Origin: Candidatus Micrarchaeota archaeon | GTDB taxonomy: Archaea; Micrarchaeota; Micrarchaeia; Micrarchaeales; CABMGC01 | DNA length: 64,000 bases | Assembly: GCA_021791245.1 (NCBI GenBank) | Contig: JAJYWY010000007.1 | Span: 16,340-80,339 of the forward strand | Reading direction: 5' to 3' | Shown: positions 1 through 64,000 of the stretch, in pieces | How positions within the stretch are numbered: the first letter of the stretch is position 1 | Layout: each line of letters starts with the position of its first letter | Translations under genes and position numbers: made by a program | The notes under the pieces: generated by a model | What the model was told of the DNA's origin: nothing | Seen by the model: only the letters and a program-made list of their open reading frames with translations | Database searches by the model: none

Positions 1-2430
1 GTAAATCCTGCCACCATGATAATACTAGACAGCTTCATAGCAGTAGGAACGCAGTTGAAGATGGAAACTGCAGGCAAGGGCTGCGTGGCATGCCCTGTAG
101 ATTCAATAGAAGGCCCGTTCGTGGTGCTTGATTCAGGGGAGGCGCTAAGGATAAATTCCGCTGAAAAAGCTAAGGCACTTCTGCCTAGGATAAAGAAGAT
201 AATATGCATAGGCGACATGCTTATAACATATGGCGATTTCAAAAAATCAAATTCCGCACTTATACCTAGTAGTTATACAGAGGAATTGTGGGATGCACAG
301 CTAAGGGCAGGCAGCGGGGCAGATGCGGCATCTGTGGAGGTTTTATCATTCAAGGACGCGTATACGATTTCACTAAGGCAAAATGTGCCATTGCACCCAA
401 AATTTTTGTTTGAATTCCAGAATATAAACAAGCAGCAGCTAGCGGCTGTGGCTGGCGCTGTTGCAGGTTCAATTAAGGATAAATCGCTTTTTGATGTAGG
501 AGAGCTTGAATTAGACAGCTCACCTGGCCTGAAAGAGACGCTTGAATTAATGACCGTGACACATTCAATGGAAGGAGGGAAGATAATTATAGGGAAGGAA
601 TATGCGCAGAGCATTATTGCATCGCTTGGCTTTGCGTCAGGGGAAGCAGGGATAATAGAAACTGGCCACATACTGGAGAAGATAGAAAATGCAGAAGGGA
701 GTGCCCTGGATATAGTCAATTCTATTGCTCCGTTCAGGCTCATGAAGAGATCGTCATTCATAGGTGCAAGAATAGGCAGGCCTGAAAAAGCGAAAGAAAG
801 GCTGATGAAGCCTGCGCCAAATGTTCTTTTTCCGATAGGCGAATATGGGGGGAAGGAAAGAAATATAACAAAGGCATACATGATTGAATCAAAGAAATTC
901 GGCAATTCGTCGGTATCCGTGGAGATGCCAAGATATATGTGCGGCAACTGCAAGAGAATATTAGATACTGGATTCTGTTACGATTGCCAGATGGGTGCCA
1001 TCTTAATTGGGAAGTGCATAGGATGCGGAACAATTACAAATGAGCGCACATGCCATAAATGCGGCAATAAGGTTGTCACTTACGAGACAAGGAGCATAAA
1101 CATAGTCAAAGCGATGAACAATGCAAGCAAAAAGCTTGGTATAGGAAAACTGCCTGCGAGCATCAAGGGAGTAAAAGGAATAAGCAACAAAGGGAAGATG
1201 GCAGAAGCATTAGAGAAAGGCATACTTAGGAGCATGCATGGCATACACATATTCAAGGACACTACAGCAAGATTCGATTCCACTGACGTTCCTATAACGC
1301 ATTTCTATCCTGACGAGATAGGATTAAGCGTAGAAAAAGCCAGGGATATGGGATATGTTACAGATTATACTGGAAGGGACCTTACAGACGGTTCGCAGCT
1401 TGTAGAGATGAGGCATCAGGATATTATAATAAGCAAGAATGGGGGGGATTTCATGCTAAAAATAGCAAACTTCGTAGATGACATGCTTGACAAGCTATAT
1501 GGCCTGCCAAGATATTACAACGCAAAGACCCCTGATGACCTTATAGGCCACTTGTTTATAACGCTTGCACCGCACACCTCATGCGGCATACTATGCAGGC
1601 TAATTGGATATACAGAAGCAAACGTAGGATTTTCGCATCCTTATACCGTATGCGCAAGGAGGAGGAACTGCGACGGAGATGAGGATACTGTGATGCTTCT
1701 GCTCGACGCATTGATAAATTTCTCAAAGAGCTACATGCCGGGGAACATAGGTGGCAGCATGGACGCCCCCTTAGTGCTTACGGTAAATGTATACCCTGAT
1801 GAAGTGGATGATGAAGTCCATGATATGGAGATAGTAGAGAGATATGACCTTGGCTTCTACGAGAAGACTTTCGCGAAGGCAATGCCCGGGGAGGTTGAAA
1901 TAGAAAAGGTCGCAAACAGGCTCGGAAAAGATGAGGCATTCTCAAATATAATGTTCACGCATGATGCGTCAATTCACGCCGTAAGGGATTCTCCAAAAAG
2001 GAGCGTTTACACCCAATTGAAGACTATGCAGGAGAAGGTAGATGCTGAATTCCGGCTGATGGACAAGATAAATGCTGTAAACAAAGCAGAAAGCGCAAGG
2101 AAACTCATAGTGAGCCACTTCATACCAGATCTTATAGGAAACCTAAACTCGTTCTCAAAGCAGATGTTTAGATGCTCAGGATGCAATGCCAAGTATAGGA
2201 GAGTGCCCCTTACGGGGAAGTGCACCAGATGTGGAGGCAAACTGTTGCTCACGATATCCAAAGGCGGAATAGAGAAATATCTCGATATGGCGATAAACCT
2301 CAGCGACAGATATAATCTTGACCATTATATATCGCAGAGGCTTCAGCTTGTCAAGCAGAGCATAAATGCGATATTCGGAGAAGGGAATGATGCGAAGAGC
2401 GGGCAGTTCAACCTTGGACGGTTCATTTAG
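1..2430 (+). CDS. polC: DNA polymerase II (PolD) large subunit DP2, C-terminal ~810 aa; the 5' end lies off the left edge
   Basis: The frame is open from nt 1 (VNPAT precedes the listed Met at 16). It has the catalytic NCDGDEDTVMLLLD motif and a C-terminal Cys4 ribbon CSGCNAKYRRVPLTGKCTRCGG. Confidence 0.9.
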   Translation, partial: VNPATMIILDSFIAVGTQLKMETAGKGCVACPVDSIEGPFVVLDSGEALRINSAEKAKALLPRIKKIICIGDMLITYGDFKKSNSALIPSSYTEELWDAQLRAGSGADAASVEVLSFKDAYTISLRQNVPLHPKFLFEFQNINKQQLAAVAGAVAGSIKDKSLFDVGELELDSSPGLKETLELMTVTHSMEGGKIIIGKEYAQSIIASLGFASGEAGIIETGHILEKIENAEGSALDIVNSIAPFRLMKRSSFIGARIGRPEKAKERLMKPAPNVLFPIGEYGGKERNITKAYMIESKKFGNSSVSVEMPRYMCGNCKRILDTGFCYDCQMGAILIGKCIGCGTITNERTCHKCGNKVVTYETRSINIVKAMNNASKKLGIGKLPASIKGVKGISNKGKMAEALEKGILRSMHGIHIFKDTTARFDSTDVPITHFYPDEIGLSVEKARDMGYVTDYTGRDLTDGSQLVEMRHQDIIISKNGGDFMLKIANFVDDMLDKLYGLPRYYNAKTPDDLIGHLFITLAPHTSCGILCRLIGYTEANVGFSHPYTVCARRRNCDGDEDTVMLLLDALINFSKSYMPGNIGGSMDAPLVLTVNVYPDEVDDEVHDMEIVERYDLGFYEKTFAKAMPGEVEIEKVANRLGKDEAFSNIMFTHDASIHAVRDSPKRSVYTQLKTMQEKVDAEFRLMDKINAVNKAESARKLIVSHFIPDLIGNLNSFSKQMFRCSGCNAKYRRVPLTGKCTRCGGKLLLTISKGGIEKYLDMAINLSDRYNLDHYISQRLQLVKQSINAIFGEGNDAKSGQFNLGRFI

Positions 2431-2432
2431 AT

Positions 2433-5264
2433 TTATGTTGTCTGCTTTTTCCTCATTGGCATGTCTCCGGTTTGCATGTCCATTTTATCCCGCAGGAATT
2501 CCGTGAATATCTTGTCGTTCACTGAAAGCTGCTCCCTAAGTATAGGCTTGTAAACATGCTCCCTTAGTTCTCCGTCTTTAATCTTTATTACTTCCTGGAG
2601 ATATCCATTGAATTTATTTTCAGGCGCAACAGGAGAAGCCATGTATTTTCCAAATGGATTTCCCGTATCATTCTGGAAATCAGGGGCCTCAGTAACTATT
2701 GTTTGGTTAGTTATTGTCTGTACTGCCTGATGCCCATGCCCGATATGAATCGATGCGGCTAATGTTCTCTTCGACACATTTGATGATGCTATTTTGGCAG
2801 GATTGTTTGCAAGTTTATGCCTCACTTCATAATCTGTATTGTTAAGGGTGAACTTCTCTGCACCTATTGACACATAGCTTCCGCCGCCCCTCTTTATGCG
2901 TATTTTCCAGTCTTCAGGGAGTTTTCCAAATTTTTCCCCGCCCAATATATAGCCTTCCAGGAAAATCATGATTGAATTATATATCGCAGTCGATTCATCG
3001 CGCTGTTCAGCACCCTTCGATCCTTGATAGTGGTTTCCTGATACAGCTATTATATAGCCCCCACGATGCAATGTTTCTACCAGTAATTTTTTCATGCTGT
3101 TTGGAAAAAGTAATGGCAATTGTTCATCCATATTCCATACTATATTATCGTGCTGGTGCTTGAATCTTTTCAGCAGCTCTTTTTTTATGGTCTCCTCAGG
3201 CATACCCTCTTTGCGCATGTAATTTTCGAATTGTTCGTATACGCCGTGCTCTGTTTCTGGCCTAGGAACATATTTTGAATGCCCGAGATCTCCGGAATGC
3301 ACATCCCCCCTAAATTCTATGATATGTGGTTTGAATTTTCGTGCATGCTCTGCGGCGGCAGCATACAATGTCAAGTCGCTATCTTCCCCTGCATGTACAT
3401 CTGAAAAAGAAGCTACCCTTATTTCTGCTGGCGCTTCAGGCATTTCAGAATATGCATTTGGAACAAGCGATTTTATCAGGGTGTTGTCTGCATAAAGCAG
3501 GTCTTTATCCTTTATTTCCGAAGGAAGGTGGCTGGAAAGAATTGCCTTAGCCAGTTCAGGGTTTGACAGTCCGAATTTCTCTTTTTCCTTCTTCTGGCTT
3601 TCTATGGAATTGGTATTTGTATGGAATCTTTTCAGAACATCTTCCAATGCCTGTTTTTGCTCAATATCCGCTTTTATCCTTTCGTCTTTTAATCCTTCCT
3701 TTGTAAGCAGTTTGTGCGTCACATTGTCTTTTCCGAATACTTGGATTATGCTTGCTGTTGAATCAAGCACCATTTTCTGGACAGCCATTGTATCTTCGGT
3801 TTTGTAATTGCTAATATACATCTGGGCAAGTTTTTCTACGTCAAAAAATGGCCCTTTTGCAAGAGCTACAAGCGTGCTCATCGATTTGTCAGCCCATGGT
3901 ACCATGGAATACGAGGTATAGCCGTTCTTTCCCCCAACAAGGACATTAAGGGGAGTCGTTTCAAGTTTTTTCTTAACCTTACCCCCAAGATTCGTAGTAA
4001 GTATGAAGTTATTTGGCACAAGGGAACTATTGCTTGTTTTCTTTAGCTCTGATGACGCCATATCAAGTCCGTCAGTTACTATCACATTGAAACTGAAATT
4101 TCCTTTCCTTTTGGAATAAACGTTAGATTTTTCGTACTGGACAATTACCCTCTTGTCCCAGTCAGACATTTCTTTTATCAAAGATTTCATTTCTAGCATA
4201 ACTATTTTATGGATTATATCAGTTTCTTTTTTTGGAATCGGAGGATTTCCTCCGAATATCTCAGTGCGATCAAATGTTTTAAGCATCTCCTTTACAGTTC
4301 CGCTTGTAACTGCGGATTTGCGCACTTTTGTCAACTCCCTTATTGTATTCCCAAGGAATTTTGCCTTCTTTATGGTCACCTCGTACTCAGGAGAATCCGT
4401 AGGGGTATTTTTTAGCTTTTCACGTATTGCTGAATGCTCCTTCCTTGCTTTTGACAAGGCTTCCACTATATTCGTTATGGGGATTTTTTTATAAACCATG
4501 TTGCTCAAATTTCTATAGAGTAAAAGCCTCTCCTTTAAATCCTTCAGTTCTTCGTGGTTTATGCGCATGTTACGCACGATATTTGCAAGTTCCACTGTCA
4601 AGTAGGCTCTTTTTGCAGATTTTTTACTAAGTTCTTTGCGCATATGATTTCTCTCTGTAACAAGGCTCTTTAATATATCCTCCCTTGTTTTTATCTCTAC
4701 CTCGATTTGGTCTATTAAAGGGTCTATAAGATTATAGTTGAATGCGTTGTTTTTTTTAATAAGGCTGCTTTGGGCTTTTACAAACAGTTTCCTAAAAGCC
4801 CTTTTTTGATCTTCTATATTTTGCCATTCGTTCTTGCTAAACGCATAAACAACCTTGCAATTTTGTGGAAGAGAAGCCAATAATCTCTTAAAGTCTTGTT
4901 TTATGACTGCCACTAGCTCATCACGGTTATTTACTCCATCTACAATAACGTGAAGCCTGTCTTCATTTCTTGGCCCTCCCCTATTAATAGCTATCGTGGC
5001 CATACCGCCGATTATGACAGCCATTTTGGGTTTGTCCTTATTTGGTGCGTTCTTAATATAATGGGAAATGCCTATCAGCCCATCTCTGAACATATACTGT
5101 GTACCTCCGGCGAGTTCAGATAGGACAAGGATGTTGTATGGCTCCTGGTCTAATGGCTGATTATTTACCTGCATTTGCTGTGAAACTTCAAGAACAGGAG
5201 AACCTACCTGCATTTGCCCATTTGTTTTATCCCCATTTTCCATGCAACCATAAATAAATGCCAT
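2433..5264 (-). CDS. Uncharacterised 943-aa protein: degenerate metallophosphoesterase-like module, K/E-rich coiled coil, then an intact calcineurin-like metallophosphoesterase module
   Basis: The C-terminal half carries SFSDVHAG, RGDVHSGD, VSGNHYQG and IHIGHGHQ. The N-terminal half keeps strand-like ILVLSELAGG, AVIIGGMAT and VLVGGKNGY without the metal ligands. Its stop is 2 nt from the polD-L stop. Confidence 0.6.
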   Translation of the reverse strand: MAFIYGCMENGDKTNGQMQVGSPVLEVSQQMQVNNQPLDQEPYNILVLSELAGGTQYMFRDGLIGISHYIKNAPNKDKPKMAVIIGGMATIAINRGGPRNEDRLHVIVDGVNNRDELVAVIKQDFKRLLASLPQNCKVVYAFSKNEWQNIEDQKRAFRKLFVKAQSSLIKKNNAFNYNLIDPLIDQIEVEIKTREDILKSLVTERNHMRKELSKKSAKRAYLTVELANIVRNMRINHEELKDLKERLLLYRNLSNMVYKKIPITNIVEALSKARKEHSAIREKLKNTPTDSPEYEVTIKKAKFLGNTIRELTKVRKSAVTSGTVKEMLKTFDRTEIFGGNPPIPKKETDIIHKIVMLEMKSLIKEMSDWDKRVIVQYEKSNVYSKRKGNFSFNVIVTDGLDMASSELKKTSNSSLVPNNFILTTNLGGKVKKKLETTPLNVLVGGKNGYTSYSMVPWADKSMSTLVALAKGPFFDVEKLAQMYISNYKTEDTMAVQKMVLDSTASIIQVFGKDNVTHKLLTKEGLKDERIKADIEQKQALEDVLKRFHTNTNSIESQKKEKEKFGLSNPELAKAILSSHLPSEIKDKDLLYADNTLIKSLVPNAYSEMPEAPAEIRVASFSDVHAGEDSDLTLYAAAAEHARKFKPHIIEFRGDVHSGDLGHSKYVPRPETEHGVYEQFENYMRKEGMPEETIKKELLKRFKHQHDNIVWNMDEQLPLLFPNSMKKLLVETLHRGGYIIAVSGNHYQGSKGAEQRDESTAIYNSIMIFLEGYILGGEKFGKLPEDWKIRIKRGGGSYVSIGAEKFTLNNTDYEVRHKLANNPAKIASSNVSKRTLAASIHIGHGHQAVQTITNQTIVTEAPDFQNDTGNPFGKYMASPVAPENKFNGYLQEVIKIKDGELREHVYKPILREQLSVNDKIFTEFLRDKMDMQTGDMPMRKKQTT

Positions 5265-5624
5265 AATAAGTTTTTAAGGCTTCTATACAAAATTTTTAAC
5301 CACGTAAACTTTTGGGATAAAAATATATAATTTCTTCAGGCTAATAAGCCTTTCGTTATTAATGGCTTTCAAGGAATGATCATGCCATGCTTAACCATAT
5401 TGCTATGGCTCTCTTGTACTGCATGCTTCTATTCTACTATTTACTATTTGGGTTATGGATTCATTTCATTCTACATGGTGTGCTTGTTTAGAAATACTTT
5501 GTTATGCTTCTTTGAATCTGTGTTGTTCCCTCCAATCTGCGCGAAGCATTCCGTTTCACTCGCATTTCTCAATAACGCTATTATAAAATAGTCCATACCT
5601 TGCTCTTATCCAGCCTGAACAATA

Positions 5625-6380
5625 TCAGTCAGAGATATAAGGAGCAAGGAAATAATTGAAAGACGCGTCTCTTATGTTGTAACTCAGCTTCAGCGGCTCG
5701 TTTGTCTTTAGCTGCAATTGAAGAGTAGTGCCTGACGGACAGGATTTGACCATATTTTCAAGGTATTCAAGATTGAATACGGCTTCTGCACTCCCTGATG
5801 TACTCACTTTCTTAACTACGTCTCCCTCCTTTTCCATCTCTTCTTCAAGCTCTCCGGCATCTCCTCTAGATTCTATACTAAAGTGGCCCTTAGAAACCTT
5901 GAATGATATGTATGAGGAAAGAAGGCTGGCATCCTTTATTATTTCCCTGAAAGGATCAACATTCATCTCAACTGTTGCATCAAAGTTTATATTAGGCTCT
6001 TTATCTGCATTCTTTCTAACTTCTATCATAGGCATCCTGTACTTCCTTGAGCTCTTACCTGTGAAAATCATGCTTAATTTGTTCTCACTTGCTTTCATGT
6101 TAAGGCTCTCGTCATCTCTGGCCCTTGCCATGGTTTTTCCAAGATTCTCTATATTAAGCCCTACGTCGATATCACTAGACACGTCGAATTTCGAGAATGC
6201 TTTTCCAGGAATAAAGAAAGATATCATGCTTATGCCCGAAGGATCCATTGCCTTTAAGCTTATTCCGTCCTTCTGCACATGGAATGCACCTTCATCAACA
6301 AGATTTACTATCGCATCTATGCAGTCTCTCCAATATTTGGCGCTATCAATTTTTATGTCGAACACGAGGATCACCAGCAT
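5625..6380 (-). CDS. pcn: DNA polymerase sliding clamp PCNA
   Basis: 251 aa with the typical archaeal PCNA N-terminus (FDIKIDSAKYWRDCIDAIVNLVDEGAFHVQKDGISLKAMDPSGISM) and length. Confidence 0.85.
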   Translation of the reverse strand: MLVILVFDIKIDSAKYWRDCIDAIVNLVDEGAFHVQKDGISLKAMDPSGISMISFFIPGKAFSKFDVSSDIDVGLNIENLGKTMARARDDESLNMKASENKLSMIFTGKSSRKYRMPMIEVRKNADKEPNINFDATVEMNVDPFREIIKDASLLSSYISFKVSKGHFSIESRGDAGELEEEMEKEGDVVKKVSTSGSAEAVFNLEYLENMVKSCPSGTTLQLQLKTNEPLKLSYNIRDASFNYFLAPYISD

Positions 6381-6458
6381 TAGTATATTAGTATTTAAGT
6401 AAGATTACTATTATATTCCTTTCCAAATTTTTAGATACTGTATAGACAAGGTATTCGA

Positions 6459-7262
6459 ATGATACTTATAGTTTACACCGAAACCGAGAATATATCCATG
6501 CTCTCAGGGAATGCTCTTTCCGAGATGATGGATCTTGAGGAATGCATTTACATGGGCATGGATGCATATTCAAACCATAATATAATGCTTGTAAATGCAA
6601 ATTGCAATCTTTTGAATGCAGAACAGTTCAAGGATGCGGATGCGGAAATGATTATATTCATGGGCAGGCACAGAAGTTCAAAGGGCGTGTCCTCATTCAC
6701 CAGCCATGCAACAGGAAATTTTACAGGGAATACGGAGTATGGAGGGCTTCCGAATATTTTATGCAAAGCAGAACCAAGAGTCATGCTCTCGCTTCTCAGG
6801 CTGTTCGGCACTACATGCGGAGCGCATAAAGTGACATATGAAGCTACGCACCACGGTCCTTTCGCTAAAGCACCTGTGGTTTTTGCCGAGTTTGGAGGCT
6901 CAGAATTTATATCTGCACGCATAGAACCAAGAATTCTTGCAGAGGCAGTGAAGAATGCGGTATATGCATACACAGAGAATAGGATAGAATACAAAAAGGC
7001 GGTTATAGGATTCAGTGGCTCGCATTATCCAGATAAATTTACCAAGCTTGCGCTTGAAAAAGGATATGCGTTCTCGCACATCTTCCCAGAATACGCAATG
7101 GTTAATAATGGAATAGTATCAGATATGATAGAACAGGCAATTTACAGTACAACATTGAAAAATGACAATGCAGTAATAGAATGGAAGGGATTCAACAGCA
7201 AAGAAAGGGAGGTTATATTGAAAAAATTGGAGAATCTTGGTATGGATTATGAGAGGGTATAG
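6459..7262 (+). CDS. dtdA: D-aminoacyl-tRNA deacylase, archaeal DTD2 type
   Basis: 267 aa with GRHRSSKGVSSFTSHATGNF and YEATHHGP motifs characteristic of the DtdA family. Confidence 0.75.
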   Translation: MILIVYTETENISMLSGNALSEMMDLEECIYMGMDAYSNHNIMLVNANCNLLNAEQFKDADAEMIIFMGRHRSSKGVSSFTSHATGNFTGNTEYGGLPNILCKAEPRVMLSLLRLFGTTCGAHKVTYEATHHGPFAKAPVVFAEFGGSEFISARIEPRILAEAVKNAVYAYTENRIEYKKAVIGFSGSHYPDKFTKLALEKGYAFSHIFPEYAMVNNGIVSDMIEQAIYSTTLKNDNAVIEWKGFNSKEREVILKKLENLGMDYERV

Positions 7263-9234
7263 GATTTTGTTTTTGCTTATGCTGGCGTTGCTCATCATCG
7301 GGAACAGCTACTATGCGCAATATTGGTTCCAATTCGGAGCTAGGGGCTCGAGCAGCTCTTCGCAGAACAATGGCGCGTCGATAATGATAAAAACCATAGA
7401 TCAAAGTATAAATTCTGGATCACTGGGATTCTGGGTAGGCGAAAACCTGCAGAACAATGCATTTCTTCAGATAGGATATCTTGTGCAAAATTACACTGCC
7501 GAGTATCCGTCGTTTTGCGATAATTCGGGATGCAGGAACAATGAGGTACTTCATGCAGGAGATGCGGAATGGTTCTATGAATACTTTTATCCAAACACCA
7601 CATCTGCATTCCTTGGAGGAATAGGCCCTGATGGCTCCGCCGGAAACAATGGGACCTTTCACAACTACTCGTTCTTTGAAGATGGCGGGATGTGGTATTT
7701 CAAGGTAGATGGTAAAATTGTGGGAAACGTCTCGCTGGGATCTTCTACCTCGGGAAGCAACTCTCCGGTTGCATTCGGAGAGCTTGCAAACACCAGCATA
7801 AATACACAGGAGATACATGATGTTGCTTTCATGAATTTCTCGATTTATAAAAATGGTAAATGGCTTCCTGTGCCTTCGGCGACTTCATACATTGGATATG
7901 GTGATAGCAGCGATACCTCGTTGCCTGATCCCTATGGGGTGACAGAATTCGGAAACAGGGCCAATTACTTCGTTGTTGGCTCAGGGCTTCTTCTACCAGC
8001 GGATTTCACAACATTGTGGTCGTCTACGTATTATCTGGGAATAAATTCCGCATATGGATATACAACAAGCAGAAACCAGTACATACCATATACTGAAGTG
8101 AATATTTCAGAACCTAATGTCACCTACATCGGTGCGGATACAAGAGAAGTGTTCTCTGGGTGGATAGGAAGCGGGTTTGGATCATATACTGGACCAAAGA
8201 ATAATGTAGCCCTTATAATTTACGGCAACATAACTGAGAATGCAAACTGGAACAGGGAATATTTTGTAAATATCGAAACACCTTATGGAAAAGCGCAGGG
8301 AAGCGGATGGTACAAAAACAATAGCGTGGCGTCGTATGGCATAAATTCTAATATAATATACATAAACAGGACTACAAGGATAATATTTGCGGGATGGAGC
8401 AATGGGAATAAGGGGCAGACCGGGAAGCTCACAGTAGACGGCCATGAAAATATAACCGCTTTGTGGATAAAAGAATTCTATGTTAATGCAAGCTCTGGCT
8501 ACCAGTTTGCAAATGTATCGGGCTCTGGATGGTATGCAAACGGTAGCGTCGCAAGAGTATATGTTACTCCAAATGTGTCGTATTCCGAACCTTCAGAAAG
8601 GTATGCTTTCATAGGATGGAATAATGGCGGCAGAACGCGCAATATCTCAATAAATGTTACCAGCCCATTGTCAATATATCCGGTATTTCAGAGGCAGTAT
8701 GAAGTTTACCTAGATGGAAGGGATGTGTATGGCAGGAACATAGATGCTTATTTCAGGATAGAAAACAAGACTGCAAACAGGATATTCCTTGCTGCAGGAA
8801 GATATAACCTGAATCTGGCGGTGTATAAAGATGCCAATATACCAATAGACTATATGTTTAATGTATCTGCACCTTCAATAATGCCGATAAACCTTAGCGT
8901 ATATAATGTAACAATAAGCACAACAGACTTCTTCTCACTCCCGGTTAATGCGCTTGTAAATGCCATATTTGCGAACGGCAGCAGTTCTTCTTTCTACACT
9001 GGAGAAAATGGCATTGTAACACTTGTTGACGTGCCCCTAGGAAGCGTCAGCACACACATCTCATATCTTGGAATATCCAAAAGTGCCGATGCATATGGAG
9101 GCAGTGTTATAAAAGAGAGCTTTATTTCACTATACAACATTGAATTTGGAATAGCTGTAATAATAATATTAATTATAGTAGTATACATTATAATCAAAGA
9201 AGAAGAGCACTTGAAGAGGAATATAGTAGTATAG
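7249..9234 (+). CDS. Secreted, C-terminally membrane-anchored surface glycoprotein: lectin/LamG-like N-domain plus repeated F-x-G-W beta modules
   Basis: Signal-like MRGYRILFLLMLALLIIG at ATG 7249 (the ORF opens at TTG 7237). Repeats are FSGWIGSG, FAGWSNGNKG, FIGWNNGG and GSGWY. It has many N-x-S/T sequons and a C-terminal TM segment IAVIIILIIVVYIII. Confidence 0.6.
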   Translation: MRGYRILFLLMLALLIIGNSYYAQYWFQFGARGSSSSSQNNGASIMIKTIDQSINSGSLGFWVGENLQNNAFLQIGYLVQNYTAEYPSFCDNSGCRNNEVLHAGDAEWFYEYFYPNTTSAFLGGIGPDGSAGNNGTFHNYSFFEDGGMWYFKVDGKIVGNVSLGSSTSGSNSPVAFGELANTSINTQEIHDVAFMNFSIYKNGKWLPVPSATSYIGYGDSSDTSLPDPYGVTEFGNRANYFVVGSGLLLPADFTTLWSSTYYLGINSAYGYTTSRNQYIPYTEVNISEPNVTYIGADTREVFSGWIGSGFGSYTGPKNNVALIIYGNITENANWNREYFVNIETPYGKAQGSGWYKNNSVASYGINSNIIYINRTTRIIFAGWSNGNKGQTGKLTVDGHENITALWIKEFYVNASSGYQFANVSGSGWYANGSVARVYVTPNVSYSEPSERYAFIGWNNGGRTRNISINVTSPLSIYPVFQRQYEVYLDGRDVYGRNIDAYFRIENKTANRIFLAAGRYNLNLAVYKDANIPIDYMFNVSAPSIMPINLSVYNVTISTTDFFSLPVNALVNAIFANGSSSSFYTGENGIVTLVDVPLGSVSTHISYLGISKSADAYGGSVIKESFISLYNIEFGIAVIIILIIVVYIIIKEEEHLKRNIVV

Positions 9235-9245
9235 AAGGAGATTAA

Positions 9246-9767
9246 ATGGACGCTGCAATAATAATACCGCCGAATGAATTCAGGGATGAGACACTTTCAG
9301 AAATTATAATTATCCTGAATAAATGGGGGGTAAAACCACATATAGCAAGCTACACTTCATCGGTATGTACAGGATACCATGGCGCAAGGTTCCATCCTGA
9401 TTTAAAAGCAGATGCGCTGAATGCACATGATTTCGATGCATTGATAATAATAGACGGACCAGGATTTGATCAATATCAGCTAAACAAATATAGACCATTG
9501 TTTGAGACGATTAAGGAATTTGCTGCAAAACAAAAGGTTGTGATGGGCATAGGAAATGCTGTTGAAGCCCTAGCGAAATCAAACATAATAAAGAATGTGA
9601 AAATAGCTTATCCAGAGAGCAAGAATGTAGCAGATGCAGTATCGCTTTACAGTGGTGTAATTACCAGGAACCGCGTAGAAGCAGACAAGAATGTCATAAC
9701 TGCAACTAGTTATGCAAATACTGCAGAAGCTGTGAACAGGCTTCTCATAGCGCTTGGGGCAAAATGA
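9246..9767 (+). CDS. DJ-1/PfpI-family protein, apparently lacking the nucleophile Cys
   Basis: 173 aa with DALIIIDGPG and the overall DJ-1/PfpI layout. GIGNAV occupies the position usually holding the catalytic Cys. Confidence 0.55.
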   Translation: MDAAIIIPPNEFRDETLSEIIIILNKWGVKPHIASYTSSVCTGYHGARFHPDLKADALNAHDFDALIIIDGPGFDQYQLNKYRPLFETIKEFAAKQKVVMGIGNAVEALAKSNIIKNVKIAYPESKNVADAVSLYSGVITRNRVEADKNVITATSYANTAEAVNRLLIALGAK

Positions 9768-10085
9768 TCATTTTGCAGATTCAAGCAAAATTTTTTTCTG
9801 TTTCCCGCAATCGCAGGTATATATGATGCAACTAGGCGAACTCGCCTTCCTGACGGTGCAATTTATGCCTGGCACAAGAAAGTTGCTGCATCTTTTGCAT
9901 ATTTTGTTAGACACGTCCCTACTCATCTTTACCTTATAATGCGAACTTATCTTCTTTGCGATCAGTGCATACCTTTTTGCTCGTGTTATTGATTCTTGTG
10001 TATTCCTTGTTTCTTCATTTTCGGCCAGTCTGGCAAGTATATTAATCCTTTCCTGAGCTATCATATCTATAAGTTTAGATTTCAT
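9768..10085 (-). CDS. rnp4: RNase P protein component 4 (Rpp21/Rpr2 family)
   Basis: 105 aa with an N-terminal helical RINILARLAENE segment and a zinc ribbon CKRCSNFLVPG...YTCDCG. Confidence 0.75.
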   Translation of the reverse strand: MKSKLIDMIAQERINILARLAENEETRNTQESITRAKRYALIAKKISSHYKVKMSRDVSNKICKRCSNFLVPGINCTVRKASSPSCIIYTCDCGKQKKILLESAK

Positions 10086-10111
10086 AATGGTATATATACT
10101 TTAAATCTAAA

Positions 10112-10846
10112 ATGATTTCCATGAAAGCGCTAGTACTATGCGGCGGATTCGCAACAAGGCTTGAACCGCTTACGTATTTTGTACCTAAACCTCTTCTCCC
10201 ACTTGGAGGGAAGCCCATACTCGACTATATAATAGAGCGCATAGATATTACGAAGAGTGTAGACACCATATATATATCCACTAACAGGAAATTCTTCGAC
10301 CAGTTTTTATATTGGCACAAGAGGCATAGGAAGAAGAACATGAAGCTCATAGAAGAGCCTGCACTGCACGAAGGCGAAAAGTTCGGAGCAATAAAAGGCA
10401 TAATGTATGCGATTAAAAAAGCGCGGATAAAAGACGACCTGCTTGTGATAGCCGGAGATAATGTATTCGATTTTGATGTAAGAAAGCTAATAAATGATTT
10501 CAGAAAGAGGAATGATCCAATTATAGCGCTATATAATATAAAATCGAAGGAGGAAGCTAGGAGGTTTGGAGTTGTGAGGATGTATAATGGAAAAGTAGTA
10601 AAATTTTCCGAGAAACCGAGCAAGCCCGATTCCACTCTTGTCAGCACTGGTATATACATAATACCAAAAGAGGCGCTACACTATTTTGACGAGTATCTTA
10701 GGATGAACAACCATCCCGACTCCCCAGGATACTTCATACAATGGCTTTCAAAGAGGCATGATGTTGCCGGAAGAGTATATCGCGGGAAGTGGTTTGATAT
10801 AGGCACAATAGATACTTATCAGGAAGTCTTCGACACTTATGAGTAG
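10112..10846 (+). CDS. Sugar-phosphate nucleotidyltransferase (glucose-1-P thymidylyl / mannose-1-P guanylyl-transferase-like)
   Basis: N-terminal MKALVLCGGFATRLEPLTYFVPKPLLPLGGKPIL signature of the NTP-transferase fold. Confidence 0.75.
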   Translation: MISMKALVLCGGFATRLEPLTYFVPKPLLPLGGKPILDYIIERIDITKSVDTIYISTNRKFFDQFLYWHKRHRKKNMKLIEEPALHEGEKFGAIKGIMYAIKKARIKDDLLVIAGDNVFDFDVRKLINDFRKRNDPIIALYNIKSKEEARRFGVVRMYNGKVVKFSEKPSKPDSTLVSTGIYIIPKEALHYFDEYLRMNNHPDSPGYFIQWLSKRHDVAGRVYRGKWFDIGTIDTYQEVFDTYE

Positions 10847-11124
10847 GTTATTTTGCGATTGCATGCATTACTGCTTTATCAGCGCAATTGGAGTTTCTGT
10901 CACCGTATTTTAGCGGAAAATCATCTAGACTGCCACAACAGGAGGTGGAATTATTTATGGCCTTTTTTGGCGCATATTGCGGATAAATCGCAGTAAGTGC
11001 CAAATTTCCAAGGTGTTTTTTGGGTAACTTGAAATTCTTGACGTCGTGGTCATTGCACGAATTCGTACCAAATTTATCGCAGCCAAATCAAATGCCTATT
11101 TTATCCGTATCTGCACCTGAAAAG

Positions 11125-11556
11125 TCATCCTAATATTACCATGGTGTTTGTCTTCTTTATCCCTTTTACATTTCCTATATAATCCAATAGGATTTCACGC
11201 AAATGCAAGGTATCTTTAGCTGCCACTTTTATGATAAGGTCGTGTTCGCCGGTTATTATGCTGCCTTCCTTCACATACATTATGCCCAAAAGCTCCTTGA
11301 GCATCTTGTCCTGCGTCTTCCCAAGCCTTTTAAGCTCGTCAACATCGATGTCTATTAGTATATATGCTGATACGTTAAGCCCTGCTTTTCTCCAGTCTAT
11401 ATCTGCAGTGTATTTCCTTATTACCTTCTCCCTTTCGAGCCTCTTCACCCTTGAATGTACAGTAGATACAGGCACCCCAACACTCTTTGATATGCCCATA
11501 TATCTAATCTTTCCATCTTCTAATTGATGTAGTATTCTCTCGTCAAGTTCATCCAT
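11125..11556 (-). CDS. Lrp/AsnC-family transcriptional regulator
   Basis: 143 aa with HTH (LDERILHQLEDGKIRYMGISKSVGVPVSTVHSRVKRLEREKVI) followed by a RAM domain. It is divergent from asnB. Confidence 0.85.
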   Translation of the reverse strand: MDELDERILHQLEDGKIRYMGISKSVGVPVSTVHSRVKRLEREKVIRKYTADIDWRKAGLNVSAYILIDIDVDELKRLGKTQDKMLKELLGIMYVKEGSIITGEHDLIIKVAAKDTLHLREILLDYIGNVKGIKKTNTMVILG

Positions 11557-11687
11557 AATTGTAATTATTCCAATAGTATATATAAATATGTGGTAAAATA
11601 TTGAAAATTATACTCTTTTATTGTATTAAAATTTATATACCATGAATAATACAGTGCCATACACCAAGTAGGCAATGTGGGAGTTTT

Positions 11688-13355
11688 ATGTGTGGAATAG
11701 CTTGTATGTTCGATTTTAGGATCAATAAGGAAAAAGCAAGGGAGAAAGCGATAAGCATGGCTTCACGCATACGATACAGAGGACCAGACTGGAGCGGAGT
11801 ATATTCTGATGCACACGCGGCTATAGCGCATGAAAGGCTTTCGATAGTAGATATAGAAAATGGGGCCCAGCCGCTGGTGGATGATAAAGATAGGATGGTT
11901 TTGGCCGTGAATGGGGAGATATACAACCACATGGCTCTCAGGAAGCTTCTAAAAAGGAAGCATGAATGGAAGACAAAATCCGATTGCGAAATAATACTAT
12001 ACCTTTACGAGGAGTATGGAAGCAAGTGCATCGAAATGCTAAATGGGATCTTTGCGTTTGTTATATACAACCAGAAGTCAGGAAGCTATTTCATAGCTAG
12101 GGACCACCTAGGGATAATTCCGCTCTATATAGGGTGGGATGTTGACGGTGCTACATATGTCGCAAGCGAGATGAAGGCGCTTGAGCCATACTGCAAGAAA
12201 ATGATGGAATTTCCGCCAGGATGTTATTATGACAGCATGCAGAAAGATTTTGTTACCTGGTACATAAGAGATTGGATGGTAAATATTCCGCATAGGAAGG
12301 TTTCACTTCCAAAGTTAAAGCAGGAGCTCGAGAAAGCAGTCATGAGGCAACTTATGTCCGACGTTCCGTATGGGGTTCTTATATCTGGGGGCCTTGACTC
12401 GTCCATAATTGCCGCAATAGCTATGAAGTACAGCAAAAAGAGGATAGAATCGAAAGGCAGAGAAGATGCATGGTGGCCCAGGTTACATTCATTTTCCGTA
12501 GGGCTTCAAAATTCTCCCGATATGAAGTATGCAAGGAAAGTTGCAAGATATATTAACACGGTGCATCATGAAATCGTGTTCAGCATCGAGGAAGGCTTTG
12601 ATGCTATACGCAATGTAATATACCACCTAGAAACATTTGATACAACTACAATAAGGGCAGCTACCCCAATGTATCTCATGGCAAGGAAGATTAAGTCTAT
12701 GGGAATAAAGATGGTCCTCTCAGGTGAAGGATCCGATGAGGTATTCGGAGGGTATTTATATTTTCATAAAGCCCCAAATGCAAAGGAGTTCCATGAGGAA
12801 CTCGTAAGGAAGCTATCACTGCTGAGTAAATATGACTGCCTAAGAGCCAATAAGTCCACTGCGGCATGGGGGCTTGAAACGCGCGTACCTTTCCTCGACA
12901 AGGAATTTCTAGATTATGCGATGTCTATTGATCCGGAGCAAAAGATGTGCAGGGGAGCTAATATTGAAAAAGGCATACTCCGTGAAGCATTCAAGGGCAT
13001 GCTTCCTGAAGAGATATTGTGGAGGCAGAAAGAGCAGTTTTCAGATGGGGTTGGATATGGATGGATAGACTATCTGAAGAAATTCGCCGAGGAGCACATA
13101 ACGGATAAGATGATGGAAAATGCGGGTAAGAGGTTCAAGGTGCAGACCCCTAATTCTAAAGAACAATATTATTATAGGAGTATCTTCAGCGAATACTTCA
13201 AAAGCAACGCTGCGGCAATGACTGTTCCTGTAGGTCCTTCTATAGCGTGCTCTACACCTGCTGCAATAAAATGGAGCAAGGAATTCAAAGGGATGGATGA
13301 TCCGTCAGGAAGAGCCATATCCAGCATTCACAAAAACGGATTTGCGCACTTATAG
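11688..13355 (+). CDS. asnB: Asparagine synthase (glutamine-hydrolysing)
   Basis: MCGI N-terminal nucleophile, SGGLDSS PP-loop, 555 aa. Confidence 0.9.
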   Translation: MCGIACMFDFRINKEKAREKAISMASRIRYRGPDWSGVYSDAHAAIAHERLSIVDIENGAQPLVDDKDRMVLAVNGEIYNHMALRKLLKRKHEWKTKSDCEIILYLYEEYGSKCIEMLNGIFAFVIYNQKSGSYFIARDHLGIIPLYIGWDVDGATYVASEMKALEPYCKKMMEFPPGCYYDSMQKDFVTWYIRDWMVNIPHRKVSLPKLKQELEKAVMRQLMSDVPYGVLISGGLDSSIIAAIAMKYSKKRIESKGREDAWWPRLHSFSVGLQNSPDMKYARKVARYINTVHHEIVFSIEEGFDAIRNVIYHLETFDTTTIRAATPMYLMARKIKSMGIKMVLSGEGSDEVFGGYLYFHKAPNAKEFHEELVRKLSLLSKYDCLRANKSTAAWGLETRVPFLDKEFLDYAMSIDPEQKMCRGANIEKGILREAFKGMLPEEILWRQKEQFSDGVGYGWIDYLKKFAEEHITDKMMENAGKRFKVQTPNSKEQYYYRSIFSEYFKSNAAAMTVPVGPSIACSTPAAIKWSKEFKGMDDPSGRAISSIHKNGFAHL

Positions 13356-13567
13356 CTTTTTTGCTCCAACTTAACTATTTCAGATATCCTTTAGAGGTGC
13401 AGCTATCGCTTTAATCTCTTTCAGGTGCAGCAGAACAATTTTTTTTCGGATGTATTGCCTGCAGATTTTCCTATTTCCGCCTTAATCGGTTTTATCACAA
13501 ATTTACCGGCAAGCCCTCTTAACATTCATTAATATATAAATTTTTCCGGACATTTATTTAATGGAGA

Positions 13568-14458
13568 ATGATGGACTATCTCGTTACTGGTGGGGCTGGA
13601 TACATAGGTGGACATTTCGTAGACACTGTAGCAAAAAAAAGCGATGTTGCAGTAATTGACGATTTCTCTACTGGCCATTATGTATGCAAATATGCAAGAA
13701 TTATAAAGGCAGACCTTAGGAATATGGTGCCAAAGATTGGCAACGTCAGGGTATTGATGCACTTTGCCGCAAACCCGGATGTAAAAGGGTCCATGCACGA
13801 TATAAAAAGCCATTACGAGAGAGACGTTACCGCAACGCTGAATGCTCTTGAGCTTGCAAGGAAGAGCGATGCGGAAACCATTGTATTTGCGTCATCTTCC
13901 ACAGTTTACGGATATGCGAAAAAAGTTCCGACGCCTGAAGAATCACCGTTTGCACCCGTCTCAGGATATGGCCTGTTTAAAGCAATGGGAGAAAACTTAG
14001 TAAGCTATTACTCTATGAGTTATGGGATACGTTCTATATCGTTAAGGTTCGCAAACATAATAGGTGGAAGGACAGGGCATGGAATAATATATAATTATGC
14101 AAAATGGATTAAGGAGGGGAAGCCTCTTGAGGTATGGGGGGATGGCAACCAGAAAAAGAGCTATGTATATGTACATGATCTTATTGATGCAATTCATATT
14201 TCGATAAAGGAAGCAGGGAAAGGATACAGCGTTTTCAATGTGGGCAACAAAGACCAGACGAGAGTAAATGAGATAATAGAAATATTTGAGGATGTTGCAG
14301 GGAAACGATTCAGGATAAAGCGCAAAGATAGCCAGGAGGGAGATGTAAGAAACTTCCTGCTTGATTCCACAAAGCTCAGAAAACTGGGATGGAAGCCTAA
14401 ATACAATTCCAGCGAAGCGGTAAGGCAGGCCGTAATAGAGATATTAAAAGATGCATGA
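13568..14458 (+). CDS. NAD-dependent sugar epimerase/dehydratase (UDP-glucose 4-epimerase-like)
   Basis: Rossmann VTGGAGYIGGH, SSSTVYG, YGLFK (Y-x-x-x-K). Confidence 0.8.
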   Translation: MMDYLVTGGAGYIGGHFVDTVAKKSDVAVIDDFSTGHYVCKYARIIKADLRNMVPKIGNVRVLMHFAANPDVKGSMHDIKSHYERDVTATLNALELARKSDAETIVFASSSTVYGYAKKVPTPEESPFAPVSGYGLFKAMGENLVSYYSMSYGIRSISLRFANIIGGRTGHGIIYNYAKWIKEGKPLEVWGDGNQKKSYVYVHDLIDAIHISIKEAGKGYSVFNVGNKDQTRVNEIIEIFEDVAGKRFRIKRKDSQEGDVRNFLLDSTKLRKLGWKPKYNSSEAVRQAVIEILKDA

Positions 14459-15231
14459 CCATGAATATAAGGAAAGCCTTGATAACATCTGCAGGATTAG
14501 GCACGAGGATGCGGCCCGTAACTTCAAAAGTTCCAAAGGCAATGCTCCCTATATTCGATAAAGGGGATGGGAAGATAAGGGTCATACCGGTTGTAGACAA
14601 GATAATGGATAATTTAAGGGAGACGGGTGTGAGAAAATTCTGCTTTGTTGTAGATTCAAAGAAGAAACTGCTTCGCGAATACCTGCTGGAGAGCGGGAAG
14701 GATGCAGTTTTCGTTTACCAAAGGAAGGCCAAGGGTTTCGGAGATGCAGTTATGAGGGGAGCCTCCTTTGTTGGTAACGAACCTTTCTTTCTTTGCACTG
14801 ACGATAATTTAATGACAGGGGGATACAGGGAGGGAGCAAGGGCCTTCAGAAAGCTTAAAATGGACTGCCTGCTCTTCCTGAAGAAGACGGATTCACCTGA
14901 AAGATACGGAATAGCATCAGGAAAAGAAACACTGGCATTTGAGGGGCATATGCTCATGAAGATAACAGACGTTGAGGAAAAACCGTTATCTCCAAAAAGC
15001 GATCTAGCAATAATAGGAGTGTACATATTCTCACCAAAAATATTCGCAGAATTGAGGAAGATTGGGGATGAAATGAAAGATGGAAAGGAAAAGCAGCTGA
15101 CTCCGGGAATACAGAATCTTGTTAAAGGAAATAATGTGTATGGTATGATACTTGAGGAGGAAGAATGGCTCGATGTAGGTAATCCTGAGAATTATTTCCA
15201 GAGCTTGAACTATTCGTATAACTCAATATAA
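14455..15231 (+). CDS. UTP-glucose-1-phosphate uridylyltransferase-like nucleotidyltransferase
   Basis: ALITSAGLGTRMRPVTSKVPKAMLPI motif. It overlaps the epimerase stop by 4 nt, suggesting an operon. Confidence 0.7.
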   Translation: MTMNIRKALITSAGLGTRMRPVTSKVPKAMLPIFDKGDGKIRVIPVVDKIMDNLRETGVRKFCFVVDSKKKLLREYLLESGKDAVFVYQRKAKGFGDAVMRGASFVGNEPFFLCTDDNLMTGGYREGARAFRKLKMDCLLFLKKTDSPERYGIASGKETLAFEGHMLMKITDVEEKPLSPKSDLAIIGVYIFSPKIFAELRKIGDEMKDGKEKQLTPGIQNLVKGNNVYGMILEEEEWLDVGNPENYFQSLNYSYNSI

Positions 15232-15234
15232 CGT

Positions 15235-15984
15235 TTACATATGTATTAAGAGATTGTTTATGCTGTTGGCAGTTGCTATCGCCGGATTTATTATCCTTTT
15301 ATCCGAAATCAGCTTAAGATTCTTAAGATGTTTTTCCACATCGGTTTTATCCGCAACTACGAATATCTCAGATGTTTTTGCAAGGCTTTTAACAACTATC
15401 AAAGCGTAAACTGTTCTGGAATCATCCTGCAAATCAATGATTATCGCCTTGCACTTGTCCAGCTTGAACTGCGCCATATCCTCTTCTGAAGTGGCGTCTG
15501 CTACGAACGCCTTGTATCCATTTGTATGGAGCCTGTCTGCAATTACCTTATCTGCGGTTATTATTATGAAGTTCCTGCCCTGCCTCTTCATTATCTGCGC
15601 CATACTGATGTTAACCGAATCAGCGCCTACCAAAACTACATGGTTATTCAAGCCAATCTTGTCAAAATATGATATCTTTCCAGCCATAGAATTCACTTTA
15701 GTATTAATAAATTCATTAAAAATCAATGTTATAGCACTAAGAAACACACCAAGGCCATAGAGTATGAATAGGGATACGAATATTTTTGCAGTATCTGTGA
15801 CTGGCACTATATCTCCATAGCCTACAGTAGATATGGTAGCTACAGTAAAATAGAATGCATTTACTGGGGTTATTTTTACGTTGAACTGTCCGCTTTGGCC
15901 AAAATAATAAGTTCCTAGGGTGCCAATAATTATTACTGATAAAATAAGGGCAGCATAAATAAAAACTACTCTTGGAACTCTCAT
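15235..15984 (-). CDS. Two-TM potassium channel with a C-terminal RCK/TrkA-N domain
   Basis: Selectivity filter TISTVGYGD and the Rossmann-like HVVLVGAD. The ORF extends to TTG 16041, but ATG 15984 (MRVPRVV) is the likelier start. Confidence 0.8.
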   Translation of the reverse strand: MRVPRVVFIYAALILSVIIIGTLGTYYFGQSGQFNVKITPVNAFYFTVATISTVGYGDIVPVTDTAKIFVSLFILYGLGVFLSAITLIFNEFINTKVNSMAGKISYFDKIGLNNHVVLVGADSVNISMAQIMKRQGRNFIIITADKVIADRLHTNGYKAFVADATSEEDMAQFKLDKCKAIIIDLQDDSRTVYALIVVKSLAKTSEIFVVADKTDVEKHLKNLKLISDKRIINPAIATANSINNLLIHM

Positions 15985-16120
15985 CAGTAGTTTGATGCTG
16001 CATAGAATATTAAAATGTGCTGTAAGGAGATGCGCAATCAAGGATTCGGCAAGTAATTAGGATATGTTTATTAATATTGTGCAGACTTAATTTTTATTAT
16101 ATATTCTGTTTGGTTATATA

Positions 16121-17746
16121 ATGAACACAAAAGTTTTGATAGGGGTTATAGCAGTAATTGTAATTCTCGCAGGATTGTATGTGCTGTTTTCAAATGCATT
16201 ATATGTTCCTCCAGCTTCTTATACCACAAATTATACCACTAATACATCTTATACTTCAGGCTCTTCCAATTTGTTTGTAGCGCTTACAGACCCTCCAAGT
16301 GTGCCTGCAAATACTACTGCGCTAACTATGGAATATTCCGACGTGCAGGTACATGAGATTGGCAGCGGCAATTCAGGATTCGTAAACACAGGCGCAAGCG
16401 GAAGCATAAACCTGCTTTCTGTGGTAAATCTCACTAAAACTATTGCTGCGGCAAACGTAAGCGCCAACTCTTCGATAAATCTTGTGCGATTCACAATAGC
16501 GTCTGTTATGATAACTGTTGACGGCAAACAATACAACGTCACTGTTCCTAACAATGTGCTAACTGTTAATGTGAGGAATAATGCCACAATAAGCGCGAAT
16601 AGCACAAGGGCAGTGCTTGTAGACATGAATCCGTCAGTGCTTGAGATATATTCAGGAAACCAAACGATATTCCTTATGGTGCCTTCCGCTAAGGCAGTAT
16701 TAATTTCCAATGCATCGGGCAATGGAATAGCCCTCAGGGTTGGAGGAAATGAAAGCCTAAAGCGCAATGTTAGGAACGAACTCAACTTAGAAAGGGGCAA
16801 CATAAGCATATCAAGCGCATCGCTGTCCAATGGCAACAATGAAACCAGCTTTTCTGTAACTGTTAAGGACAATGGAAATTCGTCTGTTGTGATAAAAAAT
16901 ATACTTTTATATGGATATATGAAAGCAGACTTCAATGCTACAATTGTCAACAGGATCATAAAAGTGGAGAATGAAAGCGAACGTGTGAATATATCCTCAG
17001 AGATAGGCGCAGGCAGGGGAGAGCCTACAGGCTCTGGCCAAATAGGAATAAATGGGTTCTCTTCGGAAAGTTCCAACGCCGGAAGCTCCGCAAGGGAGAA
17101 TGAAACTCATAAAAACAATAGCTCATCTGTTAGCATCACTGCTAATGCAACGATAAATTCCAGCATTATCAAACAGATAAGGCCAGTGGGGTTCCAGGGA
17201 TACGGGGGATATGGGTATGGATCTAGCACAGCATCTACAACGGTGGAAGCAAATTCTAATGAACATGTGAATGCTTCTGAGCCTAATTCTCACGCGAATG
17301 CATATGTCGGAGGGGATATAGAAGTAGAAGTTGGCAACGTGCTTAGAAGCAATGCCACTTACGGAGACAAGCTAAGCAAACTCGACGGATTGCTTGGAAA
17401 CAGAATAAACGCAAGCCTTGCAATAGCATCGCACCTGAACGTTTCAGGAATGGAATTCAAGGACAATATAAGGAAGGCATTAAACTTTGAGGATCACTTC
17501 CACAATACGCTTAATTTCCTTGTGTCCACGAATGGCACGCTAATATTGCCTTTCACAGAGAGCGAGGCTGAAGGGCCGAATGGCTACACCATAAATGCGG
17601 GGCAGTCCGTGACTTTCGCATTTAATGGGATAATAGCCAGAGGGGAAAGCCCTATGGCAATAATGCCGATAGACAACGAAACATATGGCATAAGGGTAAC
17701 AGGCAAGGAGGGAGTTTCCGCGCAGGCAAACGTTACGGCAAGTTGA
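16121..17746 (+). CDS. Secreted/anchored sequon-rich protein (DUF4382-like N-domain?)
   Basis: N-terminal anchor MNTKVLIGVIAVIVILAGLYVLF. At least 15 N-x-S/T sequons are visible by eye. The LFVALTDPP...INLLSV pattern resembles DUF4382. Confidence 0.5.
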   Translation: MNTKVLIGVIAVIVILAGLYVLFSNALYVPPASYTTNYTTNTSYTSGSSNLFVALTDPPSVPANTTALTMEYSDVQVHEIGSGNSGFVNTGASGSINLLSVVNLTKTIAAANVSANSSINLVRFTIASVMITVDGKQYNVTVPNNVLTVNVRNNATISANSTRAVLVDMNPSVLEIYSGNQTIFLMVPSAKAVLISNASGNGIALRVGGNESLKRNVRNELNLERGNISISSASLSNGNNETSFSVTVKDNGNSSVVIKNILLYGYMKADFNATIVNRIIKVENESERVNISSEIGAGRGEPTGSGQIGINGFSSESSNAGSSARENETHKNNSSSVSITANATINSSIIKQIRPVGFQGYGGYGYGSSTASTTVEANSNEHVNASEPNSHANAYVGGDIEVEVGNVLRSNATYGDKLSKLDGLLGNRINASLAIASHLNVSGMEFKDNIRKALNFEDHFHNTLNFLVSTNGTLILPFTESEAEGPNGYTINAGQSVTFAFNGIIARGESPMAIMPIDNETYGIRVTGKEGVSAQANVTAS

Positions 17747-17841
17747 TTGTTGTTTTTTTATTCCTATTCCTTAACATTTTCGCCTCTTTTTCGTTTTCTA
17801 TTTCATAAACTTATTATAGCTTAGCGGAGAATACTACACAT

Positions 17842-17970
17842 GCCAGGGTGGCAGAATCCGGTTAATGCGCCGGTCTTGAGTTATAAAATATCAAGAGCTG
17901 ATTTGATGATGCGACACACAGGCAAACCGGTTTCCTCACGGAATTCAGGGTTCAAATCCCTGCCCTGGCG
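17842..17970 (+). tRNA. tRNA-Ser (anticodon UGA) with a ~45-nt intron in or next to the anticodon loop
   Basis: Acceptor GCCAGGG/CCCTGGC, discriminator G, anticodon stem CCGGT/ACCGG, loop CTTGA.., long variable arm TTCC-TCAC-GGAA, T-arm CAGGG-TTCAAAT-CCCTG. Confidence 0.7.
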
Positions 17971-18128
17971 AATTTTTGATGCTGATTGAATGCAGGTAAA
18001 ACAGTTTTTGCTTGGATAAGTGCTATGCATATGAAATATTGCACTTATAGGTATGCACCAATAAATTCCAAAATTATGGATGGATAGCTATGCTTTAAAA
18101 GCTTTCATTTCGCTTTTATATTGATTAC

Positions 18129-18821
18129 ATGACAGTAAAATATTTTAGGGATGGGTTAGATGCAATACTGCACCCTTGGGAAACGACCAAGAAGAGTATG
18201 GATGTAGGGGAAGCCTACATGTTTTATTACAAGGCAACTGTTGTTCCTCTTGTAGTCTACATTCTTCTATCGCTTCTATTGTTCGGAGTTGCAGCGCCTG
18301 CACTCAGTGCATATCCTTTCCTTTCCAATTTTGTTGGATTTGGATGGGCAGGAGCTATAATAATACCAATAGTAGTGCTTTGGATATTGGTGCCTATATT
18401 GATATTCATACAGGCTGCAGTGCTGCATATAGTTGGTGCTTTCATAACAAAGCAGTTCAAGCAGGGCTTTGATAAGACGCTGAACGCTTCGATGTATTCG
18501 AAGCTTCCTTCGGCCTTGTTCGGATACCTTTGGGCAGTACCTCTGGCAGTTCCGCTTCTACTGATTTTTGGCATATGGGACTTCATAGTTAGCCTTATAG
18601 CGCTTGCAAACCAGCAGAAGATGAGGTGGACTACTTCATTAGGTATAGTAATAATTTCCGCAGTTCTGCTTATACTCCTTGTTGACATATTTGTCAACAT
18701 ATTCGTATATGCAAGCGGGATATCCATGCTGACGCTGATTGAGAGGTCTTTGTGGTTCGGTCCGCAAGCAGGAGTAATTAATGCCACCCCTTGGGGTATG
18801 GCGTGGGGCATGTTCCGCTAA
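18129..18821 (+). CDS. Multi-pass membrane protein (Yip1-like?)
   Basis: 230 aa with about five hydrophobic segments after a short soluble N-terminus. The family guess is weak. Confidence 0.45.
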   Translation: MTVKYFRDGLDAILHPWETTKKSMDVGEAYMFYYKATVVPLVVYILLSLLLFGVAAPALSAYPFLSNFVGFGWAGAIIIPIVVLWILVPILIFIQAAVLHIVGAFITKQFKQGFDKTLNASMYSKLPSALFGYLWAVPLAVPLLLIFGIWDFIVSLIALANQQKMRWTTSLGIVIISAVLLILLVDIFVNIFVYASGISMLTLIERSLWFGPQAGVINATPWGMAWGMFR

Positions 18822-19024
18822 ATCTTAGCTTATTGCCAAATTATGGGAGTTTGCCCACTGCTTTCTTTTTTTATATTCTTTTATTAATATAGGATGTATG
18901 CTGAAGCATCCCCTTTTAATATTCTGCGCGTAGTTGCAGCGGCATGGCAGTAGATGATATGCAGCATAATTTGCCTTAGCAGCGTACGTTATATAAATGT
19001 AAACGTAATAATCCATTTGTTGAA

Positions 19025-19699
19025 ATGAAGCATGTTACAGCACTTATGGCCTTTTCCGTTATGCTATTCGTAGTTGCGGCAAATCCTGGAATATCAAGCA
19101 TAACAATTACGCCAAATTCTATAGTTATGTATCCAGGGTCATTTGTATCTGTGCCTTATTCTGTATCAGTTGTAGCGCAAACCAGTGGGAATACGCTTCC
19201 AACCGCACTGCTAATTGTAAATAATGCATATAATTTGAGCAATTATGGCATAGCTACATCTACTACTGATTCTTTTGACCAGCCCGCATTCAACGGCTCC
19301 ATCAATGTGAGCGTATCGCAGTTTACTCCTTTGGGAAATTACACGGTTATACTGCAGGCATATGGAGGCATGCCTTCAGGACCAGCCAACCTTGGCATAG
19401 ACATTATAAATGAAACCATATTCAACGAAACGTATCTAAAAATTACTCCCCCTACAACGACCATAAACGCATCTATAAATCAGACAGCGTTTACAACGGT
19501 GCCTGTCAACGCATCGCAAAACCAGAGCAGCAGCATACCGTATGGGGTAGTGGGAAACAGCACCAATTTGGGCATAAACAGCACCAACTCTACAATAATA
19601 GAAGGAAACCCAACAAACACGCTTCTAGGTTATGTCATAGTAATAGTAGTTGTTATTGCGGTTATAGCAGTACTTTATGTAATAAGGAAAAGCAAATAG
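19025..19699 (+). CDS. Secreted sequon-rich protein with a C-terminal TM anchor
   Basis: Signal peptide MKHVTALMAFSVMLFVVAANPG, many N-x-S/T sites, C-terminal LLGYVIVIVVVIAVIAVLYVIRK. Confidence 0.55.
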   Translation: MKHVTALMAFSVMLFVVAANPGISSITITPNSIVMYPGSFVSVPYSVSVVAQTSGNTLPTALLIVNNAYNLSNYGIATSTTDSFDQPAFNGSINVSVSQFTPLGNYTVILQAYGGMPSGPANLGIDIINETIFNETYLKITPPTTTINASINQTAFTTVPVNASQNQSSSIPYGVVGNSTNLGINSTNSTIIEGNPTNTLLGYVIVIVVVIAVIAVLYVIRKSK

Positions 19700-19707
19700 G
19701 CAATAGA

Positions 19708-20634
19708 ATGAAGTTTCTTGAAGAGCTGCAATCTCTCAAAGAACAGATAAAGAGACGTGTGCAATTTGATGTGCCGGAAGGCACAAAGAATATTGTAATA
19801 GGGGGGATGGGGGGATCAGGGATAGTAGGCAAGATATTTCAGGAGATGTACACAAAAATGCCTGTATACACGTCCGACTCATACGATATACCTGATTTTG
19901 TAGGAGATGGCACTCTTTTCATAGCTATAAGCTATTCTGGAAATACTGAAGAGACTATTTCCTCTTTAAGTTATGCTAAGAAAAAAGGGGCAAAAACAAT
20001 AGGAATCTCGTCTGGAGGCATTATTGAAAAAGAAGCCGATGTTTTTGTAAATGTTCCTGGAGGGCTACAGCCCAGGTCTGCCATTGGATACATGCTAATG
20101 CCCCTTCTTCTTTCATTCAATGTTGTTTCAGAAAAGGATGTGGATTATGCATATTCATTGTTAAAAAGGATAGACGAGAACAACATAAAGGATGAGGATA
20201 TTGCTAAGAAAATATGGGAGACCAGGCGCATACCGGTGATATATGGAATACCAGGATACAGGTCTGTGGCATACAGATGGAAGACGCAGTTCAATGAGAA
20301 TGCGAAAGTGATTGCATACTCTAACTTCTTCCCTGAACTGAATCATAACGACACAATGGCACTCAGGGACACTTACAGAAAAAACGAGTTCTTCTTCATA
20401 TCTATATCCGGGGGCAAAGACAGCAGGTCTGAAAAAAGGATAGATATTACAAAAGAGATAACAAAGACAGAGATGGAGGAAGTAGTAGCTGAGGGCTCCT
20501 CGCAGTTCGAGAAAATGATAGGGCTTGTGCACAGGGGTGATTATGTTACTTACCATCTGGCGAAGCTTAGGGGGGTAGATCCTACAGACATTTCTTCAAT
20601 AGAAGAGCTTAAGAGGCGCTTAAGCAAAGAATAA
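19708..20634 (+). CDS. Bifunctional phosphoglucose/phosphomannose isomerase (SIS domain)
   Basis: GMGGSGIVG and SYSGNTEET motifs, ~308 aa, typical of archaeal PGI/PMI. Confidence 0.8.
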   Translation: MKFLEELQSLKEQIKRRVQFDVPEGTKNIVIGGMGGSGIVGKIFQEMYTKMPVYTSDSYDIPDFVGDGTLFIAISYSGNTEETISSLSYAKKKGAKTIGISSGGIIEKEADVFVNVPGGLQPRSAIGYMLMPLLLSFNVVSEKDVDYAYSLLKRIDENNIKDEDIAKKIWETRRIPVIYGIPGYRSVAYRWKTQFNENAKVIAYSNFFPELNHNDTMALRDTYRKNEFFFISISGGKDSRSEKRIDITKEITKTEMEEVVAEGSSQFEKMIGLVHRGDYVTYHLAKLRGVDPTDISSIEELKRRLSKE

Positions 20635-20642
20635 AAGAATCT

Positions 20643-21500
20643 ATGTTCATAGAATTAACGGGTGATTGCATAAGCAAGGCTGTCTTTTCTGTAATAGCGC
20701 TAATAGCGCTTATGGTATCGTCCAATGCCACTTATCTTTCAATAGCGGGCCCTATCAATGCGAACCTTACAAACAATGGGAGCGTGTTCCTTGGCAATGT
20801 AGGGCCTGGCCAGAGTTTCTATGTCCTTGCCTCTGCAGCAACTACAAATGCAAGCGGTTCGTATGTTAACATAGGGTGGGATACGCTGAAGGCGGAGAAA
20901 TTGCCTCAAGGATGGTCCTCTCAGGCAAGCCCGCTTTACGAGAATCCCATGGAGATGAAGATCACTGTGGCGCCGAACGCTCTTGACGGAAGATATGCTA
21001 TAGAATTGAGGGCGGTAAACGTTGGAAACTATTCAAAGCTGGGCAATCTCACAGTAACTGCATACGTCAACGTAACTACTGATGTATTCAGTCTTGCCGT
21101 ATCCCCAAAGAATATAAGCGCAGGAATAGGCCAGCCAATAAACCTATATGTGCACATAAACAATACAGGCATATCCGATGATCCGTTCCTGATAGGAGCA
21201 TATGGTCTTCCGGCATGGAATGAAACATACCAGGTGATTTCCCTCCATGGGACAAATACCACTTTTGTGTACCCTGTTTATGCGAGCGAACCTGGGCTCT
21301 ATGAGTTCAATCTTACTGTTACTTCTATCTCCAGTCCGCTTATTACAAATTCTTACAGGATAAACCTTCTCTCTCAGGCTAGCCTGTTGAATGATTATAA
21401 TGCAGTTGGACAGGGAGTTGTACTATCCCCGATGCCTTATGGCCCGGTATATGCATTTATATCACTGCTGAACTACATCTACAGCGCCTTTGCAAAGTAA
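20643..21500 (+). CDS. Secreted sequon-rich protein
   Basis: N-terminal hydrophobic segment AVFSVIALIALMVSS and repeated N-x-T sites. No recognisable enzyme motifs. Confidence 0.5.
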   Translation: MFIELTGDCISKAVFSVIALIALMVSSNATYLSIAGPINANLTNNGSVFLGNVGPGQSFYVLASAATTNASGSYVNIGWDTLKAEKLPQGWSSQASPLYENPMEMKITVAPNALDGRYAIELRAVNVGNYSKLGNLTVTAYVNVTTDVFSLAVSPKNISAGIGQPINLYVHINNTGISDDPFLIGAYGLPAWNETYQVISLHGTNTTFVYPVYASEPGLYEFNLTVTSISSPLITNSYRINLLSQASLLNDYNAVGQGVVLSPMPYGPVYAFISLLNYIYSAFAK

Positions 21501-21519
21501 AGATAAGGTCTAGATTATT

Positions 21520-22194
21520 ATGGCGAAGAGGAACACCAAAGCCAAAATAAATATTGACAAGGTATGGCTGGAAACTCCGGTTGAACTAGCCAGGCTTGCA
21601 TGCAACTTCAGCGTAAATAACAACGATTTGCTCTCTTACAGAGAAGGGAAAAACACTGTCCTTATGCTTCCTTATGACAGGATAGGCGATACCGTTATTG
21701 CGTATTGCGCGTTGTCTGAAGTTAATGCGGATATCATAAGCTACCAGAACTCGGATTCAGAGACTATTAATTTCGAGAAAGTCGAAAAGTTGAACAGTTA
21801 CTTCATAAATGTCATAGAAACAGACAAGAGCGCCTTCAAGGAAAAGAAACTGGATGCCAGAAAGGTGAATGTGATAAGGCTTGAAAGATATGAGGATATA
21901 ATAAGGGGCCTTGTCAAAAAGTCTGTAGAGGACGATAGGATATGCAATGCATTTATATTCAACGACAAGGGAAAAACCGTGATGTTCGCATTCGACTTGT
22001 TTGAAAACCTTTCGGAGAATAAAGTATTATTCTACGCCGTTTCCAGCAGAAAGATAACCGGATGCTTTGCCAGATACAAATACAATGACAACACTATTGA
22101 CTTTTCTGACAGTATGGACGACCATATTTATATGTATGTTAAGCTTATATATCTCAAAAAGTCTCCGGGATTCTTGCATGTTTTAAGTGATTGA
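21520..22194 (+). CDS. Uncharacterised protein, paralog A of a tandem pair
   Basis: 224 aa. It aligns by eye with the next gene (VELARLACNF / VIELARFAYT; KVNVIRLERYEDIIRGLVKK / DIKIIRVKEPGKLLKSYLID). Confidence 0.55.
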   Translation: MAKRNTKAKINIDKVWLETPVELARLACNFSVNNNDLLSYREGKNTVLMLPYDRIGDTVIAYCALSEVNADIISYQNSDSETINFEKVEKLNSYFINVIETDKSAFKEKKLDARKVNVIRLERYEDIIRGLVKKSVEDDRICNAFIFNDKGKTVMFAFDLFENLSENKVLFYAVSSRKITGCFARYKYNDNTIDFSDSMDDHIYMYVKLIYLKKSPGFLHVLSD

Positions 22195-22860
22195 TTGTCA
22201 GATGGCAAAAAACCAAAATTAGAAGCGTATTATGTAAAAATGGCAAACGTTATAGAACTTGCAAGGTTTGCTTACACATCAAGAAGGCTGCATCCAATTC
22301 TGCTGAATAAAAAAGGGGATTCTTTCATTCTCTCTGTGCCAGGAGAAAAATTTGATGATTTCTGGATATTATATCTAGTAAGTACAGAAAAGCGGGGTGA
22401 ATTCTGCGTTTATTCCCCAAAGAACGAGGATTCTGTTGAGTCGTGCATGTTAGCTGACAGTAGGATTGAATCCCATGGTTACAGAATGCTTAACATACCT
22501 ATACTTGAGATGGACAGGGATTTCTTAGACCAAAGGAAAACAGATGCGGCGGATATAAAAATTATTAGGGTGAAAGAACCGGGGAAGCTCTTAAAATCAT
22601 ACCTAATTGATATAGAAAGCAGCGGAGGGGGTATGGACAGGATATACCAATTTACTCACAGGGGGAAGAGATTCATAGGGTTATTCTGGTTCAAGGACGC
22701 ACTTTTGTATTCCGAAGTCAGGGAACACTATAAATCAAGCTTTATAAGATATAATGTTGAAAATGATATATTGGAAGAAAGCAATGCCGTAATGGATACT
22801 GCTGCGCAATTGGCAGTGATAAACCTTGCGGAGCCGTTTCCCTTCTTTATGCCCGAATAG
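22195..22860 (+). CDS. Uncharacterised protein, paralog B of a tandem pair
   Basis: A TTG start directly follows the stop of paralog A. The last 10 nt, including the TAG stop, lie inside tRNA-Asn. Confidence 0.5.
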   Translation: MSDGKKPKLEAYYVKMANVIELARFAYTSRRLHPILLNKKGDSFILSVPGEKFDDFWILYLVSTEKRGEFCVYSPKNEDSVESCMLADSRIESHGYRMLNIPILEMDRDFLDQRKTDAADIKIIRVKEPGKLLKSYLIDIESSGGGMDRIYQFTHRGKRFIGLFWFKDALLYSEVREHYKSSFIRYNVENDILEESNAVMDTAAQLAVINLAEPFPFFMPE

Positions 22861-22922
22861 CTCAGCGGTAGAGCGCGTGGCTGTTAACCATGAGGTCGCA
22901 GGTTCGATCCCTGCTTCGGGCG
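22851..22922 (+). tRNA. tRNA-Asn (GUU)
   Basis: Acceptor GCCCGAA/TTCGGGC, D-arm GCTC-AGCGGTA-GAGC, anticodon loop CTGTTAA, T-arm GCAGG-TTCGATC-CCTGC. Confidence 0.9.
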
Positions 22923-22961
22923 ATGGCCTTCAGGTTCTGCTCCCGTGCCACAAGCTATAAC

Positions 22962-24248
22962 TCAGCTACTTCCACTTGCAAGCAGCAGCCACTTCCATGC
23001 AGGCATAAATATTATTTTTTTGCCATCCTTTTCTTCTTCGCCTTCAAAGTCATAAGTTATGATTAATAAGTTATTGCACCTTAGCTCTTTGGAGGCAGCC
23101 AGCAGTGACCTTATTTCTCTCTCTTTGGTATCACTTTCTTCTATCCTATATGAAACTTGTATTAGTTGCTTTATCGAGCCACTTTCCTTTACTACAAAAT
23201 CTACCTCATGCTGCTTGTAATCCTGCCAGAAGTATATCTCTGTATGAATGTTCCAATACGATTTCCTCCTCAAAAGTTCTATTGCTATCACATTCTCAAG
23301 TAACCTTCCCTTTTCTTCATCGATCCTGAAGCCGAGGGCGTTTGCGAGTCCGGTATCTATGCAGTAAACTTTCTTGCCTGTCAAAACCTGCTGTTTTAGT
23401 TTATTGGAATACTTGTCTACTTTGAATGCAATATACGCCTTCTCCAAAAAACCTAGATAATTCTTAACCGTATGCACACTCTTTATCCCGAATATATTCT
23501 TCAGCTTGTTGTAACTCATTTCTTTTGATATGTTAGAAACTATGTATTTTGAGAATTCCCTAAACGTTGATCTGTGTTTTATACTATACCTTCTTTCTAT
23601 GTCCTTTGTTATGATGTCACTATAAATTTGTGTTAAGAACCTTTCACCCAATGCTAACGCTTCTGGAAATCCGCCTATTAGCATGTATTTGTCAAGAAAT
23701 CCCCTGGTTTTTGCTATATCATTTGTTAAATATACCTCTGGCTTGAATCTGTTATAATCAAGAAACTCTCTGAAAGAAAAAGGAAAGGCCGTAAAACTGG
23801 TGTATCTCCCGGTTAATCTACTTGCTAATTCTTCTGACATTAGTTCAGAATTACTTCCTGTCACAATCACTTTTTTGGTTTCGCGAAGTCTAGATACATA
23901 AAGTTCCCAGCCCTTCACATTTTGAATTTCATCTAATATTATGTATTCTACGTTGCCTTTTAACTCTGTCATTGCTTCTGTAACCTTTACCAAGTCCGGG
24001 CCTTTCATTCCCTCTAATGAAGGATCATCAAAATTTAGATGCACATGGCGCTTCCCTTTTACCAGCAGAAGTGCTTCTGTTGACTTCCCGCTGCGTCTCA
24101 CTCCGGTTATTACTACTGCGTTGGTCTTTGTAATATGTCTTTGAATCTCAGTAGAATATTCCCTATCTATTATTCTTTCAGCGTTGAATTTAGATAGCAC
24201 CTCTTCTTCCTGGTCTTTTATTACTCGCTTAATCAGCTCCGTTTCCAT
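22962..24248 (-). CDS. AAA-type ATPase with a DUF4143-like C-terminal domain (COG1373 family)
   Basis: Walker A GVRRSGKST, Walker B YIILDEIQ, 428 aa. This architecture is common in archaea. Confidence 0.7.
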   Translation of the reverse strand: METELIKRVIKDQEEEVLSKFNAERIIDREYSTEIQRHITKTNAVVITGVRRSGKSTEALLLVKGKRHVHLNFDDPSLEGMKGPDLVKVTEAMTELKGNVEYIILDEIQNVKGWELYVSRLRETKKVIVTGSNSELMSEELASRLTGRYTSFTAFPFSFREFLDYNRFKPEVYLTNDIAKTRGFLDKYMLIGGFPEALALGERFLTQIYSDIITKDIERRYSIKHRSTFREFSKYIVSNISKEMSYNKLKNIFGIKSVHTVKNYLGFLEKAYIAFKVDKYSNKLKQQVLTGKKVYCIDTGLANALGFRIDEEKGRLLENVIAIELLRRKSYWNIHTEIYFWQDYKQHEVDFVVKESGSIKQLIQVSYRIEESDTKEREIRSLLAASKELRCNNLLIITYDFEGEEEKDGKKIIFMPAWKWLLLASGSS

Positions 24249-24291
24249 GAGATTACATTGTAGTTTGTCTATTTAAATCTTGCGTTTTAAA

Positions 24292-24316
24292 TGCATAATT
24301 TAACTTAAATTATGCA
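24292..24316. promoter_or_regulatory. 25-bp palindrome upstream of the ATPase gene (candidate operator)
   Basis: TGCATAATTTAA-C-TTAAATTATGCA has perfect 12-nt arms. It sits 44-68 nt upstream of ATG 24248, just beyond a TATA-like ATTTAAAT at 24271-24278. Confidence 0.35.
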
Positions 24317-24681
24317 GTACAAGCGCATATTTTATATATTCTAAAACCTGATAATGTCTTGTTTGCAAACCATTACGAATCTGCGTATTTCTTGCTGTCG
24401 GAGATGTGCCTATGCACATCTTGAGCATCGGGCAATGCATTTAGATACGATCACAATGCTCAACAATCCAATGTGGACTTGCAGCATAATCAGATAAGAG
24501 CAAATTTAAAGGGATTGACAGTTGCTTAAAAGTCAAGACGGCAACCTTAAGGATGACTTGGAACAGTTGTTGAACAGCACACTATAGAATGGAGGGAAGA
24601 AGGCACTTATCCATGGATGGATGATTATATCGATGATAAAACAGGTGAGTATGCATTATCAAAGATGACTTAATTCTCACG

Positions 24682-25098
24682 CTATGCCGTATTTCTGTTT
24701 TTCCTGCCGATTATTGTGCGCCATATGTTGACTGCATGCAGCAGAACAGCTACAATCATCGCCATCAGCCCCCCAAGGATTACTGCGGCATCCTTCTGCC
24801 CTGTTAGCGCAATACCCTCAAATGCAATTATCCCTGCATTTAGGAGGACATATTCTGCGGCTATTACCTTATAATTTGCTCCACTATTGCGTGATACTCC
24901 AGGCACAAAAATGTATGATACGCCAAAGATCAGTTGTGTGACAAACCCATACAGTAATAGTATGAATATCGGGTCTCTATCTACAGCAGCTGCGCCTGTC
25001 AGGCTAAAAGCAAGAAGCATAGTACCGATTACGAAATACAGGAACCCAGTAGCTATGTAAAGCCTTACCATCTTGCTCGTTGCAGCAACATTATCCAT
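24682..25098 (-). CDS. Small integral membrane protein (4 predicted TM segments), unknown function
   Basis: 138 aa with four long hydrophobic stretches. Confidence 0.5.
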   Translation of the reverse strand: MDNVAATSKMVRLYIATGFLYFVIGTMLLAFSLTGAAAVDRDPIFILLLYGFVTQLIFGVSYIFVPGVSRNSGANYKVIAAEYVLLNAGIIAFEGIALTGQKDAAVILGGLMAMIVAVLLHAVNIWRTIIGRKNRNTA

Positions 25099-25126
25099 AA
25101 ATGCACATGTATCTCTTGCAGATTAG

Positions 25127-25651
25127 CTATTTATACACTATTTTTAGCCTGTTCACCATTGCACTTTTTGTTAGCTCGTGTGGTTTTGAATTGGTAGGAC
25201 TGAAGATGTGCCTGACATCCACATCTCTGACCAGAAGCGCATCTGCTATCAGCGATCTATGGCATCTCCATGGCACTGCCTCTGCACACATTATGGCAGT
25301 CTGCCTTTTCTTTGCCAGGCTTATAAGCTCGAGAAGGCTCTCTCTGAACTCGCTGGTCTGCATATAATCTGCGAAACCTCTGAATGATGCATTGTACCAG
25401 TAGGTATTGGCTGAATCCTTCAACGGACGCCTGAGACCTCCAAGTCCTTTCATATGCACGTAGCGTATGTGATGCCCCTTTAGGCTGACCGCAAACCGTT
25501 TCTCATTGAACTGCGGATTGGCCCTCGATCTTGGGATACTGCGTATATCTACCAATTCCTTTATCTTGTATGCATCCAGCAGTTTCATAAAATCACTGAT
25601 TTTGCGCGTAGAATGCCCTACAGTAAATATAAGCAGTCTGTTTTTAGTCAT
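25127..25651 (-). CDS. DUF488-family protein
   Basis: LLIFTVGHSTRKISDFMKLLDAYKIKELVDIRSIPRSRANPQFN matches the DUF488 N-terminal signature. Confidence 0.7.
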   Translation of the reverse strand: MTKNRLLIFTVGHSTRKISDFMKLLDAYKIKELVDIRSIPRSRANPQFNEKRFAVSLKGHHIRYVHMKGLGGLRRPLKDSANTYWYNASFRGFADYMQTSEFRESLLELISLAKKRQTAIMCAEAVPWRCHRSLIADALLVRDVDVRHIFSPTNSKPHELTKSAMVNRLKIVYK

Positions 25652-26123
25652 GTGTTATCACCTTGTTTATCTCATGTAATTCTCTAATCCTGACCTGCGC
25701 TTTTCCTCTTATCGGAAAATGCATCACATACACCTTTGAGTTATGGATATCTTTCTGCCAGCCAAACTCAAAGTTATTATTGCCTGTGAATCTCGAATAG
25801 GTTATCCTGCCTATAAAACATACTACACCAGGTTTATTCATAGAAATCAGTCGTAAGATCCTCTTCCTACCGCTATTCTCTTCGCCACGCTTCAGCTGGG
25901 ATACATCGCGCGAGGGCCTGGTTATTATATTTGTAAAATTTAGATTATACACCTTTAGAAATCTATCTTTGTATAACTGCCCCAGACTTTTGTCGTTTCT
26001 CAAAACCTCGATATCTTCATCTATTATTCCCGAACGATTCAGAAGATACCAGAACATTTTGTTATTTGAAAAAGGAATGCCGCGTCTGTATGATCCGGGA
26101 TGTGGATTTATCCCCACGAACAT
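25644..26123 (-). CDS. Uracil-DNA glycosylase superfamily protein, MUG/TDG-like
   Basis: Starts directly at the motif MFVGINPHPGSY...PFSNNKMFW. It overlaps the downstream DUF488 gene by 8 nt. Confidence 0.6.
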   Translation of the reverse strand: MFVGINPHPGSYRRGIPFSNNKMFWYLLNRSGIIDEDIEVLRNDKSLGQLYKDRFLKVYNLNFTNIITRPSRDVSQLKRGEENSGRKRILRLISMNKPGVVCFIGRITYSRFTGNNNFEFGWQKDIHNSKVYVMHFPIRGKAQVRIRELHEINKVITHD

Positions 26124-26379
26124 TATCTTAGCATTTTTAGATGTTATATAGCGTATGATGGAATCACCGGCGTATACCGTATCTTGATGTCAAATGCATG
26201 TGCATACTATTCAACATACATAGTTAATGTGATTCTTTGTCGTATTTGAATCTGCCATTCTAACACCTATTGATATCGGCTTGAAATATAAAAATCCTCT
26301 TTGCTAGAGATGCATCTTAGGAGCATCTTATGCTTTGGACGATGCACTTCAGGTTCAAGTCCTTTACATTAGGCCCACT

Positions 26380-27624
26380 CTATATATTCAGGAACGCCCA
26401 GTATATAAGCACATTAAGCGCTGTAACAACAATACCTACTTTTGCAAAATCAAAGAATGACAAAGATTTTTCATATCTTTTCTCTGCCATTTGTACTATT
26501 ATCACATTGCTCGCAGCCCCCAAGATGAACAGATTGCCTGCTATCGTACTTCCTGCGGCAAGGGCCATTGCAGTTGCTGTGGTCACGTGCGTGTATGCCA
26601 AAAGCTTGAGATATAGCAGCACCATTGGCACATTGGAAATAAACTGACTGCCTATAACATTCGCAAGCAGTACAGTGGGAACATAGCTTATGTCAAGGTG
26701 CAGGCCATTTGTAATATTCTGGAAGAACCCCGATTGCCATACACTGCCCACTAACACAAAAAGAGCTATGAAAAACACTATTGTTGACCAATCTATCTGT
26801 TTGACTATGGAAACTTTCTTCTTGCTGAAAAGTAATATGGGCAAGGGAGATATAATTGCAATGTATGCAAAACTCAGATTATGCATAAAACCAAAAATCT
26901 CAATCACAATATAAAAAAGAATGGAAATGCCAAGCAGGACAAGAGAGAATCTGCAAAGTCTAGCCAGTTCCCTGTCTTTTATTCCTACATAACCATGTAT
27001 AAGCTGTTTATTGCGGAACTCGCTTTTGAAAAACAGCTTAAGGATTAAATAGGCTACAAGAAGGTTTATTAGTGTCGGTATCAAAAGAGTTGAGAAAAAC
27101 GTAGCAAATGGCTCATTTACAAAGCCGCTTGAGGCTATAAGTAGGTTCTGGGGATTGCCGATGGGACTTGCAACGCTGCCTATTGTTATCGCAAATGCAA
27201 GGGACAGCAACATAAGCTTATGACTTATCCTTTCCTTGATTGCAAAGAGCATGACTAGCGGGGTGCCAATGATTGCCATCGTATCATTAAGCATGAACAT
27301 GGATGCAAAGCCCATAGAGAAAAGGATTGCAAGTACTAGACTATCAACAGACCTAAAATGCCTAAAAAACCTGTAAGCAAGGTATTGTATATATCCACTT
27401 CTTGTCAGTGCTTCGCCAATGATAAAGATTCCAATGAGAAAGACTATAATAGTAGGATCTATATAGGATATCGCCGCCGTTACTGATATCTGCCCTGTTA
27501 GAAGCACTGCGATTGCCCCGCCAAAGATTATCTGCCATATCTGCAATCTGACGTTACCTATCTGCCTTATAACTACCAATACAAAGGATATTGCCAATAC
27601 TATGACAGATAATGGTAAGAACAC
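26380..27624 (-). CDS. ArsB/NhaD-superfamily anion permease (citrate-transporter-like)
   Basis: 414 aa, polytopic. The GSVASPIGNPQNLLIA and GSTIAGNLFILGAASN repeats are typical of this permease fold. Confidence 0.6.
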   Translation of the reverse strand: MFLPLSVIVLAISFVLVVIRQIGNVRLQIWQIIFGGAIAVLLTGQISVTAAISYIDPTIIVFLIGIFIIGEALTRSGYIQYLAYRFFRHFRSVDSLVLAILFSMGFASMFMLNDTMAIIGTPLVMLFAIKERISHKLMLLSLAFAITIGSVASPIGNPQNLLIASSGFVNEPFATFFSTLLIPTLINLLVAYLILKLFFKSEFRNKQLIHGYVGIKDRELARLCRFSLVLLGISILFYIVIEIFGFMHNLSFAYIAIISPLPILLFSKKKVSIVKQIDWSTIVFFIALFVLVGSVWQSGFFQNITNGLHLDISYVPTVLLANVIGSQFISNVPMVLLYLKLLAYTHVTTATAMALAAGSTIAGNLFILGAASNVIIVQMAEKRYEKSLSFFDFAKVGIVVTALNVLIYWAFLNI

Positions 27625-27783
27625 GTAGGATACTTAACATGAAAACTTTTTGAATCTATCTTGCCGGAGATATGCCTTATGTGCGTCTTGTGTCTCGGAA
27701 GATAGTATTCAGATATGAATACTACATTACACAGGATACAAATATCTATAGCTGGTACAATACCACATTGATGACAAACAACA

Positions 27784-28119
27784 TTGGCTATTGGCAAAGA
27801 GGCAATGCTTGCCGCCATCTCCAAGATGGATGAGCCTTACCGCTCTATGGCCAGGAAGGCCAATGCCATAATCACAGTTAATGCACCTGAACTTTCTCCA
27901 AGGATGCGGTATGGGATGCCAGCTTATGCTTAGGGTAATGACATTATCTGCTTCTTCCAGAATGCAGGCAAGTTCAAGCCAATGTATGCTACATTGGGTT
28001 TCAGAGGCAAAGCGCATCTTGACGAATGGCCTATGTAGGATGTTGTATTTGCGCTGGAGAAACTGACTTCTGCAGATGAGGCCATGATTGTAGTGCTAAT
28101 TAAGGAAGCCATAAGCTAA
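27784..28119 (+). pseudogene. DUF1801 (YdhG-like) gene disrupted by two in-frame TAG codons
   Basis: One frame reads ...AISKMDEPYRSMARKANAIITVNAPELSPRMRYGMPAYA*GNDIICFFQNAGKFKPMYATLGFRGKAHLDEWPM*DVVFALEKLTSADEAMIVVLIKEAIS. The stops are at 27931-27933 and 28036-28038. Confidence 0.6.
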
Positions 28120-28180
28120 AGAGTGCATAACTGCATCACTTTTGCATTTTATATACAGAATGGTGCTTGTATGCGTATCT

Positions 28181-28321
28181 TCATTTTCCGCCTATCTTGA
28201 ACATTTTTGTTCCGCATACAGGACACACTCCCTGGTTTGCCTTCTTCCCGTTCTTCATTTCGACTTCCTTAACATCCTTCATCTCCTTCTTCTGCTTGCA
28301 TTTCATGCAATAAGCTTCCAT
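28181..28321 (-). CDS. 46-aa zinc-ribbon protein (DUF5679-like), below the ORF-track cutoff
   Basis: MEAYCMKCKQKKEMKDVKEVEMKNGKKANQGVCPVCGTKMFKIGGK with CxxC...CxxC. A TATATATA box lies ~15 nt upstream. Confidence 0.7.
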   Translation of the reverse strand: MEAYCMKCKQKKEMKDVKEVEMKNGKKANQGVCPVCGTKMFKIGGK

Positions 28322-28560
28322 TTTCTCGCCAATATATATACGATGCTAAGCAATATTAACCCTTTGAATAGTATGTTCAACAGTTTGTGCAACATATGCA
28401 CTGTATTTCGAATATGCAGCCAATGGGCACCATGCAGGGTTGGTGAGTTGTAGCAAGCTTTCTTGGTACCGTGTAAAGTATTTCCTTGTTATTGGCGTTT
28501 ATTGTAAAGGTGGACTTACATTTGACGAAAAAGAATAAATGGCAGTTATCTTTTAAATCA

Positions 28561-29442
28561 TTATTTTCTTCCGGTAGCGCGTTTTATTGCTTCGGGTATA
28601 ATGTTTATGACATCTGTAGCTATTATGTGGCTTCCCTTTTCTTTGTAGAGCATGTCCCCGGCAATCGAATGCACATATATTGAAGCAACTGCCGAATAAA
28701 ACGCATCAGTCCCCATAGCGAGGAATGCACCGATTATGCCGCTGAGAACGTCTCCTGTACCCATAGTTGCAAGCGCTGCACTTTTAGGTTGTATAACTTT
28801 CACTCTTGTACCATCAGATATTACATTTATGTGCCCTTTTAAGGCAACAACGACTCCGAACCTCTTTGATATGGCTTTTGCAGCCGTTACTCTTTCCACT
28901 ACGTCGCTTCTGCTTGGTTTTATCCCAGAAAGCCGGTAAAACTCGCTGTCATTTGGGGTTATTACAATATCTTTCGTCCTTTTTTTGAGCTTATGAATTA
29001 GTAATATTGCATCTGCATCAATAATTATTTTCTTTTCATGGGAAACGGCATAATTCATTATTTTTAGCGCTTCTCTTAATGCGTTCGCATTTGAGCCTAT
29101 GCCCATACCGATTATAACAGCATTTGCCATATTTATAGAATGCTTTAATTCAGTAGTTAGTTCCACAAATTCCATTCCAGATTGTTTTACAACAAGTACC
29201 GGAGAGAAACTCCTGGCATTTCGTAGTATCTGTTTAGGGACAAAAATAGAGACATATCCTGCGCCCGATCTTAGAGCAGCCAGAGAGTTATATGCGGAAT
29301 TTGCAGCTAAAACCGGTGCGCCATAGTATTCACCAGAACCCCCTATTATTACAAGACGCGCAGAATTCTTATCCGAAAACAGGCTCCTTCCTGGAACCAT
29401 TTTCCTTATCTCAGATATTGTTACGTTATTTCGACCTGGCAT
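28561..29442 (-). CDS. nnrD: ADP-dependent NAD(P)H-hydrate dehydratase (YjeF C-terminal / carbohydrate-kinase fold)
   Basis: GGSGEYYGAPVLAANSAYNSLAALRSGAGYV and GTGDVLSG motifs. Confidence 0.8.
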   Translation of the reverse strand: MPGRNNVTISEIRKMVPGRSLFSDKNSARLVIIGGSGEYYGAPVLAANSAYNSLAALRSGAGYVSIFVPKQILRNARSFSPVLVVKQSGMEFVELTTELKHSINMANAVIIGMGIGSNANALREALKIMNYAVSHEKKIIIDADAILLIHKLKKRTKDIVITPNDSEFYRLSGIKPSRSDVVERVTAAKAISKRFGVVVALKGHINVISDGTRVKVIQPKSAALATMGTGDVLSGIIGAFLAMGTDAFYSAVASIYVHSIAGDMLYKEKGSHIIATDVINIIPEAIKRATGRK

Positions 29443-29477
29443 TTAATTACTTAATATATCGCTTAACATAAAAGAAA

Positions 29478-29495
29478 GGCTGCACGGGTGCAGCC
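29478..29495 (-). terminator. GC-rich perfect hairpin between a small membrane ORF and nnrD
   Basis: GGCTGCAC-GG-GTGCAGCC (an 18-nt palindrome) in otherwise AT-rich spacer. Its function is not established. Confidence 0.25.
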
Positions 29496-29505
29496 AAAAT
29501 GCAAA

Positions 29506-29673
29506 CTACCTGTCAAAGTAAAGCCATATTATGTCTGCCAAGAAGATTATCACTCCGAGAGTGATGCCAGTACCGAAATGTGCCCCATAAGCGAGGTACG
29601 TCCAATACAGGTCAGCTATCAGGATTATTATCCCCATCAAGACAGACACGTTCTTTCCCATCTTTTGTGCCAT
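29506..29673 (-). CDS. 55-aa two-TM membrane peptide (hypothetical)
   Basis: MAQKMGKNVSVLMGIIILIADLYWTYLAYGAHFGTGITLGVIIFLADIIWLYFDR, not in the ORF track. It is antisense to the listed ORF 29488..29730. Confidence 0.4.
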   Translation of the reverse strand: MAQKMGKNVSVLMGIIILIADLYWTYLAYGAHFGTGITLGVIIFLADIIWLYFDR

Positions 29674-29724
29674 GCAATCATATTTAATACGAAGGGAATG
29701 TTTTTATACCTCTGTGAAAGCACG

Positions 29725-30024
29725 TTATGAGGAGATTATGTCCCCAAAAGACCTTATGAAGTACTCCTTTGCATGCATTACAGATGAACTTCCTTTTTTT
29801 GTAATTTTGTATACTACTGTTTTGCCATTCTTTTTTCCGATTATTAGGCCTTTTTCGCTCAAATCCCTGAGCGCGGGATAGAGCGTTCCTGCCTTAGGCT
29901 TTTCTCCTCGCCTCTTTTCTATCTCCCTTGCTATCCCCTCTCCATGCATATCCTTTTTCGAGAGAAGCCATAGTATCTGGAATGATAGAAGACCCCTCAT
30001 GTCGCATCCGTAGTATTTTTCCAA
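29725..30024 (-). CDS. PadR-family transcriptional regulator
   Basis: LWLLSKKDMHGEGIAREIEKRRGEKPKAGTLYPALRDLSEKGLI winged-helix signature. Confidence 0.85.
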   Translation of the reverse strand: MEKYYGCDMRGLLSFQILWLLSKKDMHGEGIAREIEKRRGEKPKAGTLYPALRDLSEKGLIIGKKNGKTVVYKITKKGSSSVMHAKEYFIRSFGDIISS

Positions 30025-30100
30025 TGGATTACCAGGATAAATATAGGATATGCTATATATTTAAATATTTGTATGTATAGGATATACTATAGGTGATATA

Positions 30101-30253
30101 ATGTGCGGAAACGCGTGTGAGTGCGGAAATGGGATGAGAAACTTCCTTACAAAAGAAGAGAAGCTTGAACTCTTGAAAGAGTACAAGGACAGGCTTGAAA
30201 AGGAGGCAAATGGGGTTTCTGAAGCCATAAAACAGATTGAAAAGAACAATTGA
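30101..30253 (+). CDS. 50-aa Cys-rich/coiled-coil protein divergent from PadR (DUF5320-like?)
   Basis: AGGTGA sits 5 nt upstream of the ATG. The product is MCGNACECGNGMRNFLTKEEKLELLKEYKDRLEKEANGVSEAIKQIEKNN. The listed ORF 30061..30249 is its antisense shadow. Confidence 0.55.
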   Translation: MCGNACECGNGMRNFLTKEEKLELLKEYKDRLEKEANGVSEAIKQIEKNN

Positions 30254-30278
30254 TTGTTTTTTTTCTTTTTCTTTTTAT

Positions 30279-31166
30279 TCAGTACATTTTGTCAAGCCGT
30301 TTTATTCTTTCTTCTATCGGAGGATGCGTTGAGAAAAGATTAATTATTGATTTTGCGCTTAGAGGATTCGCAAAGTAGAGAGACGCATTAATGCCATTCG
30401 CATTTCTAACAGGGGTCGCATTGGGGTTTTTCCCATATTCCTGGATCTTCTTTAGTGCGCTCGAAAGGTGCATTGGCGCCCTGGTTATCCTTGCGCCGTT
30501 AGCATCTGCCATATATTCCCTTCTTCTGGATATTGCAAGCCTTAATATCATCGCAAATATTGGGGCCAATATGCCTATTGCAAGAGCTATGAGAAGGAAT
30601 ATGCCATTGCCCTCCCGGTCATTGCCGAAGAAGAGGAAGCCCCTAAAGAATGCGGCCACCAGCCCTATTACGCCTGCAAACACTACAGCTATGAGCATAA
30701 ACTGAATGTCGTTATTGTATATGTGAGACAGCTCATGGGCTAACACCCCCTCCAACTCTTCCTTGCTCATCATTGAAAGAAGCCCTGTTGTGACGGCTAT
30801 GGACGCATTGTTCCGGTTCTTTCCTGTAGCGAATGCATTCGGATTAGGGTCATTGACTATGTATATTTCCGGTACCTTAAGCTGGTTTGCGACTGCTAGC
30901 CCTTCTACTATGTTGTAAAGCGAGGGATATTGCTTTGGGTCTGCCTTTTTGGCCCCTGATAGTTTAAGCACTATCTTGCTTCCCATTTCATAGGAGAAGA
31001 TGGCATATAACGCTATTACTGCAATTCCTACCCCAAAGGCGAGAGGCCCCCCTCCAAGGATTATGATTATAAGGTATATTATCGCTGCAAAAAAGCCTCC
31101 GAAGATTGCCATCAGCAGTATTGATTTGATTCTGTTCCTATTTATTTCATCGAAAAAGCTTGCCAT
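30279..31166 (-). CDS. htpX: M48 zinc metalloprotease HtpX
   Basis: HELSH zinc motif, four TM segments, 295 aa. Confidence 0.9.
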   Translation of the reverse strand: MASFFDEINRNRIKSILLMAIFGGFFAAIIYLIIIILGGGPLAFGVGIAVIALYAIFSYEMGSKIVLKLSGAKKADPKQYPSLYNIVEGLAVANQLKVPEIYIVNDPNPNAFATGKNRNNASIAVTTGLLSMMSKEELEGVLAHELSHIYNNDIQFMLIAVVFAGVIGLVAAFFRGFLFFGNDREGNGIFLLIALAIGILAPIFAMILRLAISRRREYMADANGARITRAPMHLSSALKKIQEYGKNPNATPVRNANGINASLYFANPLSAKSIINLFSTHPPIEERIKRLDKMY

Positions 31167-31178
31167 TTAAATGCACTT

Positions 31179-31805
31179 TTACTTGTTTTGTTTACCTTTC
31201 TGCTGTTTTTGCGGTCCTTGAGCTTGATTTTGGGTATTGTCTCCAGATAGATCGCTGAAGTCCACTTTAACAGGCTGTTTCTCTTCCTCCGGAGTGGTGA
31301 AGAAGTCTGATTTCTGGAAGCCCATAGGACCCGCTAGCACATTCCCTGGGAACTCCTGTATAGCATTGTTGTAGTCGAGCACGTAATCGTTGTAGGAAGT
31401 CCTTACGAATGCTATTTTGTTCTCTGTATCCTCCAGTTCGTCCTGCAACTGCTTGAAGTTTGCGCTTGCCTTAAGGTCAGGATAGTTCTCAGCCACTGCA
31501 AATATGGATTTTAGGGCCTGACTCAGCTGGTTGTTTGCCTGGGCCTTGTCCTGCACAGATCCGGACATTATCGAAGTTCTTAGTTTGGTGACGTTTGTAA
31601 GCACTGACTTCTCATACTTTGCATATCCCCTTACCGTGTCGATTAGGTTTGGAATAAGGTCATATCTTCTCTTTAACTGCACGTCTATCTGTGCCCATGC
31701 ATTTTGCACCCTGTTCCTCTTTACAATGAGGCTGTTGTAAATAAGCACTATTATTACTACAATAAGTGCAACTACTCCAAGTATTATATATTCAAGAAGC
31801 GCCAT
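31179..31805 (-). CDS. lemA: LemA-family membrane protein
   Basis: N-terminal TM segment then NAWAQIDVQLKRRYDLIPNLI, the LemA signature. It lies immediately upstream of htpX. Confidence 0.85.
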   Translation of the reverse strand: MALLEYIILGVVALIVVIIVLIYNSLIVKRNRVQNAWAQIDVQLKRRYDLIPNLIDTVRGYAKYEKSVLTNVTKLRTSIMSGSVQDKAQANNQLSQALKSIFAVAENYPDLKASANFKQLQDELEDTENKIAFVRTSYNDYVLDYNNAIQEFPGNVLAGPMGFQKSDFFTTPEEEKQPVKVDFSDLSGDNTQNQAQGPQKQQKGKQNK

Positions 31806-31851
31806 ACACCTATTTTATGGGATATCTTTATATTTAAACCTTTGCAAATGT

Positions 31852-32304
31852 TTAGATTATCGACCACTTAACTTCAAGCCAGAGTGAATCTCTGCCAGAG
31901 TAGGATACACCATATACACTAATTATAGGTTCCCAATCTGTTTTAATCTCTACCTTTAATCCTTGGTTCTCTAACATAGGTTTTATCGCTGATGCAATTT
32001 TGATTTTATTTTGTAGTTTAGACCCAATGTATTCTTTTTCCTCAACAGAATTATGTAAATAAATTCTTATTAATCCAGTTTTATGCCCCTTTCGTATTTT
32101 CTTTTTCATATCGTTGTATATCTTTTTGTAAGTATAATTGAAGTAATATGATATTTCACCTTCCATGCGCATTTCTCTTCGTTGCCGCCACTCTTCATGT
32201 TCTTTTTTCATAAGGTCTATAAGGGTAGAGTTTGCCTGAACGAGGTTTGGATCACTCCCACTGTTCTGCCTAAATATCTTAAGTATACCTCCCATTGATT
32301 CCAT
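31852..32304 (-). CDS. Hypothetical protein, 150 aa
   Basis: A clean ORF in the co-directional block with no recognisable motif. Confidence 0.4.
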   Translation of the reverse strand: MESMGGILKIFRQNSGSDPNLVQANSTLIDLMKKEHEEWRQRREMRMEGEISYYFNYTYKKIYNDMKKKIRKGHKTGLIRIYLHNSVEEKEYIGSKLQNKIKIASAIKPMLENQGLKVEIKTDWEPIISVYGVSYSGRDSLWLEVKWSII

Positions 32305-32356
32305 ATATTATCTTATTTTGCATTTATAAGCTTATTCTATTCTGTTATGGAAGGAA

Positions 32357-32429
32357 TGCGCCAGCCGGGATTTGAACCCGGGCATCCAGCTTGGGAAGCT
32401 GGTATCCTACCAGGCTAGATTACTAGCGC
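32357..32429 (-). tRNA. tRNA-Gly (CCC)
   Basis: The reverse complement gives GCGCTAG-TA-ATCT..GGAT-A-CCAGC-TTCCCAA-GCTGG-..-CCGGG-TTCAAAT-CCCGG-CTGGCGC-A. It starts directly after the PAC2 stop codon. Confidence 0.85.
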
Positions 32430-33212
32430 TTAGCGTATATATGTAAAGTTCTCCGGGTTTGGTGCGGGCATTGCACCGCCTTCCGACTCCTTTACCATTT
32501 CTTCTATGTCTCTCATCATTTTTCTTGTTGCTTTTATAAGATGGTCTATGTTCTCCATGCTTATGCTTATGCCTAGCACGCCCTGCAATACTTCGAGAAC
32601 GCGTTTCGCTGCGTCCGCATCAACATCCAGCATTTCAGTCTCGCCCATTATGCATGCACTCGGTATCATGTGTTTCTTTCCAAATGCCACGATAAGCCCT
32701 GATGCGCCGAAGATTGTGCCTTGGGCTTCGCCGAATATTATACCATGGCGTTTCAGGGTCTCAATCATTTTCTTGTCTGTGGTGAGACCAAATACTTTCT
32801 GGTTCTCCGCCTTGCCCTTGGCAGAATTGTACCCTGCTATTGTATATATTTCATGTCCTCCCAGGTGCTTGAAAAACCTCACTATCTTCTCGTTTATATC
32901 ATATTGGCCTTCCGGAGTCATGGCCTGTATGTCTCCAAGGAGTATTATCAAGTCGTGTTTTTCCTTTCCATGCTTAACTGCGTTTTTTGCATAATAGAAT
33001 CGGTTGTTAACAAGCCTTAACATGCCGTTTTTAAGCATTATTGCCTGGTGTGGAAAGTGAGGGGAATATAGTGTTGCAAACTTCTTTGCCCCAATCTCGT
33101 TTTTGATGTGCTCGCACACCATGCTTCCTACGTTGCCTATGCCAGGCAGGCCTACTATCATCACCGGCTTGTTGAATTTCATTTTCTTGTAGAATATCTT
33201 GGTCTTGTTCAT
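32430..33212 (-). CDS. PAC2-family (proteasome assembly chaperone-like, COG1938) protein
   Basis: PVMIVGLPGIGNVGSMV motif, 260 aa. It overlaps the aIF2-alpha stop by 4 nt. Confidence 0.7.
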   Translation of the reverse strand: MNKTKIFYKKMKFNKPVMIVGLPGIGNVGSMVCEHIKNEIGAKKFATLYSPHFPHQAIMLKNGMLRLVNNRFYYAKNAVKHGKEKHDLIILLGDIQAMTPEGQYDINEKIVRFFKHLGGHEIYTIAGYNSAKGKAENQKVFGLTTDKKMIETLKRHGIIFGEAQGTIFGASGLIVAFGKKHMIPSACIMGETEMLDVDADAAKRVLEVLQGVLGISISMENIDHLIKATRKMMRDIEEMVKESEGGAMPAPNPENFTYIR

Positions 33213-33964
33213 GGTGCTTCCTTTTTTATGGCAAGCGAACCCTTTTCGCCTTTTATTGTCTTTTCCATTATTGCAACTGCTTTCTTTATCTTCTCTTCGG
33301 CTTTTGGATAATTATCCCCTCTTGCCACCAATGAGTAATTAGGGGCACCCAGATATGTAACTGTAACGTCAAGGCCTTCTATTTCGTGGAACGTTTTTCT
33401 TATCGTGCTTATGCCGGATTCAGTATTGTATACCTGGAAGCTTGCTATATATGATACTTCATAAACTTTGGGCTTTATGTTCTTCTCTACTATCTCCAGC
33501 ATTGCTTTCTCGAAATTCTTATCTACATTATCAAGTTTCTTGTTTTCGTAAATGTAATCTATAAGTTCGGAATACGTTACGAACGTCTTTGATATCTGGT
33601 CTCTTATATTGGCTTCGTCTTGTATCTTTGCGGCAATCAGGGCTTGTTTGTAGAATCCTTGTGCTCTATTCTCAAGATTGTATTCCGTTATCTTGTCTTT
33701 CTTCTCCTTTTCTCGTACCCTTTTGAGCGACACGTCTACAGCATTTTTCTGCGTGTCTATGAAAATTACCTTGGCTACGTGTTTCTGGCCTTCTTTTATG
33801 AATTCATGTATGTTCTTTATCCATCCGGAAGCAACTTCCCTTACGGGGAGATATGCATCTATGTTGTACTCTACCAACGAGCAATATGCACCGTATGGCA
33901 TCACCTTCTTTATGTTTATGAGGACCAGTTCATCTTTGTCCGGAAGTTTCTTTGGTATTATCAT
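33209..33964 (-). CDS. eif2a: Translation initiation factor aIF2 alpha subunit
   Basis: N-terminal S1 domain (DELVLINIKKVMPYGAYCSLVEYN.DAYLPVREVASGWIKNI), 251 aa. Confidence 0.9.
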   Translation of the reverse strand: MIIPKKLPDKDELVLINIKKVMPYGAYCSLVEYNIDAYLPVREVASGWIKNIHEFIKEGQKHVAKVIFIDTQKNAVDVSLKRVREKEKKDKITEYNLENRAQGFYKQALIAAKIQDEANIRDQISKTFVTYSELIDYIYENKKLDNVDKNFEKAMLEIVEKNIKPKVYEVSYIASFQVYNTESGISTIRKTFHEIEGLDVTVTYLGAPNYSLVARGDNYPKAEEKIKKAVAIMEKTIKGEKGSLAIKKEAP

Positions 33965-33971
33965 AACCTAT

Positions 33972-34253
33972 TTACCTCTTTATCTCTAGTTTCTTCTTTG
34001 TCCTTGTGCCTATTACTCTTTCTACAGAGTATTTGCACTCTTTGCATTCCAGTATGACTTTCTGCTTCTTCGATACTTTTTTCACTTTCGCCTGCCCTTT
34101 TACCTTCCCCACATACCCTTGAAGCTTTCTTTCTCGCCTTCTTTTTCCCATGTTAAATGTGAGTTCCGGCTTCTTTGAATATATGTTAACCACATGTGGC
34201 GTATGCTTGTTGCATTTAGGGCAGAATGTATTCGTTTCCTTTACTATTTTCAT
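33972..34253 (-). CDS. rpl44e: 50S ribosomal protein L44e
   Basis: MKIVKETNTFCPKCNKHTPHVV...LECKECKYS, basic, 93 aa. Confidence 0.9.
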   Translation of the reverse strand: MKIVKETNTFCPKCNKHTPHVVNIYSKKPELTFNMGKRRRERKLQGYVGKVKGQAKVKKVSKKQKVILECKECKYSVERVIGTRTKKKLEIKR

Positions 34254-34261
34254 CTAATCAC

Positions 34262-34735
34262 TCAATTTATTATTTCTCCTATTTGGTTTGACACCAAAAA
34301 TTCAATATCATCTTTGTTTATTATATCCACAACCTGGTTTTGGTTGAATGGGCCTATTTTGTTTCCAGAAGGGGATATGACTTCTGGTATTCCTAACTTT
34401 ATCTTAACTTTTTTTATATTTTCATTTTTCTCTTCTCCTTCCATTATGCTTTTTATTCTGTAATAAAGGTTTTCTTCCTCTTCTGGTATTTTTATAGGTA
34501 TGCTTTTGTCGTATGCTATATATAGAAGTATCTTCTGCTTCCTAATATTCTTAATTCCGAAGACAATTTTTTTTATGTTCTCTAGTTGTTTCTGTTCTTT
34601 TGATCCTTCCTTATTTTCCTGCTCTTTCATAAAAAAACCAACAGAAGTATAAAAATCCTTTGGAAGCTGCTGTATTTCGTTTGTTTTTTTCTCTTCTTGA
34701 TACGCCGTATATAAAAAGCTAAAAGAAATCTCCAT
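34262..34735 (-). CDS. GINS subunit (Gins51/Gins15-type)
   Basis: The N-terminal helical pattern LYTAYQEEKKTNEIQQLPKDFY...RKQKILLYIA and the C-terminal B-domain-like VKIKLGIPEVISPSGNKIGPFNQNQVVDI fit archaeal GINS51. Confidence 0.65.
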   Translation of the reverse strand: MEISFSFLYTAYQEEKKTNEIQQLPKDFYTSVGFFMKEQENKEGSKEQKQLENIKKIVFGIKNIRKQKILLYIAYDKSIPIKIPEEEENLYYRIKSIMEGEEKNENIKKVKIKLGIPEVISPSGNKIGPFNQNQVVDIINKDDIEFLVSNQIGEIIN

Positions 34736-34861
34736 ACCATAACACCCTACATTTCCACTATTCTCTGTTGTATTATATAATTGTATTGTTAATTTTTCTC
34801 TTTTATATATTTTTATTTAGAAAAGAAATAAAAATAATAGTGGAACTGTACCCTGTTTTAA

Positions 34862-34936
34862 TAGCGAGAGGTGGATTTGAACCACCGGTTTCCGGGTTAT
34901 GAGCCCGGCGAGCACTCCTGGCTACTCTACCTCGCT
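34862..34936 (-). tRNA. Initiator tRNA-Met (CAU)
   Basis: A1:U72 pair (AGCGAGG.../...TCTCGCT-A) and anticodon arm CCGGG-CTCATAA-CCCGG with three consecutive G:C pairs. The 5' 10 nt overlap the TFE stop region. Confidence 0.9.
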
Positions 34937-35757
34937 GTAGTAATAACTTTTTTAATTAGGTTTTCTGCATATTCCCTGTTGGCCCTTTTATAGGAAGAAC
35001 CGCAGGTCCCGCACCTGAATTTTTTTTCAAAAACAACATCAAAAGGAAGAACTTCGTTGTTTTTTGAAAAGCATTTTTCACAGAAGAAAAAGTCGTTGCA
35101 GTCTATAGGAAGGTTTGCAAGCTCAAGCAACCTTGCCGATTCGGTGGTGGCCATTATTTTCTCCAGTTTAGATTTATCTATATACCACTTAAACGTTATC
35201 CATCCTTTTTCATTTTTGTTGGTTATATACTTAACTACCCCCTCCGAATTGAGCTTGTTGAGCACTCTCCTTACGTCATTTATCTTCATATTGAGTTTCT
35301 CTGCGATATATTCATCTGTTTTTGGCATAGCTAGCGTTTTCATTATCTCGTTGGTGTTCTGCCCTATGAACAGCGCAAATTCAGAGAACCTTGGCGTGGC
35401 AACTATTTTTTCTATATACTCAATACCAACAGCATACTTTTCCTCTTTCTTCTCATCCCTAAGCTTCTTTGCAATCTCCGGATCCGCCTTCTGCTTTACT
35501 GGCACAGATTTATGTGCACTGTCCTGATAAACATGGTGGTGTTTATTAGAAAGGTGCCTGTGATTATCAATTTTTCTAAAATTGTTTTTCTTTTTGTTTG
35601 CATTAGATGATGCATGATTATTTGCGACACGGTAAGGGGGTGTAGACTTGTTAATCCTGGCATTCCTGAAACCTGCCTTGTTTTTATCTTTGCCGTTTCC
35701 TACTGAACTTGTTCTGCCTTTGTTAAATCGTTTTCTGTTCTTGCTAAATACATGCAT
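34927..35757 (-). CDS. tfe: Transcription factor E (TFE alpha) with a ~110-aa basic low-complexity N-terminal extension
   Basis: Winged helix (EYIAEKLNMKINDVRRVLNKLNSEGVVKY...KGWITFKWYID) plus zinc ribbon CEKC...CGTCG. The N-terminus is rich in K/N/H/R. Confidence 0.75.
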   Translation of the reverse strand: MHVFSKNRKRFNKGRTSSVGNGKDKNKAGFRNARINKSTPPYRVANNHASSNANKKKNNFRKIDNHRHLSNKHHHVYQDSAHKSVPVKQKADPEIAKKLRDEKKEEKYAVGIEYIEKIVATPRFSEFALFIGQNTNEIMKTLAMPKTDEYIAEKLNMKINDVRRVLNKLNSEGVVKYITNKNEKGWITFKWYIDKSKLEKIMATTESARLLELANLPIDCNDFFFCEKCFSKNNEVLPFDVVFEKKFRCGTCGSSYKRANREYAENLIKKVITTAR

Positions 35758-35879
35758 AATATCATCGAAGAAGTACTAAGTTAACTAATCTCTCCTATAA
35801 AAACATATCTATATCTTCGTTTATAATAGATTGCAGAAAATCATGCTATTTTAGTTCAGGAATTCTGCTATTGACTTAA

Positions 35880-38800
35880 TTATTCCTCTTTTTTTGTAAT
35901 ATTGAAATCTACTACTCTGGCGCCTTTTGGAAGTCTCATTGCTCTCACACCTCTCGCAGACCTTCCTGTTATCCTCAACTCGTCGGTGCCAAACGTAATC
36001 GCTATCCCAGAAGTATTGATAAGCATTATCTCTGACTTGTCAAGATTCTCTACGAAACCAATTTTTGCCACCATTCCTGTCTTCTCATTTATTTTTATAT
36101 TTCTCACCCCAGATCCGCCTCTCCTCTGCTTCCTGTAGTTGTCTATCTCGGTCAGTTTGCCATATCCTCCTTCAGTAATCGTAAGTATGTATCCATTGTC
36201 ATTGCATACTATCACTGACTGCGCAGAATCCCCTGCCTTTAGCTTTATCCCCCGCACACCCATAGACGTCCTTCCTATGAAACGAAGATCACTTTCATCG
36301 AACTTTATTGCGCTGCCTTTCCTTGTTCCTATTATAACATTTTTCTCCATAGTATATTTTACTGCATCCTTAAGGAGGTCTCCCTCATTCACGTGCAGCG
36401 CACGTATACCCTTATTTCTTGGGTGTGAGAAGAGCTGCGTAGACATCTTCTTTATCAATCCTTTCTCGGTAAGAAGAAGCATTTTCGAGTTTTCGAAATC
36501 CTTAAGGCTGAATATCTTTATAACCTTCTCGCCGTTGAGATCCAGCATGTTGACAATTGCTTTTCCTTCTGCATACCTGCCAGCTTCAGGGATTCTATAT
36601 ACTTTTAGCCAATGCGCATTGCCCTTGTCTGTAAGGCATAGCAGGAAGTCCTTTGTATTGCATGAGAGGATCTGCTTGACATAATCTCCTTCTTTTAGGT
36701 TTATCACAGTTATCCCTTTCCCTCCCCGTGCCTGTTCCTTGTAGCTACCTATGTCAAGTCTTTTCATGTATCCTGTATTGGTGAAGATTACTGTAGTCTT
36801 CTTGTCTGTTATAGTATCCTCTTCTGCTATATCATCAAACTCTTCCTCATTGATTATCTGCGTCCTTCTAGGCCTGCCATACAGCCTTTTCATCTCTTCT
36901 GTCTCTTCTTTTATTATCCCATCTATTTTTGTTGGATCTTCCAGAACCCCCGAGTAATATGAAATCCTTTCTTCAAGCGTGCTCTTCTCCTTGCTCAGTG
37001 AATCGAATTCAAGATGCGTCAGCCTAGAGAGCTTCATGTCTAATATCGCATCCGCCTGCTTCTCGCTCAAGGAGTACGCATTCATTATTCCTTGCCTTGC
37101 CTCTTTGGTTTCTTTGCTCTCCTTTATGAGTTTGACAATATCATGTATGTTGTCTATGGTAACTATTAGCCCTTCTACTATGTGTAGCCTGTCCTTAGCA
37201 ACGTCGAGCTCAAACTCGCTTCTCTTCCTTACGACGTTCCTTCTGTGGTCTATGAACGCATTTATGAGCGTAAGCACGTTGAACGTCTTGAGATTGTTCC
37301 CAGTAACTCCAAGGTTTATTACAGGAAAAGTAGTCTCAAGCTGACTGTATTTAAAGAGCGCATTGAGTATATTCTCCCCATTTATATCCTTCTTGAGTTC
37401 TATGACTATGCGTATGCCTTCTTTGTCGCTCTCATCGCGTATGTCGTTTATTCCTATTATCTTCTTTTCATTGACCAGATTTGCTATGCCTTCTATCATT
37501 GCGGATTTGTTAACGTTATATGGGATTTCTGTTATCACTATATTCTTTTTATTCTCGTCGATGTCTGCTTTAGCCCGTACGTGGACTTGCCCTCTTCCTT
37601 TAGCGTACCCCTCATACGCACTCTTTGACATTACCACAATTCCGCCCGTAGGAAAATCAGGTCCTCGTATTATTCCAAGTATCTCTTCAACACTTGCCTC
37701 CTTATTGTCAAGTACATGTATTATTGCATCGCAAACTTCATTTACATTGTGCGGAGGCATGCTCGTTGCAACTCCTACTGCAATTCCGTATGATCCGTTT
37801 ACGAGAAGATTCGGGAACTTCGACGGGAGGACAATAGGCTCTTCTTCGGTGTTGTCGAAATTTCCTACAAACCTTACGGTGTTTTTATCTAAATCAGAAA
37901 GTATGTCCTCTGCGGCTTTTGTAAGTCTAACCTCTGTATATCTCATTGCTGCAGGCGGGTCGCCATCTACCGATCCAAAATTTCCCTGCCCTTCGACAAG
38001 CTTTGTGTTCATTGAAAAATCTTGGGCCATTCTGACAAGCGCTTCATATACCGATATGTCTCCATGTGGGTGGTATTTTCCGATACAATTATGCGCTATC
38101 ATTCCATTAGCGACAAATTCATGTTCATTCTCTACCTGTATATCATACGTTATATCCTCATTACAATTGACAATAGAAGCTACAGGATAAAAACGAATAT
38201 TCTCTTTTGTTACAAGATCTATAAGATGTGAAAGCCTGGGGTTGGACATATCTAGCTTGTCTTTAATGCCTCTTTCAATTATTTGTGATACCTGTAAAGA
38301 TAGCATCCGCAGATATGAACCATGGCTGGTTTTTGTTCTTTCGCCATACTTTGCTTCGTGCCAGGATTTATCCGCCTTGCTATCTTCATACCCGTTCTTA
38401 TCAAGATCCTCCTCTCTTAATCCGTCAAATGCTTTTTCGCTTACCCAAGGCATAATGTCGTCATCAATCATTAGGAAACGATTATCCGACAAATGTTCCG
38501 CTCTCTCTTTCTTCTTTTTATCATGTAATCCCAAATTTTCCGCTAAAAATCCGGCATTAATACCATTGAATTTGATGCTAAAGACATCTTCATTTAGACC
38601 AATTGCATTCTTTTCTGGTATAATCATGTCCCTCTTGCTGCGTTGAGTAAAATATTTTTCCCCAAATATTCCCAAATGATGCAACAACACCAAAAGTCTG
38701 TTGGCAATATCTTCAGATGGTGTTGCATATTCTATTGCATTCTCGTTGTTATGTATATAGCAGTCTCCGTCAATAAGGCCGCTTAAGAAAGAGAATATGA

Positions 38801-39698
38801 CCTTTTTCGGGCTTCCAAAAATCTGTTTAGGTATTTGTGTTGGCCGGGCTTCGCATCCAAGAAGGCCAAAAGCATCGGCGAAAAATCTGCATACTTGCCT
38901 ATTGCTGATCCTTATCTGGTAAATTTTACTTATTAGTACCTGCCCATTGGCTGTATTGAGCTGTTGGTGTTTTTCTTCAATATCTGTGGAATAATCGAAT
39001 TCTTGCTTTAAGCAGTAAGCGATATGGTTTATTACGTTAATATCTGCAGAGTAGAAGCCTATATCAGAATATTTACCAGTTTCATTGCCATTTATAACAA
39101 ATCCCACAGAGAGAAACTGGCCTAGCAAATATCCAATATTTTCATTAATCCTCTTTCCATCCAAGCAAACCTCTTCTGCAATCTCGGGGTAATAAGGCTT
39201 CATAACTACATAATCCCCTACATCCAGTTTATTTGCATCTTTCCAGCAGATGTTCCAATCCTTATCTAATATCTTAAATTTCTGTGAGTTCGTAACGGTA
39301 TTCTCTATTCCTCCCTTGAGTTTTATTTTTAGTAAATTGCGTTTTGGCATTATATAAATTTCTGAAACTTTTTGTAATCCCTTTTGTGTATAAACACGAT
39401 CTCCTTTTTTGACATCCTGGATTGGTATTAGCCCATTTTCCGTAAGGACAAAGGTATCCTTTACAAAGCATTCCCCCACAATTCTGGCACTCTTTTTCGT
39501 CGGCTGATCATGGGTGTTCTTTATGCTTCTCATGGCATAGAGTATTCTTCTCTGCACTGGCTTCAGCCCATCCCTTACATCAGGTATCGCCCTTCCTATG
39601 ATTACGCTCATAGCATAGTCTATGTAGTGTGATTGCAGTTCCTCATCCAGAGAAACATCAAAATTTTTGCTTTCATTTTCATTCATACTTATCCACAC
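35880..39698 (-). CDS. gyrA: DNA gyrase subunit A interrupted by a 461-aa intein (the extein is ~811 aa)
   Basis: Extein motifs are KSARIVGE|...|[20 protein letters not shown] and C-terminal beta-pinwheel repeats. The ORF opens at GTG 39698; ATG 39686 is an alternative start. Confidence 0.9.
38088..39470 (-). mobile_element. GyrA intein with a LAGLIDADG homing-endonuclease domain
   Basis: Begins [13 protein letters not shown] and ends [10 protein letters not shown] followed by +1 Cys. The LAGLIDADG blocks are [14 protein letters not shown] and [12 protein letters not shown]. It spans 1383 nt in frame. Confidence 0.85.
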
Positions 39699-39703
39699 AC
39701 AAA

Positions 39704-41614
39704 TTATACATCAAGAAACTTCACTTCGCTTGCATGTTCTTCCAAGAACCGTCTCCTTTCTACGACATCAAGACCCATAAGGACCGTAAAGAGCCTATCT
39801 GTTCTCTCAGCATCTTTTATCATTATTTTTTTGAGTATTCTATGTTCAGGATTCATCGTCGTCTCCCAAAGCTGCTCCGGGTTCATCTCTCCAAGACCCT
39901 TGTATCTCTGCAAGCCGAAATTGCCTCCCAGCTTATTGGTCTTGTCTGCAAGCTCCGCATCGCTATAACAGTAAATTATTTCCTTTCCCTTTGTTATCTT
40001 ATATAATGGGGGTTGCACTACATATACATATCCTGTTTCCACAAGCTTTTTCATATATCTGTAGAAGAACGTAAGGAGAAGCGTCTGTATATGGCTCCCG
40101 TCAACGTCAGCATCGCTCATTATTATGATTTTATGGTACCGCGCATTCTCGTGGTTAAAATTCTCGGCAATCCCAGTTCCAAGTGCAGTGACAATGTTTC
40201 TTATTTCTTGATTCTGAAATATCCTGTCTGTGGTAGCCTTTTCAACATTAAGTATTTTTCCTCTGAGTGGAAGTATTGCCTGAAACTTCTTGTCCCGCCC
40301 CTGTTTACTTGAACCTCCTGCACTTTCCCCCTCCACAATAAATATCTCTGATGCTGCAGGATTTCTGTCAGAACAGTCGGCAAGCTTTCCGGGGAGAATG
40401 CTTGCCTCAAAGACTCCCTTTCTCCTTACTAGCTCTTTTGCCTTCCTTGCGCTTTCCCTAGCTATGGCCGCACTAACAACCTTTTCTGCTATGGCCCGTG
40501 CATCCCCTGGGTGCTCTTCCAAGTACCTGGAAAGAAAAGAGTAAAAAGTAGTGTCTACATAGCTCTTTATCTGCATGCTTCCAAGCTTCTCCTTCGTCTG
40601 CCCCTCGAATTCGGGTTCGGGCATCAGCACGTTTACAATGGCAGTCAATCCCTCCCTTGCATCATCCCCATTGAGTTTGAGTTCCGAATTCTTGCTTGAT
40701 TTCGAGGCATAGCCTATTATTGCCCTTGTAAGGGCAGCATGAAAGCCAGCTACGTGAGTCCCTCCTTCGGGGGTCTGTATGTTATTTACGAACGATGCAA
40801 GCCTTTCGTCATAAGTGTCATTGTACTGAAGTGCGATTTCCACAACCACATTTTTCTCCAATTCTTTCCTTACATGCAATATATCCGTTATTGGATTCTT
40901 TCCCTTGTTCATGTCAGCTATGAACTCGGTCACTCCCCCCTCCGAATAATACACTATCTCCTCGTGTGTGCCGAATCTGTCATCAATGAATGTGAGCTTT
41001 ATTCCTCTGTTCAGGAAACCCAAGTACTTCATCCTGTCCTTTATTGAAGAAGATTCGAATGTAGGAACTTTGAATATCTCAGGATCAGGCTTGAACTTTA
41101 TGCTGGTTCCTCTTCCATCGGTATCTCCTATTATTTCTACCTGCGACGTTGGCAATCCCCTTTCGTATGTCTGCCTATATATATGTCCATCCCTCTTAAC
41201 AATAACCTCAAGTGATTCCGAGAGCGCATTTATCACAGTGACACCTACCCCATGGAGGCCTCCCGATGTCTTGTAATTCTCCTGTGAAAATTTTCCTCCA
41301 GAATGGAGTGAAGTCATAATGACTTCAAGCGCGCTCTTATTCTGTTTCGGCATTATATCCACAGGTATACCCCTGCCATCATCTGTTACTTCGCATATAT
41401 CTCCGGTTTCAGTACCGTAAAGATGCACAGTGATGTTTTTGCAGTATCCTGCAAGCGCTTCGTCAATCGCATTGTCAAGGGCTTCGAATAACAAGTGGAC
41501 AACCCCGTAAGTACTGGTTGAACCTATATACATGGCCGGTCTCTTCCGTATTCCCTGCACTCCTTCAAGGACTACTATTTTTGAAGCGTTGTATTCATCC
41601 CCTGAATTTTCCAT
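39704..41614 (-). CDS. gyrB: DNA gyrase subunit B
   Basis: GHKL ATPase ([28 protein letters not shown]) and Toprim ([25 protein letters not shown]). The ORF opens at TTG 41662; ATG 41614 is the likelier start. Confidence 0.9.
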
Positions 41615-41765
41615 AAAACCAGTTTGACGTCGTAAAGAATAGCATGTATTTATTGCATTCAATGCTTATAAACCTTCTCTAAGAACCACAAACACCCGAT
41701 TATTTTCCGCCAAAACCAAGTACATATATATTACTTTATAAATATCATATTATTGGGGTGAGGGA

Positions 41766-43091
41766 ATGGCAAAAAGAATCCTGATAATAGGAGCAGCAGG
41801 GAGGGATTTTCATAATTTCAACATGCTTTTCAGGGATAATACCGCATATAATATAGTGGCATTCACGGCAGCGCAAATTCCTTACATATCGAACAGAATC
41901 TATCCAAAGGAACTGAGCGGAAAGAACTATCCAAAAGGCATAAAAATTTATGACGAATCGGAACTTGCAAACTTAATAAAGAAACTGTCTGTTGACGCAT
42001 GCATAATGTCTTACAGTGACCTTAGCTATCTTGATGTTATGAAGAAGTCGAGCATAGTGAATTCTGCAGGCGCCGATTTTTGGCTCCTTGCTCCGGAAAA
42101 GACCATGCTAAAGTCAGAAAAGCCAGTTATAGCTGTTTCTGCGGTAAGGACAGGCAGCGGGAAGACGCAGACGACTAAGTACATATCGCTTTTCCTAAGG
42201 AAGCACGGCGTAAATCCCGTGATAATAAGGCACCCAATGCCTTACGGTGTATTGAAAAACCAAATAATAGAGAGATTTGCCACATTAAAAGATCTTGACA
42301 AATACAAAACAACTATAGAAGAAAGAGAAGATTATGAACCTCATATACGCAATGGATTCGTAGTATACGCCGGAGTAGATTACAGCAAGATCCTAAGAAA
42401 AGCGGAGAAAGAGGCAGACGTAATAATATTTGACGGTGGAAATAACGACACTCCTTTCGTAAAGCCGAATCTGCAGATAACAATAGCAGATCCATTGAGG
42501 AGCGGAAACGAACTGACATACTATCCGGGCGAGACTGCAGCAAGACTTGCTGATGTGCTCCTTGTAAACAAAATAAATTCAGCAAAAGAGGCACAGATAA
42601 AAGAAGTAACATCAAACCTAAAGTCAATAAACAATACTGCAAAGATAGTGTACGCAAAATCCATAGTTAAAATAGATAAGGAGAACGAGAAGCTTATAAA
42701 AAGAAAGAGGGTTTTGGTGGTTGAGGACGGACCTTCGATAACGCACGGCTCAATGAAGTTCGGTGCAGGAACCGTAGCGGCCAAGAAATACGGGGCAAGG
42801 GAACTCGTAGATGCAAAGAAATATGCAGTTGGAGAGATAAAGAAGATGTTTGAAAAGTATCCTATACTTGACAAGGAGCTGCCAGCAGTAGGTTACAGCG
42901 AAAAACAAATAAAGGACTTGGAGTATACAATAAATAAGGCACCATGCGATGCGGTTCTATCGGCAACTCCGACAGACTTAAATCAGCTTGTAGATGCAAA
43001 CAAGCCAATAGTACAAGTGTATTACGACCTAAGCCCTGTTGGAAATGCATTTGACAACATTTTAAAGGAGTTCCTACAAAAGTATCTGTGA
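41766..43091 (+). CDS. P-loop protein of the COG2403 / cyclic 2,3-diphosphoglycerate synthetase-like family
   Basis: RILIIGAAGRDFHNFN N-terminus and P-loop SAVRTGSGKTQTT, 441 aa. The family was assigned from memory of COG2403 features. Confidence 0.5.
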   Translation: MAKRILIIGAAGRDFHNFNMLFRDNTAYNIVAFTAAQIPYISNRIYPKELSGKNYPKGIKIYDESELANLIKKLSVDACIMSYSDLSYLDVMKKSSIVNSAGADFWLLAPEKTMLKSEKPVIAVSAVRTGSGKTQTTKYISLFLRKHGVNPVIIRHPMPYGVLKNQIIERFATLKDLDKYKTTIEEREDYEPHIRNGFVVYAGVDYSKILRKAEKEADVIIFDGGNNDTPFVKPNLQITIADPLRSGNELTYYPGETAARLADVLLVNKINSAKEAQIKEVTSNLKSINNTAKIVYAKSIVKIDKENEKLIKRKRVLVVEDGPSITHGSMKFGAGTVAAKKYGARELVDAKKYAVGEIKKMFEKYPILDKELPAVGYSEKQIKDLEYTINKAPCDAVLSATPTDLNQLVDANKPIVQVYYDLSPVGNAFDNILKEFLQKYL

Positions 43092-43092
43092 T

Positions 43093-43167
43093 GGGTCCGT
43101 AACTCAGTTTGGTCAGAGTGATTGGCTCTTAACCAATAAGTCGTGGGTTCAAATCCCACCGGGCCCG
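43093..43167 (+). tRNA. tRNA-Lys (CUU)
   Basis: GGGTCCG-TA-ACTC..GAGT-G-ATTGG-CTCTTAA-CCAAT-AAGTC-GTGGG-TTCAAAT-CCCAC-CGGGCCC-G. It starts 1 nt after the upstream stop codon. Confidence 0.9.
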
Positions 43168-43329
43168 CATATTTTTACAGTCAGCTGGAGCAGGTGCGAA
43201 TCCTCTGGCATATTTACATTTTTGCTTCAGAAAATGCCCAAACCGCTTGAAGCAGGAATGCTGGCTATCATATCAGAAAATAAGCGCTTTATACAAAAAA
43301 ACTAAAAGTCTCTGAATAACTCAATATCT

Positions 43330-43788
43330 ATGGAATTTTACGAAAACAGCAAGAATGGATTTACAAACCAAATAAAGGCCATTTATGCTGTTAAGCAATT
43401 CATACAGTCATGCATAGAACATGAAACAATAGGATCAGTATGCTACTATTTAAATCAAGGCGGTACAAAGAACGGAAATAATGAATACCAAGCCCTTTTA
43501 TTCAGCCTCAGGATAAATCTTAAGAAAGGATTCCCGCTCGAATACGCTTATAACATAGTAAAAATGACGCTTGATGGGCTGGAGGCGGGGAAAGGGATAA
43601 CATATAATTTCTTCACTGAACTGGACAGGCCATATAAAAAGCCATGTCTTCTTATAGAGGCAGGAGATATTAATGCTGAAGACCAAATACTAATAAATTG
43701 CATTGCCGATACTATGAAGATGCTTAATATAAGCCTAAGCAGCAAGCTAAAGGATGCTGGCATGTTCAAGCCTATGTATGAGGCATGA
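43330..43788 (+). CDS. Hypothetical protein, 152 aa
   Basis: A clean ORF with no recognisable motif. Confidence 0.4.
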   Translation: MEFYENSKNGFTNQIKAIYAVKQFIQSCIEHETIGSVCYYLNQGGTKNGNNEYQALLFSLRINLKKGFPLEYAYNIVKMTLDGLEAGKGITYNFFTELDRPYKKPCLLIEAGDINAEDQILINCIADTMKMLNISLSSKLKDAGMFKPMYEA

Positions 43789-43815
43789 TAAGTAGTTATA
43801 AACAGGCATAACCTA

Positions 43816-44457
43816 TTAATCGTACTTAATGAAATAATCCACGCCAATGCTATGGTTTAAGGCAAGGACTTTCCATAATCCTTCCCTATTTTTTTCTATA
43901 ACAGAAATTCCCGCATTTGCAATTATTAATGTCTTTTTTAGCTTGTTGAATTCACTTGGAGCGATATCTTCGCCCATGAGAACAATCCCGATAATCATGC
44001 ATATGACTTCGCTATGTGTTACTACAACCAGCGTTTTTTCCCTGCGATTTTCAATCATATTTATGATCTTGAGCACTCTTTCCCTAAATTCGTAGAAATT
44101 TTCCTCATCAGAATGGTGCCAGAAAGGGTTGTTTGAATGCGCTTTCATTTGTGCTGCTATCCTAATCGCGATCTTGCTTTCGTGCATTTTGCCTTGAATT
44201 GCCGAAGGCCGCTTCCATTCTGCCATCAATCTGCTGTATACGACTTTTTTCCCTGTATACTTGCTTATAATATTTGCAGTCTGCATAGCCCTTTTATAAT
44301 TGCTTGCCATTATCCTGCCTATCCTTATATTCTTTAGGCTCTTAGCTGCTGAGATAGCCTGTTCTTTTCCAACATCCGAAAGCGGAGAATCTGGGAATTG
44401 GTGTATGCCTACGCGGTTCAATGCGCTTTCTCCGTGCCTTACCAAGATTAATTTCAT
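43816..44457 (-). CDS. Histidine phosphatase superfamily (phosphoglycerate-mutase-like) protein
   Basis: LILVRHGES catalytic motif and a downstream VVTHSEVI. Confidence 0.8.
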   Translation of the reverse strand: MKLILVRHGESALNRVGIHQFPDSPLSDVGKEQAISAAKSLKNIRIGRIMASNYKRAMQTANIISKYTGKKVVYSRLMAEWKRPSAIQGKMHESKIAIRIAAQMKAHSNNPFWHHSDEENFYEFRERVLKIINMIENRREKTLVVVTHSEVICMIIGIVLMGEDIAPSEFNKLKKTLIIANAGISVIEKNREGLWKVLALNHSIGVDYFIKYD

Positions 44458-44515
44458 AATTTTATATCACATGCAATATATAAAAGCAAGCAATCCGGAG
44501 GAAAACATCCACAAT

Positions 44516-45283
44516 TTATTTTTTGCGTATGATCTGCTCCGCTATTTTACTGATGTTCCTCTTCATCTCCATATACTCTGCATCTTTAATGATGATCATA
44601 ATCTCCCTGTATGCTGATCTTGCGTTAGGACTGAATCTTGTATCGTTCACTATTTTTTCCAATACATTTAAAGGCGTCTCACCGTATGCATTCCTTATTA
44701 GAACGCTTGCACCTTTGTCTATCAGCGCCTGCACCATCTTCACAGAACAGCACCTTAATGCAGGAAAAATCGCGGTTTCACCATTTATGCACTTGATATT
44801 GCATTTTGCACCGTGATCTAATAGCCATACCAATGAATCCTCAACCAAATATTTAGCCATTACATATAATGGAGTCGCTTCTCCCAAAACAAATTCATTT
44901 ATGTCCCTTATTTGAGTTTTGATGTTTATATCGTAACCATTTTCCAGCAGCATGGAAGCAAATTCCATTTTCTCTTCCAGCAGCGAATATATGAACGCAG
45001 TGAATCCAGCAAGATTTGTATCATCTACACGCGCCCCATTTTCTAAAAAGAATCTCCCTATCTCGACATTACCTTTCAATGCTGCAGCTATAAGGGGTGT
45101 CTCCCCAAAATCGCTTTTGAAATTTACCGGCACATTATATTTTAATACCAACTCTTTGCATCTGGACATATCCCCTTCCTCAGCGGCGTCTATAAGCCTG
45201 CACCCCAATGCATATCTCCTAATGTCCTCTGACATCATTTTCCCATCGTAGATGTTTCTGCTTATAAAATCCATACTAATCAT
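44516..45283 (-). CDS. Ankyrin-repeat protein
   Basis: Repeats include GETPLIAAALKGNVEIGRFFLENGARVDD, GETAIFPALRCCSVKMVQALIDKGASV and GETPLNVL. Confidence 0.8.
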   Translation of the reverse strand: MISMDFISRNIYDGKMMSEDIRRYALGCRLIDAAEEGDMSRCKELVLKYNVPVNFKSDFGETPLIAAALKGNVEIGRFFLENGARVDDTNLAGFTAFIYSLLEEKMEFASMLLENGYDINIKTQIRDINEFVLGEATPLYVMAKYLVEDSLVWLLDHGAKCNIKCINGETAIFPALRCCSVKMVQALIDKGASVLIRNAYGETPLNVLEKIVNDTRFSPNARSAYREIMIIIKDAEYMEMKRNISKIAEQIIRKK

Positions 45284-45846
45284 TTCCTTTTAAGATGTTT
45301 TATGGCTTCCTCTACCTCTTTTGAATTGCTCCTTGGATTTACTAGCCAGTTGTTTGAAACTGACAGGTAATACAGGTTTCCAGTGCTGCTGTAGATTTTT
45401 AGCCACATGTGCGGATACGGGTCGCCCCAAAATTCCCAAGTCCTGTCATCAATGTTTATTTGTAATCCCTTTCCAAAAACCACCCTGGAGCCTTCATTTA
45501 CCAGGCACATCCCAACCAATGCCGTATGTTCCTTACACACTGCCAATTTCTTCAATATAACATCCGTTAATTTTACGACCATTTTTCCGTCAGTATCCCA
45601 AATATCCTTTTCTCTCTCGTCATACTCAATTTCATTGTAAACAAAAGCCATGAATTTCTTTGCGCGGGCAAGGCCAACAGAGTTGCCTGCAAAGGAAGAA
45701 GCTCTCTTATAAAAAGACAAAAAAATCTTGTCATTCTTTTTTGGCAAAAGCAGCTTATTCCTGCCATCGCTTATTATTTTTCCAAAATCCAATTCTCCAT
45801 CCTGTATATGTGTGTACTTATTCCTGGCTTCTTTGAATCTATACAT
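45280..45846 (-). CDS. Hypothetical protein with a possible transglutaminase-like (papain-fold) core
   Basis: AVCKEHTALVGMCLVNEGSRVVFGKG ... YPHMWLKIY resembles the Cys-helix and H-x-W segments of transglutaminase-like proteins, but no clear third catalytic Asp is present. It overlaps the ankyrin gene start by 4 nt. Confidence 0.35.
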   Translation of the reverse strand: MYRFKEARNKYTHIQDGELDFGKIISDGRNKLLLPKKNDKIFLSFYKRASSFAGNSVGLARAKKFMAFVYNEIEYDEREKDIWDTDGKMVVKLTDVILKKLAVCKEHTALVGMCLVNEGSRVVFGKGLQINIDDRTWEFWGDPYPHMWLKIYSSTGNLYYLSVSNNWLVNPRSNSKEVEEAIKHLKRK

Positions 45847-45899
45847 AATCCTCCAAACAAAAATCTCATTTGGCGTATTTAAAGTTTATGTGCAACTAC

Positions 45900-48686
45900 T
45901 CATCTAGCCCAAAATTTCTTTGTCCTCACGAACTGCTTCTGCGCATTTAGAAGATCTGCGATGAAAGCATTGTCATCACTTCTAAGCCTCCTCAGCAGCA
46001 TAGCTGCCGTGCCAGGCCCTATTCCGTAGGTAGAAAGGGCCATGATTGCCCTCACGCCATAAGAGCTTATTAGGCTTGCCACCTTCATTGCCTCCCGGTA
46101 TTCCTTCTCTTCGCCTTGCGACAGCCTCCTCTTATTCTTCTTTTTTTCAACCGCTTCTTCATAGCTTATTTTATATAGCGACACCATAGTGCTTCCGCAC
46201 GACACGCAGGCTATCTTTGCTTCATGTGCCAGTTCAGAAATTTTTCTTGAGCTCCTGAATCCGCAGTATGTGCAGTAAAGCTCCACGCTCTTGTCAATAA
46301 GCTTTTTCTCGAATTCCTTAACCTCTACACTGTCTTTCCTTGCCACCGAGTTAAGCTCTGCATAATAATAAGACTCTTTGAATATCTCGTTTGCAAGCGC
46401 AGATCCGCTACTGTAATAGATATTTACCTTAGTTTTTCCTTTCTTGATTCTTTCCTGCAGATCGATTATCGAATTTATGTCGAAATAGTTCTTGTTTATA
46501 TCCCTTATCGTCTCCTCGAAGATTGGTGATGACGCATAAAAGTCTATTATCCTGTTCGCCATGCTTTTTGTCACATTCGCCTTCTTCTCAACCACCCCAA
46601 ATGCCTTGGCAATTTGCACGAATTTGTACCTGAATAATTCAGAGTTCCGCATTACATTTTTGTTCTCCGCTAGGGCTTTGAGGTTTGTGCTCTTGAATAC
46701 CGCCATTATTCTGTCCATATTCGGGTGCTTCCCGAAGCCTATGTCTATTATTATTGCATACTGGCTGACTTTCATGTGCGGAGTTATGCCAGTATCCGCT
46801 GCGATGAGAAGATTCAGCACTCTGCCGAAAAAGGTGTTTGCGAGTTTTCCGAGAGGCGAATGGACTATTATGTAATTATCAAGTTCTTCTACCTGCAGAA
46901 CTCCGGGATCAATGGAAAAATACTTTTTCTGTTCGTTATTGAACGATTCTAACGCATATGTTATATTTTTGTCTATCCTGATGCCTTTTACGCTATGCAG
47001 CCCCTTTGACGCAAGCTCATATGTCCTTTCTGCTATCTCCTTTGTAACCGGTATGTCCTCCCCCTCCCAGTCAGGTATCGCTGCAGCCTCAAACGTGTCG
47101 TTAGGCTCTACGTATATAACATTCTCATCTATGCTGAGAACCTTCCATTGCAGGCCTTTAGTTATGAATACAGATCCGTCTTCTATGTTATTGGCTACGA
47201 AACTTTCGTCAAGATTGGCTATTATCCTGTTATTATGCGCTGATTTCACCACAAAAAAGTTCCTGCTGCTTATCATGCTTATGTTCTGATAGAAATAGCC
47301 CATTGTACGGGCGCCTATGGACAGCCTTCTTTCCTTTACCCTTACAAGCTTCTGCAGTATGCAGAAATCCAGCACGGAGCCGAATGCCTTGCTATCAATG
47401 TTTCTGAAAGCAGAAGACCTCGCTATTATGCCTGCTGCCTTCTCCACATCTATGTCCCTGTACTCAAGAGCAATGGCGCATATCTGGTTGGCAAGCACAT
47501 CGAGGGCAAGATTCTCCGGGTATTTCCTCTCAAGGGTGCCAGATAATACCGCTTCACCAATGGATATGGATTCAAGGCCGTCTATAAGCGATCCGGTTAT
47601 TATAATGCCCCTAGAAGTTTCGCCTGCCCTGTGCCCGCCCCTTCCGAATCTTTGCACAAGCCGCGTAGCCTGCCTCGGCGAGTTATACTGCACTACCATG
47701 TCAACCGAGCCTATGTCTATGCCAAGTTCAAGCGAGCTTGTGGCTATTATCCCCTTTATTTTTCTTTCCTTGAACTCGTTTTCAACACGTATCCTTTCTT
47801 CCTTGTCTATCGAGCTGTGATGCACTGCCATATCTGGAATATTTTCATAATTTGAACTGAGGTAATGCACTCTGCTCCCAAGCATCTCTACCACCTGCCT
47901 TGTGTTGGCGAATACGATGGACGAAGACGAACGGTTTACAATATCAACAACCCTCTCTATCCTTGCTGCCGATTCCGGGTTTAATGCGAATGCATCTTCG
48001 AAGCCTTTGTACCTTGCATCGCTCTCCTTCGGCATCTCTATTGATATATCGATATTTTTCCTCTCGCTTGTTTCTGCAATGCTGTATTCCCTCCCCGCAA
48101 ACAGGAATTCGGCTATGTTTTCCTTGCTGCCAACAGTAGCGCTTATGCCTATTCTCTGGAAATCCATAGAAATATCCGCAAGCCTTTCGAGCCCCACGCT
48201 TAGCTGTGCTCCCCTTTTACTGCTGTAGATTTCGTGCAGCTCGTCTACTATCACGAATCTTACCTTCTTGAGTTGCTCCCTAATACTATGGTTCAGAAGC
48301 ATAGTCTGCAGGCTCTCGGGGGTGGTTATGATGAGCTGCTGCGGCCTTATTGACTGTTCTTTCTTCTCCTTTGCCGGGGTGTCCCCGTGCCTTACGGAAA
48401 CGGATATCCTAGCGTCAGAGGCAAGCGTTTTTATTCTCTTCAGCATGTCCCTGTTCAATGCACGCAGAGGAGTTATATAAAGTGCAAGAATCCCGGATTT
48501 GTCCCCTATGCCTTCAATAATATCAAGAATAGGCACAAGCGCAGCCTCCGTCTTCCCGCTGCCTGTTGGCGCTATTATCAGGGCATTGCCTCCTTTGCCA
48601 ACTATTGGGAAGGAAAGCGCCTGTATCTCGGTGAGTTTGTCGTACCTTTTTAGAAAAGCCTCGCCTACATTCCCCAAACGGATCAC
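45900..48686 (-). CDS. lhr: Lhr-type large superfamily-2 helicase (DEAD/DEAH box)
   Basis: APTGSGKT, VIVDELHEI, SATVG, QRFGRGGHR. The C-terminal region carries CTYCG...CVSCG, 928 aa. Confidence 0.8.
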   Translation of the reverse strand: MIRLGNVGEAFLKRYDKLTEIQALSFPIVGKGGNALIIAPTGSGKTEAALVPILDIIEGIGDKSGILALYITPLRALNRDMLKRIKTLASDARISVSVRHGDTPAKEKKEQSIRPQQLIITTPESLQTMLLNHSIREQLKKVRFVIVDELHEIYSSKRGAQLSVGLERLADISMDFQRIGISATVGSKENIAEFLFAGREYSIAETSERKNIDISIEMPKESDARYKGFEDAFALNPESAARIERVVDIVNRSSSSIVFANTRQVVEMLGSRVHYLSSNYENIPDMAVHHSSIDKEERIRVENEFKERKIKGIIATSSLELGIDIGSVDMVVQYNSPRQATRLVQRFGRGGHRAGETSRGIIITGSLIDGLESISIGEAVLSGTLERKYPENLALDVLANQICAIALEYRDIDVEKAAGIIARSSAFRNIDSKAFGSVLDFCILQKLVRVKERRLSIGARTMGYFYQNISMISSRNFFVVKSAHNNRIIANLDESFVANNIEDGSVFITKGLQWKVLSIDENVIYVEPNDTFEAAAIPDWEGEDIPVTKEIAERTYELASKGLHSVKGIRIDKNITYALESFNNEQKKYFSIDPGVLQVEELDNYIIVHSPLGKLANTFFGRVLNLLIAADTGITPHMKVSQYAIIIDIGFGKHPNMDRIMAVFKSTNLKALAENKNVMRNSELFRYKFVQIAKAFGVVEKKANVTKSMANRIIDFYASSPIFEETIRDINKNYFDINSIIDLQERIKKGKTKVNIYYSSGSALANEIFKESYYYAELNSVARKDSVEVKEFEKKLIDKSVELYCTYCGFRSSRKISELAHEAKIACVSCGSTMVSLYKISYEEAVEKKKNKRRLSQGEEKEYREAMKVASLISSYGVRAIMALSTYGIGPGTAAMLLRRLRSDDNAFIADLLNAQKQFVRTKKFWAR

Positions 48687-48691
48687 TGTCC

Positions 48692-50362
48692 CTAGTGTGC
48701 AAGTTCTGTTATATATGCGTTGCCATAAGCCGTATACGCTCTGCCTCCTATGCTGTAATTAAGCTTCATGTTGAGTATTAATCCAAGAGGTATCCCGCTT
48801 ACTTTCTCAGCCCCGTTGTAGCATATCAGGCTTAGCGTTTTCGTCTGGTTTGCTTCAAGCGTGAAGTTAAGTCTTTCCGACTGGCCGCTGATGCCCTGGT
48901 AGCAGCTTGCACTGCCGGCCGATATGCTGCTGTTGTTCAGGTTCGTGAGATTAAATGTAATTGTGCTGTTGCTAAATGATATGCCAGAGCACCTGAATCC
49001 GCTCCCGAAAGAGCATGAGCTATTGAATCCAGATACAAATTTCATGCCTTTCCCTGTCAGGTTCAGGCTGCCTATCATATCTATTATCCGTGGAACGGAA
49101 CTTAACAGCATGGACGTATTGACAAATGTAAATGCGCTGACTTCGGACGCATTCAGGTTCCTGTATGTACGTATCATGCTTATTCCAGATACAGATTGCT
49201 TAGACTGGCTTGGTGCCTGTTCATATTCGCTGCAATATTGGCTTCCGCTGTAGTTGCTTATAAGCCCATAGCATATCCCTCCAAGGTTGCCTGGCTTTGT
49301 CATTTCGAAGATGTCAAGCATGCTATTGCCTTCATTCACAAATCCAATTACGGTCTTATTGGAAAGCTTGGAATACAAATTTCCAATGTTTGTCGTATTG
49401 TAGAATGCAGAGTAGTTTGAAATGCCTATGAATAGCGGATGGATGGACAAAGAATTGGAATTTGCGCTGGAAATCTCTTTATTGCATGCATCATTGCCTG
49501 TGAATACGAGCAGCTTGGTCCATCCTCCTGAATAAAAATCGCATAATGTTGTGGAATTGGACAACCTTGCAAAATACATGTTAGTCCCATTTGAAGTGGC
49601 GTTGCTGAAAGAGATGCTTCTGTCGTAATAAGCTATCCCTTCCTTTAGCATTTCAGGTGTAGTCTCTCCGTTTAGCCATATGGAGTAGCCGTATGATCCG
49701 TTGTACCCTGCATATCCCACCGCTTCTGTGCCTATTATAGAAGAAGTGGCGTTTAGAACCGGAATAATAAGCGCATCTGCCCCTGTGGCATTCTCAAGCC
49801 CGCTTATATTTATGCCATAATAGTTTTTTAGGTAATTGAGTACGCTGAATGCATAAGGGGATCCATAAAAGTATGAGACCGCATGGGCATTCGGAACTAG
49901 CATGGAGAAAGGGTTAGCTGCAGATGGCCTGAGCACGGATTCCGTTTTTGCAGACTGGGTATCGTTTCTATTGCTTATATCCTGCACATGCCCTGGATCC
50001 AACACTGCCCCTATTTCATAGGTTCCTGAAACCTGCGGAGTGAAATTGTATATCACATAGGTTTCCTTGCCTGGTGCAAGGCCTATATCATAATATCTAG
50101 AGAAATTCCCATTTATCGTTATCTCTAGGCTTACATTGCTTGCCATGTTGCTCCCGTTATTTGATACAAGTATTGGGATTTGTACCGTTTGATAAGGATA
50201 CATGCTTCCTGCGGTGGCGTTCATGGCCAGCTTCATGACCAGCTGCGTAGAAGACGTCTCCCTTATGTAAAGGGCGATAAGTATTATTGCAACAACTGCC
50301 GCTATTATTAAGTAATCAGTCCTATGCATCAAACCACTAAAATCATTTATTTCTGCCAGCAA
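48692..50362 (-). CDS. Membrane-anchored sequon-rich surface protein
   Basis: N-terminal anchor YLIIAAVVAIILIALYI (likely start MHRTDY at 50329), very many N-x-S/T sites, and a CARDB-like first domain (IPILVSNNGSNMASNVSLEITING). Confidence 0.55.
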   Translation of the reverse strand: MLAEINDFSGLMHRTDYLIIAAVVAIILIALYIRETSSTQLVMKLAMNATAGSMYPYQTVQIPILVSNNGSNMASNVSLEITINGNFSRYYDIGLAPGKETYVIYNFTPQVSGTYEIGAVLDPGHVQDISNRNDTQSAKTESVLRPSAANPFSMLVPNAHAVSYFYGSPYAFSVLNYLKNYYGINISGLENATGADALIIPVLNATSSIIGTEAVGYAGYNGSYGYSIWLNGETTPEMLKEGIAYYDRSISFSNATSNGTNMYFARLSNSTTLCDFYSGGWTKLLVFTGNDACNKEISSANSNSLSIHPLFIGISNYSAFYNTTNIGNLYSKLSNKTVIGFVNEGNSMLDIFEMTKPGNLGGICYGLISNYSGSQYCSEYEQAPSQSKQSVSGISMIRTYRNLNASEVSAFTFVNTSMLLSSVPRIIDMIGSLNLTGKGMKFVSGFNSSCSFGSGFRCSGISFSNSTITFNLTNLNNSSISAGSASCYQGISGQSERLNFTLEANQTKTLSLICYNGAEKVSGIPLGLILNMKLNYSIGGRAYTAYGNAYITELAH

Positions 50363-50807
50363 TCTCTTTTATAGCTTCGCTTACTTTTGCTGCTACTTCC
50401 TTATACTCTGCTTCAAGCACGGAATTCACCCAGTTGGAGGGGTCATGCCTGTCGCCAAGGTTTGGCGGCCTTAGATAAAATTTGCCCTTTGAATTTTCTA
50501 CAAATCCCATCCTCTTCATGCGGAGAAGATGGTATCTAAGCGTCTTTTCGTTTATCTCCTCCCAGTTCTTGTTTATATATTCTTTCAATTCCTCTATGCC
50601 GGGTTCCTGCCTAACTATGAAATTGTAATGTACAAGCGCATCAAGCACTGCGATTGAACTTAACCTAGACTCCCCCGGGTTTATTATGCCAAGCGAGAGA
50701 GCCATCCATCTTATGAGCGATCTCCTGGTTTCTAAAACCTCGCTAGTGAGCCGTAGGTTCCTTATAGTTATCTCTTTTTCTATCAGCTGCGATTCATTAA
50801 GCACCAT
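50343..50807 (-). CDS. Winged-helix DNA-binding protein (hypothetical)
   Basis: EKTLRYHLLRMKRMGFVENSKGKFYL resembles a wHTH wing. It abuts the CYTH gene and overlaps the downstream gene by 20 nt. Confidence 0.45.
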   Translation of the reverse strand: MVLNESQLIEKEITIRNLRLTSEVLETRRSLIRWMALSLGIINPGESRLSSIAVLDALVHYNFIVRQEPGIEELKEYINKNWEEINEKTLRYHLLRMKRMGFVENSKGKFYLRPPNLGDRHDPSNWVNSVLEAEYKEVAAKVSEAIKEIAGRNK

Positions 50808-51305
50808 TCAATTCACATTTGATATTCCAAATTCCGAAAGGTACCTGTTAGAGTATCTTTCGTCATCCGTGACCTCCCTGCCGAACCATTCCAAAGGTTT
50901 GAAGGCCATGGCAGCTCCCTCATCCGGAAATTCTACCTCGCAGGTCATGAGGCCAGAACAACGCCCTCCATACACGTCGAGCTCCGCTTTGAGCGAAGTG
51001 CCGCTTATAGGTATCAAGTATCTGGTCTTTTCTATCGTCTTTCCCCCAGATTCATCCCACATCTTTTCAAATACTTCTATGCCAACCTCATTTTCTTCCT
51101 CTTCCCGTACCATTCCCTTGCCTTTCTTCACTGTTACAAAATATCTTGCCTTGTTGCCTTTTGTTATCTCGCGTATCCTCCCAGCTTCGGTATACCCTTG
51201 CCTTATCCTCTCATTATCCATGTACTGAAAGCCTTCAGGTGGATTTTTTACAAGGAATTTCCTTTCTATCTCTAATGCCATATTCCCAAGTACTATATAA
51301 TGCAC
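50808..51305 (-). CDS. CYTH-domain triphosphate tunnel metalloenzyme
   Basis: The EIERKFLV signature is at the N-terminus (probable start MALEIERKF at 51281), ~157-165 aa. Confidence 0.8.
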   Translation of the reverse strand: MHYIVLGNMALEIERKFLVKNPPEGFQYMDNERIRQGYTEAGRIREITKGNKARYFVTVKKGKGMVREEEENEVGIEVFEKMWDESGGKTIEKTRYLIPISGTSLKAELDVYGGRCSGLMTCEVEFPDEGAAMAFKPLEWFGREVTDDERYSNRYLSEFGISNVN

Positions 51306-51436
51306 GTATTAATATATTTGTAACTATATTCCATTTGATATGGTTATAAATTCATAGCGGGAAAAATCCTATCTTTTAAATAAGAGATGAAAGCGAAGAA
51401 TGTGGAAAAAGTATATATTTTAATAGTATAATAGAT

Positions 51437-51652
51437 ATGGCCGTCATGAAAACTGCATATAAGTATCGTGCGTATCCTTCACATCCACAGAAACCGGCAC
51501 ACAGCTGCCAGCTGGATGGCTTCCTTCACAAGATGATGCAACAGTCGTTGAATCAGGAACCATACGTGGCGGTTCACGATGACCAATCTAAAACGCCACT
51601 GAAATCCAAAGGCTTCAGTAGTAGGATATCACTTAATAGCTACAATTGCTAA
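51437..51652 (+). pseudogene. Possible relic of an IS200/IS605 TnpB (OrfB) N-terminus
   Basis: MKTAYKYRAYPSHPQK resembles the conserved TnpB start (M..AYKYR.YP...Q), but nothing TnpB-like follows. Confidence 0.25.
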
Positions 51653-51661
51653 GGTGGCATT

Positions 51662-52639
51662 GTGATAGTACTTGGGATAGAGAGCAGCGCGCACACGTTC
51701 GGGGTAGGGATAGTGGATAAAGGCAAAGTGCTCTCCAACGAAAAGATAATGTATCCTATAAATACATCAGGGATAATACCCGCAAAGGCAGCAGAGTTCC
51801 ATTCAGGAAATGCGGCAAAAGTGATAAAGAATGCTCTCTCATCTGCAGGTATAAGCATAGATGATGTCGAAGGGGTAGCTTATACTGCGGGTCCTGGAAT
51901 AGGCCCATGCCTGCAGGTAGGCCAGCTTTCAGCAAAAGCAATTGCACAGGAGCTTGGCATAAAGATAGCACAGGTGAACCATTGCGTTGCCCATATAGAG
52001 ATAGCAAGAATATTATCCGGCATCGATGATCCTTTGGTGCTTTACGTAAGCGGCGGCAATTCACAGATACTAGAACTTGCCAATAAACCCTTCCCGCATT
52101 ACTCTGTCCTTGGGGAAACGTTTGACATAGGCATAGGGAACATGCTTGACAGTTTTGCCAGGGCGCTCGGGCTGAATCCCGCCTGGGGCTCGTCAATAGA
52201 GAGAACTGCAGAGAAGGGAAGTTACATAAAAATGCCATATACCGTTAAAGGCATGGATTTCTCATTCACGGGGCTGTTAACTAATTGCATTAAATTAATA
52301 GGCAAGGAGAGCAAGGAGAACATATGCTTCTCGATGCAGGAGAATGCATATGCGATGCTTTGCGAAGCTACTGAGAGGGCACTCTTTCTAACAGGCAAGA
52401 AGGAACTGCTAATCTCAGGGGGAGTAGCACAGAGCAATAGGCTGAAGGAGATGCTTAAATGCATCTCAATGGATCACGGGATAAAGATGGGCTATGTACA
52501 GAACGAATTCAATGCAGACAATGGTGCAATGATAGCAATGGTGGGCGAAAGAATGATACAAAATGGTAAATATTCCTCCATCAGCGATTGCAAAATAGAC
52601 CAGAAATACAGGACAGATAAGGCGGAGGTGTGCAGGTAA
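51662..52639 (+). CDS. kae1: tRNA N6-adenosine threonylcarbamoyltransferase Kae1 (KEOPS)
   Basis: GTG start, VLGIESSAHTFGVGIV, HCVAHIE metal-binding motif, 325 aa. Confidence 0.9.
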   Translation: MIVLGIESSAHTFGVGIVDKGKVLSNEKIMYPINTSGIIPAKAAEFHSGNAAKVIKNALSSAGISIDDVEGVAYTAGPGIGPCLQVGQLSAKAIAQELGIKIAQVNHCVAHIEIARILSGIDDPLVLYVSGGNSQILELANKPFPHYSVLGETFDIGIGNMLDSFARALGLNPAWGSSIERTAEKGSYIKMPYTVKGMDFSFTGLLTNCIKLIGKESKENICFSMQENAYAMLCEATERALFLTGKKELLISGGVAQSNRLKEMLKCISMDHGIKMGYVQNEFNADNGAMIAMVGERMIQNGKYSSISDCKIDQKYRTDKAEVCR

Positions 52640-53244
52640 TGGATGGGAATACGCGAAACAGGATTATCTCGGAAGGCGCAGAGGCAAAGGTGTATTCTGC
52701 GAATATATTTGGCAGGGAATGCATAGTAAAGGTTAGGTACAGTAAGAGCTACAGGAACAGCATACTTGATATTGGGTTGAGGAAATCGAGGACTAAAAGG
52801 GAATCCAAGATAATGGCCAAGGCCGCTTCATTAGGCATAAAAATACCTAGGATTATTGCATCTGGGGAATTCTCTATATATATGGAAGCTATCCATGGCT
52901 CGATGATGAAAGACTCAAAGTATGGCAAATCCTTTATGAGCGCGCTTGGGAGCGAGCTTTCCAAGCTGCATTCCGCAGGCATTTCGCACGGCGACTTTAC
53001 TCCTGCCAACGTAATTATATGCGGTAGCTCATTCTACATAATAGATTTTGGCCTGTCCGAGATAACGCAGAGCCTGGATTCGATGGCAATAGACCTGCTG
53101 CTTATGAAGCGCTCAAACCCAAAACACTTCAGCTCCTTTAAGAGAGGCTACTCATTGTGGAAAGGGGCCGGGGAAGTGCTGGAGAGGCTAAAAAAAATAG
53201 AGGAAAGAGGAAGGTACAAGACGAGGACACTATCCACTGCCTAA
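52630..53244 (+). CDS. bud32: KEOPS kinase/ATPase Bud32
   Basis: [18 protein letters not shown] and IIDFGLS kinase motifs. It overlaps kae1 by 10 nt. Confidence 0.85.
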
Positions 53245-53354
53245 AGCTTTCCTACTCTCCTCTTCGCGGCCTTTTTCATTCTCCTGCGCTTCTTCTTTAT
53301 CCATTTCCAGCGCATTCTTCCTTTTTTCTTCCATTTTCTAGGAATACTACCCAA
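53241..53354 (-). CDS. rpl41e: 50S ribosomal protein L41e (below the ORF-track cutoff)
   Basis: The minus strand encodes (TTG)[36 protein letters not shown]. The [11 protein letters not shown] core matches my memory of archaeal L41e. Alternative starts are GTG 53363 and ATG 53315. The listed ORF 53157..53360 is its shadow. Confidence 0.7.
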
Positions 53355-53612
53355 ATATAACACCTTTAAGATATCAATTAGGAACATGATAAATTAAATA
53401 CTTTGCCTAGCTTTTGCCGTGTCCAATAAATAATCTATACTACATATTTACGATCTGAAACAATGGAATGGACATCAATTGTCCGGGTAAAATGCAGTAG
53501 TTGCCGTGTTACTACGTCTTGCCCTTTTTTCTATTATGATATCTTTTCGGAATAGATGAATTCGGCATAAGCTTTAAATAGCCAGGAAAAAGGAATATAA
53601 CCGGGGAATTAT

Positions 53613-54629
53613 ATGAACAATAATTTTAGCAAGAACAATAAGGAAACGACCGAAAATGACAAATGGGAATTTGCCAAGATTAAAAGAGCTGCATTCAAGG
53701 CAGTCTCCGTAGTTGCAATGGCATCGGTTATGTATTTAAGCAATCCAAAGCCTGTATTCGCTTCTGCAAAGAGAAATATCTCTCCTGGCCAGTCTGGCAG
53801 CGCTACAATAGTATTTACTCCAAACGGCAACTCAAGCACCCCTATTTCTGCACTGCTTTCCGACAAAGCCCTTTCCGGCTGGATGAAAAATGAAGTTGAA
53901 AAATTAAACTCCAACGGGAGCATATTCGGGGTGGGGGGAGGAGTCCCGCTGTATTACAACCCTATATCAGGCAAAATAACCGTATCCGGACATAAGTATG
54001 GCATTGCAATAACCACAAATTCTCCTACCTGGAAAGGCAGCATACCTGTAAGCGGAGTGAGGATACAGAAATTTTACATAAATTATGCTTCAGGAAGCGG
54101 AAGTAATACAGAAAGCGTTGCTGCTTCGGGCTCTATTGCCATGTACAATGTCAGGTTGCCGCACATAAGCCCAATAATATATAACATAGTGGTCAGCCCT
54201 TCAAGCTACTCCAAGCAGACACAACCACTTACGCAGGTATATGCGCCTTTCAATTTTTATGGGTTCTTTGGCCAGCAAAACATAATGCAGAGCATAGTGA
54301 GCAACATTAAGGACTCTTTAGTCTACGGGATAAATACGACAACGTCAAACTACATAGGCGGAATGATAAACAACCTTTTTGGGATAAACCAGAGCCGGTA
54401 CGCATTAAGCAATGTGGAAGTAGGCAAACAAATAAATGAAACCTGGAATAGGTTCAATGGAGCAAACATTACATTTGCATTCAAAAGCAAGAATGGAAAC
54501 GTTGTAAAGTTTGTAATTCCAGATTATTATGTAAAGGAAACGGTATCTAAAGATGGTGGTATGCACATGGCCGGAAAAGAAATGCCGTTTGTAGGAAATC
54601 CTGAACTGTCAGGCGTGCTGCGCCAATGA
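53613..54629 (+). CDS. Secreted protein, unknown function
   Basis: Sec-type signal AAFKAVSVVAMASVMYLSNPKPVFASA, 338 aa. Confidence 0.5.
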   Translation: MNNNFSKNNKETTENDKWEFAKIKRAAFKAVSVVAMASVMYLSNPKPVFASAKRNISPGQSGSATIVFTPNGNSSTPISALLSDKALSGWMKNEVEKLNSNGSIFGVGGGVPLYYNPISGKITVSGHKYGIAITTNSPTWKGSIPVSGVRIQKFYINYASGSGSNTESVAASGSIAMYNVRLPHISPIIYNIVVSPSSYSKQTQPLTQVYAPFNFYGFFGQQNIMQSIVSNIKDSLVYGINTTTSNYIGGMINNLFGINQSRYALSNVEVGKQINETWNRFNGANITFAFKSKNGNVVKFVIPDYYVKETVSKDGGMHMAGKEMPFVGNPELSGVLRQ

Positions 54630-54840
54630 TATCTTTTCATTCTTATAAAGGATTACACGCGCATTGAGCGGCATATTCCTGCCAGAGTTATAATACTTGT
54701 TTCTTCCCCTCTATTATTATTTGCTGGTATTATGCACAACCCAGCAGGATATGCTTCTGAATGCAAAAGCCTAGCAATCGCTCATATATATAAATTTTGC
54801 ATAATATCTAGATACTGCTGTTAAACTGAAGTGTGCTTAA

Positions 54841-55629
54841 ATGGACAAAAAAATAGGTTTTGCTGTAGGTGGAGCCATAATAATAGTATTGATACTTATT
54901 GCATTGTTCTCAAGCAAATCAGGGCCAACCTCATTCATGTTCTCTACAAAGTCGACAAGCGTCAATACCACCGCATCTACAATAAGTACAGTAATGACTG
55001 CAAGCACAACATCGCCAACCACTACTGTATTAACAACAAGCTGCATATCGCAGAGCAGCGAAACTTACATATACAACGGCAATTTCGATACAGGCACTTA
55101 TGAGGGATGGAATGCAACGGGGCTTGGTTTCGATAACGCCCCGTTCAACATAACGAAAGCCAACAGCGAAGGGAACTATTACGGCTATCCGTGGTCAAAC
55201 TATGTTGGATCATATGTTGCCACTACATACCAAGGCGGGTTCGTAAGGCAGGTAGGCAATCTCACCTCCGATCCGTTTGAAGTGGTGCAGCCTTACCTTA
55301 ATTTCAGGCTAATATCCCCACAGAACAACAAGCTTTACATAGAGATACTGCATGACGGAAATCCTGAGATAATTGCCCATTTCAATACTTATTCTGTGCC
55401 GTCCATACAGAATGGCAACAACACTTCCCAGTCGACTTTTGTAAATGCAAGCATACCCATCTCAACGCTATTATGCCAGAACGTGAGTATAAGGATAGTC
55501 GCCGATGTTGTCGGAACCATTGCCACTAAGAACTACTATATAGCTGCAGGTGATTTCTACATGGGCAAAACTGCAACAGCACCAAGCAGCCTCGCTTCCA
55601 ACATAACAATAACTCCTGTGGTGCCGTAG
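54841..55629 (+). CDS. Membrane-anchored Thr/Ser-rich stalk protein with a C-terminal beta-rich (lectin-like?) domain
   Basis: Anchor IGFAVGGAIIIVLILIALF, then a T/S-rich linker STSVNTTASTISTVMTASTTSPTTTVLTTS. Confidence 0.5.
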   Translation: MDKKIGFAVGGAIIIVLILIALFSSKSGPTSFMFSTKSTSVNTTASTISTVMTASTTSPTTTVLTTSCISQSSETYIYNGNFDTGTYEGWNATGLGFDNAPFNITKANSEGNYYGYPWSNYVGSYVATTYQGGFVRQVGNLTSDPFEVVQPYLNFRLISPQNNKLYIEILHDGNPEIIAHFNTYSVPSIQNGNNTSQSTFVNASIPISTLLCQNVSIRIVADVVGTIATKNYYIAAGDFYMGKTATAPSSLASNITITPVVP

Positions 55630-55639
55630 CGGTGTTCTG

Positions 55640-57100
55640 TTGCTGCGCATATACAACCCCATCTCAAGGAAGAAAGAGGAAGTGACTCCAGGGCATGGCA
55701 GAACAATATCAATGTATGCGTGCGGACCCACAGTGTACTATTTTGCTCACATAGGCAATATGAGGACATATTCAGAAGAGGACATACTTAAGCGGGTGCT
55801 CATTCATAACGGTTATTCGGTAAAGCACATAATGAACATAACGGATGTTGGGCATCTTGTTGGAGATGGAAACATAGGTGAAGACAAAATAGCTATGACT
55901 GCAAAGAAGGAAGGGAAGGATGCGAAAGAAATCGTAACGTTCTATACCGATGCATTCTTCTCTGACTTAAAGGAATTGAATATCCTCCTTCCAGATAAAA
56001 CTCCAAAGGCTACAGAGCACATAAAGGAGATGCTAACCATGATAAAGAATCTCTACAATAAAGGCTTCCTTTACAAGATAAGGACAGGAATGTATTTTGA
56101 CACATCAAAGTTTAAGGAATATGGGGTGCTTACAGGTATGAATTTCAATAAGATGAATGAAAACCTGATTGCCGGGGCGAGGGTCAAGAGGGAGCATGGG
56201 ATAAGGAATACAACAGATTTTGCAGTATGGCGTTTTTTGGAAGATGGAAACAACTGGATGGTATGGGATTCGGAATGGGGAAGGGGATTTCCAGGATGGC
56301 ATATAGAGTGCAGCGCAATGAGTATGAAATACTTGGGAGAGACTATTGACATACACTGCGGCGGCGTAGACCATATACCAATACATCACACCAACGAGAT
56401 TGCGCAATCAGAGGCAGCGACAGGGAAGAAGTTCGTAACGCACTGGTTCCATGTCGAATTCCTTACGGTAAACGGCAGCAAAATGTCAAAATCCCTAGGT
56501 AATATATATACGCTGGAAGACATAAAGAAAAAAGGATTCGAACCTGTAGCACTACGATATTTCTTAATATCCGGCCATTACAGGCAGAAGCTCAACTTCA
56601 CGTTCGAAGCGCTGGAAAGCGCACAGAGGACGCTAGAATACATATTCGGATTCGTAGAAAGGCTGACATCGCACATGAAATTCAGCGAGAAAAGCAATAA
56701 GAAGTTCATCGATTTCGCAACGGACGCAAAATCAAAATTCTTCAAGTCGCTTGATGATGACCTTGACATGCCAAATGCCCTATCTTCAATGCACCTGCTT
56801 ATAAGGGATGCCAATAAGGCACTCGATAAAAACGCATTAAGTGAAGAAGATATCGCAAAAGTTTTAGACATAATGCTTTCATTCGACGAGATACTTGGAT
56901 TAGGCATAGGGAAGAAAATAGTTGAGGAAAAGCATGCCCCGCTTGATAAGGAAATAGAAGATCTCATAAACGAACGCAACGCACTGCGAGGCATAAAGGA
57001 TTTTGCAGGATCGGATAGGATAAGAAAACTGCTTCTAGACAAGTACAAGATAATAGTAGAAGATACCTCGGAAGGAACCAAGTGGAAGAAAGCAAAATGA
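55640..57100 (+). CDS. cysS: Cysteinyl-tRNA synthetase
   Basis: TTG start preceded by GGTG. Motifs are HIGN (FAHIGNMRTY) and KMSKS. Confidence 0.9.
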   Translation: MLRIYNPISRKKEEVTPGHGRTISMYACGPTVYYFAHIGNMRTYSEEDILKRVLIHNGYSVKHIMNITDVGHLVGDGNIGEDKIAMTAKKEGKDAKEIVTFYTDAFFSDLKELNILLPDKTPKATEHIKEMLTMIKNLYNKGFLYKIRTGMYFDTSKFKEYGVLTGMNFNKMNENLIAGARVKREHGIRNTTDFAVWRFLEDGNNWMVWDSEWGRGFPGWHIECSAMSMKYLGETIDIHCGGVDHIPIHHTNEIAQSEAATGKKFVTHWFHVEFLTVNGSKMSKSLGNIYTLEDIKKKGFEPVALRYFLISGHYRQKLNFTFEALESAQRTLEYIFGFVERLTSHMKFSEKSNKKFIDFATDAKSKFFKSLDDDLDMPNALSSMHLLIRDANKALDKNALSEEDIAKVLDIMLSFDEILGLGIGKKIVEEKHAPLDKEIEDLINERNALRGIKDFAGSDRIRKLLLDKYKIIVEDTSEGTKWKKAK

Positions 57101-57192
57101 ACGATTTAGCTAAAACTAATCATTAACAACTTATAAAAATCCACCGCAAAGTAAATCTGATTAAAATGCCTGGATAATAGTATCTAGTATCA

Positions 57193-57630
57193 TTAATTTT
57201 GTATATGCCCATCATTGTTCCCTGAAGATTCTACCTTTCCTCCCCGCTTGACCTGTCTCCCATGCCTTGCAGATGCGAAGAGAACATCTGGGTCTTCTTC
57301 CCCTTCAGCTTCTATCCATGCCTTAATGTATATTCCGATGTTCTTCAAGGGCTTCGTATATCTATCTGTAAAAGAATACATATTGTCCTCGTGCTTCAAT
57401 ATGCCTACGTTTACCCCAAAATCAAGATACCTTTTCCATGTAGCCTGTGGCAATTCATCTCCGCAATCCTTGAGCCTGAGATTCTTTTTCCTTTTCACTT
57501 CGACCAAAGCCTTTGCAAATCTATATGCCTTTGTCGGATTATCGAAGTAAATGGCTGCGACCTCATGTATGCTGGGGTTCTTAAGCTTCTCCTTCAATGG
57601 TGCATCCTCGAATTCCCAGTATTTGATCAT
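57193..57630 (-). CDS. Hypothetical protein, 145 aa
   Basis: A clean ORF with no confident motif. Confidence 0.4.
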   Translation of the reverse strand: MIKYWEFEDAPLKEKLKNPSIHEVAAIYFDNPTKAYRFAKALVEVKRKKNLRLKDCGDELPQATWKRYLDFGVNVGILKHEDNMYSFTDRYTKPLKNIGIYIKAWIEAEGEEDPDVLFASARHGRQVKRGGKVESSGNNDGHIQN

Positions 57631-57638
57631 GGCAATAC

Positions 57639-58748
57639 CTAACCGTATAATAAGGTCACAATATCCTTATCGCTTACAATATGATTTATTCCTACTTTCT
57701 GATTATTAAACCTCACGCTTTTCCCTGTTATGTATGCGCCTCTCAGCCGCTTCTCGGTTTTAAGCCTCAATTTCGCACCCAAGTCAGCAATGCTGCTTCC
57801 AGCTTTTAGTATCAATGGATTTTTAATGTCTGGCTCTTCACCAGATTTTTTCAAGTATACCCTTATTATCCCTAGCTCCCTGAATACTTCTTCCTTGAGC
57901 TGCCCTATGCCCTCATTAGTCAATGCGCTTATAGGAATTACTTTCATGCCTGTATTCATTTCCAATGTTTTCTTTGCATGCATGAACCCTTTGGATATGT
58001 CTATCTTATTTAACGCTATAATCCCCCTCATGTAGACGTTGCCTTCTTCGAGGAACTCCACAATGTCCTCTATCGCAGGATTCCCTGACAGAATTACATT
58101 TGCATTGAATATGCCAAGCGCATTGAGGACTTCCTTTATGTTATTCTGGTCCTCTATTTTGCTGCTCTTTCCAGTTATCTTTATTCCTCCCGTAGGCGTC
58201 TTCTCGACATTTATGCTGCTCTTCTTGCCGCCGAATATTATCCCGAGCTGATGAAGCTCCTTTATTAATCCTATCAGTTTTTCGTATTCGTTTGCATCTA
58301 CCACAAAGACAACTAGGTCTGACACCCTTATTACGCTCGCTATTTTCGCACTCTCTCCCTTTCCTATTCCCGCACCTTCGATAAGCCCAGGTATATCAAG
58401 AATCTGTATCTTTGCAGAGTTTATGTCCAGCATTCCAGGTATGACAGTTAAAGTGGTGAATGCATAATCTGCAACCTTCGATTCTACGTTAGTAAGCGCA
58501 TTAAGCAGCGAAGATTTGCCGGCATTCGGAAATCCCACAAGCGCAACTGTTGCATCTCCTGTTTTCTTAACTGCAAATCCCTTCCCCTTCATCCCTTTCT
58601 TTGAAGCCATCTCTTTGTTTATTCTTGCTATCTTGGCCCTCAGTATACCTAAGTATTTGTTTGTTGCCTTGTTGTATTTTGTTTTTGCATACTGTTCCTT
58701 AAGTTCTTCAATCTGCTTTTCCATATTTTCGCTTCCCATAAGAACCAT
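57639..58748 (-). CDS. Developmentally regulated GTP-binding protein (DRG/Obg-family GTPase with a TGS domain)
   Basis: NKATNKYLGILRAKIA, G1 GFPNAGKSSLLNALT, DIPGLIEGA, and a C-terminal TGS-like segment. Confidence 0.85.
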   Translation of the reverse strand: MVLMGSENMEKQIEELKEQYAKTKYNKATNKYLGILRAKIARINKEMASKKGMKGKGFAVKKTGDATVALVGFPNAGKSSLLNALTNVESKVADYAFTTLTVIPGMLDINSAKIQILDIPGLIEGAGIGKGESAKIASVIRVSDLVVFVVDANEYEKLIGLIKELHQLGIIFGGKKSSINVEKTPTGGIKITGKSSKIEDQNNIKEVLNALGIFNANVILSGNPAIEDIVEFLEEGNVYMRGIIALNKIDISKGFMHAKKTLEMNTGMKVIPISALTNEGIGQLKEEVFRELGIIRVYLKKSGEEPDIKNPLILKAGSSIADLGAKLRLKTEKRLRGAYITGKSVRFNNQKVGINHIVSDKDIVTLLYG

Positions 58749-59093
58749 GGTTTTGCGTATCTGTTATATTTTCATATTCTTATAGCCTTAAGCTGCAAAC
58801 GTAAAACGGCATTGCATATCCGCGAAATTTTCTAACAATACTATGAAATATCCGCTGTCGACGGAAAACCGATATAGCGCCATAAAAATATTTTATTATA
58901 ATATGTGTGTTGTACTAATGTATTTAAATATCTTGAGTAGGTATTTTTATAAATGTTATTAAAAGTGAATAAAATGGCAAAAAAAGCGAAGAAATCTTCT
59001 GCAAAGAAGAAAAAAAGGTAAACCTTGGAAGCCCGCGATTGATTAGGCTTTCTTTTCTTTTATTTTGTTTTACCCTTTTTCTAGAGAACCCGT

Positions 59094-60404
59094 TTACATT
59101 TTTAGTCCAGGCATGAACTTTGACATGTTTTTCTTGAAATTCCTGTCGTTCTGCATCATTCCAATCATTTTCTTCATCTTAGAGAAATCGCTTAGCAACG
59201 CTCTAACATCTTTCTCGCTCGTTCCGCTGCCTATTGCAAGCCTCTTTATGCGCGCCTGGTTGTGAAGCAGCGTATCATTCCTGCGCTCTTCTTTCGTCAT
59301 GGAGCCTATTATCGCCTTGTACTTCTTAAGTTTGTCTTCGCTCTGCTCCACAACGCTGCTAGGAACATCTGCAGCGCCTAGCATTCCAAGGATGCCTTTT
59401 AGTGGTCCCATTCCAGACATTGTTTTGAGCTGGGCGTAGAATGTCTCAAAATTAAGCTCGTTCATGTTTACTTCGTCTGGCTTCAGGTTAGCTTCTTTTA
59501 TCGCATTCTGGACTTTATCCACAAGCGATTCTATGTCGGGCATGCCCAGAAGCCTTCCTACATACTTTTTTGCATCATAGACCTCGAGGTCGTTGAGCTT
59601 CTCCCCGTTCCCAATGAACGTTATATTGACTCCTGCCTCGTTTACTGCACTCAGTGCCCCCCCTCCTTTTCCGGAGCCGTCAAGTTTCGTGACTATCACT
59701 CCATCTATCTTTACTGCAGAATTGAGTTCCTTTGCCTGTGTAGTCGCTATCTGGCCTATATCTGCATTCACTACGAGGAGCTTCTCATCAGGCTTGAATT
59801 CATCCGCAATCAGCGTGAGCTCTCTTATAAGTCCAGGATCTAGCGCGTTTCTTCCGCTAGAATCGCAGATTATAACTTTCCTGTCTTTTAATGCCTCTTT
59901 TCCTTCGCGTATTATCCTGCGCACGTCCTTTTCTCCCTTTATTCCGAAGAAGCCTGCATTAGCCTGCTTCGCCAATGTCTCCAGCTGTTCGTAAGCTGCC
60001 GGTCTTGTAATATCGCAGCATATAAGCCCGGAGCTAATCCCCCTATTCTGGTAATACTTAGCAAGCTTCGCGGCGGTTGTAGTCTTCCCGGATCCGTACA
60101 TGCCAAGCAAAAGGATTCTCTTAGGCTTCATTTCCGGCGAATAACTGCTTCCCATTATCCGTGCAAGCTCATCAAACAGAAGGTTAACTATGTAATCTTT
60201 GGGGTCAATCCCCTTTGGTATGTTAGAATGCAGGGAGGCATCTTCTATTCTCTTAGTAAGCTCGAAGACAAGCTTGACATCCACATCCGCGCTTATCAGC
60301 GCCTTCTGCAGTTCTTTGTTGAACTCCTTTATTGTCTTACTGTCTATTATTGTCTTCCCCCTAAGACGTGCGACAGCCTGCCTGAGCCCTTCTCCTAAAT
60401 CCAT
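59094..60404 (-). CDS. srp54: Signal recognition particle protein SRP54
   Basis: GMYGSGKTTTAAKLA, DTSGR-like CDSSGR, Met-rich M domain. The ORF opens at GTG 60413; ATG 60404 (MDLGEGL) is the likelier start. Confidence 0.9.
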   Translation of the reverse strand: MDLGEGLRQAVARLRGKTIIDSKTIKEFNKELQKALISADVDVKLVFELTKRIEDASLHSNIPKGIDPKDYIVNLLFDELARIMGSSYSPEMKPKRILLLGMYGSGKTTTAAKLAKYYQNRGISSGLICCDITRPAAYEQLETLAKQANAGFFGIKGEKDVRRIIREGKEALKDRKVIICDSSGRNALDPGLIRELTLIADEFKPDEKLLVVNADIGQIATTQAKELNSAVKIDGVIVTKLDGSGKGGGALSAVNEAGVNITFIGNGEKLNDLEVYDAKKYVGRLLGMPDIESLVDKVQNAIKEANLKPDEVNMNELNFETFYAQLKTMSGMGPLKGILGMLGAADVPSSVVEQSEDKLKKYKAIIGSMTKEERRNDTLLHNQARIKRLAIGSGTSEKDVRALLSDFSKMKKMIGMMQNDRNFKKNMSKFMPGLKM

Positions 60405-60490
60405 GCGATTCACAGCAAAAACAGATAAAATAAGCGTATAATATATAATAATAAAAGCTATTTAGAAGTTTACGTGCAAATGCAATAAAA

Positions 60491-60603
60491 GGGCTCGTAG
60501 CTCAGCCTGGTCAGAGCGCTGGTCTTATAACAAACTTCTTAGGAAGAAGTTTGTCCATGAATAAGAAAGCCAGATGCCGAGAGTTCAAATCTCTCCGGGC
60601 CCA
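60491..60603 (+). tRNA. tRNA-Ile-like, apparent anticodon UAU, with a ~38-nt intron after position 37
   Basis: GGGCTCG-TA-GCTC..GAGC-G-CTGGT-CTTATA[intron CAAACTTCTT-AGG-AAGAAGTTTG...]A-GCCAG-ATGCC-GAGAG-TTCAAAT-CTCTC-CGGGCCC-A. Confidence 0.7.
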
Positions 60604-61478
60604 AATCAGCATTAACGAGAGAAAACAGTAAGTCCGAAAACGGAAAAGCAAGCAAAAGGAAAACTCGAATTCTTGAAAAATCTGAACTCGAAGAGCTAAA
60701 AACAGATTTGCAGAGAATTCTGCCAACATTGGCAAAGCACAATGTTGAAGACCTTCGCACTCTAATACACCAAAGTTACGTAAAGCGTTTCAAGAGAAGC
60801 CGTATCCCAAAATACGGCAACCTGAACAAAGGCTTTACGGAATACGAATTGCAGAGGTTCTTTAAGGCAATAGACAGCGACAAGTTCAGGATATTGTTCT
60901 CTTGTCAGGCACAGTTGGGTCTTAGGATAGGCGAGGCTGTAAAGCTGAACGTCAAAAACATCAACTTCCAAACAAGAGAACTGACCTTAAAGACAGAAAA
61001 GGCAAGGATAATTGACACATTGCGCATCCCTGTCCAATTATTCAAACAGACCTTAGAGCTAATAAAAAGCAACGAAAAACGCATAGAAGAATCAGGCGGA
61101 TATATCTTCTTCAAAGACCGCAATAGCTCAAACAGGCTGCCATATCTGAAAATGGACTACGTACGAAACAGGTTCAGGCACTACATTGAGCTAGCGGATA
61201 TAGACCAAGTCTATGACATAAGCGATGAATCCTACTAAAGCCATGTCCCTAGAAGGCTCCACAGGCTCACTACGCACAGTCTACGCCACTATGCCATAAC
61301 CAGTTTCTCTAAGCAAACAAATGGCAACATAGTGCTAACCAGCAGGTTCGCAAGGCATTCCAAGCCTGATACAACCATGACCTACATAAACACGCGCAAG
61401 GAAGAGCTGTATGCGGAGCTGGATAACATGGCAATGGACAGCGTAGAAAGGCTCAAGCGTAGTATAATGCCAAAATAA
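60561..61478 (+). pseudogene. int: Tyrosine recombinase (SSV-type int(C)-like fragment) with an in-frame TAA at 61236-61238
   Basis: The frame is open from inside the tRNA. Motifs are box I GLRIGEAVKL, then after the TAA HSLRHYAIT, ARHSKPDTTMTY. There is no in-frame ATG before the fold; the first possible start is TTG 60708. Confidence 0.7.
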
Positions 61479-61524
61479 GCAGTTACGTGATCTCAGGATT
61501 CTTCAATAGTTAGCATCGAAAGCT

Positions 61525-61788
61525 CTACGCTTTAAAACACGTGCTACATTCCCAATGCTCTACAAGTCTTGGTTTTGCATTTTTATCGTATTCTTTGTTT
61601 GCTATCTTTTCAGTTATGAACTCAGGTTTCCAACTAATAAACTTATGAAAATATCTATCAGTTTTCTTGTAATTCATATTCGTTTTCCCATAATAGTACC
61701 AATCCTTTCCGATTATCTTGCGTGTTTTATCATCAACTTCTACATAGCCCTTTAACCCGCAGATTGCACACGATATTTTATGTTTCAT
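61525..61788 (-). CDS. Cys4 zinc-ribbon protein, unknown function
   Basis: CAICG near the N-terminus and CSTC at the C-terminus, 87 aa. Confidence 0.45.
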   Translation of the reverse strand: MKHKISCAICGLKGYVEVDDKTRKIIGKDWYYYGKTNMNYKKTDRYFHKFISWKPEFITEKIANKEYDKNAKPRLVEHWECSTCFKA

Positions 61789-61821
61789 TTAAGCAGCCTC
61801 ATTACTGCCGTCATCTGCCGT

Positions 61822-62028
61822 TTATAGATACTTTTCAATGTCTTCCCATTTCAGGCCAGTTTGCCTCAGTATCCTGTTCACTATTTGTTGTCTTAGTTCC
61901 TTCTGAGCTATCTGAATCACCGTATGGTGCTCCTTTTCATCCCACAGGACAACATGATCACCTTTCCCCTGCCTTGCAGAGAATCCATAGTGCTCTTGCA
62001 GTATCTTGAGCAATTTGAGTGGTTTCAC
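61822..62028 (-). CDS. hicA: HicA-family mRNA interferase toxin
   Basis: 68 aa with ...GFSARQGKGDHVVLW...IVNRILRQTGL, the YcfA/HicA pattern. Confidence 0.7.
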   Translation of the reverse strand: MKPLKLLKILQEHYGFSARQGKGDHVVLWDEKEHHTVIQIAQKELRQQIVNRILRQTGLKWEDIEKYL

Positions 62029-62054
62029 AGGTCTGAGCGCACCTATAAAATCAC

Positions 62055-62279
62055 CTAGCTTCTAGCGATTAGACTTCTTAGTATAGGCGACTTCATTTCC
62101 TTGCGATTGTTCTTTTCCAGTAGAAATTCGACAGCCGTATCTACCGCGTCCTTCAGTTCGCTCTCAAGTTCGCGGAGGCTTTTAGCCTGATCTTGAACGT
62201 GCAATTCATCAATTACCCCTATGAACCACTTTCCATCTTTGTGAACATCTGCCTTGAATCCGTATATCTCCATCTTCAT
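62055..62279 (-). CDS. hicB: HicB-like antitoxin (N-terminal HicB fold only)
   Basis: MKMEIYGFKADVHKDGKWFIGVIDELHVQDQAKSLRELESELKDAVDTAVEFLL. The ORF extends to 62402, but the upstream part looks non-coding. Confidence 0.6.
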   Translation of the reverse strand: MKMEIYGFKADVHKDGKWFIGVIDELHVQDQAKSLRELESELKDAVDTAVEFLLEKNNRKEMKSPILRSLIARS

Positions 62280-62407
62280 GTCTATCTCTTTAGATATATG
62301 GCAGCCACAGGTATAAAATGTTTCGCTTCTGATAACGCTCCTCTTCATAAGTATGGAACGCAACTCTACATGAAAACAGGACGTAGGGAGTATTTTACCC
62401 ATACGTA

Positions 62408-62705
62408 GGGAGTTTTTTGGCCCTTTCTAGCAGGCTTTTAGGTCGTTTTCCCTCGTAAAACTCCCCCTCAGTCGTGGAACGACCATTTTGTCACGATTTT
62501 GCTAAAAGTATGTAGAGTGAGCCTTCAGCCCGCCATTAAACGCTGCCTTCGGCAGCGAAACGGCGGGCTTCGGCTCTCTATTTCAGCAGCCGTTTTGACC
62601 CCCTACACAAAACGGCGTAAAGGTTCCTTGAACTGCCAAGTTGTTGGCTTAGAGGGAGCCCCTCATTTTGCGAAGCAAAATAGAGCTGGGCGACCCCAAG
62701 GAATA
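62408..62705. ncRNA. Candidate structured RNA (or structured DNA element): a GC-rich multi-helix island of unknown family and undetermined strand
   Basis: Nested helices 62519-62576 (GAGCC/GGCTC, GCCCGCC/GGCGGGC, CGCTGCC/GGCAGCG). Hairpins at 62589-62616, 62652-62664 and 62665-62681. Long-range pairs 62624-62630/62697-62703 and 62408-62416/62457-62465. Confidence 0.45.
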
Positions 62706-62714
62706 GAGATATGA

Positions 62715-63512
62715 CTAGGTCGAGAATATGTATGTCCATGACTGGGCTTCAGTAGAAGTGCCATCGCATGGTGTGGGGCTTAAGGAGGAGATTGTGCCTG
62801 CTTGTACACTGCCAAGCGTTACAACTACTGTGCATACTTCTGCGCCAGTAAGACCTGTGTTCTGATAGAAATCGAAAGTTACTGTGGCTCCCGAAGCTAT
62901 TGCACCTCCAGTATTTCCATAAGCACCGTTTATAGTGTATGTACAGGCTCCACCGAAGAGACCACAAGAAACAGTATCAGTAAAAGTGCCTGCGAGATGT
63001 GGCACTTGGTAACTACTCAACTGGCTTTGTAGGCTTGATATTTCATTATTGTCAGCAGAGAGCTGACTGCTGCTACTGCCACTTTGGGAAGACAGAGAAC
63101 TTACTTCGTTATTAAGATTTTGAACTTGGTTCTGTAAGCTACTAATCTGGGAAGCATCATTGTTTATTGCAGCCTGATCTGTACTTATTGTTGAGCCATC
63201 AGAAGATACTTGATTGTTTAGACCTGCGATTGTGCTGTTTTGAGTCGAAACTTCATTGTTCAAAGAGGAAATATGTGAATTAGCAGAAGAGAGTTGCGCA
63301 GTTGTATTAGACAACTGACCTTGGGTTGTAGAGAGACTACTGTTTAGGAGTAATGCGTATATTATTGCTAGAACAACGACCACAGCCAATATACCTATGA
63401 CTATATTTTTTGTGTTAGAAGGCGAAGAACTAGCATGTGTAGTATGATGAACCTTTGGTTCTTCTTGCTCAGAAGTATCTTGGAGAGGTTTCTTTGAAGC
63501 CATTAAATCCAA
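62715..63512 (-). CDS. Membrane-anchored Ser/Asn/Gln-rich coiled-coil repeat protein with a Cys-containing C-terminal globular domain
   Basis: TM segment IVIGILAVVVVLAIIYALLL, then repeats of the type ISSLNNEVSTQNSTIAGLNNQVSS / ISSLQNQVQNLNNEVSSLSS / ISSLQSQLSS. Confidence 0.55.
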   Translation of the reverse strand: MDLMASKKPLQDTSEQEEPKVHHTTHASSSPSNTKNIVIGILAVVVVLAIIYALLLNSSLSTTQGQLSNTTAQLSSANSHISSLNNEVSTQNSTIAGLNNQVSSDGSTISTDQAAINNDASQISSLQNQVQNLNNEVSSLSSQSGSSSSQLSADNNEISSLQSQLSSYQVPHLAGTFTDTVSCGLFGGACTYTINGAYGNTGGAIASGATVTFDFYQNTGLTGAEVCTVVVTLGSVQAGTISSLSPTPCDGTSTEAQSWTYIFST

Positions 63513-63590
63513 TTAGCATTAGGCATAAATATTTAAATATGTTTAAACATAGGACATATCATAACCTTATAATATAATGAGATGTCATAG

Positions 63591-63806
63591 ATGCGTGGCG
63601 AAGAGATACAGAAGAGGATAATTGATTATCTAAAAGAGCAGGAGTGGCCTTGCACTACGGAAGATATAGCTAGAGGCGTAAACATAAGCTGGAATACTGC
63701 CGAAATACATTTAGTTAGACTTCAGATGAAAGACAAAGTAAAATTTAGGAAAGTAGGCAGACAAAATCAGTGGTGGGCAAATAAGAACTATAAAAATAAC
63801 ATGTAA
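63591..63806 (+). CDS. 71-aa winged-helix DNA-binding protein
   Basis: IIDYLKEQEWPCTTEDIARGVNISWNTAEIHLVRLQMKDKVKFRKVGRQNQW is a typical small wHTH of archaeal viruses and plasmids. Confidence 0.6.
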   Translation: MRGEEIQKRIIDYLKEQEWPCTTEDIARGVNISWNTAEIHLVRLQMKDKVKFRKVGRQNQWWANKNYKNNM

Positions 63807-63820
63807 GGGCAGGTGACAAT

Positions 63821-64000
63821 ATGGCACAAGAACCATCGCCTTATGAAATGATAGAGGCGATATTAAGATTGGACGATACTTACAAAATATTTGTATTGAG
63901 TGCATTGTATGCGATCTTCTTGTATAGCATACTATTTATCGGAATAGACATAACTCCTGAAGGCATTTACACCTTGACTATAAACACTTTTATAATGGCT
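63821..64000 (+). CDS. Partial ORF (5' part) encoding a membrane protein; it runs off the right edge
   Basis: AGGTGA sits 5 nt upstream of ATG 63821. The product starts MAQEPSPYEMIEAILRLDDTYKIFVLSALYAIFLYSILFIGIDI... and has no stop before nt 64000. Confidence 0.45.
   Translation, partial: MAQEPSPYEMIEAILRLDDTYKIFVLSALYAIFLYSILFIGIDITPEGIYTLTINTFIMA

Follow-up and report, generated by a model that had tools for sequence, protein, structure and literature searches.

Where attP lies relative to the integrase gene determines what integration does to that gene. In the pNOB8-type (type II) arrangement, attP is outside the gene, which is whole after integration, and recombinases of the Xer and lambda types are likewise not split by their own reaction. 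In the SSV-type arrangement, attP lies inside the integrase ORF and the element targets the 3' part of a tRNA gene; the tRNA is regenerated upon integration, and the two parts of the integrase gene, int(C) and int(N), come to lie at opposite borders of the element (PMC8371274). The integrase families of SSV, pTN3 and pT26-2 all match the Pfam family PF16795 (PMC8371274). Integrated elements have also been described that lack virus or plasmid signature genes. For example, the cryptic integrated elements of Thaumarchaeota are bounded by an integrase and range from 2.6 to 98 kb (Krupovic et al. 2019, PMC6563490), and one of the thaumarchaeal elements, NitEve-E3, possesses an SSV1-like split integrase (PMC6563490).

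Here, we describe a locus from a Candidatus Micrarchaeota archaeon (GCA_021791245.1, contig JAJYWY010000007.1, positions 16,340-80,339). The whole stretch of DNA that was analysed, 64,000 nt in length, is referred to as the window. Very likely (with a probability of roughly 0.8), the window contains the attL and most of a ~5.4-kb cryptic integrated mobile element whose integrase has split its own gene at tRNA-Ile(UAU).

The Target tRNA and the Left Border

An intron-containing tRNA gene was originally predicted directly after srp54, and model searches agree on both genes. The srp54 gene occupies 59094-60413 on the minus strand (Pfam SRP54, 7e-59), while the tRNA gene, at 60491-60603 on the plus strand, matches the full-length Rfam model RF00005 (56.9 bits, E 7e-11) with a 39-nt insertion 3' of the anticodon loop. 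It is composed of a 5' exon (60491-60529), an intron of ~38 nt (60530-60567) and a 3' exon (60568-60603). ARAGORN missed this gene in its default mode and found the same span only when introns were allowed. Since the anticodon loop reads CUUAUAA, the tRNA is Ile(UAU), and the full-length match indicates that it remains intact after integration.

The attL core is a direct repeat at 60568-60603 on the plus strand, and its first base is also that of the tRNA 3' exon. Because the repeat equals this exon, the integration target is the 3' part of the tRNA gene, restored at attL. The tRNA 3' segment occurs only once within the 64-kb window. Assemblies of the region break at the tRNA (L089 ends at 60520) and inside the element (L088 ends at 61660).

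The Integrase Gene and its Premature Stop

The integrase frame opens at 60561, past a TGA at 60558-60560, and traverses the tRNA 3' exon. The resulting int(C), at 60561-61478 on the plus strand, is an integrase gene without a start codon and its first ~16 codons; the first ATG, GTG or TTG in the frame is the TTG at 60708. ORF reading thus confirmed the predicted opening inside the tRNA and the predicted earliest possible start. Translation of int(C) yields a tyrosine recombinase (PF00589, 1.5e-11; PHROG integrase, 8e-21) with 522 homologues, the best of which (P0001) is 94% identical. In the family alignment (A1), residues R122, K147, H239, R242, H266 and Y275 are invariant.

The frame had also been thought to run stop-free into the catalytic domain, and this proved incorrect. 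A premature in-frame TAA (61236-61238, plus strand) breaks the domain between the GLRIGEAVKL and HSLRHYAIT motifs, so that the PF00589 match, covering residues 93-281 of the conceptual product, spans the stop. Intact relatives have GAA (Glu) at this codon, and Glu is likewise found in P0001, the nearest homologue. A second, independent assembly from NCBI (GCA_027339425.1), which matches window 51094-61660 at 99.95% identity, also has the ORF truncated to 176 aa; the stop is therefore real. Internal stops occur at 10 of 81 family loci. The window's int(C) is a pseudogene; with this nonsense mutation, the element is unable to make its own integrase and would be mobile only if a related integrase acted in trans.

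The Right Border

The right border is beyond the window and was reached on a composite built from short metagenome contigs of other samples, with overlaps of 630-1392 identical bases. Four contigs (L002, L003, L005 and L006) match the window end at 100% identity and carry the sequence further. The attR core lies at composite 65992-66027, ~5.4 kb downstream of the attL core, with which it shares 34 of 36 bases, the final 24 nt being exact. An ATG at composite 65946, in the int(C) frame, is the start of int(N) and opens a 27-codon ORF that enters attR and encodes the peptide MKLETNERKQKSGTHEPDVVSSNLSGP. Sixteen codons precede the repeat in this element, and 6-34 do so across its relatives. The original prediction had anticipated that about 60561-60603 would recur to the right, together with a short ORF completing the integrase N-terminus, and both are present in the extending contigs. 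The position of attR also agrees with the claim that the window holds the int(C)/attL border of an element reaching past nt 64000. Immediately beyond attR lie a remnant of the 5' end of another int(C) (composite 66028-66094) and a third att copy (composite 66095-66120) identical to the attL core at 26 of 26 bases.

Both borders are accompanied by a 15-nt motif, AACGAGAGAAAACAG. It is located at 60614-60628 on the plus strand, 10 nt to the right of the attL core, and is repeated at composite 65961-65975, 16 nt to the left of the attR core; a repeat of this length was attained in 0 of 200 shuffles. Related CGACGACAAAACAG-type repeats flank ~10 other elements, and AACGAGAGAAAACAG is a candidate protein-binding site flanking attP.

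Cargo Genes and a Conserved Structured Element

The ~5.4-kb element carries the genes anticipated downstream of the integrase (a zinc-ribbon ORF, HicB/HicA, a winged-helix protein, a coiled-coil protein and a small membrane ORF), with HicB showing weak homology. On the minus strand, an 87-aa, zinc-ribbon-like ORF with two CxxC pairs (61525-61788) has no match in Pfam, PHROGs, PADLOC or NCBIfam, and it is kept in the related element L007. Next to it lies the hicA toxin gene (61822-62028, minus strand; PF07927, 7e-07; PHROG 353 toxin, 7e-08). Directly upstream of hicA is a hicB-like antitoxin gene (62055-62282, minus strand), whose likely start Met is at 62282 and whose ORF is open to 62402; its homology is limited to UPF0150 (E 0.24) and PDB 2yzt (E 0.07), and the gene pair is also found in L007. 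Further cargo includes a 265-aa membrane-anchored, Ser/Asn/Gln-rich coiled-coil protein (62715-63512, minus strand), with coiled-coil-type low-complexity matches only, and a 71-aa winged-helix DNA-binding protein, either cargo or regulator (63591-63806, plus strand; FaeA-like, 8e-05; LexA_DNA_bind, 6e-04), which occurs in identical form on 12 short metagenome contigs. Finally, a 169-aa multi-pass membrane ORF on the plus strand is cut by the window end (63821-64000, ending at composite 64330), and it is followed by a 486-aa ORFan (composite 64355-65815); neither protein gave a hit, and in the protein collection the 486-aa protein matches nothing but itself. The cargo genes have a G+C content of 33%, relative to 41% for the genome. 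PHROG structural families gave no matches to window genes apart from coiled-coil noise.

A structured non-coding element of ~310 nt lies at 62397-62707 on the plus strand, with a G+C content of 51%. An nhmmer profile found it in 48 of about 88 sources, with all full-length and strong matches on the int strand and one marginal partial match on the opposite strand (L040, E 9.5e-4). It usually begins 20-200 nt 3' of the int stop and is inside the att bounds wherever these are defined. Its fold z-score is -4.5, and 14 of the 49 pairs in its model are compensatory, versus 4.9 in shuffles (0 of 500 shuffles reach 14); sliding the model leaves 0-2 compensatory pairs. No Rfam family matches the element, which may act as RNA or as a site in single-stranded DNA. 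The ~310-nt element and int are together the backbone of the family.

The Family in Micrarchaeota

Relatives were found 233 times in GTDB species genomes, and 80 of these loci were fetched. All but two are labelled Micrarchaeota/Micrarchaeaceae; three bear the label Marsarchaeota and one the label "bacterium". MAS5.bin21 alone has seven loci, all in different places. A same-strand tRNA ends <200 nt upstream of the integrase core at 64 of the 80 loci, and at 62 of these 64 the open integrase frame extends back into the tRNA. The targets cover at least eight amino-acid specificities, and the T-loop is crossed in all three reading frames. At 34 loci, the tRNA 3' part is repeated downstream, which bounds the elements and gives sizes of 1.6-9 kb, and gene content between the repeats varies among near-identical strains and relatives (L001, L007).

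When these integrated copies are rejoined at the junction, about 28 of the 34 bounded elements yield one continuous ATG-started ORF, with start peptides of the form M[KE]LE.[ND][DA]K or MARNIGVKQL. An ATG upstream of attR occurs in each of the other frames in ~3 of 34 elements, and 6 of 34 have no in-frame ATG. Part of the constraint on the start peptide may act on the DNA itself, since a conserved DNA motif overlaps it. The protein collection has no unsplit integrase of exactly this subtype, and the sole putative unsplit ORF of the family is P0094 (L087).

Relatives carry toxin-antitoxin and restriction-modification cargo, the commonest families being methyltransferases, HNH endonucleases, HicA, winged-helix regulators and a helicase. 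In a census of 124 cargo ORFs from 30 bounded relatives, capsid, packaging and Rep families were absent from the 25 most frequent of 89 Pfam and 98 PHROG families. No integrase relatives were found in IMG/VR, INPHARED or PLSDB; these three databases and a scan of JGI metagenome contigs also yielded no excised circle, no empty site and no free replicon. With an integrase, att repeats and no virus, plasmid or conjugation signature, the element has the features used to define such loci in Thaumarchaeota (PMC6563490), and cryptic integrated element is its best name.

Proposed Mechanism and Alternative Readings

In the proposed mechanism, attB would be the 3' exon of tRNA-Ile(UAU), and attP would be embedded in the 5' end of the integrase gene that the element carries. 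Site-specific recombination between the two by the tyrosine recombinase would insert the element, regenerate the tRNA and sever the integrase gene. Its promoter, ATG and ~16 codons (int(N)) would move to the right border, while the rest of the gene (int(C)) would stay at the left border, reading out of the tRNA. The rejoined ORF would be the translated integrase. Both mismatches between the att cores fall on the element-derived left side of attR, which places the presumed crossover within the 24-nt identical stretch. Judging from the predicted structure, the piece lost on integration would be the start codon and a disordered tail.

The split gene has to be weighed against a classical pNOB8- or lambda-type integrase that stays intact after integration, with its true start at TTG 60708 or nearby and with the tRNA-crossing frame and the right-border ORF incidental. 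Gene callers do start many homologues just after or inside the tRNA (MKNTTT..., MGAN...), GTG or TTG starts in int(C) are possible, the N-terminal 30 residues, predicted to be disordered, may be dispensable, and the ~88% of integrated copies (70 of 80) without an internal stop could remain functional. However, an in-frame ATG upstream of the conserved core is found in only 36 of 79 integrated copies, and ATG counts at the integrated side for frames 0, 1 and 2 are 42, 42 and 21. This lack of enrichment in the integrase frame argues against a natural start of the pNOB8 type. In addition, TTG 60708 falls inside the conserved N-terminal helix region, and homologues naturally starting at its position, which the original prediction named as a sign of an unsplit gene, were not seen. 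The frame's near-constant opening into the tRNA, in any of three frames, and the conserved ATG-started peptide at the rejoined junctions further render an intact integrase quite improbable.

As to the nature of the element, a provirus or integrated plasmid had been proposed; an integrated element with att borders is indeed present, and no capsid or Rep gene was detected in it. Hallmark genes too divergent to recognise would be in keeping with the ORFan character of most element genes (including the 169-aa and 486-aa proteins), with the frequent lack of detectable homologues in small archaeal viruses and plasmids, and with a conserved structured element adjoining int that could be a replication origin. 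The small size of the element and its relatives, the cargo census and the absence of integrase relatives from the virus and plasmid databases weigh against this explanation, which we regard as improbable. A decaying chromosomal Xer-like recombinase gene, immobile and beside a tRNA by chance, would account for the pseudogene and for XerA being among the closest solved structures. It is scarcely credible, given that the region is flanked by direct repeats of the tRNA 3' part, that the content between them differs among near-identical strains and relatives, that assemblies break at the tRNA and within the element, and that a single bin has seven loci in different places.

Comparison with Known Systems

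The cryptic integrated element favoured here resembles the SSV-type systems (SSV1/SSV2, pTN3 and pT26-2) in having attP within the int ORF, the 3' part of a tRNA as its target and a split int. The original label of "SSV-type" holds for the mechanism and fails for the protein family. All 27 members tested match PF00589, and none of the 27 matches PF16795 (E ≤ 1), whereas the SSV1 Int control matches PF16795 at 1.5e-61 and also PF07935. A family profile aligned to SSV1 Int with an hhalign probability of 0.2%, pointing to no sequence kinship below the superfamily level. The best sequence match in the PDB was XerA (4a8e, 5.8e-05), with none to the SSV1 integrase at E ≤ 1; among the 50 Foldseek matches listed, the best were VchIntIA (2a3v, 1.6e-07) and XerA (5hxy, 1.3e-06), and no entry described as SSV1 integrase appeared. 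The integrase apparently belongs to a different, undescribed family that is common in Micrarchaeota.

The two systems also differ in where the gene is cut. The att site covers codons ~64-78 in SSV1 (SSV1 annotation) versus ~17-28 in the Micrarchaeota family, and SSV1 Int(N) is a folded part of ~65 aa (PF07935), relative to the few codons that precede the repeat here. In the predicted structure, residues 1-30, including the att-encoded part, have a pLDDT of <50, and the rest forms a helical hairpin and the catalytic domain. With att so close to the start, int(N) amounts to a start codon and a short disordered tail rather than a folded N-terminal domain. The hosts differ as well, being DPANN archaea of acid-mine and sediment metagenomes here and hyperthermophiles for the SSV-type.

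It is tempting to suggest, at not quite even odds, that Micrarchaeota harbor a large, undescribed lineage of self-splitting integrases that originated independently of SSV, pTN3 and pT26-2. In such a lineage, integration would detach no more than a start codon and a tRNA-encoded, disordered tail, the elements would be minimal cassettes of 1.6-9 kb without replication or virion genes, and the ~310-nt element, their only other conserved part, might act as an origin, a primer or a regulatory RNA that the life cycle requires. If true, these cassettes would represent a new class of archaeal integrative elements, distributing defence and toxin-antitoxin cargo across DPANN genomes.

Other known systems share fewer features with the family. 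Like pNOB8-type elements, the Micrarchaeota elements employ tRNA-targeted tyrosine integrases; unlike them, they have an integrase frame that crosses the att site, with its start codon at the other border. XerA, the integron integrase IntI and lambda Int have in common with the family the catalytic fold and the R-K-H-R-H-Y positions, but identity is only 12-22%, and a predicted helical hairpin (residues 34-71) stands where Xer- and lambda-type enzymes have a full core-binding domain. Finally, the cryptic elements of Thaumarchaeota are likewise small, integrase-bounded and devoid of virus or plasmid signatures, but they belong to another host phylum and use another integrase family, whereas the Micrarchaeota elements are smaller and share a structured non-coding element adjoining int.

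A probable partitioned integrase at a tRNA-Ile gene

The left border of the element lies in a tRNA-Ile(UAU) gene (60491-60603, plus strand; Rfam RF00005, 56.9 bits, E 7e-11) adjoining srp54 (59094-60413, minus strand; Pfam SRP54, 7e-59), with the isotype assigned from the anticodon loop, CUUAUAA. The tRNA carries an intron of ~38 nt after position 37 (60530-60567, plus strand), followed by its 3' exon (60568-60603, plus strand), and ARAGORN recovered the gene, over the same span, only with introns allowed; the default setting without introns missed it. The att repeat starts at 60568, the first base of the 3' exon and thus the intron/exon junction. Published models link integrative elements to tRNA gene disruption (PMC3293823).

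Directly after a TGA at 60558-60560, a frame is open from 60561 across the tRNA 3' exon into a tyrosine recombinase (PF00589, 1.5e-11; PHROG integrase families, ~1e-20), and the earliest ATG, GTG or TTG within it is the TTG at 60708. This start-less integrase, int(C), spans 60561-61478. The original prediction of an integrase frame reading out of the tRNA holds in this respect, but the frame had been described as stop-free and is not, since a premature TAA at 61236-61238, between the GLRIGEAVKL box and HSLRHYAIT, had been missed. Because P0001, its closest homologue at 94% identity, carries Glu at this position, and because the same 176-aa truncated product is called in an independent NCBI assembly, GCA_027339425.1 (99.95% identity over 51094-61660), the window int(C) is a real pseudogene. 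Taken alone, the window copy is a decayed fossil of modest interest; its value is that it leads to a family of integrases and elements that is widespread and appears to be undescribed.

The right border and the rejoined junction

Within the 64-kb window, no second copy of the tRNA 3' segment was found. The 71-aa winged helix-turn-helix (wHTH) protein of the element was found on 12 short metagenome contigs, and four of the 12 (L002, L003, L005 and L006) overlap the window end by 630-1392 bases at 100% identity and continue ~2.2 kb further. In the resulting composite, the remainder of a 169-aa membrane ORF is followed by a 486-aa ORF and then by a repeat of the tRNA 3' exon, attR, at composite 65992-66027, which begins at the exon's first base and matches at 34 of 36 bases, the last 24 exactly. 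An ATG at composite 65946, 46 nt upstream of attR, opens an ORF, MKLETNERKQKSGTHEPDVVSSNLSGP, that runs into the repeat in the frame shared with int(C), which reads ...KPDAESSNLSGPK out of the tRNA. The second tRNA 3' copy with an in-frame int(N) ORF had been predicted, and it is present as anticipated. On the source contig, a repeat of 60568-60603 would be expected ~5.4 kb rightwards, with ATGAAGCTTGAAACC before it; the attP junction expected if the borders rejoin is ...CTCACGAGCCAGATGTCGTGAGTTCAAATCTCTCCGGGCCCAAATCAGCATTAACGAG, and the empty site expected without the element is ...GATGCCGAGAGTTCAAATCTCTCCGGGCCCATATCGCAAAACAGC. The element extends over 60568-66027 in composite coordinates, ~5.4 kb. 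Both attR mismatches fall on the left, element-derived side of the attR copy, as would fit a crossover somewhere in the 24 nt of identity.

A third copy of the tRNA 3' end lies at composite 66095-66120, and the ~46 nt before it resemble the 5' end of another int(C) (ISQNSTTAPQFE vs ILKNTTTKRKFE in homologues). The same arrangement is present in L007, the locus of the closest relative at the same tRNA. The remnant at composite 66028-66120 (L001 4046-4136) looks like an earlier integration, so that the site would have been used at least twice. In Rfam, this region in addition gives a sub-threshold score of 23.9 bits as a mini tRNA-like acceptor/T-arm.

Direct repeats of 12-15 nt lie beside the att core on each arm of the rejoined attP: AACGAGAGAAAACAG in the window element, at window 60614-60628 and composite 65961-65975, and CGACGACAAAACAG-like repeats at other loci, among them L033, L042, L043, L048 and L053. 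Because the two copies in the window element read in different frames, the repeat suggests a candidate binding site at the DNA level.

The integrase frame across the family

Homologues of the integrase number 522 in the protein collection, and 233 loci were found in GTDB species genomes, of which 80 were fetched. All but two locus labels are Micrarchaeota or Micrarchaeaceae, with Marsarchaeota recorded for three and "bacterium" for one. A tRNA on the same strand, ending <200 nt upstream of the conserved integrase core, was detected by ARAGORN at 64 of the 80 loci, a count that leaves out tRNAs with unusual introns, which the program misses at some of the remaining loci. At 62 of these 64, the integrase frame runs back into the tRNA without a stop, and tRNAs for Leu, Glu, Ala, Val, Lys, Pro, Gln and Ile are among the targets. 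Database "proteins" often begin with translated tRNA, in any of three frames (SSNLRGP, RVQISPPA, FKSPGP), such that many "integrase" proteins annotated in Micrarchaeota MAGs start with a translated tRNA. One small genome can contain many such elements, since a single MAG, MAS5.bin21, has seven separate integrase loci (L014, L036, L043, L045, L049, L051 and L073).

Such open frames could be incidental if the integrase naturally started just after the tRNA, a possibility that the original prediction had itself set against its reading. A start of this kind is argued against by the distribution of ATG codons on the integrated side, where the 150 nt upstream of the conserved core contain 42, 42 and 21 ATGs in frames 0, 1 and 2, respectively, with no enrichment in frame, and where any in-frame ATG upstream of the core is present at only 36 of 79 loci. 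The rejoined junctions point the same way. At 34 loci the 3' part of the tRNA recurs downstream as a direct repeat (19-127 nt), bounding elements of 1.6-9 kb, and rejoining the borders in silico gave a single continuous ORF in 28 of the 34, with an ATG 6-34 codons upstream of the repeat; an ATG upstream of the repeat occurs in each of the other two frames in only ~3 of 34. The rejoined ORF starts with M[KE]LE.[ND][DA]K in elements at Ile, Val, Glu, Pro and Gln tRNAs and with MARNIGVKQL in Leu-tRNA elements. On this sequence evidence, an integrase ORF that spans attP is favoured.

The AlphaFold model of an intact homologue (mean pLDDT 79.6) has residues 1-30 disordered, the att-encoded part included, followed by a helical hairpin (34-71) and then the catalytic domain. 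Because the modelled N-terminal residues are disordered, what integration would remove is the promoter and start codon together with a short flexible tail, and not a folded domain.

Two candidate unsplit integrases were considered. P0054 (from L053, "MATEKRAG...") was rejected, its N-terminal peptide being a translated tRNA-Leu(UAA) with a D-loop intron. In that locus the tRNA (L053 9916-10022), missed by ARAGORN, has an insertion in the D-loop region that supplies an ATG, and gene callers therefore give a 315-aa "integrase" starting inside the tRNA. The sole unsplit integrase ORF seen in the family is L087 515-1465 (P0094), which reads MARNIGVKQ... and then the att-encoded part; this locus has no tRNA upstream and no attR within 10 kb, and only 514 nt of contig precede the ORF. 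A tandem junction, a rearrangement or a misassembly could each account for it. When proteins were searched with the rejoined N-terminus, only tRNA read-through forms and the attR ORF came up, and no unsplit integrase of the window's subtype. Likewise, a degenerate pattern search for attL, attR, attP and attB junctions gave 0 matches in JGI metagenome contigs, a scan of IMG/VR with the integrase alignment found no relatives, and no excised or free form emerged from the IMG/VR, JGI contig and protein searches.

Cargo and element type

Downstream of int(C), the element encodes an 87-aa ORF with two CxxC pairs, hicA (PF07927, 7e-07) and a weakly supported hicB. These are followed by a non-coding stretch of ~310 nt, a coiled-coil membrane protein, the 71-aa wHTH protein and the membrane ORF cut by the window end. 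The cargo genes have a G+C content of 33% vs 41% for the genome. The 87-, 169- and 486-aa proteins have no match in Pfam, PHROGs, PADLOC or NCBIfam; the many profile matches of the coiled-coil protein were set aside as compositional, and a bacterial promoter/terminator scan was set aside as uninformative, the host being an archaeon. The 486-aa ORFan (composite 64355-65815; L001 2371-3831) matches only itself among 5.8 billion protein clusters, and its gene is carried by an NCBI contig of 87,476 nt. An R-x4-H motif (IRNDFVH) in the protein recalls HEPN nucleases, a resemblance that no profile library supports.

L007 has int and int(N), the CxxC ORF, hicAB and the non-coding element in common with the window element, its integrase being 91% identical at the DNA level, but its cargo differs and its element is only 3.4 kb. 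Among near-identical strains, independent assemblies break at 60520, in the tRNA (L089), and at 61660 (L088) and 62363 (L001), both inside the element, and in L001 an 86-aa ORF replaces hicAB left of 62363. Together, the breaks and the ORF replacement suggest population-level variation in the element.

For the 124 cargo ORFs carried by 30 bounded relatives, the families listed as most frequent comprise DNA methyltransferases, restriction-modification domains, HNH endonucleases, HicA, wHTH regulators, a Schlafen-like helicase and a transposase. Capsid, packaging and Rep families are absent from the listed top 25 of Pfam or PHROG families for these ORFs. The elements are best described as minimal cryptic integrated elements with defence or addiction cassettes, and small cassettes of this kind, with restriction-modification and toxin-antitoxin genes, are easily missed.

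A conserved non-coding element

The non-coding stretch at window 62397-62707 has the highest G+C content anywhere in the element (51%) and folds far better than shuffled sequences (z = -4.5, plus strand). Searches with BLAST and an nhmmer profile, used instead of a full covariance model, found it in 48 of ~88 sources. Every full-length or strong match is on the integrase strand, with one partial, marginal match (L040, E 9.5e-4) on the opposite strand. It normally starts 20-200 nt past the integrase stop, the CxxC-hicAB module being inserted between the two in the window, and it lies inside the att bounds at every locus where these are defined.

Reading frames are not conserved in this stretch, owing to indels of 1, 16-17 and 23 nt, and base pairing is. 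In an alignment of 12 sequences, 96.9% of cells are paired across 49 consensus pairs, and compensatory changes occur in 14 of the 49, vs 4.9 +/- 1.6 in shuffles, of which 0 of 500 attain 14, and 0-2 after the pairing partners are shifted. The plus strand is the one favoured by invariant G-U pairs. No Rfam family matches. Several loci carry tandem partial copies of the 5' module (model positions 2-125), namely L046 9716-9838, L047 10856-10981, L048 11116-11238, L052 5938-6059, L062 1093-1215, L038 10818-10933 and L078 10881-10995, and each module is bounded by a CATGT(A/G)GAGT motif in an iteron-like pattern.

A guide-RNA role is unlikely, since complementarity to the att site is no higher for cognate (7.6 nt) than for non-cognate (7.5 nt) pairs; elements at Ile and Val tRNAs also share non-coding copies that are 89% identical. 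Two IMG/VR matches to a 19-mer of the non-coding element were discarded, one (L091) as a chance match within coding sequence on an RNA-virus-like contig, the other (L092) for lack of a profile match. The element may be transcribed, as an integrase 3' UTR, a regulator or a primer, or may be a single-strand DNA site such as an origin; it is a candidate new class of RNA or origin tied to a mobile element.

Comparison with known integrases

Among proteins of solved structure, the closest neighbours of the Micrarchaeota integrases are the integron integrase, XerA, XerH and the Tn1549 and lambda integrases; no entry described as the SSV1 integrase is among the 50 structure matches listed. By tblastn, no relatives were found in PLSDB or, except for a weak Lactobacillus phage integrase, in the INPHARED phage records. 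A full-text literature search of incomplete coverage found no paper on split integrases in Micrarchaeota or DPANN, and the integrase and element family appears undescribed. A thaumarchaeon is reported to have one SSV1-like split integrase (PMC6563490).

Integrases termed type I, SSV-type or "suicidal" fall into three families, SSV, pTN3-like and pT26-2-like; all carry PF16795, and they are described as monophyletic, of single-event origin and a feature of hyperthermophilic archaea (PMC8371274). The original reading of the window integrase as SSV-type is supported as to mechanism, in that the window element integrates in the type I, "suicidal" manner (PMC8371274), but not as to family. SSV1 Int matches PF16795 (1.5e-61) and PF07935, whereas the Micrarchaeota family members match only PF00589 (27 of 27 tested), and profile comparison of the family with SSV1 Int gives a probability of 0.2%; membership in the SSV integrase family is ruled out by the Pfam, profile-comparison and structure-match evidence. 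The SSV1 integrase is 335 aa long, with its att site at codons ~64-78. If a separate, PF00589-type family of self-splitting integrases does exist and is abundant in mesophilic or acidophilic DPANN, then the arrangement would have more than one origin or be far more ancient, and this family would offer a simpler case for asking why split genes persist, because only a disordered tail and a start codon are lost.

Follow-up and report, generated by a model that had tools for sequence, protein, structure and literature searches.

Positions 62280 to 62714 of a 64-kb stretch of Micrarchaeota DNA (the window, meaning all 64,000 nucleotides analysed) raise the question of what a gene-free, GC-rich island contributes to the integrated element in which it lies. 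An earlier note, made from the letters of the window, had taken all 435 nt to be one structured, non-coding island. This character was borne out, but the conserved unit comprises only 62345-62706; the left spacer (62280-62344), which adjoins hicB, is unconserved. The unit, a non-coding module of ~360 bases beside a mobile-element integrase gene, is real. It is matched in ten other Micrarchaeota contigs at 70-93% identity, and the neighbouring genes differ. At loci L016, L018 and L019 the alignment is confined to 62345-62706, with 84-92% identity and flanks that cannot be aligned. L021 and L028 give partial matches (L028 is the single additional locus from a 24-mer scan of metagenomes), and nhmmer and covariance-model matches cover the unit in L029, L030, L032, L040 and L042. 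L001 carries the module at 99% identity and has another gene left of 62363 instead of hicBA. The window itself holds one copy. Between the window and L016, nucleotide identity is 89% in the module vs 73% in the integrase gene; by this measure, constraint on the nucleotides of the module appears to equal or exceed that on the integrase gene.

The island had been called markedly GC-rich. It does stand out, at 52-55% G+C against 41% for the whole window, and the flagged stretch is the second-highest 200-nt peak in the 64 kb; the rise is moderate, however, and the wording slightly overstated. Some of the module loci have A/T-rich flanks. Two ORFs are found at the island (62499-62714, + strand; 62578-62739, - strand), neither with a family match and both broken in homologs by indels of 1-2 nt. 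The sole ORF noticed earlier had been judged non-coding, and this holds: the 71-codon ORF is interrupted in homologs by frame-breaking indels of 1-2 nt. No reading frame is conserved, as L016 and L018 have no ORF of at least 50 codons at this place and that of L019 is in another frame. Known RNA families were also absent, as the note had supposed. At the gathering threshold, Rfam 15 returned six tRNAs and nothing else from the window; at E<=10, positions 62100-62900 gave two chance-level matches (ceN39, 14.8 bits; U7, 13.1 bits). Rfam searches of eleven homologous loci returned tRNAs only. Plasmid and phage collections searched with blastn gave only chance matches of 38 nt, and viral contigs searched with one protein query and four DNA patterns gave no match. 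No account of the module or its element was found in the literature. The module family is new, with no earlier description.

Table 1. Features of the module and its surroundings, in window coordinates.
Feature	Position	Strand	Basis
tRNA with intron, integration target	60491-60603	+	Rfam tRNA match, 56.9 bits
Integrase gene, in-frame TAA at 61236-61238	60708-61478	+	Phage_integrase domain; both ORFs in one frame
hicA	61822-62028	-	HicA_toxin domain
Putative hicB	62055-62279	-	Adjoins hicA; hicBA cassette 61822..62279
Whole conserved module, left repeat domain and right hairpin domain	62345..62706	+	Cross-locus alignment
Relic of integrase gene 3' end, TCATAAGT ATGGAACGCAACTCTACATGA	62345..62373	+	L030 counterpart codes
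ACTCTACAT, inverted copy of repeat 62510-62518	62363..62371	+	100% complementary 9-mer pair
Two tandem 22-nt repeats, iteron-like core ACGTAGGGAGT	62381..62424 (cores 62381-91, 62403-13)	+	Repeat family
Hairpin GGGAGTTTT / AAAACTCCC, 40-nt interior	62408..62465 (arms 62408-16 / 62457-65)	+	Second repeat and inverted repeat copy
Small hairpin GTCGT-GGA-ACGAC	62471..62483	+	Alternative stems in homologs
A/T palindrome ATTTTGCTAAAAGT, then repeat ATGTAGAGT; boundary of both domains	62496..62518	+	Conserved
Three-part extended hairpin, C-TTCG-G cap	62519..62576	+	Compensatory variants
Extended hairpin, outer stem	GAGCC 62519-23 / GGCTC 62572-76	+	Direct reading
Extended hairpin, middle stem	GCCCGCC 62528-34 / GGCGGGC 62562-68	+	Direct reading
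Extended hairpin, tip CGCTGCC-TTC-GGCAGCG	62541-57	+	Direct reading
Hairpin GCCGTTTTG / CAAAACGGC, C-rich loop ACCCCCTACA	62589-97 / 62608-16	+	Stem variants
Possible closing helix TTCCTTG / CAAGGAA round three hairpins	62624-30 / 62697-703	+	Conserved arms
Hairpin GCCAA-GTTG-TTGGC	62635..62648	+	Five paired variants
Hairpin GAGGG-AGC-CCCTC	62652..62664	+	Direct reading; loop AGC or AGA in homologs
Hairpin ATTTTGC-GAA-GCAAAAT with heptamer GCGAAGC	62665..62681	+	Stem variants
Conserved unpaired stretch AGAGCTGGGCGACCC	62682..62696	+	Homolog alignment

Comparison of the loci indicates that the module travels with the tRNA-targeting tyrosine integrase of small Micrarchaeota elements. Its context in homologs is always an integrase-bearing element. 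Among contigs of six integrase clusters, five clusters have the module, whole or in part, immediately 3' of the integrase and on its strand: the full module in L030, L032 and L042, the right domain only in L040, and two left-domain copies followed by the contig end in L029. The sixth cluster (L033, L036) gave weak model matches only, of 18.6 bits; L039, a sister contig in the L040 cluster, gave 29.6 bits. In the simplest elements the integrase stop codon marks where the module starts. This arrangement, with both on one strand, is seen in L030 and L032, and a T6-T7 run follows 40-60 nt past that stop. The L030 counterpart of 62345-62373 encodes the integrase C-terminus (...MERNST) and the stop codon (integrase 10001-10900, island start 10872). 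The integrase stop codon is the original start of the module. The integrase of the window is a pseudogene, with an intact ortholog in L018, and the hicBA cassette is an insertion between it and the module. The neighbours of homologs are ParE, PIN/MazE or DUF2283 cassettes, or the integrase itself; cassettes of either orientation part the integrase from a fully conserved module by 0.4-0.9 kb. In L021, the module appears inverted relative to the nearest integrase and lies far from it. The L018 element measures ~1.9 kb; besides integrase and module it has only a ParE-type toxin gene and, with it, a small unassigned ORF. Neither a Rep protein nor a primase or helicase was found among the element's proteins (Pfam, PHROGs). 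L019 has a second, 60-95-nt copy of the left end of the module (3505-3566). A role as a cassette recombination site was weighed for this copy; since the spacer upstream of it is also duplicated, it is more likely to be the remnant of another element that has decayed.

The right half (62519-62706) forms a chain of six to seven hairpins. Direct reading of the sequence confirmed all five helices that the earlier note had listed, each where it had been placed, and a repeat search found the 9-bp pairs GCCGTTTTG/CAAAACGGC and GGGAGTTTT/AAAACTCCC to be 100% complementary. Homologs carry compensatory variants of the outer stem (AAAGCC/GGCTTT, GCAGCC/GGCTGC), the middle stem (GACCGCC/GGCGGTC, GCCTGCC/GGCAGGC) and the tip stem (GTCGCC/GGCGAC, GACACC/GGTGTC) of the extended hairpin; the C-UUCG-G cap is fixed while the stem supporting it covaries. 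The stem of the next hairpin (62589-62616) occurs as GGCTTTTTG/CAAAAAGCC, GACCACTTTTG/CAAAAGTGGTC and GCCGATTTTG/CAAAATCGGC, and its C-rich loop is retained even in the distant L033. A pseudoknot between this loop (62598-62606) and the GTAGGG repeats was considered by eye and rejected; a perfect 6-bp match is present in only three of nine homologs. The 62635-62648 stem has the further paired versions GCTAG/CTAGC, GCCAT/ATGGC, ACCAA/TTGGT and GCTTAG/CTAAGC, with four of its five pairs changed on both sides. The GGG/CCC core of the 62652-62664 hairpin is invariant and therefore neutral on pairing. Variants of the 62665-62681 stem are CCTTGC/GCAAGG, GCAAGC/GCTTGT, GCAGC/GCTGT and CTAATAGGC/GCCGTGATTAG, and nine of eleven versions have the heptamer GCGAAGC. 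AGAGCTGGGCGACCC is invariant in six close homologs, and distant ones have the core GCGACCC or TGACCC. Every homolog conserves both arms of the possible closing helix, with pairing in 94% of cells; the arm sequence varies so little, however, that this does not prove the pairing.

Covariation indicates that the fold of the right half is genuinely a product of selection. In a shuffled-sequence control the island folded far better than shuffles on both strands: 62400-62714 gave -116.5 kcal/mol on the + strand, against -91.3 +/- 5.3 for shuffles (z -4.8; none of 100 as good), and -129.3 kcal/mol on the - strand (z -6.6). In the model-fitted alignment of the right half, pairing holds in 96.7% of cells, and both sides have changed in 24 of 51 pairs; shuffles give 6.0 +/- 1.7 such pairs (none of 500 reaches 24) and slid controls 1-5. 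A structure-blind MAFFT alignment of six sequences gave six pairs changed on both sides vs 0-1 in controls, and RNAalifold recovered the same helices de novo. The compensatory changes in the right-half hairpins thus exceed both shuffled and slid controls, as expected under selection. As pairing is kept by compensatory substitutions, the right half functions in a folded, single-stranded form; in this test, RNA and folded DNA would look alike.

The left half (62345-62518) is an array of short iteron-like repeats, direct and inverted, for which structural support is weak. The units 62381-62402 and 62403-62424 are direct repeats at 22-nt spacing, within the tandem ~17-22 bp of iterons. The core ACGTAGGGAGT has no further occurrence in the 64 kb; homologs have GTGGGGAGT, TGTGGAGT or GGTAGAGT at the same positions, and related repeats occur in all of them, with only two or three per unit. 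The repeat copies of one unit share their changes (L032 has TGTGGAGT three times, the window GTAGGGAGT). L039 and L040 have six copies of TCTCTACATG in both orientations, and the left domain is duplicated in tandem in L021, L029 and L032. ACTCTACAT and its inverted copy at 62510-62518, each unique in the window, could form a long-range helix that closes the left domain; this pairing is not universal, since L042 and L028 lack the partner. The arms of the GGGAGTTTT/AAAACTCCC hairpin are nearly invariant, with one compensatory change (GAGT/ACTC to GACT/AGTC, in L032c1 and L021c1), and its interior holds an invariant TTTAGG..CGTTTT; overall, this predicted hairpin is weakly supported. At the position of the small hairpin (62471-62483), L028 has CCTAT-GAA-ATAGG, and L042 and L029 have other stems. 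The domain boundary, TTTTnnnAAA followed by TGTAGAGT/TGTGGAGT, is conserved in all homologs. Left-half structure is 77% paired with little covariation, comparable to controls; a left-domain fold under selection was rejected, as the controls are not convincingly exceeded.

The strand of the module leans to +, the strand of the integrase. A hand count over the homolog sequences gave 13 G.U pairs on + vs 4 on -; the automatic count from the model alignment was 430 Watson-Crick, 5 G.U and 5 A.C cells. Diverged homologs fold better on + by 4-10 kcal/mol, and the consensus fold energy (RNAalifold) is -54.8 on + vs -58.4 on -. Assigning the strand from energies was abandoned, as per-sequence MFE and alifold disagree. 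By eye, no conserved archaeal TATA/BRE was seen at a usable distance, and a promoter at the A/T palindrome 62496-62509 was rejected, its spacing placing the transcription start within the main hairpin. The + strand has a T6 run (62411-62418), at which read-through from upstream would tend to stop before the right half. Observations in keeping with RNA are the C-UUCG-G cap, a raised G+C content against a genome at 41%, the hand count of wobble pairs and the energies of diverged homologs; those at odds with it are near-pure Watson-Crick pairing, a consensus energy that is equal on both strands or slightly better on -, the better - strand fold of the window copy, the lack of a usable TATA/BRE, the T6 run, the L021 inversion, weak covariation in the left half and the heptamer GCGAAGC, a hyperstable DNA mini-hairpin.

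In the window, the module adjoins hicB and the stop codon of a coiled-coil gene, and the earlier note had offered a hicBA leader or a 3' domain of the coiled-coil gene. Both proposals fail. Homologs adjoin other genes, and L001 keeps a 99% identical module with a different gene in the hicBA place; coiled-coil homologs have no such island downstream. The coiled-coil gene was also discarded as an anchor (homologs of 35-43% identity, in unrelated contexts, with downstream gaps unlike the module), as was the 486-aa protein, an ORFan unrelated to the 482-aa protein beside the L032 module. A small protein gene is contradicted by the unconserved ORFs, a miniature transposon by the single copy in 64 kb and the lack of terminal inverted repeats (the two module ends are not complementary), and chance by the z-scores and covariation. 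On these sequence comparisons, the five readings are considered refuted and their joint probability negligible. That the module is a 3' UTR or terminator-insulator of the integrase mRNA with no function of its own, its stable hairpins and T-run ending and protecting the transcript, is improbable. The same-strand start at the integrase stop in L030 and L032, with T6-T7 40-60 nt on, speaks for it; however, the module is fully conserved despite cassettes of 0.4-0.9 kb or the pseudogene integrase of the window, lies inverted and distant from the integrase in L021, and at 360 nt with ~10 helices and conserved loops exceeds what termination needs. In IS110, the bridge RNA is found on the 5' side of a DEDD-type recombinase, and its loops are complementary to target and donor. 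The module resembles it as a structured non-coding neighbour of a recombinase gene that moves with that gene, and such strict genetic linkage would suit a guide or partner RNA of the integrase, with loops pairing with the tRNA target or attachment site. Yet the module lies 3' of a tyrosine integrase, and the longest exact matches to tRNA and att regions (both strands, seven elements) are 6-11 nt, not beyond shuffles (mean ~8, maximum 11-13). Furthermore, the modules of L016 and L018 are 90% identical, their targets are a tRNA-Val and an intron-containing tRNA respectively, and no block of differences fits these targets. The guide-RNA reading is disfavoured by these sequences and seems very improbable. 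Integron attC sites and the attP of CTX phage are folded single-stranded DNA substrates of tyrosine recombinases. The module shares with them a tyrosine recombinase and structure-conserved hairpins, and toxin-antitoxin cassettes gather beside the integrase. Unlike integrons, each element has one module and its cassettes lack individual bounding hairpin sites; the cassettes between integrase and module contain no further module copies, so no integron cassette array is seen. Unlike attC, the recombination site of these elements is the tRNA 3' end, on the other side of the integrase gene. Type III toxin-antitoxin RNAs consist of several tandem ~36-nt repeats directly upstream of a ToxN-type toxin; the module has two 22-nt repeats, and the adjacent toxins are type II (HicA, ParE/RelE, PIN).

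The main rival is that the module is a cis-acting DNA site of the excised circle (a replication origin, single-strand initiation or packaging signal), which is quite possible if somewhat doubtful. A DNA-binding protein would recognise the left repeats as iterons, and DNA of the right half, when single-stranded or unwound, would adopt the hairpins; since many carriers have no replication gene, the machinery using the module would come from the host or a helper element. Iteron-type plasmid origins have 22-bp direct repeats that are bound by Rep. The module is similar in its direct repeats about two helical turns (22 nt) apart, inverted copies, variable repeat number and nearby addiction cassettes. 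Joint change of the repeats within a unit, tandem duplication of the left domain, near-purely Watson-Crick pairing, fold energies equal on both strands and the conserved GCGAAGC also favour a DNA site. The module seems to function regardless of orientation and of transcription nearby and, the integrase aside, it is the sole conserved part of elements of which some are tiny (L018, ~1.9 kb). A precedent is the archaeal plasmid pRN1, whose putative origin is a stem-loop of ~100 nt located downstream of orf904 (PMC4234260). In both, a conserved stem-loop structure lies directly downstream of the key enzyme gene of an archaeal mobile element, and structural integrity is conserved rather than sequence; however, pRN1 encodes a primase-polymerase/helicase and a repressor, whereas the module's element has only an integrase and no replication protein, and the module is three times larger, with many hairpins and a repeat array. 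Against a DNA site, the module is G+C-rich (47-55%) with no evident internal A/T-rich unwinding region, and no Rep-like protein is encoded to read repeats that differ between elements. Unlike iteron origins, it has only two or three repeats per unit, no adjacent initiator gene among the element's proteins (Pfam, PHROGs), and an adjoining hairpin domain with RNA-like covariation. A UUCG-capped hairpin and a possible closing helix round several hairpins are more typical of RNA, and the wobble-pair count leans to one strand.

The preferred explanation, held with slightly less than even confidence, is that the module is an element-borne structured RNA. Transcription would follow the integrase (+) strand, either starting in the variable upstream spacer or reaching the module by read-through. 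Its product, a stable structured RNA of ~190-340 nt, would act for the element and not for the genes beside it. Candidate roles are control of the integrase or, for the excised circle, maintenance, copy control or priming. On this reading the left repeats may bind proteins or act in regulation, and the C-rich loop (62598-62607) of the right half could serve as a contact surface. The int-alpA motif, ROOL and GOLLD are bacterial and phage structured RNAs in Rfam, found on elements near integrase or tRNA genes. Like these, the module was found comparatively, is a conserved multi-helix structure and occurs in integrated elements near integrase and tRNA genes; unlike them, it is archaeal (DPANN), has no Rfam match and has a repeat array attached. 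A broader proposal, which we regard as unlikely, is that integrase and module together make a complete minimal mobile element in which the module is the second essential component. An RNA or a folded-DNA origin would then let host or helper enzymes copy the Rep-less circle; alternatively, the module would be a nucleic-acid partner of the tyrosine integrase, for recombination or its control.

To our knowledge, hardly any mobile element or non-coding RNA has been characterised in Micrarchaeota or other DPANN archaea. The module spans at least ten species-level genomes; conserved, with constraint at the level of the integrase and clear covariation, it can therefore be used to locate such elements and is a concrete object for experiments. 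Toxin-antitoxin cassettes have inserted repeatedly at its locus, which may show how cassettes are captured in archaea. If the module is an RNA, it would represent a new class of archaeal RNA linked to a recombinase. Were it an origin or initiation site, the persistence and spread of integrase-only elements of <2 kb that have no replication gene would be accounted for. If integrase and module form a minimal element, the mechanism would be new for archaeal integrative elements.

The conserved non-coding module around the structured island spans 62345-62706 and is made up of a left repeat domain (62345-62518) and a right hairpin domain (62519-62706). One genome per species was scanned with a 20-mer from the main hairpin apex, giving 13 loci, four of them from Candidatus Micrarchaeota MAGs. 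In these four, alignment is confined to window 62345/62363 to about 62703/62706 at 74-92% identity (L021 only about 62437-62660), and the flanks of the module do not align to the window flanks. A metagenome scan added one more locus, L028. About eleven distinct module versions were available; the most diverged (L021, L028, L040) were aligned partly manually. The locus L018 is syntenic with the window: both have SRP54 and the intron-containing tRNA, and their integrase genes are 93% identical in nucleotide sequence. The window is accordingly of Micrarchaeota origin. L019 has a second 60-95-nt copy of the module left end and upstream spacer (3505-3566) next to an M13 peptidase gene of the host; this copy is probably what is left of a second element that has decayed.

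Every helix listed in the earlier note was found, by reading the sequence and by repeat search. The fold of 62400-62714 has an energy of -116.5 kcal/mol on the + strand, that of the integrase gene (z -4.8), and -129.3 kcal/mol on the - strand (z -6.6); no shuffled sequence matched it on either. The island had been described as markedly GC-rich; the rise is real but moderate (G+C 52-55%, where the window averages 41%), giving the second-highest 200-nt peak after a tRNA.

Read directly, the homologs rebuild successive right-domain helices with other bases. The loops are constant: C-TTCG-G, GTTG, GAA inside GCGAAGC, and a C-rich loop. At the equivalent of 62589-62616, L039 (7230-7262) has a G-rich loop, GGCGGGG; all other versions are C-rich, including that of its close relative L040. 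A covariance model built from six sequences takes in ten versions, with 96.7% of cells paired and both sides changed in 24 of 51 pairs. Shuffles gave 6.0 +/- 1.7 such pairs (0 of 500 reached 24) and slid controls 1-5. Because this alignment is fitted to the structure, the count was repeated on a structure-blind MAFFT alignment, which holds six such pairs against 0-1 in controls. RNAalifold arrives at these helices de novo, whichever strand is folded. The covariation shows that the hairpins are under selection. The long-range TTCCTTG/CAAGGAA pair is also conserved in homologs, but it is almost invariant, so pairing there is plausible rather than proven.

The left domain is conserved chiefly at the sequence level. 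Three proposed helices show 77% pairing with little covariation, near controls. In L028, L042 and L029 unrelated stems stand in place of the small hairpin; a GGGAGT/ACTCCC hairpin is supported by one compensatory change. The repeat core occurs at no second place within the 64 kb, and other elements carry the versions GTGGGGAGT, TGTGGAGT, GGTAGAGT and TCTCTACATG. The domain is tandemly duplicated in several elements (L021 3765-3863; L032 10759-10938; L029 11580-11856; L040 about 11300-11700). A second module in L040, 4 kb from the first, comes after a further relic of an integrase 3' end, pointing to tandem elements or to copies in decay.

Features of the module and of the elements that carry it (window positions unless a locus is named; for right-domain helices the window sequence comes before the semicolon, homolog variants after it)
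Feature	Position	Detail
Intron-containing tRNA gene	60491-60603	113-nt; followed by integrase gene
Intron-containing tRNA gene	17842-17970	129-nt
Tyrosine integrase gene	60708-61478	single reading frame; one interrupting TAA, 61236-61238
Cassette interval, window	61479-62344	HicAB
Cassette interval, L018	3556-4044	ParE/RelE
Cassette interval, L019	76-755	PIN plus MazE
Cassette interval, L042	4200-4877	PIN plus MazE
Cassette interval, L029	10899-11531	DUF4258/DUF2283
Cassette, L016 and L001		gene pair without assigned family
Integrase relic, left domain	62353-62373	keeps L030 integrase-end sequence ATGGAGCGCAACTCTACATGA
Two 22-nt tandem repeats, left domain		core ACGTAGGGAGT
Inverted repeat copy, left domain		AAAACTCCCCC
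TTTAGG..CGTTTT, left domain		invariant
Small hairpin, left domain	62471-62483	
A/T palindrome, left domain		
ATGTAGAGT, left domain		inverted copy at 62363-62371
Main hairpin, outer		GAGCC/GGCTC; AAAGCC/GGCTTT, GCAGCC/GGCTGC
Main hairpin, middle		GCCCGCC/GGCGGGC; GACCGCC/GGCGGTC, GCCTGCC/GGCAGGC
Main hairpin, apex		CGCTGCC/GGCAGCG; GTCGCC/GGCGAC, GACACC/GGTGTC
Hairpin	62589-62616	GCCGTTTTG/CAAAACGGC; GGCTTTTTG/CAAAAAGCC, GACCACTTTTG/CAAAAGTGGTC
Hairpin	62635-62648	GCCAA/TTGGC; four further versions
Hairpin	62665-62681	ATTTTGC/GCAAAAT; five further versions
265-aa coiled-coil protein gene	62715-63512	
486-aa ORFan	L001 2371-3831	window-equivalent about 64355-65815
tRNA 3' end relics	L001 4008-4047, 4105-4136	window-equivalent about 65990-66120; element right end
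L030, L032, L042		full module downstream of integrase, same strand
L040		right domain only downstream of integrase, same strand; second copy 4 kb away
L029		two left-domain copies downstream of integrase, same strand, before contig end
L033, L036		downstream of integrase, weak model matches only (18.6 bits)

The module is tied to the integrase. A search with the L018 integrase gives more than 540 relatives at E<=1e-20, and contigs were taken for six of their clusters. L039, a sister contig in the L040 cluster, scores 29.6 bits; by eye, similar hairpins are present in L039 and L033. A tRNA gene abuts every integrase. In six loci it is tRNA-Val(CAC); the window and L018 have the intron-containing tRNA at this place, and L032 has a different one. 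The L030 integrase has its stop codon inside the module left end (...ATGGAGCGCAACTCTACATGA). In nine of ten elements module and integrase point the same way. Between them lies a short interval into which different type II toxin-antitoxin cassettes have repeatedly been inserted, in both orientations; L030 and L032 have none. Genes past the module are unrelated from element to element, and in L018 host genes follow directly. Similarities are incongruent (window and L016: integrase 73%, module 89%; L016 and L030: 86% and 81%), which indicates recombination between integrase and module.

The window is archaeal in content, with an SRP54 gene, a DRG-type GTPase and tRNAs that contain introns. Rfam detects both tabulated tRNA genes, which ARAGORN missed; the anticodon loop of the first reads by eye as CUUAUAA, giving UAU, an anticodon for isoleucine that is uncommon among archaea. 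The window integrase reads as a recent nonsense pseudogene, since the 93% identical L018 ortholog has glutamine at the TAA codon; the adjoining module is intact. A small zinc-finger-like ORF, hicA, a putative hicB, the island and, on the other strand, the coiled-coil protein gene follow. This protein combines a membrane anchor at its N-terminus with a coiled coil rich in Ser, Gln and Asn and a C-terminal domain that contains Cys; its relatives (35-43% identical) lie in unrelated contexts. The remainder was read from metagenome contigs with the same genes. L001, which matches the window at 99% identity to the right of 62363, continues with a winged-helix gene, a 169-aa membrane protein, the 486-aa ORFan (no relative but itself among 5.8 billion clustered proteins) and two tandem tRNA 3' end relics, so the element is estimated at about 5.4 kb. 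The relics suggest successive integrations. A short ORF running through both (L001 3962-4177) may be a detached N-terminal piece of an SSV-type integrase. Over 1.6 kb, all five differences between window and L001 lie within 62396-62434 (39 nt, left domain), adjoining the point of complete divergence at 62363.

Several identities were set aside. Frame-breaking indels and the absence of an ORF conserved among homologs rule out a protein-coding region, in agreement with the original description; the two ORFs in the island region match no family. Rfam gives no match to the island and, in the homologous loci, matches only tRNAs, which excludes a known RNA family. Plasmid, phage and viral collections hold no match to the island. 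Window repeat and copy searches rule out a miniature transposon. For a bridge-RNA-like guide, complementarity to the tRNA/att region is not beyond chance, and elements using different tRNAs show no target-specific module differences. Neither neighbour proposed as owner by the earlier note holds: L001 keeps the island but has another gene in place of hicBA, the first sign that the island is not part of hicBA, and homologs of the coiled-coil gene exclude a 3' domain of that gene.

The integrase (+) strand is favoured by the UUCG-type cap, by a hand count of helices read from the sequences (13 G.U against 4 A.C; right domain 8 against 3), by better + folding of diverged homologs (4-10 kcal/mol) and by the shared orientation. 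Against a clear call stand the automatic count on the model alignment (5 G.U and 5 A.C, misaligned columns being partly responsible), the consensus energy (-54.8 on +, -58.4 on -) and the better - fold of the window sequence itself. The left half has a T6 run on the + strand; no conserved promoter was found inside the module. The best reading, put forward tentatively at a little under an even chance, is a structured RNA borne by the element, produced on the strand of the integrase and serving the element itself; its function is read from anatomy and linkage. The left repeats would then be protein-binding or regulatory sites.

The main rival, somewhat less probable, is that the module is a cis-acting DNA signal of the excised circle, an origin or single-strand initiation signal. 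In its favour, the pairs are nearly all Watson-Crick, the left repeats are iteron-like, the GCGAAGC heptamer is conserved and the module appears independent of neighbouring transcription. Such a role would explain why nothing but integrase and module is conserved in elements that can measure as little as about 1.9 kb (L018). The archaeal plasmid pRN1, with a stem-loop origin downstream of orf904, offers a precedent (PMC4234260). A plain 3' UTR or terminator is improbable, as it leaves unexplained why the module is conserved after separation from the integrase and beside an integrase pseudogene.

No description of this element was found in the literature searched. As general kinds, structured RNAs carried by mobile elements are already known, and so are origins of the stem-loop or iteron type; what is new is the module family, its construction from two parts and its link to an archaeal integrase.
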